DNA from: an uncultured bacterium | GTDB taxonomy: Bacteria; Zhuqueibacterota; QNDG01; JAGLOF01 | Assembly: GCA_964621645.1 (NCBI GenBank) | Contig: CAZUMH010000002.1 | Span: 8,928-72,927 of the forward strand | Direction of reading: 5' to 3' | Length of the DNA: 64,000 nucleotides | In this document: positions 1-64,000 of the stretch, one piece after another | How the letters are laid out: each line of letters opens with the position of its first letter | Numbering within the stretch: the stretch's first letter is position 1 | Translations under genes and position numbers: made by a program | The notes under the pieces: model-generated | What the model was told of the DNA's origin: nothing | What the model saw: the letters and a program-made list of their open reading frames with translations, nothing else | The model's database searches: none

Positions 1-96
1 CTGCCGGTCTCTCCTTTTTCCTATCCTGACGAATTAAAAATTAGCGGCAGGCAAAATGAAAAAGATAATTTTAAAAGCCGCTTTCTGGAGCAGGCG

Positions 97-732
97 GTGG
101 CTGTCTCATTGGCGCTCGAGAGTGACGATTCCCGGAATCTGCTCCCCAAACAGTTCATGAAAGAACTCAAAAGATCCCGACTTCAAAATATTATCCGGTA
201 CGCGGCGGCCGCGGTTGTGGCACTCATAGCGTTGGCATCCTTCCAGCTGAACAGCACTTTAAAGGAGAAGAAGGCTGAAGTGAGCACTGTCGAAAAACGG
301 GGTTCCTTATTTTCCCAAAATGCCGGATTACTATTTACGGCACTGGAAGGCCAGGAGAGAGAACTTAAAACTGAGCTGGTGGCGCTGAAGTCACGGGGAA
401 GTCAGGACCTGACTCCAATTTATATCCTGCGAATGCTCTCCAATATAACGCCCAGCATTTTTTCTTTGGTTTCATTTTCTTATGGTGAAGCCAAGGCCGA
501 GACAAAAAAACCGGAAGGCACTGAATCAGCAGAACCTCCCGGTAAACAGGTGATCATTAGCGGGATTGTTCAGAAGCCGCCCACGGATGTCGAGGTGGTC
601 CTGGCACAATATATTATTGATCTGGAAGAATCGGGATTTTTCTCTTCTGTTAACCTGGATAAAAAGATGCATCTGGAAGAAGAAAATGCCTTCCGTTTTA
701 GTCTGATCGCTCAGGTCCGCAAGGGAGGTTGA
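97..732 (+). CDS. pilN: Type IV pilus assembly protein PilN. Starts at GTG 97 with SD GGAG at 87-90. The frame is also open back to the window edge, so a longer or fused N-terminus cannot be excluded.
   Basis: N-terminal NLLP motif (SRNLLPKQF), a single TM helix (AAAVVALIALASF) then a coiled-coil region; position immediately upstream of pilO/pilP/pilQ. Confidence 0.65.
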   Translation: MAVSLALESDDSRNLLPKQFMKELKRSRLQNIIRYAAAAVVALIALASFQLNSTLKEKKAEVSTVEKRGSLFSQNAGLLFTALEGQERELKTELVALKSRGSQDLTPIYILRMLSNITPSIFSLVSFSYGEAKAETKKPEGTESAEPPGKQVIISGIVQKPPTDVEVVLAQYIIDLEESGFFSSVNLDKKMHLEEENAFRFSLIAQVRKGG

Positions 733-1307
733 GTGTGAAAGATAAGAAACAACTAATTGTTCCCGTACTTGCCGGCCTGGTCGTCGTTGCGTGGATTTTT
801 CTATTTTATCTTCCCTACTCCCAGCAGATCGGAAGCTATAATAATAGGTTGAAGGAATTAGAGAAAAGGGAGGCTGATAGAATATCTCCCATGGATATCA
901 CAATCCAGCAGAACAAGGTTGACAGTCTTAAGGTCAAACTGGACAATACCCTGAAGGCATTTTATCCGGAGGACAAACTGCTGGACCTGGGGAGAACAAT
1001 GGGAAAAGTCGGCAGGGATTACGGCCTCACCCTCGTGTCGATTGTCCCCGATCACAGCAGTCTTTCTATACTTTTTTCTAATCAGCAGATTTCGGAATTA
1101 CCGGTGACTGTCATTTACAGCGGGAGATTCATGAGATTGGCCAGCTTTCTCGATAAAATTGCACATATCGGTGTTTCATTCAAATTGACGGAATTGAAAC
1201 TGGAAAGACCGAGTTTTGATTCACGCGATCTGCAGATAGAATTAAATGGAGTAATCCTGATAAACACCAGGATATCACAATCGGCAGAAAATAAAAACAA
1301 AGCATAG
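729..1307 (+). CDS. pilO: Type IV pilus assembly protein PilO
   Basis: 4-nt overlap with pilN; N-terminal TM helix (LIVPVLAGLVVVAWIFLFYL) followed by a coiled coil; synteny pilN-pilO...pilP-pilQ. Confidence 0.6.
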   Translation: MSVKDKKQLIVPVLAGLVVVAWIFLFYLPYSQQIGSYNNRLKELEKREADRISPMDITIQQNKVDSLKVKLDNTLKAFYPEDKLLDLGRTMGKVGRDYGLTLVSIVPDHSSLSILFSNQQISELPVTVIYSGRFMRLASFLDKIAHIGVSFKLTELKLERPSFDSRDLQIELNGVILINTRISQSAENKNKA

Positions 1308-1358
1308 GATTACGACCTGGTGCTTTCCGGACAGCAGGAAGGAAGACCGGAGGAACAT

Positions 1359-4300
1359 ATGAATCGAATAAAAAGGGATAAGGGACTCATCCAATTCGGC
1401 GCGGCAATGCTGCTGCTGGGACTTTTATGGCTTACCTGTGCTCCCAAGCAACCGATGGATCCCACGGAATCCATCCAGGCACAGGTGACTATCCTGGCTG
1501 ATATGACTGCCGCCCCTTCCCAGGTTGTTATGGGTGGGAACCAGTCCACGGTACGAGTGAGGCTTATTGACGAACAAGGCGATCCCTTAGCCGGTGAAAC
1601 AATTTCTTTTTCCTGTTCTCTGGGAAGCATAACCCAGTCAGATGAAACCGACAGTGATGGGTGGGCCCAGGTTGTATTCACCAGTGGAACCGAGACCGGC
1701 GAAGCGACGGTTACGGCCCGCTACGGTAGTCAGGTCTCAACGGTGACAACAATCAAGATTCTTTCTTATGAGGCAGGAATGCTTCAGATAGAAACCGCGC
1801 GCAGCAGTATTCTGGCCAATGGGATTGACTCCACTGCCGTCCTTGTTACAGTACTGGGAGATTCAGCCCTGCCGGTACAGGGAGCCTTGGTTTCTTTTAG
1901 CACTTCCGCAGGTTCGATAGCATCTACGGCCATGACAAACAGCGAGGGGGTGGCTGAGGCCTATCTCTACAGTGATGCCTCCAAGAGTGATATGGCCGCC
2001 CTGGTAACGGCAGTGTATGATTCTCTAAGCAGTCAGATTTCGGTTAGCTTCAGGGGAGTGAGCATTACGGCAAGCGCCTTTTCCTCAGAGATATTGGCAG
2101 ATGGACAGAGTACTTCGACTATTTCAGTGATTTTAAAGGAGAGTACGAGCAAGGTAGCCATTTCCGGCGCGCGGGTAATATTCGCTACGAATGCCGGCAC
2201 TATACCCCGAAGTGCTCTCTCCAACAGCTCCGGAGTAGCTCAGGCAGATTTAACGAGCTCCAATGCGGCCGATTCTGCCGAGGTGATTATCCGGTACGGT
2301 TCCACCCTGTCCGATACGGTGACGGTCGTATTTGTGGAACAGACAGGTGTGACATACACCTTGAGCAGCTTGATGAGAAGTGCTCCGGTACTCCTGGCGA
2401 ACGGAGTTGATCAGTCAATTATTAGTACGCGGGTAACGGATGTTTCAGGTAATCCCGTATCCGGGATAACGGTTAATTTCACGGCCTCTGCGGGGGAGAT
2501 TGCTTCCAGTGTCGTCACCAGCAGCGACGGGCGGGCTCAGGCTACCCTTATTGCGGCGGCGAGCAGTACCGATATCATCTCTACAGTGACCGCTTCACTG
2601 GGAACTCAAAGTGTGCAGACCCAGGTTTCCCTTGCCGGTGTGAGCATGCTGCTTCTGGCTCAGCCTGATACTATCCTGGCTGACGGCCAAAGCGCCTCTT
2701 CTGTCATGCTCATTTTAAAACGGACTACTTCAAACGAAGCCGTTGCGAACGAGACGATACGGTTTTCGGCGACATTGGGGACTATACCATATCAGATTTC
2801 AACAGATGCCGCCGGAGTGGCCCGCGCCACGCTTACCAGTGTGACCAGCACGGGCACTTCCCGGATCATTGCTCGCTACGGACAGGAACTCTCAGATACC
2901 GCCCTGGTCGTCTTTTCCAATCAGGCACCTACTCAATATGTCTTGCAGAGCCTGACAGCCGGCAAGACGGAGATTATTGCCAATGGTGTTTCTCAGGCTG
3001 TTATCACTGCCAAGATCACGGATAATGATGGCAATCCTGTTTCGGGTGTCCCGGTGGTATTCCTGACCACTTCCGGAAGTATCGAGTCGCAGGCAATCAG
3101 TAACACTGACGGCACGGCCACGGCCCATCTGACATCACTGGCCAGCAGCAGCGATGTCACGGCAACGGTCACGGCGAGACTGGACCAAAGCTCCAGCAGA
3201 AACATCAATATTATCTTTCAGGGATTGACTCTCACCCTGAGTGCGATGCCCGACAGCATTTTGGCAGATGGGCAAAGTACCAGCTCCATCATGGCGGTGT
3301 TAAAGCGTACCGCTACCCAGGTTGCCGTCAACGGTGAGACGATTAATTTCGGCACGGATCTGGGTACCATTCCCGCTGAGGCACAAACAAATATTTCCGG
3401 GGTGGCTCAGGTTGATCTTACCAGCAGCACCCAGATAGGCCAGGCTCAGGTTGTAGCCCGCTATGGAAATCTTATTACCGATACCGTATACGTGGCTATG
3501 CAGGAATCAGTCCCCTACTATCTGCAAGTGACTGCATCACCGCCGGTGATTACGGCAGATGGTCAGAGTCAGTCAACTATCAGTGCTTCGGTGAGTGATA
3601 TCAACCGTAATCCCGTTCCGGACGGTACGATGGTATACTACCGGCTCTTTGGATCAGGAACCTTGCAGCGAAACGCCCAGGGCACCTCCAGCGGAGTTTC
3701 CAGCAATTATCTCACTGCGGGAGCCACGCCGGATACGGCTCAGGTTGAGGTCCGAGTGGGCTCGCTGCGCGATACAGTGGAAATAGTATACAAGGTTGGA
3801 CCAGCCGATCAGATCCTGGTTTCCACCAACAAGGACAGCATCATGGCCGACGGTAAGGAGACGGCCATCATTACGGCCAGGGTTCTGGATGCGCAGGGCA
3901 CTCCCATCCGGAACGCCACGGTGAATTTTGCCTCAAGTCTGGGGGATGTAACTCCCACGGCTCAAACCGGGACAGACGGCAGGGCTACGGCCCAATTCTC
4001 CAGCGGTGAGGTAGGAACGGCTACCGTTACCGCATCGGTAAATCTGGCCGGAGGTGGGACAGCCAGCGGAAATACAACCATTGTTCTGGTTCCGGGCGGG
4101 CCGAATTCCATCCTGCTGCACTTCGATCCCCAGACTATCGGAGTCAGGGGAACCGGCCAGAATCAGACGGCGATCATCGAAGCTGAAGTGCGGGACGCCA
4201 AGAACAATCCTGTCGAGGACGGCACCAATGTGACTTTCTCAATCGTGCATGGGCCCGGCGGCGGGGAATTCCTCACCCCCGGCCCCGCGGATATGCCTAT

Positions 4301-5363
4301 ACCCACCGTCGGGGGAATGGCTCGTGTGTCCATCTCCAGCGGCACAATTTCAGGCAACGTGCGGGTGCAGGCGCAGACCACCGGCAGCCAGGGAAACATC
4401 ATCGCCACAGCTTCCGAAATACTGATCCACGCCGGCCCTCCCTTCATGCTCGATCGGACCGACTACTCCTCAACTCATCTAACGGTGGCCGCGGAACAGC
4501 TGAATATATGGCGAACACTGGGTACGACAAATATGCATCTGGCGGTATTTGACAAATATCACAATCCGGTTCAACAGGGAACGGCAGTCTACCTGACCAG
4601 CTCTGGAGGAGGCGTGAGCACTCATACCGCCCTGACCGACGCCGACGGCAAGGCGACGGTAATCCTTACCGCAGGGAATAATCAGCCGAAGATCTCCGAT
4701 TACTATAATGGAGAACTGATGCAGGATCCCAATTTTCCAAACACAATATTGCCGGGCCCCATTGCTTACAGCGCTCCGGGATCTCCAACTGGTATGGAAT
4801 ACCTCCTTCCGGATTTTGAAAATTCTCTGGTGGCCAACTCCATGGCTGACAGTTTCGCCACCTGTCCCCGTTACCAGGGGAATCCTGTGGTGATGGAATA
4901 TGATTCATTAGAGAACGACGGGATTGCCCGCATAGTAGCGTACACCGAAGGCCAGGATCAGAACGGCGATTCCGTCCGTGTCTGGGATCAGATTACAGTG
5001 GTCTTTTCCGGAGCCGTCGGGTACAATGACGACTCTCAAACATCGCTGGCCTGGGACAGTCTGGGTCCGGGGGAATCCGCCACAATGATTTTCAGCCTCA
5101 TGGATGACAACGGCAATCCCATCGAAGCGCGATCGGATATCACCGCTTCCTTGACCAGCGAAGTGGACGCGGCTCTCTCCTGGACTGCTTTAAATACCGG
5201 CGACGGCTGGGGAACGGTATACTATGCCCTGACGATTTTCAACAAGGTGGATCCGACCAGTCCCAATCCGAAACTGGGGCCGACAACCATAAAAATATCC
5301 TGGACAGGAGATCATCAGTTCGGCGAGGCTATTTCAAAAGTCGGAGTCATTATAACTTCCTAG
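1359..5363 (+). CDS. Giant (about 1335 aa) secreted/lipoprotein-like surface protein. It has about 12-13 tandem bacterial Ig-like (Big_1/invasin-type) repeats and a unique C-terminal domain of about 300 aa.
   Basis: RBS GGAGGA then ATG 1359. Signal peptide MNRIKRDKGLIQFGAAMLLLGLLWLTC. Repeated about 95-aa units of the type 'ILADGQSTS...AGTIP...SNSSGVAQADLTSS...ARYG..LSDTV'. Confidence 0.7.
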   Translation: MNRIKRDKGLIQFGAAMLLLGLLWLTCAPKQPMDPTESIQAQVTILADMTAAPSQVVMGGNQSTVRVRLIDEQGDPLAGETISFSCSLGSITQSDETDSDGWAQVVFTSGTETGEATVTARYGSQVSTVTTIKILSYEAGMLQIETARSSILANGIDSTAVLVTVLGDSALPVQGALVSFSTSAGSIASTAMTNSEGVAEAYLYSDASKSDMAALVTAVYDSLSSQISVSFRGVSITASAFSSEILADGQSTSTISVILKESTSKVAISGARVIFATNAGTIPRSALSNSSGVAQADLTSSNAADSAEVIIRYGSTLSDTVTVVFVEQTGVTYTLSSLMRSAPVLLANGVDQSIISTRVTDVSGNPVSGITVNFTASAGEIASSVVTSSDGRAQATLIAAASSTDIISTVTASLGTQSVQTQVSLAGVSMLLLAQPDTILADGQSASSVMLILKRTTSNEAVANETIRFSATLGTIPYQISTDAAGVARATLTSVTSTGTSRIIARYGQELSDTALVVFSNQAPTQYVLQSLTAGKTEIIANGVSQAVITAKITDNDGNPVSGVPVVFLTTSGSIESQAISNTDGTATAHLTSLASSSDVTATVTARLDQSSSRNINIIFQGLTLTLSAMPDSILADGQSTSSIMAVLKRTATQVAVNGETINFGTDLGTIPAEAQTNISGVAQVDLTSSTQIGQAQVVARYGNLITDTVYVAMQESVPYYLQVTASPPVITADGQSQSTISASVSDINRNPVPDGTMVYYRLFGSGTLQRNAQGTSSGVSSNYLTAGATPDTAQVEVRVGSLRDTVEIVYKVGPADQILVSTNKDSIMADGKETAIITARVLDAQGTPIRNATVNFASSLGDVTPTAQTGTDGRATAQFSSGEVGTATVTASVNLAGGGTASGNTTIVLVPGGPNSILLHFDPQTIGVRGTGQNQTAIIEAEVRDAKNNPVEDGTNVTFSIVHGPGGGEFLTPGPADMPIPTVGGMARVSISSGTISGNVRVQAQTTGSQGNIIATASEILIHAGPPFMLDRTDYSSTHLTVAAEQLNIWRTLGTTNMHLAVFDKYHNPVQQGTAVYLTSSGGGVSTHTALTDADGKATVILTAGNNQPKISDYYNGELMQDPNFPNTILPGPIAYSAPGSPTGMEYLLPDFENSLVANSMADSFATCPRYQGNPVVMEYDSLENDGIARIVAYTEGQDQNGDSVRVWDQITVVFSGAVGYNDDSQTSLAWDSLGPGESATMIFSLMDDNGNPIEARSDITASLTSEVDAALSWTALNTGDGWGTVYYALTIFNKVDPTSPNPKLGPTTIKISWTGDHQFGEAISKVGVIITS
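1780..4455 (+). repeat. Diverged tandem coding repeats, about 285 nt (95 aa) per unit, encoding the Ig-like domains of the giant protein
   Basis: Recurrent peptide blocks (ILADGQS.S.I...L..., ...AGTIP..., RYG..L.DT..V.F) spaced at about 95 aa throughout residues about 150-1040. Confidence 0.5.
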
Positions 5364-5399
5364 AAAGTCGAAAGAGGATGTGTTATAAAGGAAACGGTA

Positions 5400-6188
5400 A
5401 TGATGCTAAAAAACAAGATGATATTGATAATCATGCTTTGCGGGGCTGTCGCCGGAACGGGATGGGCTCAGATGGCGGGTAATCCCACCGGGACCACCGG
5501 AGCTCGGCAGTGGACGATTAACGCGAACGGCACCTATTTTTATCAGGGAGTCGGCAGCGAGAAGGTGGTGTCAAACCGCTTCCTTTTAAAGAGCAATTGG
5601 GGAGTCACCGACTGGCTGGATCTCTACATTCAGGGTGGAGTCGCCAACCTCGAATCCCGTGTCAACTCCCTCAATACCACGGATTATCGGGACAAATACC
5701 GCTTCGCCTATGGAGGTGGATTCAGCACCTCCTATGGCCCCGGAAAACTCAAAGCATGGGCCAGTGCCAATGTCCTGCGTTTTCGTTCGCAAGGGAATTT
5801 CATCGAGACGCTTCTCATTGGAAGTCAGACCTACGATAAACGTTTTGAGATGGGCTATGACTGGCGTGAATTCCGGGCATTTTTAGGGAGCTCATACTCC
5901 TACCGACGGTTTACTTTCTACCTGGCCGCAGCAGGCTGGTACCTCTGGCGGCTGGATACGAAGGATGAATATCTTGAATCCGGCAGCTCAAGTACCTATA
6001 TGGGGCAGGTTAAGGATACATACAGAAGCGGCCTCTGGAGCGGTTTATTAGCGGGTATCCAGATGAATTTACCCCAGCATTATGCCATCAACATTGAAGT
6101 GCTGCTCTTTAATGAAACAAATGTGCAAATCATGGCAGGGATATCACAAACCGGATCCCCGCCGGAGAAACATATAACAGAATTATAG
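5400..6188 (+). CDS. Putative outer-membrane beta-barrel protein with a signal peptide, of unknown function
   Basis: Signal peptide MMLKNKMILIIMLCGAVAGTGWAQ; alternating aromatic/hydrophilic pattern (YRFAYGGGFSTSY, FRAFLGSSYSYRRFTFYLAAAGWYLW) typical of OM beta-strands. Confidence 0.4.
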   Translation: MMLKNKMILIIMLCGAVAGTGWAQMAGNPTGTTGARQWTINANGTYFYQGVGSEKVVSNRFLLKSNWGVTDWLDLYIQGGVANLESRVNSLNTTDYRDKYRFAYGGGFSTSYGPGKLKAWASANVLRFRSQGNFIETLLIGSQTYDKRFEMGYDWREFRAFLGSSYSYRRFTFYLAAAGWYLWRLDTKDEYLESGSSSTYMGQVKDTYRSGLWSGLLAGIQMNLPQHYAINIEVLLFNETNVQIMAGISQTGSPPEKHITEL

Positions 6189-6194
6189 TAAAGG

Positions 6195-6692
6195 GTGCTG
6201 GATATGGCACTGGCCAAGAAAGAAAAAAGACTATTGATAATCTGCGGAATCGTTGCCGTAGGGGCGGGGATTTATCAATTCGTCATTTATCCAGCCCAAC
6301 AGGCTAAAAAGAATCCCCTTGCGGAAAGCAAAGCGGCCGCTCAGGTTCAGCAAGCGGCGGCAGGCGTGACCGGTGAGATTACCCAAAAGGAACCGGTAAT
6401 GCCGACTCAGGCTACCATATTTGCTAATTGGGGCAGGGATCCGTTTGTGGCCGGCTCCCGTGCGGGAGAGTCAGCGTCTTCCAGCGGCGGTGGGTCATCT
6501 TCAGCTTCTAAAAAACTGGTGCTGAAGGGAATTTTCTGGAAGCAGGGCATACCACACGCTCTGATCAACGATTTCGTGTTGGCGGAGGGCGAAACTCAGG
6601 ATGGAATCCTGGTGAAAAAGATAACCGGGACGGAAGTGATTTGCCAGAGAAATAACAGGAAAATCACGCTACACTGGAGCGACAGATCATGA
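6195..6692 (+). CDS. pilP: PilP-like pilus assembly protein. Likely start is ATG 6204 after SD AAGGG; ORF-track start is GTG 6195.
   Basis: N-terminal membrane anchor (LLIICGIVAVGAGIY), Ser/Gly-rich linker, RDPF motif and C-terminal beta-domain (LKGIFWKQG...ALIND.VLAEGE); overlaps pilQ start by 4 nt. Confidence 0.5.
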   Translation: MLDMALAKKEKRLLIICGIVAVGAGIYQFVIYPAQQAKKNPLAESKAAAQVQQAAAGVTGEITQKEPVMPTQATIFANWGRDPFVAGSRAGESASSSGGGSSSASKKLVLKGIFWKQGIPHALINDFVLAEGETQDGILVKKITGTEVICQRNNRKITLHWSDRS

Positions 6693-8995
6693 ACAAGTAC
6701 AAAAAGACTTTGATAGGTATAGCGACCGCCTTTCTGCTTTGCAGCAGTACGGGATGGACGCAGTCCACACTCACTTCTATAAAGAAGGGGGGGGAGGGTG
6801 AACGAAGCTGGATTGTCCTTTCTTTCAATCAGAAGGCGATCTGGAGTGGCATCTCCCGATTGCAGGGGATGAAAGGATACGCCCTCTATTTCATGGGTAA
6901 CGCTGGTATTCTCGACGGGGAACGCCGCAGCATCAATCCGATCAACGGGCCCGATTTGCTGGTTGAGCAGGTAAGCACCGATCCGGAGGTGATGAAGGTT
7001 ACGGTGACCTGTGATGCTGCCACTCAGCTTACCGTTCTGAACAATAACCGGTACGTGGTGGTTTCCTTCAACGACGATCGATTCGTCCAATCGGCTGCAC
7101 TGCAGACCATTGAGGATGTCTCTCCTACACAGGGTGAACTGGTATCGGTTGTTCAGAGGAGCAGCAACAGCAATTTTATCGCATCTATGACGTTTAACGG
7201 ATCATATGAATGGTATGGCTTTATCCAACCGGTTTCCCACGCGGCGGCTTTGCTGATTCGTGGAGCTACCAACACAGGCCGCTCCGATATCAGTTATACA
7301 AATGCCGCTCTGCGCCGTATCCGCATCTTCAATGATGAGGGTGAACATCCCGGGCTTAAAGCAGTGCTTTTCTTTCAGGATGGAAATCCCTATACCATTG
7401 TCAAGAAGGGATCGCAGATGCTGGTGGAGACGGTGAGCCTGGGCGGTACGCCGCAGGAAAAAGTCCTACTGGCCAGCCGGGAACAATCCGGTGCGGTGAC
7501 TGTAACCCCTTCGGCGAAAATGAATGAGGAAGACTGGAAAAAGATCGATGACCTTCTTACCGGAGCACCGCCGGCAGCCAGTGCCGAGCCGGAAGCGGCA
7601 CCGCAGGAACAAAAACAGACAGAGCCCGCCATTAATCAGAGTGGTCAGGGAAAGCAGGTCGAGAAGGAGCAGCCCGCTGTCCAGGAAGAAGTAAATGAGA
7701 AACCAGTTCAGGAAAAACCCAAGGATTTTACTCCAGTAGAGGAGAAGACCAACAGAATTCCGTGGGACGAGAGAGTTACGTTCAGGTTTGATAATACAGA
7801 TTTAAATAAAGCGGTTCGAACAGTTGCAAATCTTTACAATTTGAATGTGGTTTTCTATGAGGGTCTGGAAGGAAAGGTAACCGTTGATTTACATGACGTT
7901 ACGCTGCGACAGGCTTTGGACAAGATGATCTATCCTCTCAATGCCGAGTATCTCGAAGATGACGGCATTATCATGGTCCGCCCGATGAACATGAGTTATG
8001 TTGGCGGGATGAAGACCCGGGTTTTCCGTCTGCAGTACGCCGAAGCGGAGAATGTGGCTCCCATTATCAAACAGGTAGTCAGCAATGACAGCCTTGTCCA
8101 GGTTTTTCATCCGGAATTCCTCAATGTTGAGAAAGGCGGTACCAAACGACAGGAATCGAACAAGATTACCATCCAGGGAGTGAGCCGTACCAGTGTTCTG
8201 GTGGTAACCGAGACTCCCGGCAAACTGAACGAAGTGGCGGATGTTATTAAAGAGCTGGATCGAGCTCCCGTCAAGGTGATCATCCATTCCAAACTGGTGG
8301 AGATGTCGCCCTTAAACAGCAACAAACTGGGGATCGACTGGGATAAAACCATCACCATGGCCTTGAATCAGGTGGATCAGCTGGCAGATGGAAGCAAAAT
8401 TGGCTATTCATTGCTTAATGATGCCCCAGGCAGCGGCGGGACAGTAGAGCTGGGCCACCTAACAGCCAGCAAATTTCAGGCAGTCCTTGATTTCCTGCAG
8501 GAGCGCTCCGACGTGAAACTGAAATCGAATCCCAGCCTGCTGACAAACGACAATGAAGAATCATCCATCAGTGTGGGCACCACGGTGCCGGTTCCGAAGA
8601 TCCAGAGAGGTTTCGGCGGCCAGGGAGACATGGTTACCTTTGATTATAAAGAGGTTAATATTCAGATGAATGTTACTCCTCACGTTACCGAAGATAATAA
8701 GATTACCATGTTCGTTAATCCGGTGATCGAAGAGATAACCGGGTGGGTGGAATTCCAGGGCAATCAGGCACCCATCACGGATAAGAGATCGGTAAACAGT
8801 ATCGTGACAATTAATAATGGAGAAACAGTGGTCATCGGCGGATTGGTAAAGAGTCAGCAGACACGCACCCTGAAAAAGGTCTGGTTCCTGGGCAGCCTTC
8901 CCCTGCTGGGAAAACTTTTCCAACACGAGGAGAACGAGGATAAACAGACAGATTTGATGATTTTTATCACTCCTGAAGTGGTACATGAGGGTTGA
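6689..8995 (+). CDS. pilQ: Type IV pilus secretin PilQ, with AMIN-like N-terminal domains and a Pro/Glu/Gln-rich linker
   Basis: Secretin N domain (NLNVVFYEGLEGKVTVDLHDVTLRQALDKMI) and canonical secretin C-domain (VVIGGLVKSQQTRTLKKVWFLGSLPLLGKLFQHE...DLMIFITPEVV); signal peptide. Confidence 0.85.
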   Translation: MNKYKKTLIGIATAFLLCSSTGWTQSTLTSIKKGGEGERSWIVLSFNQKAIWSGISRLQGMKGYALYFMGNAGILDGERRSINPINGPDLLVEQVSTDPEVMKVTVTCDAATQLTVLNNNRYVVVSFNDDRFVQSAALQTIEDVSPTQGELVSVVQRSSNSNFIASMTFNGSYEWYGFIQPVSHAAALLIRGATNTGRSDISYTNAALRRIRIFNDEGEHPGLKAVLFFQDGNPYTIVKKGSQMLVETVSLGGTPQEKVLLASREQSGAVTVTPSAKMNEEDWKKIDDLLTGAPPAASAEPEAAPQEQKQTEPAINQSGQGKQVEKEQPAVQEEVNEKPVQEKPKDFTPVEEKTNRIPWDERVTFRFDNTDLNKAVRTVANLYNLNVVFYEGLEGKVTVDLHDVTLRQALDKMIYPLNAEYLEDDGIIMVRPMNMSYVGGMKTRVFRLQYAEAENVAPIIKQVVSNDSLVQVFHPEFLNVEKGGTKRQESNKITIQGVSRTSVLVVTETPGKLNEVADVIKELDRAPVKVIIHSKLVEMSPLNSNKLGIDWDKTITMALNQVDQLADGSKIGYSLLNDAPGSGGTVELGHLTASKFQAVLDFLQERSDVKLKSNPSLLTNDNEESSISVGTTVPVPKIQRGFGGQGDMVTFDYKEVNIQMNVTPHVTEDNKITMFVNPVIEEITGWVEFQGNQAPITDKRSVNSIVTINNGETVVIGGLVKSQQTRTLKKVWFLGSLPLLGKLFQHEENEDKQTDLMIFITPEVVHEG

Positions 8996-8998
8996 TGC

Positions 8999-10066
8999 AT
9001 GATAGGTCTTGAACAGATTCATCAACTGCTGACCCACGCGCAAAAACTCTCTGCTTCGGATATCCATCTGGGAGCGGGTTATCCTCCGATTGTACGGATC
9101 GACGGAAAACTGCAGCCCATCAAGGGACGCGTTCTCAGCAAGGGTGATATGGAAGATATCATTGTCCAGGTGCTGGATGATTTCCAAATGGAACGGTTCC
9201 GCAAGGACATGGAACTGGATTTTGGCTACTCCGTGGAAAACGTGGCTCATTTCCGTGTCAACGTGTTCAATAAACTAGGCGGATACGGGATGGCTTTCCG
9301 TATAATCCCTGACAAGATACGCTCCCTGGAAGAACTGGGCCTGCCGGTCACCGTGGCGGAAATGTCCCGGCGGAATGAAGGACTGGTGCTGGTCACGGGG
9401 CCCACGGGACACGGTAAATCGACAACTCTGGCGGCGATGATCGACCTGATGAACACCGAACGCCGCTCCCATATCATTACCATCGAAGATCCTATCGAAT
9501 ACACGCATAAAGCGAAAAACTGTCTTATCCAGCAGCGTGAGCTGGGGCACCATACTCATTCTTTTTCGGCCGCTTTGCGCAGCGCCCTTCGGGAAGATCC
9601 CGATGTGGTGCTGGTGGGAGAGATGCGCGATCTGGAAACAATCGCCCTGGCTTTGACGGCAGCTGAAACCGGACATCTGGTTCTCTCAACCCTGCATACC
9701 AGAAACGCTCCTGATACGGTGAACCGTATCATTGACGTATTCCCGGCTGAACAGCAGAGTCAGATCCTGGCTCAGATCTCAAGCTCACTCCTGGGAATAA
9801 TTTCACAGCGGCTGATACCGAAGGCCCGGGGAGAGGGAAGGATAGCGGCGACGGAAGTCATGGTGGTTAATCCGGCAATCCGCAATCTTATCAGGGAGCG
9901 CAAGACGCACCAAATTCTTTCCATCATGCAATCCAGCACCTCCAAGGGGATGATGTCGATGGACGATCATCTGCTGGAACTGTTGAAAAAAGGATTAATT
10001 TCCAGAGAATTAGCCCAGAAATATGCTTTGGAGCTGGAACGTTTTGTGCCGAAGACCGGCCGCTGA
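8999..10066 (+). CDS. pilT: Twitching-motility retraction ATPase PilT
   Basis: Walker A GPTGHGKSTT, Asp/His boxes, C-terminal AIRNLIRE motif; 355 aa length fits PilT rather than PilB. Confidence 0.85.
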   Translation: MIGLEQIHQLLTHAQKLSASDIHLGAGYPPIVRIDGKLQPIKGRVLSKGDMEDIIVQVLDDFQMERFRKDMELDFGYSVENVAHFRVNVFNKLGGYGMAFRIIPDKIRSLEELGLPVTVAEMSRRNEGLVLVTGPTGHGKSTTLAAMIDLMNTERRSHIITIEDPIEYTHKAKNCLIQQRELGHHTHSFSAALRSALREDPDVVLVGEMRDLETIALALTAAETGHLVLSTLHTRNAPDTVNRIIDVFPAEQQSQILAQISSSLLGIISQRLIPKARGEGRIAATEVMVVNPAIRNLIRERKTHQILSIMQSSTSKGMMSMDDHLLELLKKGLISRELAQKYALELERFVPKTGR

Positions 10067-10100
10067 TACGGCAACGATCCCACCCGTCTACAATTTCCGC

Positions 10101-10126
10101 AGGCCTCCTTCCAGGAGGCCTTTTTG
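10101..10126 (+). terminator. Rho-independent terminator downstream of pilT
   Basis: Stem AGGCCTCC / GGAGGCCT (8 bp, perfect) with loop TTCCA, followed by TTTTT. Confidence 0.65.
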
Positions 10127-10220
10127 ATATTGCCTTCCTCTTGAAACCGCCAAACCAATATTCATTTGCACTGGGACAGAAAAAAATTACGACTAAATAC
10201 GGGCTCCCGGGAAAAAGGGC

Positions 10221-10264
10221 TTGACAAACAGATGTAATATTTGTATATTCAAAAGTTCGAATAT
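10221..10264 (+). promoter_or_regulatory. Consensus sigma70 promoter (TTGACA-17-TATATT), overlapped by a 9-2-9 inverted repeat (ATATTCAAA-AG-TTCGAATAT) that is a candidate ArsR-family operator
   Basis: TTGACA at 10221-10226, 17-nt spacer, TATATT at 10244-10249; inverted repeat at 10245-10264; 30-45 nt upstream of the trxB start. Confidence 0.5.
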
Positions 10265-10293
10265 GGGAATATGCGAATAGCAATGGAGGGGAA

Positions 10294-11235
10294 ATGGCGG
10301 ATTACGATATCTTCATCATCGGCGGTGGGCCGGGAGGGCTTACCGCAGCACTCTATTCAGGGCGAGCACTGGTGAGGACCGCTCTTATAGACAAAATGAT
10401 TCCCGGAGGGCAGATGGTCACCACGGACTGGATTGAGAATTACCCGGGTTTCGATGAAGGTGTCAGCGGCGCGGAACTGGGCCAGCGTATGGAAAAGCAG
10501 GCCCGGCGCTTCGGAGTCAAATTTTTATCCGGAACGGTAACTGATGCTGATTTGCAGAGCAATCCCAAAAAGATTTTTACCGGAGATAAGCAATATACTG
10601 CCACATCTGTTATTGTTTCCACCGGGACAGACCCCCGTATGCTTAATGTTCCCGGTGAAAAGGAGTACCGGGGGAAAGGAGTGTCGTACTGCGGCACCTG
10701 TGATGCTCCCTTTTTTAAAGATAAAGATGTCCTGGTTGTGGGGGGAGGGAGTACCAGCATGCAGGAAAGTCTGCATCTGGCCAAGTTTGCCCGGTCGGTG
10801 CGCCTGCTCTCACGCCGGCCCCGGATAGAAGAGCTCAAGAGTGAACGCATTTTGATCCAGAAAGTGCAGGATCATCCTAAAATCAGTCTGGAACTGCATA
10901 AAAGGGTGCTGGAGATAAAGGGTGAACAGAAGGTCAACAGCGTGGTGATTGAAAACCTCGCCACCGGGGAAATCCAGACGAATCCGATCGACGGAGTCTT
11001 CATCTTCATTGGAGTCATTCCCAATACGGCCTTTTTGCACGGAAAGATTAAGCTCAGCGAAATGAATGAAATAGTCACGGATGAAGAAATGTGTTCTTCG
11101 ATACGGGGAGTCTTCGCCGTAGGGGATGTACGCCAGAAGAGCGTGCGGCAGATTTCCACGGCAGTGGGAGACGGCTCCATCGCTTCCCTGTCAGCGATTC
11201 ATTATGTGGAACATGCAAAAGCAATCGAGGGGTGA
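10294..11235 (+). CDS. trxB: Thioredoxin-disulfide reductase
   Basis: FAD motif IIGGGPGG, redox-active CGTCD motif, NADPH GGG motif (VVGGGSTSMQ). Confidence 0.9.
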   Translation: MADYDIFIIGGGPGGLTAALYSGRALVRTALIDKMIPGGQMVTTDWIENYPGFDEGVSGAELGQRMEKQARRFGVKFLSGTVTDADLQSNPKKIFTGDKQYTATSVIVSTGTDPRMLNVPGEKEYRGKGVSYCGTCDAPFFKDKDVLVVGGGSTSMQESLHLAKFARSVRLLSRRPRIEELKSERILIQKVQDHPKISLELHKRVLEIKGEQKVNSVVIENLATGEIQTNPIDGVFIFIGVIPNTAFLHGKIKLSEMNEIVTDEEMCSSIRGVFAVGDVRQKSVRQISTAVGDGSIASLSAIHYVEHAKAIEG

Positions 11236-11239
11236 TGTC

Positions 11240-11533
11240 ATGGCAGGTGAAAACTTTGAAGAATTCGCTAAAATACTTAAGGCGATCGCTCATCCCACCC
11301 GGCTCCATCTGCTTCATATGATGTATAACGAATGCCCATGTGTGAGAGATATGGAGTCCGAAGTGGGAGTATCTCAGCCGAATATCTCCCAGCATCTATC
11401 ATTGATGAGAAATATCGGTATCGTCAGTTCGGAGCGGGAAGGGAATCAAATGTGTTACAAAATCGAAAACCAGACAGTTCGCAACATTTTACAACTTATG
11501 TTAAAAAAAGAAAGGAGAAACAACAATGAGTAA
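11240..11533 (+). CDS. ArsR/SmtB-family metal(loid)-responsive transcriptional repressor
   Basis: wHTH protein with helix-3 metal site NECPCVRD (ELCVCDL-type); starts 5 nt after the trxB stop. Confidence 0.8.
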
Positions 11534-11852
11534 AGAAATAACCTTGACGGACGCCAATTTCAAAAGTGAAGTTCTGGACTCCGATATTCCCGTGCTGGTG
11601 GATTTCTGGGCCAGCTGGTGTGCTCCCTGCCGCATGATTGCCCCGGCTGTTGAGCAGATCGCAGAGGAATATGCCGGTAAAGCCAAAGTTGGCAAGGTTA
11701 ATACCGAGGACGTCCCCGGTGTCACGGCGCAGTATGGCATCATCAGCATTCCTACGCTGATCATCTTCAAGGGTGGCAAACCGGTGGATCAGATCGTCGG
11801 AGCCGTTCCCAAAGAGATCATCGCCCAAAAGCTGGACGGCGTTCTTAAATGA
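11526..11852 (+). CDS. trxA: Thioredoxin with a variant WCAPC active site
   Basis: RBS AAGGAGA; the [13 protein letters not shown] active-site segment; thioredoxin fold length (108 aa). Confidence 0.85.
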
Positions 11853-12034
11853 CAATTCCCGGGAGAAAAGAGATGCTGCGTATTATTATCGGAGCGGGAC
11901 TGGGTGCGATCCTTGGTTTTCTTTATTACCGGTTTATCGGATGTGCCTCAGGGGCCTGTCCTATCACTAAAAATCCATATTCCAGTTCACTCTATGGTGC
12001 TGTCATGGGTGCGTTGATCGGATCTAGCTTGTAA
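11849..12034 (+). CDS. Small two-helix membrane protein with a C-x4-C motif (GCASGAC). Function unknown; the internal start at 11873 (after GGGAGA) is also possible.
   Basis: Hydrophobic helices [16 protein letters not shown] and [14 protein letters not shown] flank the CASGAC motif; 4-nt overlap with the trxA stop. Confidence 0.4.
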
Positions 12035-12046
12035 AAGGAGAAAACA

Positions 12047-12271
12047 ATGCCCATTTTTGAGTATACCTGCGAGAAATGCGGCAAGACGACCGAATTTCTC
12101 GTGCGTTCAGAAAAAGATGAATTGGTCTGTTCCTGTGGAAGCAAAAATCTGAAGAAGAAATTTTCCGCTTTTGCTGTTTCTGATGGCGGAATGTCTGCTT
12201 CGGGAGGCTGTGCTGACGGCAGCTGCGGGCTGCCTTCTTCGCCATGTGCTTCCGGCATGTGCGGTCTATAA
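12047..12271 (+). CDS. FmdB-family zinc-ribbon protein with a Cys/Gly/Ser-rich tail
   Basis: N-terminal MPIFEYTCEKCG...CSCG zinc ribbon typical of the FmdB family; strong RBS AAAGGAGAAAACA. Confidence 0.6.
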   Translation: MPIFEYTCEKCGKTTEFLVRSEKDELVCSCGSKNLKKKFSAFAVSDGGMSASGGCADGSCGLPSSPCASGMCGL

Positions 12272-12321
12272 TCGCCACATCTCTCGGCTAAGAGTTGAGA
12301 GGGGACATTCTGTGTGAGTTG

Positions 12322-12366
12322 CGCCGCCGGGTGATGACCATTATGTGTTGGCCGGCGGCGTTTTTC
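12322..12366 (+). terminator. Terminator/attenuator-like hairpin between fmdB and osmC: 9-bp GC stem, 21-nt loop, T5 tract
   Basis: CGCCGCCGG ... CCGGCGGCG followed by TTTTT. Confidence 0.3.
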
Positions 12367-12402
12367 AATCGGAATCCGTTGTACAACGATGAGGTGCTGA
12401 AT

Positions 12403-12831
12403 ATGAAGGTTACCGTTAAACAGCTGAAGGGATTGACCTTTGCGGCCAAAGGTGAAAGTAATCACTGGCTTATGATGGATAACGCCGAGGAAAAGGGGGG
12501 ATCCGGGGCGGGTTCCAGACCCATGGAACTCATCCTGATGGGTCTCGGAGGATGCACGGGAATGGACGTGGCCTTTATCCTGAAAAAGAGCCGGGTTGCC
12601 TATGATTATCTCGAGGTTGAGCTGGAAGGGAAACAGGCTGAGAGTATCCCCCGGGTTTATGAGGAGATAACAATCAGGTTCATCATAGGCGGGCGTAATA
12701 TACCGGAGAATAAGGTGAAACAGGCTATTGATCTGTCAGCTGAAAAGTACTGTTCCGTCTCCAAGATGCTGGAAAAGTCAGTAAAGATAAACCATGACTA
12801 CCGTATCGTCGAGGAGGAGCAGGCTCAGTGA
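12403..12831 (+). CDS. OsmC/Ohr-family peroxiredoxin-like protein
   Basis: OsmC-like fold signature (two conserved Cys: GGCTGMD and KYCSVSKM); start ATG 12403 within the longer ORF 12295. Confidence 0.7.
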   Translation: MKVTVKQLKGLTFAAKGESNHWLMMDNAEEKGGSGAGSRPMELILMGLGGCTGMDVAFILKKSRVAYDYLEVELEGKQAESIPRVYEEITIRFIIGGRNIPENKVKQAIDLSAEKYCSVSKMLEKSVKINHDYRIVEEEQAQ

Positions 12832-13610
12832 GAATCGCTCTCTCGCAGATGACTGTTATCAAGGGTGAGCCGGAAGCAAACCTGGCGCGGGCAGCCTCCG
12901 CCGTCAGGCGGGCCGCGGATGCCGGCTGTAATCTCATCCTTTTGCCGGAATTCTGGGCCGTGGGGTTCGATATCAAGCGGATTAAATCCATGGCTGATCC
13001 CCTGGAAAGCGGAGTATTCGCCCAAATGTGCCGTTGGGCCAGGGATTTTTCTTTGGCAGTGGCGGGCACGCATCCCCGCTTGGATAAAGATAAGGTATAT
13101 AATACAGCAGTCCTCTACTCCGATCAAGGCGAACTGCTGGGCAGTTATGACAAGATGCATCTCTTCTCTCCCATGCAGGAGCACCGTTACCTTGCTCCAG
13201 GCCCGGTAATGCCCTCTCCGGTTTCGACTCCCTGGGGACAAATCGGGCTGGTTACCTGTTTCGATCTGAGATTCCCGGAACCGGTCCGGCGGCTGGCGCT
13301 TGCGGGGGCTAATGTGATTCTCATCCCGGCCTACTGGCCCCAGCCCCGTCTGCCCCACTGGTCCCTGCTCCTGCGCGCCAGAGCTTTGGAAAATCAAGTG
13401 TTCATGGCGGGATGCAACCGCGCTTCTGATCCGGGGGAGCGGGAATTCGGTCTCTCGGCCTGCATAGATCCGGCTGGAGAAGTGGTGGCGGAGGCGGGAT
13501 TTACCGAACTGTTGCTTGTGACCGATATCGATCTGGACAGAGTGACACGTATCCGGAAAGAATTTCCCGTTCTTTCAGCCAGGAGAAGCGGGATCTACGG
13601 AAATTTTTAA
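12828..13610 (+). CDS. Carbon-nitrogen hydrolase (nitrilase/omega-amidase superfamily)
   Basis: Catalytic E-K-C triad context (LPEFW, YDKMHLF, VTCFDLRFPE); 260 aa. Confidence 0.8.
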   Translation: MRIALSQMTVIKGEPEANLARAASAVRRAADAGCNLILLPEFWAVGFDIKRIKSMADPLESGVFAQMCRWARDFSLAVAGTHPRLDKDKVYNTAVLYSDQGELLGSYDKMHLFSPMQEHRYLAPGPVMPSPVSTPWGQIGLVTCFDLRFPEPVRRLALAGANVILIPAYWPQPRLPHWSLLLRARALENQVFMAGCNRASDPGEREFGLSACIDPAGEVVAEAGFTELLLVTDIDLDRVTRIRKEFPVLSARRSGIYGNF

Positions 13611-13855
13611 ATCCCTCGTTTCATTGCAGCATCGTTATCTTTCTTCCGATTTAGGAACGACACTGCCATCGGAAAAATCTGTCTTCCGTTTTTCCTTCCA
13701 CATCAGATCAAATACATTGATACACCATTATCTCAATAGGAATAGCAGGTTAACTGAGTAATCCACACTGCTTGACGTGTATTCATTCACCTCTGCGTCC
13801 ATCAGAACAACAGCCATGAACCAAAGTGGATTTTTATTTTTTACGCTGTAGCTCC

Positions 13856-13870
13856 TGGCATGGGGTTTGC
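13856..13870 (+). promoter_or_regulatory. Candidate sigma54 (-24/-12) promoter, TGGCAT-N5-TTGCG, about 110 nt upstream of the chemosensory operon
   Basis: GG and GC dinucleotides spaced exactly as in the TGGCACG-N4-TTGCW consensus; lies in a 370-bp non-coding region. Confidence 0.4.
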
Positions 13871-13981
13871 GAATAACACGGCAGAGCAAAATTGCATGAT
13901 TTTTCGGGAAATAGATTACCTTTTGTAATCATTCTATTCATTTTGAAAGTGGATCAAAATGGTGATAGAGGAGGAACAGAA

Positions 13982-14359
13982 GTGGCTTCAAAAATCCTAA
14001 TCGTTGATGACGATGCGGGGATCCGCCTTCTTTTATCCAAATTTCTCCAGCGGCAGGGATTCGAGATCATTACTGCTGAGGATGGATTGGAAGGGGTGGA
14101 GATGGCCAAGGAGCATCACCCTGATTTGGTGCTGCTGGATGTTGTCATGCCACGCATGAATGGACTGACAGCGGCGCGTCTGATCAAATTCTACAAGCCG
14201 CTTAGTGATGTACCCATCATTTTTCTCACCGCAAAAGACGCCCAGAAAGAGATCGATTTAGCTGAGGCGGCCCGGGCGGATGTTTACATCACTAAACCAT
14301 TTGATGTGCGGCAGGTTGTGGAAGTGGTCACCGAAATGCTGATGCCCTCTCCAGTCTGA
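13982..14359 (+). CDS. CheY-like single-domain response regulator (GTG start, SD GGAGGA)
   Basis: Receiver motifs ILIVDDD, the phospho-acceptor Asp in LVLLDVVMP, conserved Thr/Lys later in the domain; 126 aa from the GTG. Confidence 0.8.
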   Translation: MASKILIVDDDAGIRLLLSKFLQRQGFEIITAEDGLEGVEMAKEHHPDLVLLDVVMPRMNGLTAARLIKFYKPLSDVPIIFLTAKDAQKEIDLAEAARADVYITKPFDVRQVVEVVTEMLMPSPV

Positions 14360-14449
14360 ACCGACATTCAACAGGAGCGGTCCGGCCTGATGTCGTCCGC
14401 TTCGCTGAAAAGGCGATTCCGATTTCCAGCCTGAATTGGAGGACGGTGC

Positions 14450-14938
14450 ATGTCCGATAGAGAGAAAGTACTTCTTTTTTATGTCCAGAAACAGTGTTTT
14501 GCATTGCGGCTGCCTTTGGTCGAGCGCATTACCATGTCGGCCCAGATAACACCGCTGCCTCAGGCCCCGAAGATTGTCCTGGGAGTCATCGATGTGCAGG
14601 GGGATATTTTCCCTGTAATCGATACCAGAAAAAGATTCAGTATGAAAACCAAGAATGTGGGGATGAACGATTATTTTATCATCGGTAAAACGGGTAATCG
14701 AAAGGTTGCCCTCCTGGTCGATAATATAGGAGAGATTGAGACGGTGACCAGTGACGATATCATCGATGGCGAGGATATCCTGCCTAAGACTGGTCCTGTG
14801 GAAGGAGCCTTAAAATTGCGCGGAGATATTATTTTCATTCACGATCTGGAAAAGTGCCTGTCACTGAATGAGGAACGGCAGCTCAGCCGAGCCTTGAAAA
14901 AATCGAATCTCACAACCGGAACGAAAGAACAAAAATGA
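14450..14938 (+). CDS. cheW: CheW-like coupling protein
   Basis: Single CheW domain (GVIDVQGDIFPVIDTRKRF...VALLVDNIGEI). Confidence 0.8.
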   Translation: MSDREKVLLFYVQKQCFALRLPLVERITMSAQITPLPQAPKIVLGVIDVQGDIFPVIDTRKRFSMKTKNVGMNDYFIIGKTGNRKVALLVDNIGEIETVTSDDIIDGEDILPKTGPVEGALKLRGDIIFIHDLEKCLSLNEERQLSRALKKSNLTTGTKEQK

Positions 14939-16431
14939 GTAACCACGTTCATAGCACCGTTATCGATCAGCTTAGTGAGCACTTAAGTAAACATATGGGC
15001 CTTTACTTCCAGAAAGAACGACGTCTGGACTTGCTGCGGGGGATTCGGGAGGCGTCGGAAGTATTCGGCTTTCAGGATGTTGAGACATTTATTCACTGGA
15101 TCATGTCCACCGAGTTGAATCAGCGTCAAGTAGAAGTTTTGGCCCGTTTCCTGACCGTCGGCGAAACCTATTTTATGAGGGAGAAGAGAGTTTTTGAGGC
15201 TTTGGATAGTCAAATCATCCCTGATCTCTTGCGGGAACGCAGGATGAAAGAAAGCTCTATTAACATCTGGAGCGCCGGATGCTGTACCGGTGAGGAGCCT
15301 TACTCGGTGGCGATCATGCTTGATCAGCTCATCCCGGATATTCAGGCGTGGAACATCTCAATCCTCGGGACGGATATCAATCCCTTATTTCTGCAGAAAG
15401 CGAATCGCGGCATTTATACTGAATGGTCCTTCAGGGGGACACCGGCCAGCATCAGGGAGAGATATTTCAAGAAGGTCGGGAGCCGGGAATTCATGATCAT
15501 TGATCGAATAAAACAGATGATCCACTTTTCCTATCTTAATTTGGCCAAAGATCCGTTCCGTACCAGCGGCATCGGCCCGGAACCGATGGATATCATCTTC
15601 TGCCGCAATGTTCTCATGTATTTCAAACCGGATCGCGTTGAAGAGATCGTCAATAAATTCTATGACGTCCTCAATGAGGACGGCTGGCTTATCGTGGGCC
15701 CCAGTGAATCGGCTCATATATATTTCTCGAAATATGAGAGCGTGGAGTTCCCGGGAGCGATTCTCTTCCGCAAGAGCCTTAAACCGAAGAATAAACCCGA
15801 GAAAATTATCAGGCGCCAGAAGAAAAAGGCCATCTACCATACTCTGCCCACAGTCAAGAAAAAGGTTGCCAGGCCCGCGCTGAAGCCCGCTCTCCGTGCT
15901 GAACCGGAGAAAACCAAATCAGAAAAGAAACAGGTTTTCAGTCAGGCATTGCAATATTACCGTGAGAAAAAATATCAAGCTGTTGCGGAGGCGGTGGAAC
16001 AATTCCTCACCATAAGCACCAATCCGGATATAAGAATGATGCTGCTTCTGTCCAAGGCGTATGCCAACCTGGGGCGCCTGGAACAGGCGATGAACTGGTG
16101 CACCAAAGCCATTAACCATGACAAACTGAATCCTCGCTGCTATCATCTGCAAGGGTCTCTTTTCCAGGAACAGGACCGACTGGAAGAGGCCGCGCAATCG
16201 TATCAGAGAGTCCTCTATCTAAATCCCGATTATCCCATGGCTCATTTCATGCTGGGGAATGTATGCAGGCAGCAGGGGAAGGTACGTGAATCCAATAAAT
16301 ATTTCAGCAATGTACTCTCGCTTTTAAACGCTCAGGATAAAGACTCCCTGTTACCGGATGCGGAAGGCATTACGGTAGGAGGGATGCTTGAATGCATTAA
16401 ATCGATGATGAATGGAGAATATCAGGGATGA
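14935..16431 (+). CDS. cheR: CheR-type MCP methyltransferase fused to C-terminal TPR repeats
   Basis: CheR N-terminal helical domain, SAM-binding core (IWSAGCCTGEEPYSVAIML, ILGTDIN), then TPR repeats of about 130 aa. Confidence 0.85.
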   Translation: MSNHVHSTVIDQLSEHLSKHMGLYFQKERRLDLLRGIREASEVFGFQDVETFIHWIMSTELNQRQVEVLARFLTVGETYFMREKRVFEALDSQIIPDLLRERRMKESSINIWSAGCCTGEEPYSVAIMLDQLIPDIQAWNISILGTDINPLFLQKANRGIYTEWSFRGTPASIRERYFKKVGSREFMIIDRIKQMIHFSYLNLAKDPFRTSGIGPEPMDIIFCRNVLMYFKPDRVEEIVNKFYDVLNEDGWLIVGPSESAHIYFSKYESVEFPGAILFRKSLKPKNKPEKIIRRQKKKAIYHTLPTVKKKVARPALKPALRAEPEKTKSEKKQVFSQALQYYREKKYQAVAEAVEQFLTISTNPDIRMMLLLSKAYANLGRLEQAMNWCTKAINHDKLNPRCYHLQGSLFQEQDRLEEAAQSYQRVLYLNPDYPMAHFMLGNVCRQQGKVRESNKYFSNVLSLLNAQDKDSLLPDAEGITVGGMLECIKSMMNGEYQG

Positions 16432-17021
16432 AGGGAAAAGAGAGCAAGACGAAGAAAAAAGACAGCGGTCTGCTCGAAAATTTGCGGGACACCCTTGCCG
16501 TAAATCAGGAAGATGAAGAAAAGCTGCTGGAGCAGCGGGCCAAGGAGCTGGCCGAAGTTCGCAAAGACGAGGATATCGATGAAGATTCTTTAAGTGTGAT
16601 CCAATTTGACCTCGCTTATGAACGCTACGGTATTGAATCGTGCTGGGTACGGGAAGTCTATCCCCTAAAGGAACTCACTCCGGTACCTTGCACTCCAGAT
16701 TTCATTCTCGGTATAACCAGCATCCGCGGACAGATCATATCAATTATGGATCTGAAGCGTTTTTTCGATCTTCCCACCAAAGGTCTGACGGATCTTAATC
16801 GGGTCCTGGTATTGAGAAATGATGAGATGATTTTCGGCATTCTGGCCGATTCAATCTACGGAGTGAGGAGTGTGCGGGAGGATGACCTGTTGGATCGTCC
16901 GGCAGCCGGTGGAAAGATCAGCAATGATTATATAATGGGTGTCACGGAAGATCAGCTGATTGTGCTGGACGGCAGAAAGATATTAAGCGATCAGAAGATT
17001 TTAATCTATGACGAGGGATAA
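16428..17021 (+). CDS. Second CheW-like coupling protein
   Basis: CheW domain (ILGITSIRGQIISIMDLKRFF...VLVLRNDEMIFGILADSI). Confidence 0.75.
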   Translation: MKGKESKTKKKDSGLLENLRDTLAVNQEDEEKLLEQRAKELAEVRKDEDIDEDSLSVIQFDLAYERYGIESCWVREVYPLKELTPVPCTPDFILGITSIRGQIISIMDLKRFFDLPTKGLTDLNRVLVLRNDEMIFGILADSIYGVRSVREDDLLDRPAAGGKISNDYIMGVTEDQLIVLDGRKILSDQKILIYDEG

Positions 17022-17040
17022 ATTGTACAGGGAGAGTACA

Positions 17041-18639
17041 ATGAGCAAGTTTTTCACCATGAAGCTGAAAATTATCATCCTGCCTGCTTTGGCGTCTATT
17101 CTGCTCTTGACCGTGCTGTGCGTCGAATGCGTCTATATGAAGAAGAGCCGGAATCTGTCCGAAAAGGCGATATCCACTCATCTTCCAGCCTGGGAGACGG
17201 GAATCAATATGCGCAACACCCTGGTGAGTTTTCATCATAGTATTGGACAGGCCGTGCTTGACGGGAAACAGAGTGACCTGACGAACGTCCAGACCCAGCT
17301 GGACCACTTTCTGGCTCTGATTGACGATGCCCAAAAAAGGTCACTGATCCCGGCTGAAGAACTCGATCCCATCAGGAAAAACTTCAATAATTATTACAAA
17401 TTATATCAGGATGCCGGATTGGGCCAGCCTGGAAAACATATTTCTGTCCAGGCAAGCATGGCAGAATCATCCTACAACGCAACGTATGATGCCATTGAAA
17501 CTGCTATTACTCAAAGCAACGCCACTCTTTCCTCTGGTCTTACACATCTTGACCAAACCTCGGATTCCATGGGTGACGCGCTGACATGGCTCATAATCAT
17601 CGCTATTGTTATCTTATTCGGCTTTACATACAATATCGTCCAGTCTGTCACAAGGCCAATTAAAAAACTGGCAAAAATCACCTCCCGAATCGCCGAAGGT
17701 GATCTATTGGTGGAAGTGGAACGGTCGGATGGCAGGGATGAATTGGCGGAATTAATCAACGGCTTCAATATCATGGTAGAGAATCTGCATGTTTTAACCC
17801 AGGAAGTCAAGGATGGTACCCAAGGGCTTGCCGCAGCGGCGGGACAGATCTCCGCTTCGGTCACCGAGATTTCTTCCGCTGCCGCCGAGACGGCTTCAGC
17901 GGCGAGTCAGACGAGCACTACGGTTGAGGAAGTGAGGCAGACGGCTCTTGATTCCAACCGCAAGGCGAAGATGGTCTCGGAAAACGCTCATGAGGCTGTG
18001 GAGATATCTCAAACCGGCGAGGATGCGGTTAACCTGAGCATAGAAGGAATGCACCGGATTGAGGAACAGATGGAATCCATTGCCGGCAGCATTATGAAAC
18101 TCAGTGAACATGGACAAGCCATCGGGGACATCATAGCCACTGTGGAAGACATTGCCGAGCAATCACGTCTCCTGGCGGTCAACGCATCCATTGAAGCGGT
18201 GAAGGCCGGGGAACACGGAAAGGGCTTCTCGGTGGTGGCTCAGGAAGTACAAAATCTGGCGGAACAGTCAAAAGAATCCACGGCACGGGTGCGGTCCATT
18301 CTGGACGACATCCAGAAAGCGACCAGTGAAGCTGTTATGAAAACGGAACAGGGGTCAAAGGCGGTTAAGGCCGGAGTAAAGCAATCCCAGGAATCGGGGG
18401 AAGCCATCGCCAGACTGGCTGAGAGCGTGGAACAGGCGGCTCAGGCGACAACCCAGATTTCCGTATCCAGCCAGGAGCAGGTGGTGGGCATGGATCAGGT
18501 GGTTTCGGCCATGGAGAGCATTAAAACAGCCAGCGCCCAGCATGTGGATGCCACCAGGCAGGTGGAACTGGCCGCGCAGGAGCTGCATAAGCTCGGCCAG
18601 CGTTTGTCAGAATTGATGAACCGATATCAGTTAAATTAA
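17041..18639 (+). CDS. Methyl-accepting chemotaxis protein (TM - sensor - TM - HAMP - MA domain)
   Basis: Two TM helices, HAMP (PIKKLAKITSRIAEGDL...), and a methyl-accepting signalling domain with the conserved hairpin region (EQSRLLAVNASIEAVKAGEHGKGFSVVAQEV). Confidence 0.85.
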   Translation: MSKFFTMKLKIIILPALASILLLTVLCVECVYMKKSRNLSEKAISTHLPAWETGINMRNTLVSFHHSIGQAVLDGKQSDLTNVQTQLDHFLALIDDAQKRSLIPAEELDPIRKNFNNYYKLYQDAGLGQPGKHISVQASMAESSYNATYDAIETAITQSNATLSSGLTHLDQTSDSMGDALTWLIIIAIVILFGFTYNIVQSVTRPIKKLAKITSRIAEGDLLVEVERSDGRDELAELINGFNIMVENLHVLTQEVKDGTQGLAAAAGQISASVTEISSAAAETASAASQTSTTVEEVRQTALDSNRKAKMVSENAHEAVEISQTGEDAVNLSIEGMHRIEEQMESIAGSIMKLSEHGQAIGDIIATVEDIAEQSRLLAVNASIEAVKAGEHGKGFSVVAQEVQNLAEQSKESTARVRSILDDIQKATSEAVMKTEQGSKAVKAGVKQSQESGEAIARLAESVEQAAQATTQISVSSQEQVVGMDQVVSAMESIKTASAQHVDATRQVELAAQELHKLGQRLSELMNRYQLN

Positions 18640-18653
18640 GGTGGGAGTGGATA

Positions 18654-19070
18654 ATGAATATTCAGGATCCCGAATTTTTTAAGGAACTGGTGGCCATGTT
18701 CAAGATAGAAACCACTGAACATGTTGAGGCCATTCAGGATGGGTTGGATAAGCTGAAGGGAGATCTGTCCGGATCGGAAAATCAGGATGTACTGGAAGTC
18801 GTTTTCAGAGCCGCCCACAGCTTGAAAGGAGCCGCCCGCACGGTAGGACTGATCGATATAGAATCCATCGGCCAGGAACTGGAACGATTGCTTGCACAGG
18901 TGAAAAACGGAAAACTGGAGCTGGATCAGCGCAAGGTGGTGCTTTTCAAGGAAGTAACCAGTGAATTGCAGGTGATGATACAGTCACTTACCGACGATGG
19001 CAAGATAACGGGTGATTCATCTCAACTTCTGCGCAGGCTGGAACTGGTGGAGCAGGAGAAGGCTCAGTAA
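18654..19070 (+). CDS. Stand-alone Hpt (CheA-P1-like histidine phosphotransfer) protein, paralogous to the CheA N-terminus
   Basis: FRAAHSLKGAARTVGL matches the CheA P1 His motif; about 45% identical in register to residues 1-130 of the downstream CheA. Confidence 0.7.
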   Translation: MNIQDPEFFKELVAMFKIETTEHVEAIQDGLDKLKGDLSGSENQDVLEVVFRAAHSLKGAARTVGLIDIESIGQELERLLAQVKNGKLELDQRKVVLFKEVTSELQVMIQSLTDDGKITGDSSQLLRRLELVEQEKAQ

Positions 19071-19106
19071 TCCGGTACCCTGGCAAAATGAGGACGGAGC
19101 TTTTTC

Positions 19107-21461
19107 ATGAATACAAATGAAGACGGATTCCTAAAGGAACTGCTTGCCATGTTCAAGATCGAGGCCGAGGAACACATCAAGGCCATTACTCTCGGTCTCT
19201 TGGAACTTGAGAAAGCGGAGGACGTCAGCCGTTGTAAAACGGTTCTTGAAACGATCTACCGGGAAGCGCACAGCCTGAAAGGCGCGGCTCGGGCGGTGAA
19301 TCTTCAGGAAGTTGAGTCTCTTTGCCAGACATTGGAAAGCGTGTTTGCCCTGATTAAACGGCAGGAACTGGCGCTGAATCATGAACTCTTCGATGTACTG
19401 CACAACGCCGTAGACGGCGTGGAAACGCTGGTGGAGAAGGGGAAGCTGCCGCAATTGGGTGAACTCATGAGCAAACTCACCAGCATAGAAGAAGGCCGTC
19501 CCGCAACCTCTGTGAAACCATCTGCGCCGGTACCCGAGAAAGTGGAAGTCAAAGAGGCTGAGAAATCAAAATCTGCTGCAGCGGCAGTTGAACCATCGGT
19601 ACCGGAAAAGGCGGTTCCTGAAGAGACTAAACCAGCCGAACCGGCTCCGGAAGTCGCGGAGCCGTCCACGGAGGCACCAGATACTCCTTTGCCTACGGTG
19701 GAATTTTCAGATACAATTCGTCTTCCTGTCTCAAAATTAGATTCTATTCTTCTCCAGGCTGAGGAGATGCTGGGAGCCAAACTGGCTGCCGATCAATATG
19801 TGAATGATCTAAGAGGACTTTCATCTTTCCTTTCCTTGTGGAACCGTGAGCTGGAGAAGGAACGTTTGCACGCTTCTGCTGCTTTTCGTCAAACGGAAAG
19901 GGAAATCGATGACGGAAGGGATATTTCGCAGCTGGTGGGCTGGAACCAGGAACAGGTGAAGTCTTTAGAACTGCGCCTGAGCATGATGAGCAAAAACGCC
20001 GAAAACAACTCCAGGCTTCTGGATGGTATGATCAACAGCCTGCTGGAGGATATGAAACAGATTCTCATGCTGCCGTTTTCCACTCTTCTTAAAATGATGC
20101 CGAAGATCGTACGAGATCTCTCCAGGGACCAGCGCAAGGAAGTACAGCTCATTTCAAAGGGCAGCACCGTAGAGGTGGACCGCCGTATCCTGGAAGAGAT
20201 GAAGGATCCGCTCATCCATCTGTTCCGGAATTGCATCGACCACGGCTTGGAGAAACCGGACGAGCGCCGGAAAAAAGGAAAGGATCCAACCGGGACCCTT
20301 TCCATTGTAGTCAGTCAGAAAAGCGGTGACAAGGTACTGATTGAGGTCAATGACGATGGTCACGGTATTGATGCGGACGTGATTAAAAAAACGGCGATTA
20401 AGCGGGGCGTGATTACCAAGGCCATAGCGGCTGATATGAGTGAAGCGGAGGCTCTGCAGCTGATCTTTCAGTCCGATTTCTCCACCAGCCCCATCATTAC
20501 CGATATTTCCGGTAGAGGATTGGGAATGGCCATAGTGCGGGAGAAAGTGGAAAAACTCGGCGGTACCCTGACCATTGAAACAAAAGTCGGTGAAGGGACG
20601 TCGTTCAGCATGCTTCTCCCGGTGACCGTGGCTACGTTCAGGGGCATTCTGGTGAAATCCTCCGGTTTCAGTTTTGTCATTCCCACTCATCAGGTGGAAT
20701 CAACGCTGCGGATCAGGAGGGACAGTATTAAGACAGTTGAAAATCGCGAGACGCTTATGCTGGGGGGGCAGGCCATTTCTCTTCTTCCCCTTTCAGATGT
20801 TTTGGAGCTGCCAAAACTTAAGAAAGAAAAGGAAAAGAGTGATTATGTCCAGGTGATGATTATCAGCGCAAACGACGAGCAGGTCGGTTTTTACGTCGAT
20901 AAGGTAATGAAAGAACAGGAAGTGCTGGTAAAAGGACTGGGTAACCAGCTCCAGAGGGTTCGTAATATTGCCGGTGCAACGATTCTTGGTGACGGCAGGG
21001 TGGTAACTATCTTGAATGCAGCGGATCTTATAAAGTCCGCCCTAAAGGTAAAAGTCGTTTCTGGTCGGAGAACCGGAGCGCGGGAGGAGACTGTGGAACA
21101 GAAATCAATATTGATTGCGGAAGACTCAATAACGTCACGTACCTTGCTGAAGAACATTCTCACCACAGCAGGATACAATGTAACCGCGACTGTGGACGGC
21201 ATGGAGGCCTATACCACTCTGCGGGAAGGAGCATTCGATTTGGTTGTTTCGGACGTGGAAATGCCCCGAATGAACGGTTTCGATCTGGTGTCAAAGATTC
21301 GCCATGAAGAAAAGACTTTGGAACTGCCGGTTATTCTGGTTACAGGCCTTGAATCCAGGGAAGACCGGGAACGGGGTATCGAGGTCGGGGCCAATGCCTA
21401 TATCGTGAAACGCAGTTTTGATCAAAGCAATCTGCTTGAAGTAATTAAAAAACTTATCTAA
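19107..21461 (+). CDS. cheA: Hybrid CheA histidine kinase with a C-terminal receiver (P1-linker-P3-P4-P5-REC)
   Basis: Hpt His in REAHSLKGAAR, Pro/Glu-rich linker, extended dimerisation region, N-box HLFRNCIDHGLE, G-boxes (GRGLGMAIV), CheW-like P5, C-terminal REC (ILIAEDS...DLVVSDVEMP). Confidence 0.9.
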   Translation: MNTNEDGFLKELLAMFKIEAEEHIKAITLGLLELEKAEDVSRCKTVLETIYREAHSLKGAARAVNLQEVESLCQTLESVFALIKRQELALNHELFDVLHNAVDGVETLVEKGKLPQLGELMSKLTSIEEGRPATSVKPSAPVPEKVEVKEAEKSKSAAAAVEPSVPEKAVPEETKPAEPAPEVAEPSTEAPDTPLPTVEFSDTIRLPVSKLDSILLQAEEMLGAKLAADQYVNDLRGLSSFLSLWNRELEKERLHASAAFRQTEREIDDGRDISQLVGWNQEQVKSLELRLSMMSKNAENNSRLLDGMINSLLEDMKQILMLPFSTLLKMMPKIVRDLSRDQRKEVQLISKGSTVEVDRRILEEMKDPLIHLFRNCIDHGLEKPDERRKKGKDPTGTLSIVVSQKSGDKVLIEVNDDGHGIDADVIKKTAIKRGVITKAIAADMSEAEALQLIFQSDFSTSPIITDISGRGLGMAIVREKVEKLGGTLTIETKVGEGTSFSMLLPVTVATFRGILVKSSGFSFVIPTHQVESTLRIRRDSIKTVENRETLMLGGQAISLLPLSDVLELPKLKKEKEKSDYVQVMIISANDEQVGFYVDKVMKEQEVLVKGLGNQLQRVRNIAGATILGDGRVVTILNAADLIKSALKVKVVSGRRTGAREETVEQKSILIAEDSITSRTLLKNILTTAGYNVTATVDGMEAYTTLREGAFDLVVSDVEMPRMNGFDLVSKIRHEEKTLELPVILVTGLESREDRERGIEVGANAYIVKRSFDQSNLLEVIKKLI

Positions 21462-21480
21462 TGGGAGATCGGGCTCTCGC

Positions 21481-22560
21481 ATGATCAAAGTACTTATTAC
21501 AGATGATTCACCGGTTGTCAGGGGATACTTAAAATACATCCTTAGTTCCGATAAAGATATACAGGTCATCGGAGAAGCCAGGAATGGCAAGGAGGCGGTG
21601 GAACGGGTACAGGAAGAAAAACCGGATGTAGTCACCATGGATATCCATATGCCGCAGATGGATGGATTTGAGGCTACTCGCAGGATCATGGAAACCAATC
21701 CCGTCCCCATTGTCATCTGCAGTGCCAGCTGGAATCCGGAAGAAGTCGACAAGACGTTCCGGACCATGGAGGCGGGCGCCGTGGCGGCTCTGGAGAAACC
21801 ACGGGGCATGGGACATCCCGATTCCGATTCTTCCGTAAAGACGCTCCTGCGCACTGTAAAAGCAATGGCCGATGTCAAGGTGGTGCGGCGCTGGTCCAAG
21901 AAGAAACGTGAACAGCATCCACCCAGGCCGGTGTCACCGTCGCCTCAACCGGCTCGGCAGGTGAGCCGGACAGTCGTACCCGCGGTATTGCCGTCTAAAG
22001 GGATTCAGGTCGTCGCAATCGGGGCTTCCACCGGGGGACCCATGGCCCTGCAAACGATCCTTTCCGGACTGCCAGCGGATTTCAAGGTTCCGGTGCTCAT
22101 TGTGCAGCATATCGCTCCCGGGTTTCTGGCCGGTCTGGGCAGCTGGCTCACGACCAGCACCGGATATCAGGTGGTAGTGCCTGAGGATGGAGAAGCCATG
22201 ATTCCGGGTACGGCCTATCTCGCTCCCGATGATTTCCAGCTGGGTGTACGCGGAGAGCATAAGATTCTTCTGCGCCAGGATCCTCCGGAAAACAATCTCC
22301 GGCCGGCTGTTTCGTATCTGTTCCGCAGCGTGGCCGAAAAATATGGAAAAAACTCATTAGGCGTTCTGCTTACCGGGATGGGTAAAGACGGCGCCGCTGA
22401 GCTTAAGCAGATAGCCGATGCCGGAGGCATAACCATTGCCCAGGACAAAGCTACTTCCATTGTGCACGGCATGCCCGGAGAGGCAATTCGTCTGGGTGCA
22501 GCGACCCATGTCGAGTCAATTCAGAATATTTCGGAAAAGTTGAAAACATTAGTTAATTGA
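21481..22560 (+). CDS. cheB: CheB protein-glutamate methylesterase (REC + CheB catalytic domain)
   Basis: N-terminal receiver (VLITDDS...[10 protein letters not shown]), then the methylesterase core (GASTGGP...[10 protein letters not shown]...GMGKDGA). Confidence 0.9.
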
Positions 22561-22570
22561 GGATACGGAA

Positions 22571-25500
22571 ATGGAAGCTTTTAAAAGCAGCCCCGTCCGA
22601 CATATTGAGATTTTGGTTGTGGAGGACAGCCCCACTCAGGCAATGCATCTGAAACACATCCTTATGAAAGCGGGGTATGAAGTTACGGTACAACGCAACG
22701 GTAAGGATGCCCTGAGCTACATGCGGGAGCATAAGCCGACCATCGTGATAAGCGATATTCTGATGCCGGAGATGGACGGATATGAACTTTGCCGTCAGAT
22801 CAGGGCGGATGCCAATCTTCAGTATATTCCGGTGATTTTGCTCACCCAACTTTTCGATCCCCGTGATGTAATCCGCGGGCTTCTGAGCGGTGCTGATAAC
22901 TTCGTCACCAAACCCTACAGTGATCAATTTCTCATATCACGTATCCAGTACATCCTGGCGAACCAGGAACTCAGACAGAACTCCATAACAGAGATGGGCA
23001 TAGAGATTATTTTCGCTGGTCAGAAGCATTTCATCACCTCTGACCGTATGCAGATTCTCGACCTGCTTTTCTCTACTTTTGAGAATGCGGTGCAGCGGAA
23101 CCAGGAACTGGAAGCGGCCAATAAGAAATTGCGCAAGGCATTGGAAACAATTGAAACCATCAATGATGTCTCACAGAAACTGAACCGCATGCTGACCCCC
23201 CAGGATGTCGCTAAGGCTATCACTGTGGGAGTGAAAAGACTCATTGATTATGACAATTGTGTAGTCTACCAGATCGATGAGGAAGGCAAGTTTCTCGTTC
23301 CGCTGTTCCGGGGAAAAGGAACCAGCCAGGAAAAGGGTGTCATTAAAAAGGTGAAAGTAGGTGAAGGGATCCCCGGCTGGGTGTATGCCCAGGGCAAGCC
23401 CGAGCTGGTCGTCGACGTTGCCAAGCACCCCAAATCGAATTATAAGAGCGGTGTCATTCCGCCGGATGAATCAATGCTGGCCGTTCCCATGCAGTATGAG
23501 GATATGACCACAGGAATTATCCTTCTTAGCAAATCTGGGCTGCATCAATTTACCGAAGAGCATATGCGTACTCTGACAATCCTGGCAGGACAGGCGGCTG
23601 TGGCCATCGAGAATGGACGTCTGCTGCAGGAAGAGAGACGGAGGACCAGACAGCTCTCCCTGATCAATGAGATTTCCAAGAAAGCGGTGTCCACTCTCGA
23701 AATGGTGCAGCTGGGGCGTCTGGTGGTGGATTCTATCAGTAATGAATTTGATGACACGCACGTAATGCTGTTCTTGAACGACGATTCCAAGGAGGAACTG
23801 TTCCTGCAGGCGCAACAGGGACCGCTGGCAAAGAAGATCCCCGATCATAGCCGTCTCCCGGTGAATAAACGGGCCAAGGGTAAATCAACTGCCTGGAGTG
23901 AAGCGGTACTTGCCAAGAATAGTAAACAACTTGATATCGGTTTGAATGTCGACGGAGTTGAATCCCTTCTCAGTATCCCCGTGAAAAAAGGTGACAAGCT
24001 GCTTGGAGTACTCATCATGATGAGTACACGCTCGGGCAAATTCGATGAGAAAGATCAGTCCATGATAAAGATGCTCGCCGATCAGATCGCTATGTCGATT
24101 GAGAACGCCCGCCTCTATGAGAGTGAAAAGAGCAGCAAGGAACTGGCGCAGGGCGCCAACCGGGCCAAGAGTGAATTTCTGGCTAACATGAGCCATGAAA
24201 TCCGTACCCCTATGAATTCCATCATTGGTTTCTCGGATCTTCTTCTGCAGGAGAACCTGCCGGAAGAACTGGGAGATTTCGTGCGAACCATCAAGTTGAA
24301 CGGCGAGAGCCTCCTTGAGATCATCAACCAGATACTCGATTTGGCCAAGGTGGAGACCGGCCGTATGGATATGGAGCAGATAGAATTCGATCTTCAGGAT
24401 CAAGTCGAGAGGGTTGTTCAGCTCCTGCGTCCCCGAGTGCTTGATAAAGGTTTGACGTTTGAGGTCAAGAGCGATCCTCATTCACTGCCCCTGGTGGAGG
24501 GTGACAGCTTGAAGATTCGTCAGGTCATGGTAAACCTGCTGGGGAACGCGGTGAAATTTACCGAAGAGGGCAGCATTTGTCTCAATGTTTCGATTGGTAA
24601 AAAGGATAAGCAGGATATGCTTACGGTCATGGTCGTCGATACCGGTATCGGTATTCATCAGGAGAAACTGTCGGCTATATTCGATTCATTCACTCAGGCG
24701 GATAGTTCCATGACCCGCCGTTTCGGCGGTACCGGATTAGGGCTGGCCATCAGCAAGCAGATGGTTGAGTTGATGGGTGGTCAGATCTGGGTGGAATCTG
24801 AACTCGGCCACGGCAGCACCTTCGGCTTCACCGTTCCGATAAAGACTCTTGTATCCAACACTGAGCCGGTCCAGAAAAAGAAAGGGAAAACGGGGGCTAA
24901 GACCGCCAAACAGTCCGCGAAACCGAAACAGAAGACCGAAATGAAGCGGGAGACGGATAAGGAGGCAAAGAATCCTTCTGTCCTGCTGATCGAAGACAAC
25001 GGCGGTGCCATGGATCTGCTGCGCCGTTATCTGGAACGGGATGGGTATAACGTTGAGTGCAGCACCACCGGCGAAGACGGCCTCATGAAAGCAAAATTCT
25101 ATCGCCCCGATGCCATCATCCTTGAGATTCTTTTACCGGGCAAGATGGATGGCTGGGAGGTGCTCAGAAATCTCAAGTCCGGTCAGCTGACCAGAGATAT
25201 TCCCGTCATTGTCTGTTCGGTGCTTTCCAACCCGAAAAAAGCCTTCAGTCTGGGAGCGGTTGAGTATATCGAGAAGCCGGCTCAGGAAGCTGAATTGCTG
25301 CAGACACTGCATAACAGTGTCGGTATACCTGACAGCAAGGGCAAAGAGGTGGTGGTCGTGGACGACGATCCCACCGTCCTGAACCTGTTCGAGAAGATGT
25401 TCAATCGGCAGAATGTTCCTGTGCGTACTTTCAGTGACGGGAACAAAGTCCTCGATTATCTGAAAGAAGGCAAAAAAGTCGGATTGGTCATCCTCGATCT

Positions 25501-26479
25501 TCTCATGCCGGAAGTGGATGGATTCGAGGTTCTCAACAAGATAAAATCCTCCGAGAAGACACGGGATATTCCCGTTGTCATCTATACGGGTAAGAAACTG
25601 ACCTCCAAGGACCGTTCCCGGTTGAGTCACGATTATGAACTTATCCTGCAGAAGACGGAAGAGACCCCCGAAACACTGTTGAAACAGCTGAAGGAACTCG
25701 TCACGGCTGGCAAGATTAAACGGGCCATCGAGAAGAAGGCACCCCAGAAAGTCGGCAGCAAGAGACTGCTCCTGGCCGAGGATGATCCCTCCGGACAGAA
25801 GCTTATGCGGCATCTGCTGGCCCAGCTGGGCTACACCGCTGATGTGGCCGGTACCGGACAGGAGGTACTCAATCTGCTCGAGAAAAATGAATACGGTCTT
25901 GTTTTAATGGACATGGAAATGCCGGTGATGGATGGATTTACAGCCACACGCAAAATACGCATGATGAAAAAATACGAGGATTTGACCATTATCGCGCTTA
26001 CGGCCCATGCCATGAAGGAACATCGCCAGAAGACGCTGGAGGCCGGGTGTACCGATTATGCTTCCAAACCAGTAAGCAGGCAAGTCCTGAGTGAGCTGTT
26101 GACCAAGTATCTGGGGCCGGTGGAGGTAGAGCAGGTCGCTGACGAAAAAGTATCCCAAAAGGTCGAGACAGTGTCAACCCAGCCGTGCGAAGAGGATGAT
26201 GATCCGCTCATGAAGGAGCTGACCGAATTCTTTGTCAGCGATCTGGGACGCAAGATGGTGCAGTTCGAAAAGGATCTGGTGGAGCAAAATCAGGATGAGG
26301 TAACCCGTTTTGGCCATTCACTCAAGGGTACGGCCGGATCCTATGGTTTCAAGCAATTCTCCGTCTGGGGTGGAGAAATCGAGAAAGCGGCCCAAGTAGG
26401 GGAGTGGCAGAAAATAAAAGAGCTTCAAGCCAAGTTGAAAGAAGAGTTTTCAAAGTTGGAGTACAATAATGACGCCTGA
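22571..26479 (+). CDS. Multidomain hybrid sensor kinase: REC-GAF-GAF-HisKA-HATPase-REC-REC-REC-Hpt
   Basis: N-terminal REC (ILVVEDS..ISDILMP), two GAF-like modules, H-box [12 protein letters not shown]-box GTGLGLAIS, three further receivers ([24 protein letters not shown]...LMDMEMP) and a C-terminal Hpt ([14 protein letters not shown]). Confidence 0.85.
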
Positions 26480-27536
26480 ACACATGACAATATTGACGGT
26501 TGATGACACGCCGGCTAATATCCGTCTGCTAACCCATTACCTGCATAAACAGGGCTATCGGGTGATAACCGCCGAAGACGGTTTTGAAGGATTTAAAGCC
26601 GCAATCAAGCACAAGCCGGATCTCATCCTGCTGGATGTCATGATGCCCGGTACCGACGGCTACGAAGTCTGTGAACTGCTGAAGACAGAGGAAGAGACAA
26701 GGGATATACCGGTTGTCTTTCTCACAGCCAAAGCGGAAGTGGAAGATCGCATCCGCGGGTTCGAAATGGGCGCGATGGATTATATCACCAAACCGTTTAA
26801 TCTCACTGAAATAGCCACGCGGGTACAAACACAGCTGGAATTATGTTACCTGAAACAACAAAACCGCCGCTACAGCGCCGCTTTTGATCAGTCCAGTTCT
26901 CTGCTTTCCATGGGGATACTGGCTCAGAGACTTTTACAGCAGGCCGACCGGGAACTGGATGAGCTCAGTAAAAAGGTCGGATCTAGTGACAAGGATCTTG
27001 ATAAAACCCTGAAACAGGTTAATGTGACAACGAAGTCCTGTCGAACCCTGCATAACAGGATGAGCAGCATTGCCCAGGCTACCAAGAGAACGCCCCTTTC
27101 GGTACTTTTAAACGACGCCGTGGATCTGGTTCAATACCGTTTGGGGGATGATCTACCGCTGCGCTTCGAAAAACCGGATTCCGATATGCTGGTGTTCAGC
27201 CATCCCGGACTCAGCATGCACGGGCTGTCGGAACTGATGATTTTTGGCTTTACCTTGGCGGAAGAGACCGATTTGATCGAAGTAAGCCATGGAGAGAAGG
27301 AAGAAAATCAAGAGGGTTCCTTCGTCCCCATCTTCATTCGGACCGAAGGCAGGATCGAGGCCGTGGTTCCGGAGATCACCGAGATAGATACTGTCCTGAC
27401 CGACCTGAACGGAAACGACGCCACTTACGCTCTTACGGCCGCCATTCTGGCTCTGCGGGCGGCGGGAAGCGGAGTTGATTCTTCTTTCAAAAATGGGGAA
27501 TTGCTCTTCAAGGTTTTTCTGCCGGTTGCCAACTAG
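26469..27536 (+). CDS. Response regulator: N-terminal REC fused to an about 230-aa C-terminal domain resembling a degenerate histidine-kinase module with no catalytic His
   Basis: REC motifs ([18 protein letters not shown] and K present); the C-terminus has a DHp-like helix ([15 protein letters not shown], no His) and a GHKL-like alpha/beta tail. Confidence 0.7.
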
Positions 27537-27989
27537 AGCATTATTGTAAATAAAGATCCGATATCCCGTCTGTCAGCTGGATGGAAGATCCAGCATCCTG
27601 AAAAAGTGATTTTATCTCCTTTCCATCCCGTTATAATATCCAGGTAGTCATCGTTTTATAATCTTTACAATAATATACCGTCACCCCCGGATGCTCTCTG
27701 CCGAAAACGGCCGGATGCCCCGTGCCTGTCTTGCTGATGTCCATTATTATATCGCCTGTCAAGGGTGTGTCCTACACCGCTGAAAAGGAGAGTAAACTCT
27801 TCCTTGCTTGCATGACGTCAATGAAGCGAAAAACATCCCGTGATACATTCAACAGAACTTTATTGAGGTTGTTTATGTCTTATTATTACAGATTTCTGCT
27901 GCGGCTGGAGTAAACAAGGAAATACTGGTTTACCAGTGAACATATTCATCCGGGAAAAAGTGTCGGCAATATTACTAAAATTATCATTC

Positions 27990-28001
27990 ATATCATGATA
28001 T
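27990..28001. promoter_or_regulatory. Perfect 12-bp palindrome ATATCATGATAT in the leader of the RND efflux operon; a candidate repressor operator
   Basis: The sequence is its own reverse complement; it sits about 125 nt upstream of the MFP start, inside a 590-bp AT-rich non-coding region. Confidence 0.3.
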
Positions 28002-28126
28002 CATTTTTGCGGCCGCCAATATGTAAATAAAAATATTTGCATTTTGTTGAAATAGAGATTATCTTTTTATTTATTTAAGGGAAACTCCAGGGATAAAACA
28101 CAGTATACTGATTGAGGAGGTGTCCC

Positions 28127-29368
28127 ATGACCATGATGGTCAGGTTTATTCAGAAAGCTTATAAACCCCTTACCGTAATCCTTCTCTTTGCACTCATAGT
28201 TGTCATCATCAAACGCACCGGCAAGAAAGAGGAAGGCGAGGTCACCTATAAATCGGATGAAAAGGCCCGTCAGCCCGTTTCGGTGCAGGTGGCGGAATGC
28301 TTCAGGGGCGAACTGGTAATGCGGGTCACGGCTGCTGGTCTGGTAAGGCCGGCCAGACAAACCGGGATCATCCCCAAGATCTCGGGGACGGTGGTTGAGC
28401 TGCTGGCGCGGGAAGGTGACCGGGTACAGAAGGGTGAGCTGCTGGTACGTTTGGATGATCGTGAAGCGAAGCTGGAATGGCTCAGCGCCAGAGATAATCT
28501 TTCCAAGGCCGAGGACAGTTTTGTGGAAAAGATTATGAGCAGCAGCGCCGCACTGGATGCACAAACTGACTCTCAGCCCGATTATATGAAGAAAATCGAT
28601 ACCATTGTCCGGGAACTGGAACGATCGGTCCAGCAGGGTACGGCCGATGAAAGCGACCTGGAAATGGCGCGGCTCTGGCAGTCCTCGATAAAAAATTTCA
28701 CCGATGAACGGGTGGAGGAACGGTGGGCCTCCAGCACCGGGCTTACCGCTGCCAAGATCGCCGTTGATCAGGCGAAATACCGGCTGGATCAATGCCGTGT
28801 CGTGGCGCCTTTTACCGGAATCCTCGGAGAGCAGGATATTTGTCTGGGGCAGGAGCTGAGCTCCGGTAAATCCATTTTTACTCTGGTGGATCTATCCGCC
28901 GTATATATGGCGGCCCAGTGTCTGGAAAGTGAGGTGGCCCACGTCCGGACAGGATCACGGGCCCAGGTGCGCCTCCCAGCTTTTCCGGGGGAAGTTTTCA
29001 ACGGCGAAGTTGTGTCCATCAATCCTATTGTGGATGAGAAAACCCGCACCTGCCGGATTACCGTAAAGATAGCGAATCCCGACAGACAGATCCGGGCCGG
29101 CATGTACGCTGAAGCCAGTCTTGAAGCGGCCCGCTATCAGGATCGGCTGCTGGTACCCCGGGCCGCGGTGCTGGAGCGGGACGGCCGCACCTTGGTCTTC
29201 ATCGCTCGCGAAGGTCTGGCCAAATGGTGTTATGTGGATCTGGGACTGAGCAACGACGAGTACTATGAAGTATTATCTTCAGCTTTCGATCTGAAAGCGG
29301 GGGAAAAGGTTCTCATCGAAGGGCATTATACCCTGGCACACGACTCACCCATAAAGATCATCGAATAA
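28127..29368 (+). CDS. RND efflux membrane-fusion protein (periplasmic adaptor, HlyD/AcrA family)
   Basis: SD GAGGAGG then ATG 28127; N-terminal TM anchor, coiled-coil hairpin, lipoyl and beta-barrel domains (VVAPFTGILGEQ..., VRTGSRAQVRLPAFPGEVFNGEVVSINP). Confidence 0.85.
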   Translation: MTMMVRFIQKAYKPLTVILLFALIVVIIKRTGKKEEGEVTYKSDEKARQPVSVQVAECFRGELVMRVTAAGLVRPARQTGIIPKISGTVVELLAREGDRVQKGELLVRLDDREAKLEWLSARDNLSKAEDSFVEKIMSSSAALDAQTDSQPDYMKKIDTIVRELERSVQQGTADESDLEMARLWQSSIKNFTDERVEERWASSTGLTAAKIAVDQAKYRLDQCRVVAPFTGILGEQDICLGQELSSGKSIFTLVDLSAVYMAAQCLESEVAHVRTGSRAQVRLPAFPGEVFNGEVVSINPIVDEKTRTCRITVKIANPDRQIRAGMYAEASLEAARYQDRLLVPRAAVLERDGRTLVFIAREGLAKWCYVDLGLSNDEYYEVLSSAFDLKAGEKVLIEGHYTLAHDSPIKIIE

Positions 29369-29544
29369 AAGCGGCTGATTCCAGGTAATCCAATCCCCTC
29401 TATGGATGTCAGATGGTAATCATCACGGATCCGGAATTTTTACTGATATTCCCGGAGCCGTTTCAGAGTGGTGAATTACTAATACATGTAATACTGGAAC
29501 CACATTAACCGAATCAGGCATTAAAACTCGACGGAGTAAGGTGC

Positions 29545-32500
29545 ATGCACATTGCCGAACGAGTTATTCAGCGACCTGTCGCCGTTTGTATGAGCTATCT
29601 GGCGGTTTTACTTCTCGGCGGCATCAGCCTTTCACGCATCCCCGTTGATCTGCTTCCGGATCTTTCCTATCCCAAACTGACGGTGCAGACCGAATACAGC
29701 GATGCGCCGCCCGAAGAAGTGGAGCGGCTGATCAGCCAGAGTATCGAGCGGGTGATGGCCAATGTCCCGGGATTGCGGCGTATCTCATCTGTTTCCAGGG
29801 AAGGATTAAGCGTGGTGACGCTTGAATTTACCTGGGGCCAGAATATGGATTTCGCGGCTCTCCATGTACGGGAAAACCTGGACCGGCTGGGCCGTATGCC
29901 GGAAGGAGCGGAAGATCCGGTGGTGATTCGTCTCGATCCATCCAGTCAACCCTTTATGGGACTGTCTGTCACCGGCTCCGATCTGCCCCACCTGGCTGAT
30001 CTGTCCCGTAATGTTTTCAAGAGGCGGTTGGAACAGATTGACGGCGTCGCCCTGGCCCAGGTTACGGGCGGGCCCCGCCGGGAAATCCAGGTGGACCTCG
30101 ATCCGGAAAAGATGGAACACCTCGGACTAACGGTAGCAGAAGTCGCCGCCAGCATCAATCAGGCTAATCGGGATCTTCCCGGCGGCACTCTGCTGCGGGG
30201 GCGATACCGTTTCAGTCTGCGGACATTGGGAGCGTTTCAATCCCTCCAGGATATTGGCAATGTGGTGATTTGGCGCGGAGACGGCGGCAATAAGGTGCTC
30301 CTTCAGGATCTCGCTGAGATTCGGGATGGATTCAGGGAGAAGACGGCTATTACCCGCTATAACGGGGAGGAGTCCATCGGGTTGCTGCTGCAAAAAGAGG
30401 CCGATGCCAACACAGTGCAGGTGTCAGGCATCGTGAAAAAAGTTCTGCAGCAGCTCAGGACACAGTACCCGGAAGTGACTATTGCTGTCGCTTACAACCA
30501 GGCGGAATTTATTCAGCAGGCCATCACAAATTTACTCCTGGCTATTCTGCTGGGCGGTGTGCTGGCTTTTCTGGTCCTCTTTATCTTTCTGCATGACGCC
30601 CGCCATCCGCTGGCGGTCGGAGTGGCCATTCCCATAGCCATTGTTGCGACATTCATGTTGCTCCATTTTACCGGTGTCACCCTGAACCTGATGTCTTTAG
30701 GAGGGCTGGCCCTGGGAGTGGGCATGCTTGTGGACGCTTCCATCGTCGTTTTGGAGAATATTTTCAGACACCATGAAGAGGGAGCGAATATCCAGGCGGC
30801 TGCGGCCAGTGGTACCAAGGAAGTAGCAATGGCTGTCACAGCTTCCACCTTCACCACCATAGCCGTATTCTTGCCGGTACTCTACGTTAAAGGCGTGGCA
30901 GGCCAGCTTTTCCGTGATCAGGCTCTTACCGTCACTTTTTCCCTGCTTTCCTCTCTGATCGTCAGCCTCACTCTGCTGCCGGTGATGGCAGCTCGTTTCA
31001 GAAAGATTTCCGATCTTCCCGATGATAGGGGATATTTCAAGAGGGAAAACCAGGCTTCGATATGGCGTTCACATCGCCTGCTGTTCTGGATCAGCCGACC
31101 CTTCCGGCTGCTCAGAGACGGATTTAATTTTCTCATCATCGACGGACTGCGTCAGATGGGTCGGGCTGTATCACGGGTTGCCGGCTTATTGGCGAAGGCG
31201 ATCTCCCGGTCACTGAAGCCGCTTTTTGAGCAGACCGACCGCATTCTGGCCCGGGCTTTGGCCTTTTATGAGAAAGTGTTGGAAAGAGCGCTGGAACGGC
31301 GGGCATTGACGCTGGGGCTGCTTGGTTTGGTTCTGGTCCTCACATTCTTCATAGCCAAAGGACTGGACCGGCAGCTCCTCCCTGTCGTCGATCAGGGCGA
31401 GTTTCTCATTTCCCTGAGGCTGTTGCCGGGGGCCAGTCTCGAGGCGGTGGCGGAATCCGCAGCCCGTATGGAAGACCTGCTCCTGAACAATCCATCCGTG
31501 GCGGATGTCTTTACCAACATAGGCCGTGTGGAGGGAGAAGAATCTGAGAATGCCGATTTGAATCAAGCCAAAATGCGGGTACTCTTAAAACGAGGCAGGT
31601 CCACCAGGTCCGTAATGGAGGAGTTGAGGCATTCGACAAGCATGATCGCAGCAGAGGTAACAATGGAAGGAAGTCAGTCGGTGTTGGGCCAGCTCCTCGG
31701 ACAGGTGGGAGGTGAAGTTGAAATCCAGCTGATTGGTAATGACCTGGAGACCAACATCGGTTTGGTGGACTCTGTTAAGGCTTTGCTGGAGGGCACTGGT
31801 CTCGGGGAAGTAACCAGTGTTGATGACTGGTCCAGACCGGAAATTCGCCTTGAGATCGATCGGCGCAAGGCCGGGCTTTATCAGCTTTCTATTTTTCAAG
31901 TAGCGGCTTTCATCCGGAATCAGGTAGCGGGCAGTGTGGCAACCCAGTATAAAGCGTTCGATCAGAAAATAGATGTCCTGGTTCGGCCGCTTCATGCTGA
32001 AGGAATTTCTCTGCCCGATCTTCTCGATAGACGTATCCCCGCCGGTATTTCATCCGTTCCTCTCCGTGAATTTGTGAGGGCTTCCACCGGGAGAGGAACA
32101 ACTGCCATTCGCCGGGAAAATCAGGCCCGGATCGTACTCCTGAAAGCCAGGCTGGAAAAAGGAGGATTGGGACAGGCAATGGCTTTGGCCCAAAAGAGAC
32201 TGGCACCTCTCTCTTCTGACAGAATGCGTATTGAGATAGGGGGCACCAGGACAGAAATGTCTGAGAGTTACGGCAGTCTTGCCATGGCGGCGGCGCTGGC
32301 GGCGGCACTGGTTTTCATGATCATGGCGGCACAATTCGAATCATTACGGCACCCTTTTGTCATTCTGTTATCTGTACCCATGGGTGTCATCGGCAGTGTC
32401 TGGCTTCTTTTCCTCACCGGGCAGTCAATAAATGTTATTTCACTGATCGGACTGGTGGTACTGGTGGGAATAGCGGTCAATGACGCCATCGTCAAGGTCG

Positions 32501-32793
32501 ACTTCATCAACCAGCGACGGCGCGAGGGCATGCCTTTGCGTCAAGCTCTTCTGGATGCGGGCCGCAAACGTTTCCGTCCCATTATCATGACTTCTCTCAC
32601 CACAATTCTGGGACTTTTACCGCTGGCTATTGGATTGGGACGCGGAGCTGAGCTGCAGCGTCCTCTGGCTCTGGCGATCATCGGCGGATTGATTACCTCC
32701 ACGATCCTTACTCTGATCTGTATTCCGGTCATTTACAGCCTGATGGACAAGGAGAAACTGCAAATGACCGGTGGAGAGGAACCGGGTAGTTAA
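29545..32793 (+). CDS. RND-family (HAE1/AcrB-like) efflux permease, subunit 1
   Basis: 1082 aa, 12-TM with two large periplasmic loops, conserved AcrB motifs (VGMLVDASIVVLENI, LGLLPLAIGLG). Confidence 0.9.
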   Translation: MHIAERVIQRPVAVCMSYLAVLLLGGISLSRIPVDLLPDLSYPKLTVQTEYSDAPPEEVERLISQSIERVMANVPGLRRISSVSREGLSVVTLEFTWGQNMDFAALHVRENLDRLGRMPEGAEDPVVIRLDPSSQPFMGLSVTGSDLPHLADLSRNVFKRRLEQIDGVALAQVTGGPRREIQVDLDPEKMEHLGLTVAEVAASINQANRDLPGGTLLRGRYRFSLRTLGAFQSLQDIGNVVIWRGDGGNKVLLQDLAEIRDGFREKTAITRYNGEESIGLLLQKEADANTVQVSGIVKKVLQQLRTQYPEVTIAVAYNQAEFIQQAITNLLLAILLGGVLAFLVLFIFLHDARHPLAVGVAIPIAIVATFMLLHFTGVTLNLMSLGGLALGVGMLVDASIVVLENIFRHHEEGANIQAAAASGTKEVAMAVTASTFTTIAVFLPVLYVKGVAGQLFRDQALTVTFSLLSSLIVSLTLLPVMAARFRKISDLPDDRGYFKRENQASIWRSHRLLFWISRPFRLLRDGFNFLIIDGLRQMGRAVSRVAGLLAKAISRSLKPLFEQTDRILARALAFYEKVLERALERRALTLGLLGLVLVLTFFIAKGLDRQLLPVVDQGEFLISLRLLPGASLEAVAESAARMEDLLLNNPSVADVFTNIGRVEGEESENADLNQAKMRVLLKRGRSTRSVMEELRHSTSMIAAEVTMEGSQSVLGQLLGQVGGEVEIQLIGNDLETNIGLVDSVKALLEGTGLGEVTSVDDWSRPEIRLEIDRRKAGLYQLSIFQVAAFIRNQVAGSVATQYKAFDQKIDVLVRPLHAEGISLPDLLDRRIPAGISSVPLREFVRASTGRGTTAIRRENQARIVLLKARLEKGGLGQAMALAQKRLAPLSSDRMRIEIGGTRTEMSESYGSLAMAAALAAALVFMIMAAQFESLRHPFVILLSVPMGVIGSVWLLFLTGQSINVISLIGLVVLVGIAVNDAIVKVDFINQRRREGMPLRQALLDAGRKRFRPIIMTSLTTILGLLPLAIGLGRGAELQRPLALAIIGGLITSTILTLICIPVIYSLMDKEKLQMTGGEEPGS

Positions 32794-32803
32794 ACGGAAG
32801 CAG

Positions 32804-35800
32804 ATGAATTCTCGGAAAGACGACAAATTAAGTCTGACCTTTATCGCTCACGCGGTGAGACGACCGGTGGCTGTTGCCATGGGCGGACTGGTCATTCTTT
32901 TCACGGGGATCTACACGGCGCTGCATCTTCCCCTTGAAGTAACGCCCAACACGGATTTCCCGCGCCTGACCGTGACGACCAGCTGGTATGATACCTCGCC
33001 GGAGATCATGGAGGCTTTTATTACTTCTCCCGTTGAAGCCGCTGCTGCGCGCTTGACAGGGGTGAGAAATATTTCTTCCCGTTCCAGCGAGGGGTCTTCA
33101 TCTGTAACACTGGAGTTCCAGCGAGGCACCGATATGGAATTCGCGGCCCTGGCCCTCAGCGAGGAACTGCATAAAGTGCGAAAGAGCCTGCCCGTCGGAG
33201 CGAGCCCTCCTTTCATCACCAAGTACGTTCCCGAGGAATTCCAGAGAGGCAATTTTTTTACAGCGCGCATGTCAGGGACGCAGGGGCTGGCCAGTCTGCG
33301 GCAGATGGCCGTTGGGATCATTCGGCCTACGATGCTGGGAGTGAGCGGCGTCGCCGAAGTAAGCGTCTCCGGGGGACAGGACAGGGAACTGGCAATTCGC
33401 TTGAATGAATCCGCCATGCGGGCCCAGCGGGTTGATGAGCGGGACGTGGAAGCAGCCCTTACTACCTTGGTGTATCACAAGTCAGTGGGAGCAATCGGAC
33501 AAAACGGTCAGCGGAGGGTCTTATTTGTCGACATGCCCCTTGATTCCATTATCACAATAGAAGACGCGGTGATCAAAGTGCAGGATGGGGTGCCGGTGCG
33601 GCTTTCCGATATCGCGGACGTCAGCGATTCATATGGTTTTCCTAACAGCCTGACCCGTATCGACGGTAACCCTTCCGTAACCATTCATATTGAGAAAGAG
33701 ACAGGTAAAAACACTATCCGGGTGGCCGATGCCGTTACAGCCAAATTAAAAGAAATCATCGAGCGGCTTCCTTCCGGCATCGAGTTTATCATACTTGAAG
33801 ATCAGAGCCAGCAAATAAGAACCGAGCTTTCCACATTGAGCAGAAGAGCTCTCTACTCGGTGGCGGTGATCTTCGTGGTCCTTCTGGCATTTCTTTCGAC
33901 ATTGCGGGCTCCGATAATTATTCTCTCCACCATCCTGTTTTCGGTGCTTCTTGCCTTCAACGGATTCGTCCTTGCCGGTATGACGCTCAATCTTCTCACT
34001 CTGGCGGGTCTGGCTCTGGGATTCGGCATGTTGGTGGATAACGCTATCGTGGTTGTGGAAAATATAACCAAGTACCGTCAAAACGGTTTCCCTATACTGC
34101 AGGCGTCTGAAAAGGGAGCTTCTGAAGTTGCCATGCCGGTACTTGCGGCTACCCTTACCACCTTGGCGGCTTTTGTCCCCTTTCTCTATCTGACAGGAGA
34201 ATTGCGCCTTTACTATCTGCCCTTTACTCTGGCTGTAGGTTTCTCTCTCCTGGCCAGCATGGTGGTTGCCTTTGTAATGACCCCCTCCCTTATGGCCCGG
34301 CTTTATCGTGAAAGGGGCCCGGGAAAAGAGATGCGTTGGACGGGCAGACTGCGCCGGGGATACGCCTCCTTCCTGGCGGCTACCCTGCGTCATCGTGGAG
34401 TGACCTTGACTTTGACAGTGGTGGTGGTGCTTATCAGCTTCAGGATCTTCGATCAGAAGGTGAGCAAGGGGGAGATTTGGAATTACGGCGGCAACCGTAA
34501 AGAGACGTTGAACGTTTCCCTCCGGATGCCCCGGGGGACGCGTCTGGACCGCACTGACGCAATCATCAGCCGTTTCGAAAAAGAGGCGGTCGGTCAAAGT
34601 GGCGTATACCGGGTGGAGACCTATGTCACCGATGAATCGGCCCGTATGACAGTACGGTTTACCGATGCCGGATTAAACAGTATCGTTCCGTATCTCATTA
34701 AGGAGAAATTTGCAGCCGAGGCCGCCAACATCGCGGGATTCACTATTACAATATACGGATTCGGTGATCCCTTCTATACAGGAGGGGTAATGGGACAAAA
34801 TTTTTCCAACCGTCTGGAAATCCTGGGGTACAATTTCCAGGAAGTTAAAAACATCGCAGAGGATCTGGCGGTCCGGCTGAAGAGGAATCCCCGGGTGCGG
34901 GAAGTTGATACCGATGTGAGTTCTTCCTGGCTGGGAAGCGGACAGGAGATGGTGCTGCGGATTAACCGTGAACGGCTCTCCATGTATGACGTCGAACCCG
35001 CCTGGCTGCTGCAGCGCCTTCAGAGCCATTTGCGCGAGAATCTTCAGAACAGCAGTCTGGTCATCAATAAAGAGCAGGTTCCCTATGCCCTAAAATTCAA
35101 GTCCTCCGATAATTTTAATATCGATGATCTGGAATCGATGCTTATTACCCTGCCATCCGGCGAGACTCTGCGTTTGAATGAGGTTGTTCAGCTGGAGAGC
35201 CGGCGAACAATGAGCACCATCAGTCGGGAGAATCAACAGTATCAGCGGATAGTAGCCTGGGACTTTCGCGGTCCCGCGAAACTGGCCCAGCGGCTCACCG
35301 ATCAGATCGTGGAAACCACCTACCTGCCGCCTGGTTACCATTTGCAGCAGCCGCGTTGGAGGTTATCAAGTGAGGAGAAGCGGCAGATCTGGCTGGTTCT
35401 TGCTTTGTCTATACTCTTAGTCTATATGGTCACCGCCGGTTTGTTTGAATCATTCCTGCATCCCTTTGTCATCCTGTTGACGGTACCTCTCTCGCTATCG
35501 GGCGTCTTTCTGATTTTCTGGCTCACTGATACAAATTTTAATCAGTCCGCATATATCGGAGTTGTCCTCCTGGGCGGAATCGTAGTAAATGATTCCATCC
35601 TCTTAGTGGACCATATCAATCAAAGAAGAAAACAGGGCGAAAATCTGCTAAAGGCGGTGGAACAGGGTGCCATAGACCGGGTCCGCCCCATCCTGATGAC
35701 GACACTGACTACCATCGGGGGCCTGCTGCCCCTGGTGCTGGCCGGCGGTGACGGCACTGCCGATATCTGGTATACGCTGGCCCTGGCGACCATCGGCGGT

Positions 35801-35893
35801 CTGCTGTCTTCCACGCTGCTCACGCTTACCGTGATTCCGTCTCTCTACGTATCCCTGGAAAAATGGCGCTGGCGCATCCGTGGACACGGTTGA
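32804..35893 (+). CDS. RND-family efflux permease, subunit 2 (MdtB/MdtC-like tandem arrangement). The ORF is open from 32771 and overlaps the upstream stop.
   Basis: 1029-1040 aa, AcrB-type architecture (GFGMLVDNAIVVVENI, LTTIGGLLPLVLAGG). Confidence 0.9.
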   Translation: MNSRKDDKLSLTFIAHAVRRPVAVAMGGLVILFTGIYTALHLPLEVTPNTDFPRLTVTTSWYDTSPEIMEAFITSPVEAAAARLTGVRNISSRSSEGSSSVTLEFQRGTDMEFAALALSEELHKVRKSLPVGASPPFITKYVPEEFQRGNFFTARMSGTQGLASLRQMAVGIIRPTMLGVSGVAEVSVSGGQDRELAIRLNESAMRAQRVDERDVEAALTTLVYHKSVGAIGQNGQRRVLFVDMPLDSIITIEDAVIKVQDGVPVRLSDIADVSDSYGFPNSLTRIDGNPSVTIHIEKETGKNTIRVADAVTAKLKEIIERLPSGIEFIILEDQSQQIRTELSTLSRRALYSVAVIFVVLLAFLSTLRAPIIILSTILFSVLLAFNGFVLAGMTLNLLTLAGLALGFGMLVDNAIVVVENITKYRQNGFPILQASEKGASEVAMPVLAATLTTLAAFVPFLYLTGELRLYYLPFTLAVGFSLLASMVVAFVMTPSLMARLYRERGPGKEMRWTGRLRRGYASFLAATLRHRGVTLTLTVVVVLISFRIFDQKVSKGEIWNYGGNRKETLNVSLRMPRGTRLDRTDAIISRFEKEAVGQSGVYRVETYVTDESARMTVRFTDAGLNSIVPYLIKEKFAAEAANIAGFTITIYGFGDPFYTGGVMGQNFSNRLEILGYNFQEVKNIAEDLAVRLKRNPRVREVDTDVSSSWLGSGQEMVLRINRERLSMYDVEPAWLLQRLQSHLRENLQNSSLVINKEQVPYALKFKSSDNFNIDDLESMLITLPSGETLRLNEVVQLESRRTMSTISRENQQYQRIVAWDFRGPAKLAQRLTDQIVETTYLPPGYHLQQPRWRLSSEEKRQIWLVLALSILLVYMVTAGLFESFLHPFVILLTVPLSLSGVFLIFWLTDTNFNQSAYIGVVLLGGIVVNDSILLVDHINQRRKQGENLLKAVEQGAIDRVRPILMTTLTTIGGLLPLVLAGGDGTADIWYTLALATIGGLLSSTLLTLTVIPSLYVSLEKWRWRIRGHG

Positions 35894-36008
35894 TACCATG
35901 TCTATTCCATTTATTTCTCATAATGATTTGAAATGGCTGGGAGGTAATAAAAGCGGATACGGTTTTACGGGAAGATCTTGCGGATAAGATTGCACCCGCG
36001 AAGGATTT

Positions 36009-36410
36009 CTAAGAGGGATCGGCTGGATGAGACCTCTTTAAAAGTTTGTAGATCATCTCAATAAGTTTTTCAGGGGTGATGTTTCCTTTAACACAGTAGT
36101 GATTGGCGCCGGCTTGAAGTACTTCCTGTACCTGTTTGATCTCTCTTACCGCGGTCAGAGCCAGGACAGGGATATTCTTTGTCAACGGTTCATTCCGTAT
36201 CTGTTTAAGGATCTGCAATCCAGAGATGTCCGGCAACATCATGTCCAGAATAACGATATCAGGGTACTCCTTGTTGATCACTTCCAAAGCCGTATTTCCG
36301 TCTTCCGCCTCGATAACCTTGAATCCGGCTTTTTCGATGGCGTGTCGGTAAAAAAGGCGAGTAGTCATCGAATCTTCTACCAATACGATGCTGATTTCTC
36401 GCACTGACAT
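36009..36410 (-). CDS. Orphan single-domain response regulator (CheY-like)
   Basis: IVLVEDS, IVILDMMLPD, LTAVREIK, and K in YCVKG. Confidence 0.8.
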   Translation of the reverse strand: MSVREISIVLVEDSMTTRLFYRHAIEKAGFKVIEAEDGNTALEVINKEYPDIVILDMMLPDISGLQILKQIRNEPLTKNIPVLALTAVREIKQVQEVLQAGANHYCVKGNITPEKLIEMIYKLLKRSHPADPS

Positions 36411-36831
36411 TACATGATCCTCCTAGATACTCATTTCCTCCGGCGATGGTACAAATGTAACCAAAATTATTGCAACAAATCTCGGGCCAACGTATTCAAG
36501 GATAGCTATTAATGTATATTTAACAATATGTTAAGCTGTCACATAAAAGAATAAATCCTTTCAACCGTTTTTCATATTGAAATCGTCCCTGAAAGGGTGG
36601 AAGTGCTTGATAATACATAAAATACTGCTCGTAAGGAAATGAGGAAGTAAGACTGTATGAGATACGAGAGCGGCTTTCATTGCACATTGTCAGACTGACA
36701 GATAATTGTTATTACTCCGGGATTTTCAGCCATTTTGACACGAATATGTCCGGGATTCAATAATGAGATAACCTATTGATAAAATAGATATTAAATTGTC
36801 TGGCACATTCTTTGTCACAATAAGAAAATAT

Positions 36832-36876
36832 GGAGTTGCAGATAGGTCGGCAGTGATTGTCCGATCGGCGCAACTC
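36832..36876 (+). promoter_or_regulatory. Inverted repeat GGAGTTGC-N29-GCAACTCC in the clpB 5' region
   Basis: Perfect 8-bp arms about 50 nt upstream of the clpB ATG; the region also holds the TGTCAG-A-CTGACA palindrome (36688-36700) and TGGCAC-N5-TTGT (36801-36815). Confidence 0.3.
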
Positions 36877-36925
36877 CGGGTGGATGCAAGAATACAATAC
36901 TGCTGAGATCAAAACAGGAGAAGAA

Positions 36926-39547
36926 ATGACGTTTGAAAAATTTACTCTGAAAGCACAGGAAGCCGTTGCCAGGGCTGAGTCCATATCTTCGGAACATGGT
37001 CAGCAACAGGTGGAAGTAGAACATCTGCTCCTGGCGCTCTTGACGGAAAACGATGGGGTTCCTGCCGCGATTCTCCAGAAAATCGGAGTCAACCGTTCCA
37101 ATATAATGGATCGGCTGCAGCAGGAAATCGATACGCTTCCACGAATTTCCGGTCCCGGAGCGGCTGGACAGATATATATATCACAAAGATTGAATGATGT
37201 ATTCGGCGAAGCGTTGAAGCTGATCAAGCAGATGAAGGATGATTATGTCAGTACCGAACATCTGTTTCTAGCGGTCGCCGAAGAAAAAGGCTGCGCAGCT
37301 TCACGCATTCTGAAAGATGCGGGTGTGACCAGTGATGATATCCTCGCGGTGTTGAAAGAGATCCGGGGAAGTCAGCGGGTAACGGATCAGAACCCCGAAA
37401 GCAAATATCAGGCTCTGGAACGTTTCGGCAGGGATCTTACCGCACTGGCCCGGCAGGGAAAGCTCGATCCCGTCATTGGCAGGGATGAAGAAATCAGGAG
37501 AACCATCCAGGTGCTTTCCCGCCGCACCAAGAACAATCCGGTCCTGGTCGGTGATCCCGGAGTGGGGAAGACGGCCATTGCGGATAGCATTGCCCAGCGC
37601 ATTGCCGATGGTGATGTGCCGGAATCGCTGAAAGACCGCAGAGTCGTCCAGCTGGAAATGGGTTCACTGCTGGCCGGGGCCAAATACAGGGGTGAATTCG
37701 AGGAGCGTTTGAAGGCGGTGCTCAAGGAGATTGAGGAAGCTGAGGGTAGGATAATTCTCTTTATCGATGAACTCCATACCATGGTGGGAGCCGGAGCGGC
37801 TGAGGGTGCTGTGGACGCGGCCAACATGCTTAAACCCATGCTGGCCCGGGGCGAGCTGCGGTTGATCGGAGCCACTACCCTGGATGAGTATCGTAAATAT
37901 ATCGAAAAAGACAAAGCCCTGGAACGCCGTTTCCAGCCGGTGATGGTGGATCAGCCTTCGGTGGAGGATACCATATCGATTCTCCGCGGTCTCAAGGAAC
38001 GCTATGAAGTGCATCACGGAGTACGCATTACAGACGGTGCTATTGTGGCCGCGGCCACGCTTTCCCACCGCTATATAGCGGAGCGGTTCCTGCCTGACAA
38101 GGCCATTGACCTGATCGATGAAGCAGCGGCAAAACTTCGTACCGAAATTGATTCCATGCCCGAGGAAATCGACGAACTGGATCGGCGCCTCAAACAGCTT
38201 GAGATCGAGAAGGTGGCCTTAAAAAAAGAAAAGGATTCCGCTTCCCGGGAACGACTGGAAAAACTCGGCAAAGAGCTGAGCGATCTTAAAGAAAAAGCCT
38301 CCCAATTGAAGGCGCGCTGGCAGGTAGAGAAGGAGACCATCCAGCAGATCCGTGACACCAAAGCCAGGATCGAGGAACGGCGCCAGGAGGCTGAGATACT
38401 TGAGAGGGACGGCAATTTGAACAAGGTGGCGGAGCTGCGCTACAGTCTTATCCCGTCCCTGGAACAGGAGCTTCAGAAACTGAACGACAGACTTACTGAA
38501 CTGCACCAGGAAGGTTCCCTCCTCAAGGAAGAGGTGACCGAAGAGGACATCGCAGAGATAGTCTCACGCTGGACCGGTATTCCGGTGGCAAAGATGCTGG
38601 AAAGCGAACGGGAAAAAATCCTCAAGATCGGCGACCTGCTCCGGGAACGAGTGGTGGGGCAGGATGAGGCTGTGGAGGCTGTAGCCAACGCGGTACAGCG
38701 CTCCCGGGCCGGTATGAGTGAAGAAAACCGTCCCCTGGGATCCTTCATCTTTTTGGGCCCCACCGGAGTGGGGAAGACGGAACTGGGAAAGGCTCTCGCT
38801 GAATTTCTCTTCGACGACGAGGATGCCCTGGTCCGTATCGATATGTCAGAATATATGGAGGCCTTTAATGTATCCCGCCTGGTGGGAGCGCCCCCCGGGT
38901 ATGTGGGATATGAAGAGGGGGGGCAGCTGACGGAAGCGGTGCGCCGCCGGCCCTATTCGGTCGTTCTGTTGGATGAGATAGAGAAGGCTCATCCCCAGGT
39001 TTTCAACATCCTGCTGCAGGTGCTGGATGACGGACGGCTTACAGACAGCCAGGGACATGTGGTCACGTTTGCCAATACCATTATCATTATGACGTCCAAC
39101 CTCGGCGCTGAACTCATCCGGGAACGGTTTCAGGATATTTCTGATGAAAACCGTGTCACGGTGTATGAGGAGACCCGCACCGCGGTGCTGAAGCTTATGC
39201 AGCAGACGCTGCGCCCGGAGTTTCTCAACCGGGTGGATGAGTTCATCGTTTTCCGGCCGCTGACCCGGGAACATATCCGCCAAATCGTTGGGATCCAGTT
39301 TGAGCGCATGGTGCGGCGGCCGCTTCTGCGGCAGCGGCTGGATGCCGAGCTCAGTGAAAAAGCTCGCAAGATCATCGCCGCTGAAGGCTATGATCCCATT
39401 TTCGGGGCCAGGCCTTTAAAGCGGGTGCTGCAGCACCGTCTGACCGATGAGATCTCCCGCCGCATTCTTATGGGGGAATTTATTGCCGGAGACACCATCC
39501 TCATAGACGGAAAAGGAGATCAGCTTACCTTTAAAAAAAAAGGCTGA
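36926..39547 (+). CDS. clpB: ClpB disaggregase chaperone (AAA+ x2 with a middle coiled-coil domain)
   Basis: Clp-N repeats, Walker A GDPGVGKT and GPTGVGKT, long M-domain coiled coil, sensor-2; SD AGGAG before ATG 36926. Confidence 0.95.
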
Positions 39548-39554
39548 TAAAAGC

Positions 39555-39580
39555 GTCGGGGCCGGGTTAACGGCCCCGAC
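39555..39580 (+). terminator. GC-rich hairpin downstream of clpB (10-bp perfect stem, 6-nt loop, no U-tract)
   Basis: GTCGGGGCCG-GGTTAA-CGGCCCCGAC. Confidence 0.4.
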
Positions 39581-39740
39581 GGAATCAATCCGGAAAATTG
39601 GATGGGAGGTCCGTACGATAAAGCGCAGATATGGTAAAAAGGCCATCCTGCCGATCCTTTCTATCCTTCTCATTTCAATTGGATGCAGACAAGACGGTGC
39701 CGTCGAATCGTCTCAGGATTCCCGGGATTATCGCCGGGAG

Positions 39741-40622
39741 ATGCGGCTGTTTATCTCAGATCTGGCCGCCTGGGCCCGGACCCGGAAACCGGGATTTATC
39801 ATAATCCCGCAGAACGGTCAAGAGCTGGTCACTGATACCGGGCAGGAGGATGGAACGATTCAGCGGGATTATCTTGCCTGTCTCGACGCTACCGGAAGGG
39901 AGGAGCTCTTTTTCGGATATAATGGGGATGATCAGGAAACCCCGATCACCGTGTCCTCTTATCTTGCCGGGCTTTGCCGCCTCTTTGAAGAAAACGGCGT
40001 GGAGGTTCTGGTGACGGATTACTGCCATACTCACACACGGATGGACAGCAGCTATGCCAGGAATGACAGACTCAGTTTTACTTCCTTCGCGGCCCCTGAC
40101 CGGGAGTTGCGGGTCGTCCCATTTTATCCTCCCGCACCCTACCATGAGAACGGAAACGATATTACCAGTGTCCATAATGTCCGTAATTTTCTGTACCTGA
40201 TCAATACTGACATCTTTGCCGACAGGGAGGATTTTATCCAGGCCGTAGCCGTCACCAGTTACGACCTGCTCATTACAGATCTCTTTTACGATGAGTCATC
40301 CTTTCTTCCCGATGAGATCGATCGACTGAAGATAAAGAAGAACGGAGGGCGGCGGCTGGTCATTGCCTACCTCAGTATCGGCGAGGCCGAGGATTACCGT
40401 TACTACTGGCAGCAGTCCTGGTCCCTTAATCCGCCTTCCTGGCTCCTGCCTGAGAATCCCGACTGGGAAGGAAACTATCCCGTGCGTTACTGGGATAAAG
40501 GGTGGCAGGAGATCATCTTCGGTGAGGAAGATTCATACCTGGACCGGATCATTCAAGCCGGATTCGACGGCGTCTATCTCGATCTGGTAGACGCCTTCGA
40601 ATATTTCGAAGAGGAGCGCTGA
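39741..40622 (+). CDS. GH114-like (TM1410/PelA-hydrolase-like) glycoside hydrolase. The true start is probably about 40 codons upstream (near 39618), where the same frame encodes a lipoprotein signal peptide.
   Basis: Motifs AYLSIGEAEDYRYYW, GFDGVYLDLVDA, DYCH; the upstream in-frame sequence KRRYGKKAILPILSILLISIGC is a lipobox. Confidence 0.55.
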   Translation: MRLFISDLAAWARTRKPGFIIIPQNGQELVTDTGQEDGTIQRDYLACLDATGREELFFGYNGDDQETPITVSSYLAGLCRLFEENGVEVLVTDYCHTHTRMDSSYARNDRLSFTSFAAPDRELRVVPFYPPAPYHENGNDITSVHNVRNFLYLINTDIFADREDFIQAVAVTSYDLLITDLFYDESSFLPDEIDRLKIKKNGGRRLVIAYLSIGEAEDYRYYWQQSWSLNPPSWLLPENPDWEGNYPVRYWDKGWQEIIFGEEDSYLDRIIQAGFDGVYLDLVDAFEYFEEER

Positions 40623-40731
40623 TTACGAGTCATCCAAATCCAAAGACAAACGAGAAAAAAGTGCTTGAATTCCCGGCGCCGGGCCAGTAACTTATCCCAA
40701 TTATATCGGACTCTTTCAGATGGAGCTAGGC

Positions 40732-41490
40732 ATGAATTACTTTACGAGAAACGAGATCCCCCCTTTCCGAAAACCGTGGCAGAGAGCGACGTTCGTTTTT
40801 CCCATCGCTCTCTTTGCTGTTTTCATCCTCATGAAGATTTTTCTGCCTGAGGTCTACCTGGCCCAGGTGCACGAGGATTCCGTGGTCGAATACACGCAGG
40901 CTCTCTTCTATCTGGCGGCCGCGGTGCTGGCCGCGGTCGGGGCCTTGGCTTTCTCCCGCCGGGGGGAGCACTTCGGCAGCGCGGTCTTCCTGATCCTGGC
41001 CCTGGGATTCTTCTTGGTCTGCGGGGATGAGATAAGCTGGGGGCAGCGTCTCTTTCACTTTGGCAATCCACGCATCTTCGCAGAGTACAACGTGCAGGAC
41101 GAGACCTCCTTGCACAACCTGAACATAGTGCAGCCATTCCTACACAAGATCTACATCCTGGTGGGATTCCTGGGCGCCTTTGCCTGGAAACTCATGCCGA
41201 TGCGCTGGCGGGGCTGGCGGGGCGGCCTGCCCGAATACCTTATCCCGGACTGGTTTCTGGCGCCCTACTTTTTCTTCGTGCTCTTGGTCTACGGCTACTT
41301 CGATCTCCTGCGGCCGATCTTCGCAGGCCTCTTGAAGATCCAGTCCATGGACATCGGAGGGTTTCTCATCTGGCGCGATCAGGAGCCGCCCGAACTGCTT
41401 TTAGCAGTGGGATTCACCCTGCTCATGCTGCGGGCGCTGGGGAAAATCCGCACTCTCCGGCCCGGTCGAGAGGGAAGCCCATCCACATAG
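40732..41490 (+). CDS. Hypothetical 6-TM integral membrane protein
   Basis: Six hydrophobic helices of about 20 aa each; no recognisable catalytic motif. Confidence 0.45.
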   Translation: MNYFTRNEIPPFRKPWQRATFVFPIALFAVFILMKIFLPEVYLAQVHEDSVVEYTQALFYLAAAVLAAVGALAFSRRGEHFGSAVFLILALGFFLVCGDEISWGQRLFHFGNPRIFAEYNVQDETSLHNLNIVQPFLHKIYILVGFLGAFAWKLMPMRWRGWRGGLPEYLIPDWFLAPYFFFVLLVYGYFDLLRPIFAGLLKIQSMDIGGFLIWRDQEPPELLLAVGFTLLMLRALGKIRTLRPGREGSPST

Positions 41491-41621
41491 AGGAGGGGAG
41501 CGCCGTCCCGGTGCCTATAAGAAAGGGTGAAGAGTGTTCCCATCAAAATGTGCGGATGAACCGCATCCAAACACATAAGATACAGAGAAGAGAAGGGGGA
41601 TCAGTGAGGAAGCAGACGGAG

Positions 41622-41867
41622 ATGGAACGCATCCCCGGAGTGGGACCCAGTATCGCCCGGGACCTGAAGGAAATGGGATATCGAAACCCTTCCGACCTTC
41701 GGGGAGAGGACCCGGAGAAGATGTACTGGCAGCTCTGCAACCTGCGGGGCCAGCAAATGGATCGCTGTGTACTGTACGTCTTCCGCTGCGCGGTATATTT
41801 TGCATCAGCTGAAGAGCATGATCCTGAGCTGCTTAAATGGTGGAACTGGAAAGATATCAATCCCTGA
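41622..41867 (+). CDS. Helix-hairpin-helix protein of the Cdd1 'pathogenicity locus' family
   Basis: IPGVGPSIARDLKEMGY HhH motif; about 80 aa as for the family; SD GACGGAG before ATG 41622. Confidence 0.5.
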   Translation: MERIPGVGPSIARDLKEMGYRNPSDLRGEDPEKMYWQLCNLRGQQMDRCVLYVFRCAVYFASAEEHDPELLKWWNWKDINP

Positions 41868-41912
41868 ATCCATCCCATATCATAAGAGAATAGGGGCAAG
41901 GAGAATGTTGAG

Positions 41913-43166
41913 ATGGATATGATTATGATCGAACAGCTTGCGATTTCTTTGGGACTGGGACTGTTGGTCGGGCTGGAAAGGGAGTGGCTGCCTACCAAAA
42001 AAGAAGCCGGCATCAGGACTTTTGCCCTGATCACTCTTTTAGGCACGGTGTGCGCCTGGCTGTCGCGGCAGTTTAGCGGCGTCCTGGCGGTAGGCCTGGT
42101 GGCGGTGGCCATGACTCTCTTTCTGGGACAGTATCTTCGCGTCAGAATGGGAGATGCCCGGGACTACGGTATTACCACCGAGATCGCGGCCTTGGTGATG
42201 TTCGGAGTCGGGGCTCTGCTGGTAATCGCTCCACTACCTCTGGCAGTGATTATCGGCGGCTGTGTTGCCGTGCTTTTGCAGTGGAAAAGGGGACTGCATG
42301 GTCTGGTCCAGCGTATCGGTGATAATGAGATCCGTGCCGTCAGCCGTCTCATCCTCATCTGGCTCATCATTCTTCCGGTTATGCCCAACCGGACCTTTGG
42401 GCCTTACGATGTCCTCAATCCTTACCAGATCTGGCTGATGGTGGTCCTTATTGTTGGACTCAGTCTGGGAGGATATATCGCCTACCGGGCTTTTGGCGCC
42501 AGGGCCGGGACCTTGCTGGCTGGACTGTTCGGCGGTCTTATTTCCAGTACAGCGACATCGGTAAGCTACTCCCGCCGTTCCCGCATGCCCGAGGCTTCCA
42601 CGGCCTTGATCGCACTGGTAATTATGATAGCTTCCGGCATCGTCTTCGCGCGGGTGACTTTTGAGATATTCATAGTGGCGCCGGAATTTCTCACGAAAAT
42701 GGCACCTCCGCTTCTCACTCTGATGCTGCTGATACTCCTGATATCCGTTGTTTTCTGGCTGTATGGAGGTAGAGGCGCGACGAAACCTTTGCCGATGGAG
42801 AAGGACCCGGCCCAGTTGAAGACAGCCGTTATTTTCGGATTGCTCTACGCGCTGATACTCTTCGCGGTCGCCGCAGCCAGAGAATATCTGGGAAGGCGGG
42901 GATTGTACCTGGTCTCAGCCATATCGGGGCTCACCGATGCCGACGCCATAACCCTGAGTACGGCCCATATGGTGAAGACCGGAAAAGTCGCGCTTGACAC
43001 CGGCTGGCGAATGATTCTTCTGGGAGCGTTATGCAACGTGCTTTTTAAAGGGGGAATCGTGGCGGTTCTGGGATCGCCGCGGTTGTTCAGGAAGATAGCC
43101 GCCGGTTTCGGTGCCGCTATTATCGGCGGCGTTCTCATTCTGCTTTTCTGGCCGCCGGTAATTTGA
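41913..43166 (+). CDS. MgtC/SapB-family membrane protein with a C-terminal DUF4010-like multi-TM domain
   Basis: MgtC signature GLGLLVGLEREW...GIRT at the N-terminus; about 10 TM helices; 417 aa. Confidence 0.65.
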   Translation: MDMIMIEQLAISLGLGLLVGLEREWLPTKKEAGIRTFALITLLGTVCAWLSRQFSGVLAVGLVAVAMTLFLGQYLRVRMGDARDYGITTEIAALVMFGVGALLVIAPLPLAVIIGGCVAVLLQWKRGLHGLVQRIGDNEIRAVSRLILIWLIILPVMPNRTFGPYDVLNPYQIWLMVVLIVGLSLGGYIAYRAFGARAGTLLAGLFGGLISSTATSVSYSRRSRMPEASTALIALVIMIASGIVFARVTFEIFIVAPEFLTKMAPPLLTLMLLILLISVVFWLYGGRGATKPLPMEKDPAQLKTAVIFGLLYALILFAVAAAREYLGRRGLYLVSAISGLTDADAITLSTAHMVKTGKVALDTGWRMILLGALCNVLFKGGIVAVLGSPRLFRKIAAGFGAAIIGGVLILLFWPPVI

Positions 43167-43196
43167 GTCCAGGAGGGGCTGTATACAGAGACCCAA

Positions 43197-44198
43197 TTAT
43201 CTCCCCGGATCAGACTGAATCCAGCCGTTTTCCAGTCCGTAATCATCCAACCACTTTCTGGCCCGGCGATATTCACGTGAGGAGAGTCTCCTGTGCAGGG
43301 GAGGAATATTCACTGCTTGGTTGGCCGGGAAGTACTGGCTCATGAAACTGATATAGGTGGCGGGTGAGATCTCCCGGGTAATGAATTCAAGAACCCGGCG
43401 GGTAGCGGACAGATCTTCGGGAAGCAGCAGGTGCCTGATAATCAAACCGGAAACGGCGATGCCTTCTTCATCCATCACGAGGTCGCCGACCTGCAGGTAC
43501 ATCTCACGGATCGCAGTCTGATTAATGGATGGGTAGTCTGGAGCCGCTGAGCAGTGAAGAGCAGCTTCGGAGTCTCCATATTTCATATCCGGCAGGTAGA
43601 TATCCACAATACCCCGCAGCAGCCGCAGTGCTGTCAGTGATTCATACCCACCTGAGTTGTAGACAAGCGGAATCCGCAGTCCTCCTCTGTAGGCGAATAG
43701 CAGTGCTTCCATGATCTGGGGAACAAAATGGGTCGGGGTAACGAGGTTAATGTTGTGCGCCCCGGCCGTTTGCAGGCGGAGCATTCTGCGGGCCAAATCC
43801 TGCGGTTCAAGCGTTTCTCCATGACGCAGCTGACTGATGGGGTAGTTTTGGCAGAAGAGGCAGTGCAGGGAGCAGCCGGTAAAAAATATGGTGCCTGATC
43901 CACGGCTGCCGGATAGAGGCGGCTCTTCGCCGTGATGCAGATTATCAGATGAGACGACCAGTTCCCGGCCCATGCCGCATTCTCCCCGCTCATCAGCAGT
44001 TCTGTCAACGCCGCAATGACGGGGACAAACCCGGCACTTTTGCAGGAGGGCCATGGCGGCATCCAGCCGCTTTTCCAATCGTTCTATTTTGTCTTTCGTG
44101 CCCAGGATCATATTCCCGTCGTTTCCCCCGTAAAGAGAAGCTTCCATTCCCTCATGCAGACTGATTGGTGTCCCCTTAGGAAGCGGCATTGGGATCAT
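43197..44198 (-). CDS. Radical SAM enzyme of the PflA-like activase type, with an N-terminal CxxCPRxC...ECG Cys cluster (AmmeMemoRadiSam-like)
   Basis: CSLHCLFCQNY (CX3CX2C + QN), an N-terminal CRVCPRHCGVDR...GECG preamble, GEEP, and a Gly-rich SAM motif. Confidence 0.65.
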   Translation of the reverse strand: MIPMPLPKGTPISLHEGMEASLYGGNDGNMILGTKDKIERLEKRLDAAMALLQKCRVCPRHCGVDRTADERGECGMGRELVVSSDNLHHGEEPPLSGSRGSGTIFFTGCSLHCLFCQNYPISQLRHGETLEPQDLARRMLRLQTAGAHNINLVTPTHFVPQIMEALLFAYRGGLRIPLVYNSGGYESLTALRLLRGIVDIYLPDMKYGDSEAALHCSAAPDYPSINQTAIREMYLQVGDLVMDEEGIAVSGLIIRHLLLPEDLSATRRVLEFITREISPATYISFMSQYFPANQAVNIPPLHRRLSSREYRRARKWLDDYGLENGWIQSDPGR

Positions 44199-44364
44199 CT
44201 TAATAATTCCCGCTTACTGTATTATGTCTTCCCTTCTATATAATATGCAACACCATGCTCCTGATGAACGACGCTGGCTAAACCAAGCGGGATATGTTTT
44301 CTGGAAATAGTATACGGCAGGCAAGAGGGTGGTTTTCACAATACCATCAGTTTCGGTGCTCTTC

Positions 44365-44766
44365 CTAAACCTTGCCCAGAGAGAGATCGCCGCTCAGTTT
44401 CAGGACATTTCCATCCTGGCTTACCTTCAGGTGCCGCCCGGGAAAGTGATTTTTGAGACCACGGCGCAGAAAGGAGAGGGCGAATGTATAAACTTCTTTT
44501 TCAACCTCCGGAGGCACCCGCTCCAGGGTCGATATATGTATGTCGATAACATAGCCGCGTCCATGTTTGGAGCCGAGCCCAAGCGTGAATCCGGCGGCGA
44601 TGTCAAAAAGTCCGTCATGAGATTTGTTGGCGGTGGCGCCACGGGGACGGCGGGCAGGATGAAGGAGAAAACGGGAGCCGAATGTCTCTTCCAGCGCGTC
44701 GTCCAGAGCATCCAGCAGTTCTTTAAGGGATGTTTCCCAACGTTCCAGGGAAGGATGCTGTACCAT
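44365..44766 (-). CDS. Hypothetical protein (133 aa), co-directional between the SPOR-TPR gene and the radical SAM gene
   Basis: Protein-like composition and operon context; the overlapping + strand and other-frame ORFs look non-protein-like. Confidence 0.4.
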   Translation of the reverse strand: MVQHPSLERWETSLKELLDALDDALEETFGSRFLLHPARRPRGATANKSHDGLFDIAAGFTLGLGSKHGRGYVIDIHISTLERVPPEVEKEVYTFALSFLRRGLKNHFPGRHLKVSQDGNVLKLSGDLSLGKV

Positions 44767-44801
44767 AAAGGGTTCCGTGTCATTGGTGCTGTCAAGGACG
44801 A

Positions 44802-45629
44802 TTACAATTGTTCATCCCGTTGTCGCGAGACAAGGGTAAAGGGAGTGCCATACTTTTTTTTCAGCTGGTCACCAAACTTTCGCGCCTCTTCTGAATCGGT
44901 AAACGATCCGATCCAGACCAGATAGAGGAGCACATCGTCTTTGCGTTTTGTGGCGAGGCGGACCTGATAGCCTTTCTGTTCAAAGAATGATTTCCTGAGA
45001 AGGGCCCGCTGCTGTTGACTGAAGGCTCCTACCTGCACCACCCATTCCTGGCCGGATTCCTGAGGTTGGTCTCCCGGACCGAACCTTCCTCCCAGTGAGT
45101 CCAGGGCCGCGGCAGCCAATTCGGATATCTGATTCACCGTGTAGCGGTACGCGGCTTCCCGAAAGGCGAGTCCCGCCGAGTCCCGCTGCCCTAGAGCCAG
45201 ATAACATCGTCCCAGCCAATACCAACTCTCCTGAATATGTCCTGATCCTGGAAAGTGTTCACGCAACCCGATATATCGGCTGCGGGCCTGCTGGTAAAGA
45301 CCGCGGGCATAGGCCAGATGTCCCAGGCGAAGGAGGGCAAAATCACTATAAGAAAAGGAAGGATAATCTGTCAGCAGTTTATAATAGAGAACCGCGGCCG
45401 AGTCAGCCTGTATGGTAAGAAGGGCTTGCAAGAAAAGAGTCTCGGCAGGGGAATTATCCGGGGCCATTTTTTCGATCAGCGACCGGGCCTCTGCTATATG
45501 GCCCTGCTGCACCAGCTCCACCACCGAATTGATCGTCTGACCCCTGAGAAGGTTGCTGCCGAGTATGAAAAGCAGCGTCAGGAAAATCAGTTGCTTACGA
45601 GGACGCACAAGTATCTTCCTTCTCTGCAT
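44802..45629 (-). CDS. Signal peptide + TPR repeats + C-terminal SPOR (septal peptidoglycan-binding) domain protein
   Basis: C-terminal WVVQVGAFSQQQRA...YQVRLATKRKDDVLLYLVWIGSFTDSEEARKFGDQLKKKYG has the SPOR fold; TPRs sit centrally. Confidence 0.7.
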   Translation of the reverse strand: MQRRKILVRPRKQLIFLTLLFILGSNLLRGQTINSVVELVQQGHIAEARSLIEKMAPDNSPAETLFLQALLTIQADSAAVLYYKLLTDYPSFSYSDFALLRLGHLAYARGLYQQARSRYIGLREHFPGSGHIQESWYWLGRCYLALGQRDSAGLAFREAAYRYTVNQISELAAAALDSLGGRFGPGDQPQESGQEWVVQVGAFSQQQRALLRKSFFEQKGYQVRLATKRKDDVLLYLVWIGSFTDSEEARKFGDQLKKKYGTPFTLVSRQRDEQL

Positions 45630-45640
45630 TCGAGCTTACG

Positions 45641-46774
45641 CTAAAAGGTATCCCAGCCGCCGCAGGAAGGACAACGCCAGATCAGTTCTTCCGTTTCGTG
45701 GCCGCAGGTCCGGCAGATATATTTAACCGCCTTGGCTTTTTGTACGGTGATGATTTCCAGCGCTTTTTTCAACGCTTCTTCACAGCTGCCCTGTTCGTTA
45801 AGCAGAGTTACCAAAAGATATTTTGTTTCCATCGATTCAGGGAAGGAGGCAAGAACATCACGGCACTGTTGAACCGCCTTGCCCATACTGCCCTGTTTCT
45901 GATAGAATTCCGCCAACTGTAAAGCCGCGTGTGGATTCCCGGGTTTTTTACTGATTACCTTTTGATAGATTTTTTCCATTTCACTGAACTGTCCCAGATC
46001 GAAGAGAACTTCTCGCAGTCTGGAAAAGGCCAGGTGGGCCTCAGCGGGGATTTTTTCCGTGAATTCCCGCCATTCATGCAGGGCGTCATGGTCCCGATCC
46101 TCCCTGCGGTAAGAGTCGCCAATATAGAGGTACGCGGGGATGCATTTGCGATCGATCTTTAAGGCCTCCCGGTAGCGGATCCGGCTCTCCCGCTCGGATC
46201 CATTCTCAGCCAGAGCCAGTCCCGACTGTACCTTATATAGGGCTAAAAGGTGCTGATCCCCCTTCTTTTGCCACTTGTTGAGGCTCTGCCTGTAAAAGAA
46301 GGCCTTATCCCAATCATGCTTCTCTTCGTAGGCAGAGAGCAGCAGTTTTTGATATTCCCTGTTTTTCTTGTCTTTTTCTATGAGCCGTTCTGCCATCTCT
46401 ACAGCCCGGTCCAGGGCGCCGTATTCCCGGTAGTCTTTCACCAGATGAAACAGAACAAGGCGCGTCTGTTTTTCATTGAGATCACCCCGGACCAGAAGAT
46501 TACGGTGTATTTTTGCTCCCAGAAGCGGATTGCCCTTGCGTCTGTAAATATCGCCCAGCTGGATATAGGCCATAATATTATCACTGTCCAGTCGTACCGT
46601 GCGCTTCAGATCTTCCAGGGCGTCGTCCTCCCGGCCCTCCAGCAATTTATGTAGCGCTTCCAGGTAGGGACTGGCAGCCCGAGATGTATGCTTCCGGCGT
46701 CGCCCCGCCAGCAGGCCGATGACGACAATAATCACGAGTGCGGCTCCCGCCGCGATGAGTAGAGTGGTACTCAT
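45641..46774 (-). CDS. lapB: LapB (YciM): lipopolysaccharide assembly protein B, with TPRs and a C-terminal rubredoxin-like zinc finger
   Basis: N-terminal TM, 9 TPR-like repeats, C-terminal YICRTCGHETEELIWRCPSCGGW. Confidence 0.8.
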   Translation of the reverse strand: MSTTLLIAAGAALVIIVVIGLLAGRRRKHTSRAASPYLEALHKLLEGREDDALEDLKRTVRLDSDNIMAYIQLGDIYRRKGNPLLGAKIHRNLLVRGDLNEKQTRLVLFHLVKDYREYGALDRAVEMAERLIEKDKKNREYQKLLLSAYEEKHDWDKAFFYRQSLNKWQKKGDQHLLALYKVQSGLALAENGSERESRIRYREALKIDRKCIPAYLYIGDSYRREDRDHDALHEWREFTEKIPAEAHLAFSRLREVLFDLGQFSEMEKIYQKVISKKPGNPHAALQLAEFYQKQGSMGKAVQQCRDVLASFPESMETKYLLVTLLNEQGSCEEALKKALEIITVQKAKAVKYICRTCGHETEELIWRCPSCGGWDTF

Positions 46775-46795
46775 TCACCTGTCCTCAGATTTTTT

Positions 46796-47149
46796 TTACT
46801 GTTCAGCGGCCGGTTCTGCAGGTAATTCTTCTTCTTTGTCGGCTGATTCCTCGGTGACCAGTTCATCGATGTCGATATTGCGCAACCGGCTGATCTCTTC
46901 CCGTAGTTTACGGTTTTCCCGCTGCAGTTTGAGTATTGCGCCTTTTTGTTTCAGGATATTGAATATCGAAACCAGCGCCCAGAAAAGCAGACCGATCCCA
47001 AAGGAGATATAGAGAAGGATGTAAAGCGGTATTTGGGGGGAAGTCCAGTTAATGATAGTTACAGATGCTGAAGTATCCTGATTCTGCAGGGCAAAACCCA
47101 GCACCGCGAGTATGATAATTGCTCCAAGAATCCAACGTACTATCCACAT
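46796..47149 (-). CDS. lapA: LapA (YciS)-like inner-membrane protein (DUF1049)
   Basis: Two TM helices then a short coiled coil (LQRENRKLREEISRL); immediately upstream of lapB as in E. coli. Confidence 0.6.
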   Translation of the reverse strand: MWIVRWILGAIIILAVLGFALQNQDTSASVTIINWTSPQIPLYILLYISFGIGLLFWALVSIFNILKQKGAILKLQRENRKLREEISRLRNIDIDELVTEESADKEEELPAEPAAEQ

Positions 47150-48504
47150 AATTTCCTCCGGGATTTAGGTGCGGAATAAACCGAATCGGAAGCAAGAGGG
47201 ATCCCCCGCAAGGTTGATCCGGCCAGAGAAGTGATCCGCACTATCGTACGTTCACCGGGATGCAGATCCCGGCCGGGAAATATAACTGCCTGGTCGGTAC
47301 GGCTCCGGCCCATCCACTCGGACGGATTCTGTTTGCTGGGGATTTCGACCATTACCTCCACGGTCTTTCCGATCAGTTCTTTTTTTATTTCCAGTGAAAT
47401 ATTTCTTTGCAAATCAATAAGCAGCCGCAGGCGCTCCAGCCGGATTTCATCGGGCAGCTGATCCGGCATCGATGCGGCAGGTGTACCGCTGCGGGGCGAG
47501 AAATGGTAGGTGAAGGCGTCCTGAAAACGCACTTCGCTCACCAGGCGGCAGGTATCTTCGAATTCTGCTTCAGTCTCGCCGGGAAAGCCTACCATAATAT
47601 CCGTAGTCAGGGCGACATCCGGTATTACACGGCGAATATTCGCCACCAGGTTCAGGTAATCCGCGGAAGAGTACCCGCGATTCATGCGCCGCAGGATTCG
47701 GTCGGATCCAGCCTGAAGCGGCAGATGAATATGTTCGCAGATATTATCCCCGTCGGCGATCACCTCTAACAGTTTTGGAGAAAGATCTTTTGGGTGCGAG
47801 GTCAGAAAGCGAAGCCTGGGAATTGCGGCAGAAGAAGAAATCCGTCCCAGCAGTCCCGGAAAGTCGATCACGCCGTCCTGATAGGAGTTCACGTTCTGTC
47901 CAAGCAGTGTTAATTCACGATATCCCTGCCGTTCCAGGAGTGCTATCTCCCTCAGAATTTCATTCGCAGGGCGGCTGCGCTCCCTTCCCCGGGTGTAGGG
48001 AACGATACAGTAGGAACAGAAATTATTGCAGCCGCGCATGATGGTCAGCCAGGCTGAAAGCCCTCCTTCACGCCGGGGAGTGATGCCTTCGTAGAGTTCC
48101 TTGTGGTCCAGACGGGAGTGGCAGGAGGCAGCTGATGTTCCGAGAAGTTCGGGAAGGTCCCGGTAGGAGTCGGGTCCGACCACCAGATCCAGGTGGGGTT
48201 TTATGGTCAGAAGTTCATCTCCCAACCGCTGGGCCATACAGCCGATGACTCCGAGGCGGCGGCCCTTTTTCTTCTCTTTCCAGCCGGCCAGAGAGGATAT
48301 CCGTCCCAGGGCCCGGTCTTCAGCGTGCTGCCGAACCGAGCAGGTATTGATAAGAAGGAGGTCCGCCGTTTCTGGTGAAGCAGCCTTGCGCCAGCCGTTT
48401 CTCGCCAGGATGCTTTCCACTATTTCCGTGTCGCTCTTGTTCATCTGGCAGCCATATGTCTCAATGAAAACAGCCGGCTGTCCTATTTGTCTTGATTCAT
48501 CCAT
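47140..48504 (-). CDS. miaB: tRNA-i6A37 methylthiotransferase MiaB (radical SAM MTTase). Start is ATG at 48504; the ORF track extends to 48624.
   Basis: MTTase N-domain (FIETYGCQMNKSDTE), radical SAM CNNFCSYCIVPYTRG, TRAM domain. Confidence 0.9.
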   Translation of the reverse strand: MDESRQIGQPAVFIETYGCQMNKSDTEIVESILARNGWRKAASPETADLLLINTCSVRQHAEDRALGRISSLAGWKEKKKGRRLGVIGCMAQRLGDELLTIKPHLDLVVGPDSYRDLPELLGTSAASCHSRLDHKELYEGITPRREGGLSAWLTIMRGCNNFCSYCIVPYTRGRERSRPANEILREIALLERQGYRELTLLGQNVNSYQDGVIDFPGLLGRISSSAAIPRLRFLTSHPKDLSPKLLEVIADGDNICEHIHLPLQAGSDRILRRMNRGYSSADYLNLVANIRRVIPDVALTTDIMVGFPGETEAEFEDTCRLVSEVRFQDAFTYHFSPRSGTPAASMPDQLPDEIRLERLRLLIDLQRNISLEIKKELIGKTVEVMVEIPSKQNPSEWMGRSRTDQAVIFPGRDLHPGERTIVRITSLAGSTLRGIPLASDSVYSAPKSRRKLCG

Positions 48505-48640
48505 GAGTAGTAAAATGTAGCGGAAAAAGGTGGTAAATGCAAATTTTTTCTTAGGCCGGGGCAGAGTCTGCGGCTCGATATGTCTGGAGATAGTGGGAAG
48601 ACGAATGCCGGCGCATCCGATCAACCGCTCCAGGAAGTGA

Positions 48641-49138
48641 TCAAGGCTGTATTTGTTTTACATAGATATACTTGGAGTCTCCGGGGGCGTAAAAATCCGG
48701 GAGCACGGCGGCTTCCATATAACCGCAGCGCAGGTAGAAGCTGCGGGTGGGCCGATAGAGATCGAGCCCGGAAGTCTCGATGTAGATCCTCGTGCCTCCC
48801 AGGTCTCGGATCCGCTCTTCCGTCCGGACGATGAGCACCTTACCGAGGCCGGCCCCCTGGGCGTCGGGATGAACGGCGATCCAATAGAGATCGTAACTGG
48901 AGCTGGTGACCGGGATAGGGCCGAAACAGGTATATCCGAGCACGATCCCGCCCCGCTCGGCAAAGATAAAGTGGTAGCCGCTGGCCAGATCCTTTTCCAG
49001 TCTTTCGCGGGCCAGTTCAGCGGCGAGGTCGATCTCATCCTCCGAAAAATACTTGGTGGCGCCGACAATCCGGCGGATGGACGCTTCGTCATCCGGTCCG
49101 ATGGTTTCACGATAGCTGATTTCTTCTGGTACCGCCAT
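48641..49138 (-). CDS. GNAT-family N-acetyltransferase (165 aa)
   Basis: Acetyl-CoA motif A (QGAGLGKVLI) and motif B; 32-nt overlap with the upstream gene. Confidence 0.75.
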   Translation of the reverse strand: MAVPEEISYRETIGPDDEASIRRIVGATKYFSEDEIDLAAELARERLEKDLASGYHFIFAERGGIVLGYTCFGPIPVTSSSYDLYWIAVHPDAQGAGLGKVLIVRTEERIRDLGGTRIYIETSGLDLYRPTRSFYLRCGYMEAAVLPDFYAPGDSKYIYVKQIQP

Positions 49139-50906
49139 TTGTTTTCTCCTTTGCCTGACCCGGATGAACCTGGTGACAACCCTGCCAAAGTCCCGTGAAA
49201 AAAGAGCGGGCGTTTATGCCGAGAGAACGGACACGATAGCCTCCTTCCTGGACGACAATAATTGGAAGGCCCAGCGATCCGATCATACGGCCGTTCTCCT
49301 GAAAATCTGCAGCCCGCAGATTCCAGGAACCGGTGGGATCCCCCCTGGCGGTGTCAAGCCCCAGGGCTACGACCAGAAAATTCGGCTCATACCGCCGTAT
49401 TCGCCGCAGGGCCACCTCCAAAGCCCGCCGGTATCGTTCACCACTGATATTTTCTTCCAACGGAATATTGAGGTTATATCCGGTCCCGTCATCAGAGCCA
49501 CGCTCTTCGGAAAATCCGCTGAAATAGGGATAGGTGAAGCGGGGGTGCCCGTGGATCGATACAGTGAGCACGTCAGGGCGCTGGTAAAATATCATCTGCT
49601 GGCCGTTGCCGTGATGATAATCAATATCGAGGATGGCCACCTTGCCGAAGCCGCTGAGTAAGTGTGCCGCGATGGCGGTGGAATTGAAATAGCAGAATCC
49701 TCCGAAAACATTTGCTTCCGCGTGATGACCCGGGGGACGAACCAGAGCGTAGGCGATACGGTGACCTTCAAGAAGACAGTGAGCCGCGGTGAGGGTGCAG
49801 TCCACGGCCCGTTTTGCGGCCAGGAAAGCGTTATGATTGAGAGGGGTAAAGGTGTCGATGCAGTAGTAACCCGCTCTGATGAAAAGTTCTTTGGGGGGAC
49901 GGGCCTGGTTCCGGATGGGAAAGACATACGGGTAAACCGACTTGCCGGCGGGGAGCTTGCGGCATACGGTCTGCAGGTAGTGTACGAAGCGGGTGTCATG
50001 TACAGCGGTGATGTGGCGCTCGGCGAATACCTTCGGTTTACGGTTTTCAAAGAGACCTGTGGGAATAATTTCCTTCAGAATAGCATTGACCCGCACCGGG
50101 GCCTCCACATAGCCGCGATCATGGACCTGATGGATTTCATGCCGGTCGTTTACTACCAGGGCGATCCTGCTGTCCATGGCGAAATATTTGTTTGTCCGGT
50201 GTGTTCCCGTGATCTTGCTGTATTTTGGAGCGCGGAGGCGGATCGGGTTGTCCTGGAAGGAGTTCACTACTGTGTCAATGTACCCCTCGGGACAGACCGT
50301 GCCGTACTTTCGTTCCAGGATGGCCCAGACGATGGCACGGGCCTTTTTTTGTGAAAGGGGGATACCGCTGCCCAGATCATCGAAGACAAGGTAGGGGGGG
50401 CAGTCATCTCCCGGGGTCAGAGGAGTTTCATATTTTGTCCCTGTAATCGGTCTGGCGCCATAGCGTTCGTAGAAACGCAGACGGGCGGCGTTTTGTTTGA
50501 CATGATCCGGATCGCGGCAGAGATCCGCATCATCGGGAAGGCATTCGAAGAAGAGGCCGGTAACATCCAGTTCCCGGGCTGTATCGCGGACGATTTCATA
50601 AAGGGCCCCTCCAATTCCCCGTCCCGTCTTCTGCTGCGCCGCGGATATGTAATCCAGATAACAGAAACGCACATCGGCGGCATGCAGCAGAAGGGCGAAT
50701 CCTTTCACCCTCCTCTTTTCATCCTCTGCCACGATCAGCATAGTACGGAAGCGGTATTTCAGCGGATTGAGCAGTTTATGCGGCAGTTCGTCGATATCCT
50801 CTTCGGGCAGCTCATAAAACTGAGTCCTCAGGATCTGCTGTACCTGGGAGATCGCCTCCTTGTTAAGGGGAAGCGTGTTATCGTAGATACGCCTAACGTG
50901 GAACAT
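49107..50906 (-). CDS. Fusion protein: N-terminal GNAT acetyltransferase-like domain + C-terminal histone-deacetylase-family (AcuC/acetylpolyamine amidohydrolase-type) Zn deacetylase
   Basis: GNAT core (GFALLLHAADVRFCYLDYISAAQQKTGRGIGGALY); HDAC motifs LVRPPGHHAE, ILDIDYHHGNGQQ, GLDTARGDPTG, VVQEGGY. Confidence 0.8.
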   Translation of the reverse strand: MFHVRRIYDNTLPLNKEAISQVQQILRTQFYELPEEDIDELPHKLLNPLKYRFRTMLIVAEDEKRRVKGFALLLHAADVRFCYLDYISAAQQKTGRGIGGALYEIVRDTARELDVTGLFFECLPDDADLCRDPDHVKQNAARLRFYERYGARPITGTKYETPLTPGDDCPPYLVFDDLGSGIPLSQKKARAIVWAILERKYGTVCPEGYIDTVVNSFQDNPIRLRAPKYSKITGTHRTNKYFAMDSRIALVVNDRHEIHQVHDRGYVEAPVRVNAILKEIIPTGLFENRKPKVFAERHITAVHDTRFVHYLQTVCRKLPAGKSVYPYVFPIRNQARPPKELFIRAGYYCIDTFTPLNHNAFLAAKRAVDCTLTAAHCLLEGHRIAYALVRPPGHHAEANVFGGFCYFNSTAIAAHLLSGFGKVAILDIDYHHGNGQQMIFYQRPDVLTVSIHGHPRFTYPYFSGFSEERGSDDGTGYNLNIPLEENISGERYRRALEVALRRIRRYEPNFLVVALGLDTARGDPTGSWNLRAADFQENGRMIGSLGLPIIVVQEGGYRVRSLGINARSFFTGLWQGCHQVHPGQAKEKTNGGTRRNQLS

Positions 50907-51885
50907 TCGTCACCCCCAGAGAATCCTCCAAAATCCTTTCGATAACCTTGTCATACGGCAGAGCGGCTCTTTCCCCGGCGGCGATAAAGCCGCTGTCCGG
51001 AGAGATGCAGGGATTGGCATTGACTTCGAGCACGAAAGGGTTCCCGGCGGCATCGACCCTGATATCGACCCGGGCATAGCCCCGCAGAGAGAAAAGGTTC
51101 CAGCAGCGCAGTGAAATTTCTCTCAGCCGGTCGATGAGATCATTGTCCTCGGGATTAAAATCGAAAGAGCGGACCGTATGATGATATTCAAAGGAGGACG
51201 AATCCCACTTTGCTTCATATCCGACCAGCCAGGGTTTGCCTTCCGGGTAATCCTGAAAGGTCATCTCGGCAGGCGGAAGCACTTCCGGTCCCTCACTGCC
51301 GGCCAGCAGAGAAATGTTGAATTCCCGGCCGTGGATATATAATTCCGCGAAACACTCACCGTAGCGGTTCATCCGCTCGGCCAGAACAGAAGGAAGATGT
51401 TTGACATCAGAGACGATAGCTTCCTCGTCCAGTCCCACCGAGGCGTCTTCGTTTACCGGTTTGATGATGAAAGGCGGCTTTATCCCGGGATTGTTCCCGA
51501 GTATCTCTTTTCCTCCGGCCCAGGGGGGAGTGGGGATGCCTCCGGCCCGGAGCCGCTCTTTCGCCAGCAGTTTGTTGGTGGTCAAATAGAGAGCCTCACT
51601 GCTCGCGCCCGTGAAGGGGAGCCGCAGCTCCTCCAGCAGGGCGGGGGCGAAATAGATGAAGCGGCCGGCTCCGCCGATGGATTCGACCAGATTGAAGACG
51701 ATCTCCGGTGTGAATCGCAGCAGTGCTTCCCTGGCCTCTAGCAGGTTGAGCGAGAGGGGCAGGTGTTCCACCTCATATCCCAGTTTTGTCAGGGCCTTGG
51801 AGACATGGTCCATCTGCACCAGGACGTCCTGTTCATCTTCCGGCGAGTCACAGGAGACCTGGTTGAAGAGAATCACGGCTTTCAT
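50893..51885 (-). CDS. ATP-grasp ligase of the D-Ala-D-Ala-ligase family (paralog A)
   Basis: Ddl-like N-domain, ATP-grasp fold motifs (FIIKPVNEDASVG, RVDIRVDAAGNPFVLEVNANPCIS); 4-nt overlap with paralog B. Confidence 0.75.
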   Translation of the reverse strand: MKAVILFNQVSCDSPEDEQDVLVQMDHVSKALTKLGYEVEHLPLSLNLLEAREALLRFTPEIVFNLVESIGGAGRFIYFAPALLEELRLPFTGASSEALYLTTNKLLAKERLRAGGIPTPPWAGGKEILGNNPGIKPPFIIKPVNEDASVGLDEEAIVSDVKHLPSVLAERMNRYGECFAELYIHGREFNISLLAGSEGPEVLPPAEMTFQDYPEGKPWLVGYEAKWDSSSFEYHHTVRSFDFNPEDNDLIDRLREISLRCWNLFSLRGYARVDIRVDAAGNPFVLEVNANPCISPDSGFIAAGERAALPYDKVIERILEDSLGVTNVPR

Positions 51886-52874
51886 AGAAGGGCCGCTTTG
51901 ACCTTGACCCTTTCCATGGCGCTTTCCAGAATCATTTTAAAAAGCTGCCGGTAAGTAATGCCGTAATACGTACAGATAATAGGGAGGTCGGAATGCTCGG
52001 GATGGATGCCCGCCAGGGGGTTGAGCTCCATCACGTTGGGGACGCCCTTGTCATCGACCCGGAGATCGATTCGGCCTGCGTCCCGACACCCGAACGTGCG
52101 CCAGGTTTCCAGGGCGATTTCCACGGCCCGGAGGGCAAGCTCATCATTGACGGGAATATACCCCACGAATTCTTCGCATCTTTCCTTGTTCACATAAGAA
52201 TAGGCGAATTCTTCGGCGCCGCCTCTTAGCACGATCTCGACAACTCCAACAGAGCGTGCTGCGGGTCCCGTACCTACCAGACCTACGGTAAACTCCCGTC
52301 CCGGCAGATAGGTCTCCACCAGTACGGGCTGCCGGTAGGCAGCCAGAAGCCGGTCACAGACATCCCGCAGCTGCTCCCGGGTTTCAACCCTGGAAGAGGA
52401 ATCGATGCCTTTTCCCGTTCCCTCCGCCACAGGTTTGGCAAATAGAGGGAAGGGTAGGGTGATCGTTTCCACGTCTTCGATAACGCGGATTTCCTGAAAA
52501 TCAGGAGTGGGCAGACTGAAATCCCGCAACACTCTCTTGGTCATGGTTTTATGCAGAGTGAGTGCGAGGATGAGGGGTCCAGAAAATGTATAGGGGATGT
52601 CGTAGGCATCCAGCAGAGCAGGCACTTGCGCCTCCCGTCCGATGCCCCGCAATCCCTCGGCGATATTGAAGACCAGATCCCAGTGATCGCCCGAGGCCAG
52701 ACGTTTGGTCAGGCTCCAGATATTTCCGATCCGGTCTGTTTCGTGTCCCAGCTCCCGCAAGGTGTTCTCGATATTTTCGATGGTGGAGATACGGTCAAAT
52801 TCCGCCGTTTCTTCTTCACCATAGCCCAGGTCGAGATAATCCTGGCGCAGGTCGTAGGTAATGCCGATAATCAT
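51882..52874 (-). CDS. ATP-grasp ligase of the D-Ala-D-Ala-ligase family (paralog B)
   Basis: FNIAEGLRGIGREAQVPALLDAYDIPYTFSG (Ddl N-domain), FAKPVAEGTGKGI, RIDLRVDDKGVPNVMELNPLAG. Confidence 0.75.
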   Translation of the reverse strand: MIIGITYDLRQDYLDLGYGEEETAEFDRISTIENIENTLRELGHETDRIGNIWSLTKRLASGDHWDLVFNIAEGLRGIGREAQVPALLDAYDIPYTFSGPLILALTLHKTMTKRVLRDFSLPTPDFQEIRVIEDVETITLPFPLFAKPVAEGTGKGIDSSSRVETREQLRDVCDRLLAAYRQPVLVETYLPGREFTVGLVGTGPAARSVGVVEIVLRGGAEEFAYSYVNKERCEEFVGYIPVNDELALRAVEIALETWRTFGCRDAGRIDLRVDDKGVPNVMELNPLAGIHPEHSDLPIICTYYGITYRQLFKMILESAMERVKVKAALL

Positions 52875-53830
52875 AGCAGCTGCCTTTCTTCCGCTACCAG
52901 GCAGTCAGCCAGCGGGTCGCCGATAGAACCTTCCGGGTCGGGATACATGTAGATGTTCCCTTCATAGTTGCGCAGCAGCAGATTGTCTCCAGAGCGGCCG
53001 GCCACGTATTCGGGGAGAAGGGGAATCTTGCCGCCTCCGCCGGGGGCGTCGACTACGAAAGAGGGGACGGCATACCCTGAAGTGAATCCTCTCAGGCCGG
53101 CAATGATTTCCAATCCTTTTTCAACCGTGGTGCGGAAATGCGAGGTGCCGCGCACCGGGTCGCACTGATAGAGATAATAAGGCCGGACTCTGATTTTCAT
53201 CAGGCCCTGGTTCAGCCGGGTCATGGTCTCCACCCTGTCATTGACACCTTTGAGAAGCACGGTCTGGCTTCCCAGAGGAATGCCGGCGTCCGCCAGGCGT
53301 CGACAGGCTTCCGCTGTCTCGGGAGTCAGCTCATCAGGATGACTGAAATGAATGCTCATCCATAGGGGATGATATTTATGCAGCATCTCCACCAGCTGTT
53401 TCGTGATGCGTTGGGGCAGCACTACCGGCACTTTGGTCCCGATGCGTATCACTTCAACGTGAGGGATTCGCCGCACTTGCGAGATGAGCCATTCGAGTTT
53501 ACTGTCGGAGATGGTGAGCGGGTCACCGCCGGAAAGGAGAACATCCCGCACCTCAGGATGCTGTCTGATATACGATATGGCGTTTTCCCAGTACTGAGGA
53601 CTAATGTGGTGCATTTTTCTGACATCGCCCACGATGCGGGAGCGGGTGCAATAGCGGCAATAGACAGCGCAGAATCCCGTTACCAGAAAGAGAACCCGGT
53701 CAGGATAGCGATGCACAATTCCGGGGACAGGGGAGTCGTTGTCTTCCGAGAGCGGATCTTCCGCTTCCGATGGAGTGATATGATATTCATTATTGCTGAT
53801 AATAACCGTACGGCGTACCGCCTGGTTCAC
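52871..53830 (-). CDS. kamA: Lysine 2,3-aminomutase (KamA family, radical SAM/PLP), C-terminal about 320-aa portion. The gene continues upstream in another frame (feature 53827-54288), implying a frameshift or sequencing error.
   Basis: HRYPDRVLFLVTGFCAVYCRYCTR (CX3CX2C), PLP-Lys region, ITPYYASILDP encoded just upstream in the same frame. Confidence 0.85.
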   Translation of the reverse strand: MNQAVRRTVIISNNEYHITPSEAEDPLSEDNDSPVPGIVHRYPDRVLFLVTGFCAVYCRYCTRSRIVGDVRKMHHISPQYWENAISYIRQHPEVRDVLLSGGDPLTISDSKLEWLISQVRRIPHVEVIRIGTKVPVVLPQRITKQLVEMLHKYHPLWMSIHFSHPDELTPETAEACRRLADAGIPLGSQTVLLKGVNDRVETMTRLNQGLMKIRVRPYYLYQCDPVRGTSHFRTTVEKGLEIIAGLRGFTSGYAVPSFVVDAPGGGGKIPLLPEYVAGRSGDNLLLRNYEGNIYMYPDPEGSIGDPLADCLVAEERQLL

Positions 53831-54288
53831 ATCGGCCGGGTCGAGGATGCTGGCATAGTAGGGAGTGATGGAAAAAGGCAGTGGATTCTTGTGATCCAGA
53901 ATAGCTTCGATTTCTTCCGGTTGATTTTCGTTAAGGTCTGGATGTCTCTGATACGATTTTTTACCTGCCAGTGCCAGTCATTCCACTGGCTGTCCGGCAC
54001 GTTGGAAAAAAACAACCGACGAAATTGTCGTGTTCGTTTACTGATGACAAACGGTGGTTTTGATTTTGGTATTATTTTAAATTTATTGTGCGGGAAGGAT
54101 CCAGGAGTCACATTCAGGGCTCTTTGGACAAGAGCGGATTCTTCTGAGCGACGTCCATCAAGGACTTGATTTGAAAGGCGTTCCCCAAAGGGAGGATTTA
54201 CAAAGTGTTTGGTTTTGGCAGCACCGGTTAAACTGGTACCACCACCAGGAGGTTCGTCTTTGTCGTCAATAGAAGTTGTTGTTTTCAT
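53827..54288 (-). CDS. kamA: N-terminal portion of the same KamA gene in the -1 frame, plus an about 80-100-aa low-complexity N-terminal extension
   Basis: WNDWHWQVKNRIRDIQTLTKIN matches the conserved KamA N-terminal helix (WNDWxWQ...R...L); strong RBS GGAAGGAG before ATG 54288. The frame switch lies at about 53921-53931 in an A4/T4 run. Confidence 0.55.
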   Translation of the reverse strand: MKTTTSIDDKDEPPGGGTSLTGAAKTKHFVNPPFGERLSNQVLDGRRSEESALVQRALNVTPGSFPHNKFKIIPKSKPPFVISKRTRQFRRLFFSNVPDSQWNDWHWQVKNRIRDIQTLTKINRKKSKLFWITRIHCLFPSLPTMPASSTRPM

Positions 54289-54487
54289 GTTTCATTGTTC
54301 TCCTTCCTTCGAACTGCATTAAAGGATGTTAAATTGCCGTTTTATATAAAACAAATATAGTTTTTTTTAACAAAAAAGCAAGAGAAAACGTTATAAAATC
54401 CGTTTCCCTGAAAAAAATATTTTACAATCTTTCAGGACCTGAACACTTTCCCGGAGGCGTTAATTTTTATAAAAACAAAATTTCCCT

Positions 54488-54575
54488 TGACATTCCCATA
54501 AAAGTTTTGTTTATTTAATCGAATCCCTTGAAATTCTTTAAAATTCTTAGAAATCCCTAAGAATACAGGAAATCT
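54488..54575 (+). promoter_or_regulatory. dcw-cluster promoter region upstream of mraZ, with a -35-like TTGACA and direct repeats (AAATTCTT x2; GAATCCCTT/GAAATCCCT) that are candidate MraZ operator repeats
   Basis: TTGACA at 54488-54493; repeats between 54513 and 54560, directly upstream of mraZ. Confidence 0.3.
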
Positions 54576-54587
54576 CCGGAGCTCGAT

Positions 54588-55187
54588 ATGCTCTGTTTTA
54601 CAGGAAAATCCAAATTTACTGTTGATGCGAAACGCAGGGTAAATATTCCCGCTTCCGCTATTCTGGAACTGTATAAACAGAGCCAAGAGTACAAGCAGGA
54701 GGTCACCGGGGAAGCAGGGAATAATGAGATAAAAGAGAGTGAGGCGATCAAGAAGTTCAAGGAGTCGGCCATTATTTTTCATCTTACCAGGGGGCCGAAC
54801 GACTGTCTCTTCGTCTATCCCCGGGAAGTATTCATGGAAAAGGCGGCACGGCTCAGCGCTCACTTCGGATCCCGCGGCACCGATGATGAAGCACGGCGAT
54901 ATTTTCTGGAAACGATGGCGGATGCGCATCCAGTGCGCTGTGATCAACAGGGCAGGGTAACCGTTCCGCAAGAACACCTCGATTACGCGAAAATCAGTGA
55001 TCAGGTTCTGGTTGTCGGCGCTTTTGATCACCTGGAAATATGGTCCCCGGACGTATATGGGGCCTTTATCTCCGGAGGCAAGACGTCATCACAGGAGCGC
55101 GTCAAGCTGTTTGGCTGGGCGGAGCAAGAATCGGCGGCACATGGATCCTCTGACAGACACATTCCATCTCCCGATTCTGGTCGATGA
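54588..55187 (+). CDS. mraZ: MraZ transcriptional regulator, unusually long (199 aa) with an insertion between its two repeats
   Basis: Two MraZ repeats with DxxxR motifs (VDAKRRVNIP; CDQQGRVTVP). Confidence 0.85.
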   Translation: MLCFTGKSKFTVDAKRRVNIPASAILELYKQSQEYKQEVTGEAGNNEIKESEAIKKFKESAIIFHLTRGPNDCLFVYPREVFMEKAARLSAHFGSRGTDDEARRYFLETMADAHPVRCDQQGRVTVPQEHLDYAKISDQVLVVGAFDHLEIWSPDVYGAFISGGKTSSQERVKLFGWAEQESAAHGSSDRHIPSPDSGR

Positions 55188-56079
55188 AGTCGTTCATTTT
55201 TTTATTACTGACAGGTCGGGAACATACGTGGACGCCACCCTCGGTGGCGGCGGCTATGCCGCGGCTATTCTCCCCATCCTCAATAAGAAAGGCCGATATA
55301 TCGGAGTGGACAGGGATGAAGACGCTGTTCAGCACAGCCGCTCACGTTTCCCTGTTTCTGAAACCCGTTTCATAGCCCGGCAGGGCCAATTGGCTCAGCT
55401 GAATGAGGTGCTGAAGGAGGAGAAAATTTCCAGAATTGATGGATTGCTCTTAGACCTGGGTGTTTCTTCTTATCAGATCGATACGGCTGAACGGGGATTC
55501 GGCTATCTGGAAGAAGGGCCGCTTGATATGCGAATGGATCGCAGCAGCGGAAAAGATGCCTCTTTCGTCATCAATGAATATTCCGAAAAGGAACTGGCCG
55601 ATACTTTATACAAATATGGAGAGGAAAGAAGATCCCGTCAGATTGCCAGGGCTATCATCGCTTCCCGTGAGGCGAATCCCATCAACACCACGCTGGAACT
55701 CGCGGCTGTAATCCGCCGCATGACGCCGCGTCCCCATCAGATTAAAACCCTGGCTCGTGTCTGGCAGGCGCTGCGTTTTGAAGTAAATGGGGAATTGGAT
55801 CAATTAAGAAAGGGATTGGAGCGTAGTTACCCGCTGCTCAAATCGGGGGGCCGTATGGTGGTTCTCAGTTATGAGTCCCTTATGGACAGAATGGTGAAAC
55901 GGTTTTTCCGCGGTCAGGAGCCGCTCTTTTCCCGTTTTGAAGAACCCGGCACTGTTCCGGAGTATTCATTCACCATTCTGACAAAAAAGGTCGTGCGGTC
56001 CTCCGTGCAGGAAATAGCAGGCAATCCCCGCGCCCGAAGCGCAAGACTGCGGGCGGCAGAAAAAAAAGAGAAAGGCTAA
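55141..56079 (+). CDS. rsmH: 16S rRNA m4C1402 methyltransferase RsmH (MraW)
   Basis: HLPILVDEV, TYVDATLGGGGYAAAIL, LLDLGVSSYQID motifs. Confidence 0.9.
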   Translation: MDPLTDTFHLPILVDEVVHFFITDRSGTYVDATLGGGGYAAAILPILNKKGRYIGVDRDEDAVQHSRSRFPVSETRFIARQGQLAQLNEVLKEEKISRIDGLLLDLGVSSYQIDTAERGFGYLEEGPLDMRMDRSSGKDASFVINEYSEKELADTLYKYGEERRSRQIARAIIASREANPINTTLELAAVIRRMTPRPHQIKTLARVWQALRFEVNGELDQLRKGLERSYPLLKSGGRMVVLSYESLMDRMVKRFFRGQEPLFSRFEEPGTVPEYSFTILTKKVVRSSVQEIAGNPRARSARLRAAEKKEKG

Positions 56080-56083
56080 GAGG

Positions 56084-56476
56084 ATGGCGGGGAAAAGCAA
56101 ATCCTCCAGACAGAGCAGGCAGAGAAAACGGACTTCGTCACTGCCGATTCAGTTCCTCACGGTTGTTGGGCTGTGTCTTTTCTTGATATATCTCTGGGGT
56201 CGGGTCCAGATCGATTCGGATCTGCGGGAACAATTCAAGCATGAGCAGGAAAAGGCAAAGCTGATCAGTGAGATCAGCGACCTCAGAGTCCAAAATGAAC
56301 GATTGACGACATATGCAGTTATCGCAGCAAAAGTCTCGGGTATGGGAATGCATATTGTTCCGCCTTCCCGAATATCAAAACTGGTTGTCGATTTTGAGGG
56401 ATTATCTCTCCCGGGCGGACTTAACGCACAATTCCCGCTGCAAATGGCGGGGATGTCACCACCGGGTATGAGGTGA
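56084..56476 (+). CDS. ftsL: Cell-division protein FtsL-like (small bitopic, coiled coil)
   Basis: Basic N-terminus, single TM (LTVVGLCLFLIYLW), coiled coil; position between rsmH and ftsI. Confidence 0.6.
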   Translation: MAGKSKSSRQSRQRKRTSSLPIQFLTVVGLCLFLIYLWGRVQIDSDLREQFKHEQEKAKLISEISDLRVQNERLTTYAVIAAKVSGMGMHIVPPSRISKLVVDFEGLSLPGGLNAQFPLQMAGMSPPGMR

Positions 56477-58536
56477 CCTATTTACCGTATGAAAGAGGCA
56501 AGAACATGAGAAGAAGACAGAGATCGGAAATGATAGAGAGGCGTCTGAGAGGGCTCTCTTTCCTTTTTTTTACCGGTTTCGTCATTGTCCTGCTGAGGAG
56601 TTTTTCCTTCCAAATTATCGGCAGGGAACCCTGGATTCAGGCAGCCGAAGCTCAGTATGAACATCGGGAACCCCTACCTGCAGAGAGAGGCACCATATAC
56701 GACCGTAACCTGAATGTTCTGGCTTTGGATATCTCAAGTGTTTCGCTGGCGGTTGATCCCTCCATGCTGCCCAGTTCAGAAGCAGTGGCATGTTCTCTGC
56801 AAACGGTGCTGGGAGGAGCTAAGACAGAGTTTCTATCCCGTCTGAAGACTTCAGGTTTTTCGAAATACCATCCTTTGCAGCTGGTTCTTTCTACCCGGGA
56901 AAAAGACAGATTAATGGCCACCGGCATCCCGGGATTGATCTTTGAACCGCGGCAGCAGCGGGTTCACCCCCGCAATGATCTTGCCCTCCAGGTTCTGGGA
57001 GTCACCGACAACAGTCGCTGCGGTGCCTGGGGTATTGAACAGGAACTTAACGGTCGTCTGGCGGGTATGGACGGCTGGGCCGTCCGGCAATGGGACGGTC
57101 TTAAACGGTACCACGTTTCACTGGATCTTCCCAGACAGGAAGCCCGTCCCGGACAAGACGTGGTCCTTACTCTGGATCATGCCATACAGGAAGTCCTCGA
57201 TGAGGAAATCAGTAAAGGAGTCGAAACCTACCAAGCCAAATTTGGAACAGGAATTCTCCTTGATCCCTTCAGCGGCGAAGTGCTGGCCATGACAACAGCT
57301 ATCGGTCCTGAATCACGCACAGGACAGCTCGACTTTTCCGCCAGAATGATGAACAGGGCCGTGCAATGGCAATTTGAACCGGGTTCGGTTTTCAAAATCG
57401 TCACGGCCGCTGCGGCACTGGAAGAGGGCGCCTTCAATCCCAAGTCCCTCATTTTTTGCGAAAATGGTTCTTATATAGTTAATAAACGTGAAATTAATGA
57501 TCATAATAACTCATTTGCCTGGCTGACGCTAAATCAAGTCATGGAACATTCCTCCAATATCGGCATGGCCAAGGTCGGACAGAAGCTGGGAGACAAGACT
57601 CTCTGCCGTTACGCCCAGAATTTCGGATTCGGCAACAAGACCGGAATAAGACTTCCGGGAGAGACAGCAGGCATTCTGCGTCCGGTTTATCAGTGGACGC
57701 CTTCTTCTATTGTTTCCATTTCCTTCGGACAGGAAATCTCGGCCTCGGCTCTGCAGATAGCCGGGATGACCGCAGTGGTAGCGAACGGCGGAGAACTGAT
57801 AGAACCGCGCATCGTCAAACAGATCCTTGGTCAGGACGGCAGGGTGCTGATGCAGACAAAGAGACGGGTAATCAGGAGGGTCATTTCACCGCAAACAGCC
57901 GATCAGCTCACGGATATCCTTGTCAACGTGGTGAAACGGGGAAGCGGAATGAAGGCTATGGTTCCGGGAGTGACAGTGGCCGGCAAAACGGGGACGGCGC
58001 AAAAATCCATAGAAGGACATAGAGGATATGTCCGCGGAGTCGATGTCAGTTCCTTTACCGGGTTCTGGCCGGCGGAGACCCCCCGCTACGTTCTGGTCAT
58101 CGTCCTGGATGAACCGGCTCTGGGAAGCTGGGGCAGTTTATCGGCGGCTCCGATTTTTGCCCAGGTGGTAAAACGGATATCAGGTCTGCCTTCCCTGCAG
58201 GGAGGAGGCGGTTCTCCCCTGGTTCAAACGCAAACCTCCTCTTCAGCAGTACCGCAAGCTCAATTCACCTCCTTTGAAAGTAATGCAAATCCTGAGGTGA
58301 AAACGAAGGCAGCCGTATCCATGCCGGCTCTTAATTCCTCCCATCACATCCCGGATTTGCGGGGACTGAGTGTACGTCAGGCACTTCACAGTCTGGCAGA
58401 GCTTAACGTAAAAGCGCGGGTTATCGGAAGCGGCATTATTAAAACACAATGGCCCAAACCCGGCACCCGTATTTCGGATAATATTGTCTGCCAACTTTCC
58501 TGCGGGGATCAAACACCCGTAAAGGGGAACCAGTAA
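56473..58536 (+). CDS. ftsI: Penicillin-binding protein (FtsI/PBP2B-type transpeptidase) with a C-terminal PASTA domain
   Basis: SVFK (SxxK), SSN, KTGT(A) motifs; C-terminal IPDLRGLSVRQALHSLAELNVKARVIGSG...QWPKPG is a PASTA domain. Confidence 0.9.
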   Translation: MTYLPYERGKNMRRRQRSEMIERRLRGLSFLFFTGFVIVLLRSFSFQIIGREPWIQAAEAQYEHREPLPAERGTIYDRNLNVLALDISSVSLAVDPSMLPSSEAVACSLQTVLGGAKTEFLSRLKTSGFSKYHPLQLVLSTREKDRLMATGIPGLIFEPRQQRVHPRNDLALQVLGVTDNSRCGAWGIEQELNGRLAGMDGWAVRQWDGLKRYHVSLDLPRQEARPGQDVVLTLDHAIQEVLDEEISKGVETYQAKFGTGILLDPFSGEVLAMTTAIGPESRTGQLDFSARMMNRAVQWQFEPGSVFKIVTAAAALEEGAFNPKSLIFCENGSYIVNKREINDHNNSFAWLTLNQVMEHSSNIGMAKVGQKLGDKTLCRYAQNFGFGNKTGIRLPGETAGILRPVYQWTPSSIVSISFGQEISASALQIAGMTAVVANGGELIEPRIVKQILGQDGRVLMQTKRRVIRRVISPQTADQLTDILVNVVKRGSGMKAMVPGVTVAGKTGTAQKSIEGHRGYVRGVDVSSFTGFWPAETPRYVLVIVLDEPALGSWGSLSAAPIFAQVVKRISGLPSLQGGGGSPLVQTQTSSSAVPQAQFTSFESNANPEVKTKAAVSMPALNSSHHIPDLRGLSVRQALHSLAELNVKARVIGSGIIKTQWPKPGTRISDNIVCQLSCGDQTPVKGNQ

Positions 58537-59999
58537 TGCGGCTTGCGGAATTATGCCACGGAATTTGCCGTATTAAGGATCCGGGACTCAAGGATCTCGA
58601 AATCAGCGGACTGAGCAGTGATTCCCGCCAGATACTGCCGGGAACGCTCTTCGTGGCTGTGAAGGGATTCAAGACGGACGGTCACCGCTATCTGGAGGAA
58701 GCTGTCGCCAAGGGAGCAGTGGCGGCAATAGTTGACAGGCACGTATCCCAGCAGGGCCTGCCAATTCTGCAGGTTTCCGACTCCAGGAAGGCGGCCGCCC
58801 TGCTGGCGGCGCGTTTCTATGACAATCCGGCGAAGGATCTTACCATGGTTGGCATTACCGGAACCAACGGCAAGACGACGCTCACCTTCCTGCTGGAATC
58901 CATTTTCAGCAAGGAGGGAAGGAATCCTGGTGTCATGGGGACGCTTAATTATCGCTGGTGCGGGCTGACATTGAAGGCCACTCACACGACTCCTGATGCC
59001 ATCCTGCTTCAGAAAAACCTTGACAATATGCGCCGCTGCGGAGTCGACTGTGTGATTATGGAAGTCTCATCCCACGCGTTGGCCCTGTACCGGACGGAAG
59101 GAATTTCTTTTGATGCGGCTGTCTTTACCAATCTCTCCCGGGACCACCTTGATTTTCACGGAACTGAGGATGAATATGCCGCCACTAAATCACGGTTGTT
59201 TGCTCAGCTTAAGAATAAAGGAACGGCTCTGATCAACGCAGACGATGAAGCGGCTCCGGTGATGCTTTCCAGTGCCGGCGAAAAGTCTGTTACCTACGGT
59301 TTCACGTCGAAGGATGCCGATTTCCGTATCACCGATGTCGAACTTGGCTGGGAGGGGAGCCGATTTTGTCTGAAACGGGGGGATGACACGCTCGTTATTG
59401 AAACTCCCCTGATCGGAATCTTTAATGTCATGAATGCCGCTGCCGCCGCGGCATGCGGAATGGTTTTAGGGCTGAAACATGAAAACATCATCGCGGGTTT
59501 GGCCCGGCCTGAGCCGGTTCCGGGCCGGATGGAGCTGGTAGCACCTGATCATCCAATCCAGGTCATCGTGGATTACGCACACACGCCGGACGCCCTGCGA
59601 AAGGTAATTGAGACCCTGCGTGAACTCTGTCGGGGCAGGCTTGTGGTTGTGTTCGGCTGCGGCGGGGACCGGGACAGAGGCAAACGGCCGCTTATGGGCC
59701 AGTTTGCGGAAGAACTGGCCGACATGGTGATCGTGACCAGCGACAATCCTCGCAGTGAAGATCCCAAGCGCATCGTTGACGATATTCTGGCCGGAATGGG
59801 AAATCCCGATAAGGTGACGGTGATAGAAAACAGAGAAGAAGCGATACGGTACGCCATTGAAAAAGAAGCCCGGCCGGGAGATACCGTGCTTATCGCGGGC
59901 AAAGGGCATGAGAGTGAGCAGATCATCGGGAACGAAAGGATTCATTTCGACGATCGTGAGATAGCACGGGCCTGTCTGGCCCGCACGGGTGGAGAGTGA
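58536..59999 (+). CDS. murE: UDP-MurNAc-tripeptide synthetase MurE (meso-DAP-adding type)
   Basis: GITGTNGKTT P-loop; DNPR motif (VTSDNPRSEDP) diagnostic for meso-DAP specificity. Confidence 0.9.
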   Translation: MRLAELCHGICRIKDPGLKDLEISGLSSDSRQILPGTLFVAVKGFKTDGHRYLEEAVAKGAVAAIVDRHVSQQGLPILQVSDSRKAAALLAARFYDNPAKDLTMVGITGTNGKTTLTFLLESIFSKEGRNPGVMGTLNYRWCGLTLKATHTTPDAILLQKNLDNMRRCGVDCVIMEVSSHALALYRTEGISFDAAVFTNLSRDHLDFHGTEDEYAATKSRLFAQLKNKGTALINADDEAAPVMLSSAGEKSVTYGFTSKDADFRITDVELGWEGSRFCLKRGDDTLVIETPLIGIFNVMNAAAAAACGMVLGLKHENIIAGLARPEPVPGRMELVAPDHPIQVIVDYAHTPDALRKVIETLRELCRGRLVVVFGCGGDRDRGKRPLMGQFAEELADMVIVTSDNPRSEDPKRIVDDILAGMGNPDKVTVIENREEAIRYAIEKEARPGDTVLIAGKGHESEQIIGNERIHFDDREIARACLARTGGE

Positions 60000-61369
60000 C
60001 AGTGACCTTAAGATTGTCCGACATAGCGGCGCTTCTCAGGAGATCCGCAGATTTCCGGGAAGATATTCCGGTTCGCGGAGCGGTCATTGATTCCAGGGAG
60101 GTAGAACCGGGGATGCTTTTCGTGGCGCTGCCGGGCAGCAATACAGATGGCCGGCTTTATGTCAAGGAAGCAGAAATGCGGGGAGCGGCAGGTGTTTTGA
60201 CCGCCCGCAACGGAGCCGTCGAGGAAACAACCCTTCCCCTCTTTCAGGTTGATGATCCCCTGTCCGCTCTGCAGAACCTGGCGACAGCTTACCGTAAACG
60301 GTTCACAGTCCCGGTGATAGCCGTCACCGGATCCAACGGGAAAACAACTACCAAAGAGATGATTGCCGCGCTTCTTTCCGATCGGTATACCGTGGCCAAA
60401 TCCCGGGGAAATTTAAATAATCATCTTGGGCTTCCCTTGAGCATCCTCAACTGGGATGAAACGGTTGAAATTGCCGTCCTGGAACTGGGGATGAATCATA
60501 TCGGAGAGATCGCTAGGCTTTGCGAGATCGCCAGACCGACCTGTGGTCTCATAACAAACATAGGGAAGAGCCACCTGGAATTTCTCCACAGTCCGGAAGG
60601 AGTGGCCCGGGGGAAAAGCGAACTGCTCACCGCCCTGCCGCGGAAAGGGGTGGCTTTCCTGAACGGCGACGATCCTCTTCTCAGGGAAATGATCACAATG
60701 GTTCCCAGAACCATCACCTATGGTTTCGGCGAGGATTGTGACAGGCGCGGCACCTTTATCGGCCTGGATAAGGCGGGGCACCCGTCCTTCAGATTTGAGA
60801 GACAGGACATCAGTCTTACCCTGCCGGGAACCTTTAACGCGATCAACGGCCTGGCTGCTGCAGTTGTCGCTGCACACTTTGAGATCTCTCCCAAAAGAAT
60901 AAAGAACATTCTGGAACGATTCTTTCCCGTAGCTCAGCGGATGCAGGTTATCCGAAGCGGGGATATCACGGTCATTGATGATTCCTACAACGCCAATCCC
61001 AGTTCGGTTCGGGAGATGCTGATAACCATGCAGCAGATGAAAAATGCCGGCCGCAGAATAGCGGTACTGGGAGATATGAAGGAACTCGGCAGTACCGCAC
61101 CGAAAGAACACGTCGGAGTTGGAGAACTCGCGGCGGACGTGAATCTGGACGCCTTCTTCACTCTGGGATCCGATATGGCCCTGGCGGCGGAAGCCGCCGA
61201 ACGAAAGGGGATGAAGAACGTCTTCCATTTTGCCTCCGCTGCGGCTCTGATAGATCACCTGCTCTTGAATATCCAGCCCGGCGATACACTGCTGGTAAAA
61301 GGAAGCCGCAGCATGAGAATGGAAGAGATCGTAGAGGCAATAATCCGGAACAGAAAAGGGGAACATTAA
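59996..61369 (+). CDS. murF: UDP-MurNAc-pentapeptide synthetase MurF
   Basis: AVTGSNGKTTTKEM P-loop; Mur ligase middle and C-terminal domains. Confidence 0.9.
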   Translation: MTVTLRLSDIAALLRRSADFREDIPVRGAVIDSREVEPGMLFVALPGSNTDGRLYVKEAEMRGAAGVLTARNGAVEETTLPLFQVDDPLSALQNLATAYRKRFTVPVIAVTGSNGKTTTKEMIAALLSDRYTVAKSRGNLNNHLGLPLSILNWDETVEIAVLELGMNHIGEIARLCEIARPTCGLITNIGKSHLEFLHSPEGVARGKSELLTALPRKGVAFLNGDDPLLREMITMVPRTITYGFGEDCDRRGTFIGLDKAGHPSFRFERQDISLTLPGTFNAINGLAAAVVAAHFEISPKRIKNILERFFPVAQRMQVIRSGDITVIDDSYNANPSSVREMLITMQQMKNAGRRIAVLGDMKELGSTAPKEHVGVGELAADVNLDAFFTLGSDMALAAEAAERKGMKNVFHFASAAALIDHLLLNIQPGDTLLVKGSRSMRMEEIVEAIIRNRKGEH

Positions 61370-61370
61370 T

Positions 61371-62456
61371 ATGCTCTACCATCTGCTCTATCCCTTGCGG
61401 GAATATTTTATCGGATTCAACCTGTTCAACTACATCTCCTTCCGATCGGGGGCCGCTGCTATAACGGCTCTTGTAATAACTTTTTTCCTGGGACCACGAA
61501 TTCTGCGCTGGCTTCATAAAAAGTCTTTTACCGAAGAGATACGGGAGGAGACTCCCGAAAGTCACAAACAGAAGGCCGGTACCGTCTCCATGGGGGGACT
61601 GATCATCCATTCCGCCGTACTGGTCCCGGTTTTGCTGTTTTGTCGGCTGGATAATGTGCTGGTACAGCTAATGATCCTGACCACGGTATGGCTTGGAACG
61701 GTAGGATTCGTGGATGATTATCTCAAAGTGGTGAAAAAATATCCCAAAGGTCTGATTGGACGCTATAAGCTGGCGGGACAGATTGCTTTGGGGCTGGTAG
61801 TGGCCCTGGTCGTTACCTATTCCAAGACGTTTGCGGGATTTCAATGGTCCACCGCGGTTCCCTTCTTCAAAGATGCGGTGATAAATTTCGGCTGGTTCTA
61901 TATTCCGCTGGTGATATTCGTGATTACCGGTACTTCGAACGCCGTGAATTTAACTGACGGACTGGATGGTCTGGCTATCGGTCTGGTAGGCATTTCTGCT
62001 CTGGCCTGGGCTATCATCAGCTATGTCACCGGACATGCCGTCTTCAGTGAATATCTGGGAATCGTGAATATAAAGGGTGCTGGCGAACTGACGGTTTACT
62101 GTGCCGCCCTTATCGGTGCCTGTCTGGGATTTCTCTGGTTTAACAGCCATCCTGCCACTGTTTTCATGGGTGACACCGGCGCACTGGCTCTGGGCGGCGC
62201 CCTGGGTACCCTGGCTGTGCTCCTGAAGCGGGAACTGCTGCTCCCCCTGATTGCAGGAGTCTTCCTGGCCGAGGCCCTTTCGGTAATCCTGCAGGTTGCC
62301 TCGTTCCGTTGGCGGGGGAAGAGAATCTTTAAAATGGCGCCGATCCATCATCACTTTGAATTATGCGGCTGGCCGGAAGAGAAAGTGGTTGTGCGGTTCT
62401 GGATCATCGCCATCTTGCTTATCTTGATGGGAATCGGAACACTCAAGGTCCAGTAG
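61371..62456 (+). CDS. mraY: Phospho-MurNAc-pentapeptide translocase MraY
   Basis: 10-TM; conserved NAVNLTDGLDGLA and HHHFE motifs. Confidence 0.95.
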   Translation: MLYHLLYPLREYFIGFNLFNYISFRSGAAAITALVITFFLGPRILRWLHKKSFTEEIREETPESHKQKAGTVSMGGLIIHSAVLVPVLLFCRLDNVLVQLMILTTVWLGTVGFVDDYLKVVKKYPKGLIGRYKLAGQIALGLVVALVVTYSKTFAGFQWSTAVPFFKDAVINFGWFYIPLVIFVITGTSNAVNLTDGLDGLAIGLVGISALAWAIISYVTGHAVFSEYLGIVNIKGAGELTVYCAALIGACLGFLWFNSHPATVFMGDTGALALGGALGTLAVLLKRELLLPLIAGVFLAEALSVILQVASFRWRGKRIFKMAPIHHHFELCGWPEEKVVVRFWIIAILLILMGIGTLKVQ

Positions 62457-62466
62457 GGAGGATCGT

Positions 62467-63822
62467 CTGAAAGAGTTAACAGAACATCTTGATTCATCGA
62501 GAGTCGGTGTCATCGGAGCGGCCCGCAGCGGTATAGCGGCGGCCCGGCTCCTTCACAGTAAAGGCGCCAAGGTGCTGCTCAGTGAAAAAGCAGAGCATCC
62601 GGACAACCTCTCTCAGCTTCTAACTCTTAAAAAAAGCGGTGTCGCCGTTGAACTGGGTGGCCATTCCCGGGAGCTGCTGGCCTGCGATTTTCTGGTGGTC
62701 AGTCCAGGGGTGCCCGTTACTGCCGAAATCCTCGCTCTGGCCAGAGAGAAAGACATACGGATCCTGGCCGAGATAGAGGTAGCCTCCTGGTTCTGCCAGG
62801 CTCCCATTGTCGCAGTCACCGGGTCAAACGGGAAGTCCACCACCTGTGCTCTTCTGGGAGAAATATTTAAAAAGGCAGGATTCAGGACGATCGTGGCGGG
62901 CAATATCGGAAATCCCTTCAGTGATCTGACGGAAAGTATCGGGCCCGAGGGAGTGGTAGTACTGGAAGTGAGCAGTTTTCAGCTGGAAACGGTGCTGGAT
63001 TTCCATCCGAAGGTTTCTGTAATTCTTAATCTTACGCCGGATCACCTGGATCGACACGGTGACATGCGTTCCTATGGCGAGCTTAAAGCGCGCATCTTTG
63101 GCAAGCAGCGAGACGATGATGTTATTATTTGTCACGGCACGGATCCACTCCTGCAGGAGCTGGTCGGTTCAGCCCGGGCCCGGGTCTGGCATCTTGGTGC
63201 CGACAGGGGTAATGACTGCGGTTTTGTGAGGGATCAAAAACTGATCCTGCGACGCGGCGGAATGGAACAGGAGATTCTTCCCTGTTCAGAGATGCGTTTG
63301 CGGGGAGAACATAATTGGCTTAACGGACTCGCTGCCTCAATGGCGGCCTCGGTGATGAAGGTAGAATTATCTGGGATCACGACGGCCTTGAAGGATTTCG
63401 CCGGTCTGCCGCACCGGATGGAGCCGGTGCGGGTGCTTCGGGGCGTTGAGTGGATCAATGATTCCAAGGCTACCAATGTTGATTCGGTCTGGTATGCGTT
63501 GGGCGGATTCGACCAGTCCATTATTCTTATAGCCGGTGGCAGGGACAAGGATTCTGATTTCACGTTGCTGCGCACCCGAGTGCAGGAAAAAGTGAAGCAC
63601 ATCATCCTTATCGGTGAAGCGGCCGAAAAGATCAAAGCGGCCCTTGAGGGGGCGACGATGATACATATGGCCGGATCTCTGGAAGAGGCGGTCTCTCTGG
63701 CGGAAGGTCTGGCCCAGAGCGGCGATGTCGTCCTGCTTTCGCCGGCCTGCGCCTCATTCGATATGTTCCATAATTTTGAAAACCGGGGAGAACGATTCAA
63801 GCAACTGGTACGGGAGCTGTAA
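62467..63822 (+). CDS. murD: UDP-MurNAc-L-Ala--D-Glu ligase MurD. The first canonical start (GTG 62572) lies after the N-terminal GxGxxG Rossmann motif, so the true start is probably CTG 62467 after SD GGGAGG.
   Basis: RVGVIGAARSGIAAARLL (nucleotide-binding), VTGSNGKSTT P-loop, Mur ligase C-domain. Confidence 0.85.
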   Translation: MKELTEHLDSSRVGVIGAARSGIAAARLLHSKGAKVLLSEKAEHPDNLSQLLTLKKSGVAVELGGHSRELLACDFLVVSPGVPVTAEILALAREKDIRILAEIEVASWFCQAPIVAVTGSNGKSTTCALLGEIFKKAGFRTIVAGNIGNPFSDLTESIGPEGVVVLEVSSFQLETVLDFHPKVSVILNLTPDHLDRHGDMRSYGELKARIFGKQRDDDVIICHGTDPLLQELVGSARARVWHLGADRGNDCGFVRDQKLILRRGGMEQEILPCSEMRLRGEHNWLNGLAASMAASVMKVELSGITTALKDFAGLPHRMEPVRVLRGVEWINDSKATNVDSVWYALGGFDQSIILIAGGRDKDSDFTLLRTRVQEKVKHIILIGEAAEKIKAALEGATMIHMAGSLEEAVSLAEGLAQSGDVVLLSPACASFDMFHNFENRGERFKQLVREL

Positions 63823-64000
63823 ATGCATCCTGAAGAGACACAGCGTTCCGACATGATTTTGCTGACGGCCGTAGCAGTGCTGGTTATCATCGGACTATTG
63901 ATGATATACAGTGCCAGCTCATTTCGGGCGGAAGAGAAATACGGTGATGCCAATATATTTCTTTTTCAGCATCTGGTGCGGGTGTTCATCGGATTGGTTA
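63823..64000 (+). CDS. ftsW: FtsW (SEDS family lipid II flippase/polymerase), 5'-partial at the window end
   Basis: LLMIYSASS motif in first TM; position after murD in the dcw cluster. Confidence 0.7.
   Translation, partial: MHPEETQRSDMILLTAVAVLVIIGLLMIYSASSFRAEEKYGDANIFLFQHLVRVFIGLV

Follow-up and report, generated by a model that had tools for sequence, protein, structure and literature searches.

The gene under study lies within a 64,000-nucleotide stretch of DNA from an uncultured bacterium (hereafter the window) and is the fourth of five genes that are all carried on the reverse strand. They encode, in this order, a homologue of lysine 2,3-aminomutase (KamA/AblA-like; 52871..54288), two Ddl-like ATP-grasp ligases of 330 amino acids each (ligase 1, 51882..52874; ligase 2, 50893..51885), a protein of 599 amino acids that fuses a GNAT-type acetyltransferase to a histone-deacetylase-family (HDAC) amidohydrolase (49107..50906), and a small GNAT protein of 165 amino acids (48641..49138). 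An overlap of 14 nt joins the start of the fusion gene to the 3' end of the ATP-grasp gene upstream, and one of 32 nt joins its 3' end to the small GNAT gene, which possesses an AGGAG ribosome-binding site of its own; these overlaps suggest that translation of the genes is coupled. Scans for promoters and terminators yielded nothing above the expectation from shuffled sequences, and a search of the window against Rfam at gathering thresholds returned no hits, so that no riboswitch was detected upstream of the operon. This conserved five-gene operon, which had gone unmentioned in an initial sequence-only reading of the DNA, is the main clue to the function of the fusion protein.

The first gene of the operon is split in this assembly by a one-base frameshift in a run of four A residues (53925-53928). 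Addition of a single A restores a protein of 472 amino acids that is colinear with its homologues. The C-terminal part of the split gene product scores 447.7 bits against the AblA model TIGR03820, and the repaired protein reaches 498 bits, a value that falls below the cut-off of 525.4 bits and comes from a match lacking the last ~55 model positions. The repaired protein matches the lysine 2,3-aminomutase of C. subterminale (PDB 2a5h) with 458 bits and keeps D293 and D330, the two aspartate residues that bind the epsilon-ammonium group of lysine in the C. subterminale enzyme. Both ATP-grasp proteins match the Pfam Dala_Dala_lig_C domain (ligase 1, E 4e-24; ligase 2, E 4e-19), and with 140 and 111 bits they remain below the NCBIfam cut-off for Ddl of 243 bits. 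They retain the catalytic ligase residues K215, R255, D257, E270, and N272 of DdlB; of the E15/S150/Y216 triad that contacts the first D-alanine in Ddl, however, E15 and Y216 are replaced, and the position of H63 is taken by an invariant glutamate. The first-substrate pocket of both ligases is therefore predicted to differ from that of Ddl. The small GNAT protein matches Pfam PF00583 (E 2.3e-12) and PDB entry 2R7H (E 3e-41); it matches six NCBIfam families at E<=0.01, the best of which, rimI, is hit far below its cut-off. No NCBIfam family matches the fusion protein at this threshold, and the AblB model (TIGR03827) is hit at E<=0.01 by neither of the two proteins.

The fusion gene constitutes one reading frame of 599 codons with no internal stop. 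Its N-terminal GNAT domain (amino acids 1-215; 50262..50906, reverse strand) consists of a core fold that extends to residue 176, followed by helices at residues 186-215. A sequence-variable linker of about 30 residues (amino acids 216-247; 50166..50261, reverse strand), recognizable from low pLDDT values and poorly conserved alignment columns, connects it to a C-terminal HDAC domain of the acetylpolyamine-amidohydrolase type (amino acids 248-578; 49173..50165, reverse strand); residues 233-242 of the linker fall below a pLDDT of 50 in the monomer model. The domain sizes of about 190 and 400 amino acids that had been estimated at first are thus corrected to about 215 and 330. Both domains have already been labelled by JGI. 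Since the neighbouring kamA gene is frameshifted, the contig is not free of errors, and one could imagine that two adjacent genes had been joined by a frameshift or by loss of a stop codon. We assign this explanation a negligible probability, and exclude it, because the same reading frame, colinear through the linker, is present in hundreds of independent assemblies, complete genomes among them. Hence, the initial proposal that a GNAT and an HDAC-family amidohydrolase are combined in a single polypeptide holds: we regard the fusion as a real two-domain architecture, both domains of which are, as judged from their residues, apparently catalytically intact.

At least 120 full-length homologues of the fusion protein were recovered. 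They comprise 576-616 amino acids, cover 96-100% of the query at 62-68% identity, and align colinearly through both domains and the linker. A collection holding one genome per species contained 585 matching stretches with the same architecture from many phyla, so that the fusion is present in several hundred species. Its carriers are mostly uncultured anaerobes and belong to KSB1, Calditrichota, Dehalococcoidia, Desulfobacterota, Acidobacteriota, Planctomycetota, Woeseiaceae, and other groups; the homologues stem from metagenome-assembled genomes (MAGs) of groundwater and freshwater as well as marine origin. Among the 40 loci that are well flanked (5 kb or more to either side of the fusion gene), 34 carry the complete set of kamA, two ATP-grasp genes, and the small GNAT gene next to the fusion gene, in several gene orders. 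The remaining six, including that on the complete chromosome of Desulfuromonas carbonis, have no such cluster nearby; because of these loci, the substrates of the fusion enzyme may also include a general metabolite, for example ordinary polyamines. No gene recurs among the neighbours of the fusion-only loci, and the fusion neighbourhoods as a whole hold no further recurrent gene family; in particular, no acs (acetyl-CoA synthetase) gene recurs. The small GNAT gene adjoins the fusion gene in 37 of 80 genome loci, and in two proteins (P0129 and P0155) the small GNAT forms the C-terminus of a triple GNAT-HDAC-small GNAT fusion. A further candidate, P0156, which joins an ATP-grasp part to a GNAT, seems to be a read-through caused by a frameshift and was set aside as fusion evidence. 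The Oleidesulfovibrio alaskensis G20 locus was not among the best 120 homologues of the small GNAT protein.

Assignment of the N-terminal region to the GNAT superfamily, as proposed at the outset, is borne out by several lines of evidence. In the full-length protein, Pfam Acetyltransf_1 (PF00583) matches residues 22-127 with 22.5 bits (E 1.5e-4; cut-off 20.7 bits), a score that rises to 25.2 bits when the domain is searched alone; the same model matches 19 of 20 members of the fusion family, with a best E-value of 2.7e-13. An AlphaFold (AF2) model of residues 1-235 has a pLDDT of 93.5, and a Foldseek search with it returned 523 PDB matches at E<=1e-3, of which the best 50 are all GNAT-type acetyltransferases; the closest neighbours are Gcn5, the nourseothricin and glycylthricin acetyltransferases, AAC(6')-Ii, and SpeG. 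A phmmer search of PDB with the domain alone yielded no significant match, and a profile of the fusion family recovered weak GNAT matches only (E 0.07-1.7). An hhalign comparison with human SSAT1, the spermidine/spermine (diamine) N1-acetyltransferase, whose sequence was verified, gave a probability of 82% (E 1e-5) and paired D85 of the YLD motif (amino acids 83-85; 50652-50660, reverse strand) with the catalytic E92, and Y146 of the FYERYG motif (amino acids 145-150; 50457-50474, reverse strand) with the catalytic Y140 of SSAT1. The acetyl-CoA-binding loop QKTGRG (amino acids 92-97; 50616-50633, reverse strand) is intact and fits the Q/R-x-x-G-x-G/A consensus. We therefore predict a diamine N-acetyltransferase domain of the SSAT-like type. 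The N-domain represents a small family of its own, with 556 representative clusters, to which an HDAC domain is nearly always attached; many of the seemingly stand-alone proteins are fragments at contig ends that continue into the start of the HDAC domain, and few look truly stand-alone.

A GNAT domain that has lost catalysis and serves as an acetyl-CoA- or substrate-binding module, regulating or targeting the deacetylase, was among the initial ideas. It would be compatible with the Pfam match of the fusion protein studied here, whose score lies just above the threshold, and with the loss of the zinc ligands from the HDAC part of P0155, an indication that domains of this family can degenerate. 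However, the N-domain is as well conserved as the HDAC domain (~60-66% across phyla), its residues G97, G99, D125, R142, F145, and Y146 are invariant and an acidic residue is kept at position 85 in relatives down to 28-35% identity, and the counterparts of D85 and Y146 in SSAT are catalytic. We thus hold a non-catalytic GNAT domain to be improbable.

The C-terminal domain matches Pfam Hist_deacetyl (PF00850) over residues 267-571 (E 1.5e-73), and all four HDAC motifs that had been read from the sequence are found on the reverse strand: PPGHHA (amino acids 391-396; 49719-49736), DIDYHHGNG (amino acids 427-435; 49602-49628), GLDTARGDPTG (amino acids 516-526; 49329-49361), and EGGY (amino acids 554-557; 49236-49247). 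The tandem histidines H394 and H395, the Asp-His-Asp zinc ligands D429, H431, and D518, and the catalytic tyrosine Y557 are present and invariant, and in an alignment of 25 sequences RPPGHHAE and QEGGY do not vary. HDACs hydrolyse their substrates with a zinc-activated water molecule and form no acyl-enzyme intermediate. For this reason, and given that the full hydrolytic set is kept, the transacetylase-type mechanism that had initially been considered for the fused domains is unlikely.

With respect to both sequence and fold, the best PDB matches of the HDAC domain are acetylpolyamine amidohydrolases (APAHs; 6phr, 9gkz, 3men, and 3q9b; identity 34-39%, TM ~0.8), and the domain is predicted from its sequence and model to be a zinc deacetylase of this type. 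The RPPGHH and EGGY motifs are those carried by robust deacetylases (PMC11532494). At the gatekeeper position, however, the fusion family has an invariant D523-P524-T525-G526 where ApaH has DPIS; the PIS tripeptide of the characterised bacterial polyamine deacetylases (PMC11532494) is absent, so that their substrate specificity cannot be transferred to the fusion protein. A highly conserved loop (amino acids 325-356) that is modelled with low confidence in the monomer aligns, with matching length, to the L2 region of ApaH, the "polyamine-specificity" loop through which those enzymes assemble into a head-to-head dimer (PMC11532494). Cluster-4 ApaH enzymes deacetylate N-acetylputrescine and N-acetylcadaverine, and in bacteria they retain some lysine-deacetylase activity toward peptides (PMC11532494).

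This residual peptide activity, together with the Gcn5 histone acetyltransferases at the top of the Foldseek list of the N-domain, would suit a writer and eraser of protein-lysine acetylation that, in the manner of AcuA and AcuC but in one chain, switches a target protein on and off, which may be a cluster-encoded enzyme or a different one. Four observations argue against such a role. Matches of the HDAC domain to polyamine deacetylases (E ~1e-73) are much stronger than those to the remaining HDAC classes (E 1e-37 or weaker); the spacing of the catalytic residues in the N-domain matches that of the small-molecule enzyme SSAT; identity to the Gcn5 structures is only 11-16%, compared with 21-23% for the streptothricin-class acetyltransferases; and the neighbourhood holds no conserved gene for a plausible target, acetyl-CoA synthetase being one example. 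A protein substrate consequently has little probability in our assessment.

We tentatively favour the view that the fusion is a bifunctional enzyme, a diamine GNAT joined to a zinc deacetylase, that handles acetyl groups on small molecules and serves the five-gene pathway. The KamA homologue would convert L-lysine into beta-lysine (3,6-diaminohexanoate). The amines of beta-lysine are four carbons apart, which is the spacing of putrescine, and the molecule amounts to a carboxymethyl-substituted putrescine; likewise, N-epsilon-acetyl-beta-lysine shares its skeleton with N-acetylputrescine and N-acetylcadaverine, as is evident from the chemical structures. The earlier suggestion of an acetylated amine such as acetyl-beta-lysine fits its context, given that a lysine 2,3-aminomutase homologue heads the operon and that the HDAC domain is of the APAH type. 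The two ATP-grasp ligases may then form amide bonds on the beta-lysine scaffold, while the fused GNAT, the small GNAT, and the deacetylase would add and later remove N-acetyl groups, at different steps or on different nitrogens, following either a protect-ligate-deprotect logic or a relocation of acetyl groups between amines. The two domains of the fusion would therefore be sequential partners acting on pathway intermediates, neither a transacetylase nor a simple futile cycle. The substrates and the nature of the final product are inferred from this context, and the order of the steps is pure inference. Counted against this proposal are the lack of an AblB match for either GNAT, the frameshift in the kamA gene of this assembly, the PTG gatekeeper, and the fusion-only loci. 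Somewhat less probable is the broader idea that the module makes an undescribed beta-lysine pseudo-peptide or oligo-amide that would occur widely among anaerobes of ten or more bacterial phyla, with N-acetyl as a transient protecting or charge-masking group that is set and removed by a dedicated writer-eraser. Such a product might serve as a polyamine surrogate, as an osmolyte, or in the manner of a cofactor.

Alternatively, the GNAT domain might acetylate and the HDAC domain deacetylate one and the same amine, a reversible rheostat for the charge and the pool of an osmolyte or polyamine-like compound. Beta-lysine/N-epsilon-acetyl-beta-lysine, a beta-lysine oligoamide, or ordinary polyamines might serve as its substrate, with the direction set by the acetyl-CoA/CoA ratio, salt, or another signal. 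Opposing activities in one chain are an established form of regulation, as in SpoT, PFK2/FBPase2, and glutathionylspermidine synthetase/amidase, and polyamine acetylation is controlled by SSAT and HDAC10/APAH as separate proteins. The two domains correspond to the enzyme types of these opposing steps, the loci in which the fusion stands without a nearby cluster would fit a self-contained function, and the linkage to kamA fits N-epsilon-acetyl-beta-lysine, a known osmolyte (PMC3543383). However, if unregulated, such an enzyme would run a futile cycle that wastes acetyl-CoA, and the protein shows no obvious regulatory domain; the pair of conserved ATP-grasp ligases and the second GNAT would be left without a role, and neither GNAT is AblB-like. 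Since the fusion also occurs in MAGs from groundwater and freshwater, a role in osmolyte control is not obviously general. Taken together, we consider the rheostat rather unlikely, and we retain acetyl handling on intermediates of the five-gene pathway as the preferred reading.

The sequence-only reading had called the combination of opposing chemistries in one chain unusual. This is true of the literature only; in the sequence databases, where the GNAT-HDAC fusion is common and present in several hundred species, it does not hold. Full-text literature searches found no paper on the fusion or on the five-gene cluster, nor any publication joining an aminomutase, ATP-grasp enzymes, and beta-lysine. 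GNAT fusions are not mentioned in the largest recent survey of bacterial HDAC-family enzymes or in those of its supplements that were checked (Graf et al., 2024; PMC11532494). Acetylation and deacetylation of polyamine-like amines normally reside in separate, separately regulated enzymes; here, they are joined in one chain, sometimes with a third domain. Solving the function of the operon would probably reveal a new beta-lysine-derived metabolite along with its physiological role, and would widen the known substrate range of bacterial HDAC-family enzymes. It would also allow misleading annotations to be corrected, namely "histone deacetylase family protein," "D-alanine-D-alanine ligase," and "D-alanine N-acetyltransferase."

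Among known systems, the HDAC domain shares its fold with the APAH/ApaH enzymes of Mycoplana ramosa (3Q9B), Marinobacter subterrani (6PHR), and Pseudomonas sp. (9GKZ), which belong to cluster 4 (PMC11532494). Common to both are the Asp-His-Asp zinc ligands, the tandem histidines, the catalytic tyrosine, the RPPGHH and EGGY motifs, and a long L2-type loop of similar length in front of GYY. Unlike APAH, the fusion carries an N-terminal GNAT domain, has PTG in place of PIS at the gatekeeper, and is linked to kamA and ATP-grasp genes and not to genes for polyamine catabolism. The fused clade stands clearly apart: its members are at least ~60% identical to each other, whereas stand-alone relatives reach 43% at most. 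With SSAT1, the N-domain has in common the GNAT fold, the spacing between the acidic base and the GxG loop, and the tyrosine of the FY(E/K)R(Y/R)G motif, and its structural neighbours include SpeG, NAT (5C82), and OrfE (7YPU). In streptothricins, it is the beta-lysine moiety that is acetylated by NAT-type enzymes. Identity of the N-domain to SSAT1, SpeG, and the streptothricin-class enzymes is only 13-23%, and it differs from them by an extra N-terminal helical segment and the C-terminal helical extension (amino acids 186-215).

The AblA/AblB pathway, which makes N-epsilon-acetyl-beta-lysine in methanogens and has been proposed in Pelobacter (PMC3543383), resembles the operon in pairing the gene for an AblA-like lysine 2,3-aminomutase with a GNAT gene. 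In contrast to this two-gene pathway, the GNATs of the operon have no AblB match, its KamA falls just under the AblA cut-off, and two ATP-grasp ligases and a deacetylase are added. In B. subtilis, a GNAT (AcuA) is likewise coupled genetically to a classical zinc deacetylase (AcuC), a member of a different HDAC cluster, 2c (PMC11532494). AcuA and AcuC are, however, separate proteins with a protein target, acetyl-CoA synthetase, and the fusion loci lack a linkage to AcsA; the closest solved relatives of the HDAC domain are ApaH enzymes, not those of the AcuC type. Precedents for the acetyl moiety as a protecting group are provided by N-acetylglutamate and ArgE in arginine synthesis, by Pat and Dea of bialaphos, and by Pac and NapH of puromycin. 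Each of these pathways employs an N-acetyltransferase as well as an N-deacetylase, and its amide-forming enzymes use the acetylated intermediate. Deacetylases of the ArgE, Dea, and NapH type, however, come from different families, of the M20 or esterase type; they are unfused and act on different substrates.

The GNAT-HDAC fusion is encoded by a single, uninterrupted open reading frame of 599 codons on the minus strand (49107-50906). The sequence-only reading had claimed that acetyltransferase and deacetylase domains reside in one polypeptide, and this held: Pfam places a Hist-deacetylase domain at residues 267-571 (E 1.5e-73) and a GNAT match at residues 22-127 that lies barely over its threshold (22.5 bits against a cut-off of 20.7 bits), and all four quoted HDAC motifs are present (PPGHHA, 391-396; DIDYHHGNG, 427-435; GLDTARGDPTG, 516-526; EGGY, 554-557). 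The acetyl-CoA loop of the GNAT domain reads QKTGRG (residues 92-97). Full-length colinear homologues show that these are not two genes joined by a frameshift. The best 120 database homologues comprise 576-616 amino acids (query coverage 96-100%, identity 62-68%), 25 of these 120 show colinear alignment across the two domains and the linker between them, and scanning a single genome for each species yielded at least 585 matching stretches in KSB1, Calditrichaceae, Dehalococcoidia, many Desulfobacterota, Acidobacteriota, Planctomycetota, Nitrospiraceae, Woeseiaceae and others; collectively, these data rule out an artefact.

The main new evidence on the fusion is its operon context. It is the fourth gene of a compact, five-gene minus-strand operon, preceded by genes for a KamA/AblA-like radical-SAM aminomutase (52871-54288) and for two ATP-grasp ligases (51882-52874 and 50893-51885), and followed by the gene for a small GNAT of 165 amino acids (48641-49138), with overlaps of 4 to 32 nucleotides between genes. 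In tblastn searches of 80 loci from genomes and 30 from metagenomes, the same gene set surrounded the fusion. Of the 40 loci flanked by 5 kb or more on either side, 34 carry all five genes; the order kamA-g1-g2-GNAT-fusion (g1 and g2 being the two ligases) occurs in 16 and that of the window, kamA-g1-g2-fusion-GNAT, in 13, while a few loci show rarer arrangements, divergent orientation included. Unsupervised ORF clustering across the 80 loci revealed no further widely recurrent family, conserved transporter or candidate target protein. It did show a membrane-protein ORF of about 200 codons recurring in seven loci, among them one from Dehalococcoidales (L017), where it separates the fusion gene from that of the small GNAT (e.g., L017:7132-7734); by eye it is MarC/UPF0056-like and could be a transporter of the pathway product. 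Two relatives, P0129 (762 amino acids) and P0155 (738 amino acids), are triple GNAT-HDAC-small GNAT fusions, and the small GNAT is thus functionally tied to the fusion. P0155 has LDLEGSHGNG in place of the zinc-site motif LDIDYHHGNG and lacks the GLDTAKGDPTG motif, so that its deacetylase domain seems degenerate while both of its GNATs look intact.

Because the Pfam score of the N-terminal domain is marginal, we subjected the GNAT assignment to independent tests, which bore it out. PF00583 was matched by 19 of 20 diverse family members (best E 2.7e-13), and the AlphaFold prediction for residues 1-235, based on a diverse alignment (pLDDT 93.5, pTM 0.90), has only GNAT proteins as its closest PDB folds: Gcn5/PCAF, nourseothricin acetyltransferase, the glycylthricin acetyltransferase OrfE, AAC(6')-Ii and SpeG, with the streptothricin-class enzymes being the most similar in sequence (21-23% identity). 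Profile-profile comparison with the human diamine acetyltransferase SSAT1 (sequence identical to PDB 2B4D) gave 82% probability (E 1e-5) and paired YLD(85)Y...GRGIG with YLE(92)D...GFGIG and RFY(146)ERYGA with NFY(140)KRRGA. In SSAT, E92 is the general base and Y140 the general acid. L84, G97, G99, L102, D125, R142, F145 and Y146 are invariant down to relatives of 28-35% identity, and residue 85 is Asp or Glu in every one of them. Cross-phylum conservation of this domain is on a par with that of the HDAC domain (about 55-66% versus 62-74%), and only 556 relatives (E<=1e-3) were found among 1.84 billion representative proteins, the majority of those listed being N-termini or fragments of the same fusion. 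We regard the domain as a specialised GNAT, probably with catalytic competence, rather than a decayed binding module. That it merely binds substrate, as had also been proposed, is improbable given the invariant CoA-loop glycines and Y146, the retained acidic residue 85 and the alignment with SSAT1, and this is less consistent with the neighboring genes as well.

The solved sequences closest to the C-terminal domain are acetylpolyamine amidohydrolases (6PHR, 9GKZ, 3MEN, 3Q9B; E 1e-73 to 1e-60), followed by HDAC6 (about 1e-60 to 1e-57), with other bacterial and class II deacetylases at 1e-37 or weaker; the fold ranking from the full-length model (pLDDT 75.9) agrees (TM about 0.8, identity 34-39%). 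All residues for HDAC-type hydrolysis are conserved. Since this family hydrolyses its substrates via a zinc-bound water, without an acyl-enzyme intermediate, the transacetylase mechanism considered in the sequence-only reading is unlikely. Bacterial polyamine deacetylases of "cluster 4", whose characterised ApaH enzymes hydrolyse N-acetylputrescine and N-acetylcadaverine, are defined by RPPGHH, EGGY, a PIS tripeptide at the HDAC10-gatekeeper position and an L2 loop forming a head-to-head dimer (Graf et al. 2024, PMC11532494). The fusion shares RPPGHH and EGGY and has a highly conserved loop of comparable length (residues 325-356; low confidence in the monomer model), whereas its family invariably carries PTG instead of PIS; for this reason, we stop short of classing it as a regular ApaH. 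The domain is predicted to work in an ApaH-like manner, hydrolysing N-acetylated aliphatic amines in a narrow tunnel.

In the window, a frameshift of one base within an A4 tract (53925-53928) breaks kamA into two minus-strand ORFs (54288-53827 and 53830-52871); the gene may be a true pseudogene, or the shift a homopolymer sequencing error. With one A inserted, the frame gives a KamA of 472 amino acids that is colinear with its homologues, aligns with the Clostridium subterminale lysine 2,3-aminomutase at 458 bits and keeps D293 and D330. In the C. subterminale structure these two residues contact the epsilon-ammonium group of lysine, and the glutamate 2,3-aminomutases reported so far differ at these positions. 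Its top-scoring model is AblA, slightly short of the cut-off (498 against 525.4 bits). Lysine 2,3-aminomutases usually start at WNDW; in this KamA, about 90 additional N-terminal residues (54013-54288, minus strand) come first, and they show weak conservation (about 25-34% identity) in the nearest clusters (L005, L006, L013, L018, L022, L064). Both ATP-grasp proteins are Ddl-like, with scores far under the Ddl cut-offs: the residues for ATP/Mg and for the second substrate (K215, R255, D257, E270 and N272) are retained in both, but the D-Ala1 triad is gone and an invariant Glu occupies the H63 position, suggesting that they are probably active ligases with substrates different from those of Ddl. 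The small GNAT has a close solved homologue in PDB 2R7H (Dde_3044; E 3e-41), a structural-genomics entry named "putative D-alanine N-acetyltransferase", for which neither the entry nor the literature searched gives a function; this name was probably taken from the neighboring Ddl-like genes and could mislead. Some small-GNAT homologues are even labelled "D-alanine-D-alanine ligase" by JGI. Neither GNAT matches the AblB family.

The operon is followed, after a 16-nucleotide gap, by miaB (47140-48624), lapA (46796-47149), lapB with a C-terminal zinc ribbon (45641-46774) and a TPR-SPOR gene (44802-45629), all on the minus strand; lapA and lapB suggest a lipopolysaccharide-bearing organism, and the adjacency of miaB is not conserved at the other loci. 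Further along lies a 333-codon ORF with a CxxxCxxC radical-SAM motif (43197-44198, minus strand), slightly under its Pfam cut-off (29.3 against 29.5 bits). Divergent from the operon are mraZ and rsmH (mraW; 54588-56079, plus strand), which normally open a division/cell-wall gene cluster; as listed, their ORFs (54588-55187 and 54997-56079) overlap, so that rsmH probably starts further downstream.

JGI already labels such proteins "AcuC-like enzyme/GNAT superfamily N-acetyltransferase", so that the architecture itself is on record in databases, and its component domain families are known. We found no paper on the fusion or the five-gene cluster in the literature searched, which omits most subscription journals and whose silence is no proof, nor are GNAT fusions mentioned in the accessible text and supplements of the most extensive recent survey of classical deacylases in bacteria (PMC11532494). 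Neither the fused architecture nor its PTG variant nor the five-gene beta-lysine/ATP-grasp context appears to have been characterised.

Two ligases and three acetyl-handling domains are inherited together. Beta-lysine (3,6-diaminohexanoate) has two nitrogens four carbons apart, like putrescine with an added carboxymethyl group, and an SSAT-like acetyltransferase and an ApaH-like hydrolase are thus the enzyme types expected to act on it. We tentatively favor a pathway, whose product, substrates and order of steps we infer, in which acetyl groups would be installed on a ligase-built beta-lysine derivative and later removed, at different steps or from different nitrogens. The main rival, a reversible rheostat acting on one substrate, gains from the 6 of 40 well-flanked loci, the complete Desulfuromonas carbonis chromosome included, at which the fusion stands without the cluster nearby, but it leaves the ligases unexplained and we regard it as rather unlikely. 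On that chromosome (L001; CP015080.1), an EmrAB-like efflux set lies directly upstream of the fusion gene and encodes a MarR regulator, an outer-membrane factor, a membrane-fusion protein and an MFS transporter; on the downstream side comes a ParE-toxin fragment. The arrangement, seen in that lineage only, might mean that an acetylated amine is exported. A protein-acetylation switch is improbable too, as it agrees less well with the residues and neighbors described here. The favored installation and later removal of acetyl groups could amount to protect-ligate-deprotect chemistry, or to acetyl relocation, on the ligase-built product, a logic familiar from the biosynthesis of arginine, bialaphos and puromycin.
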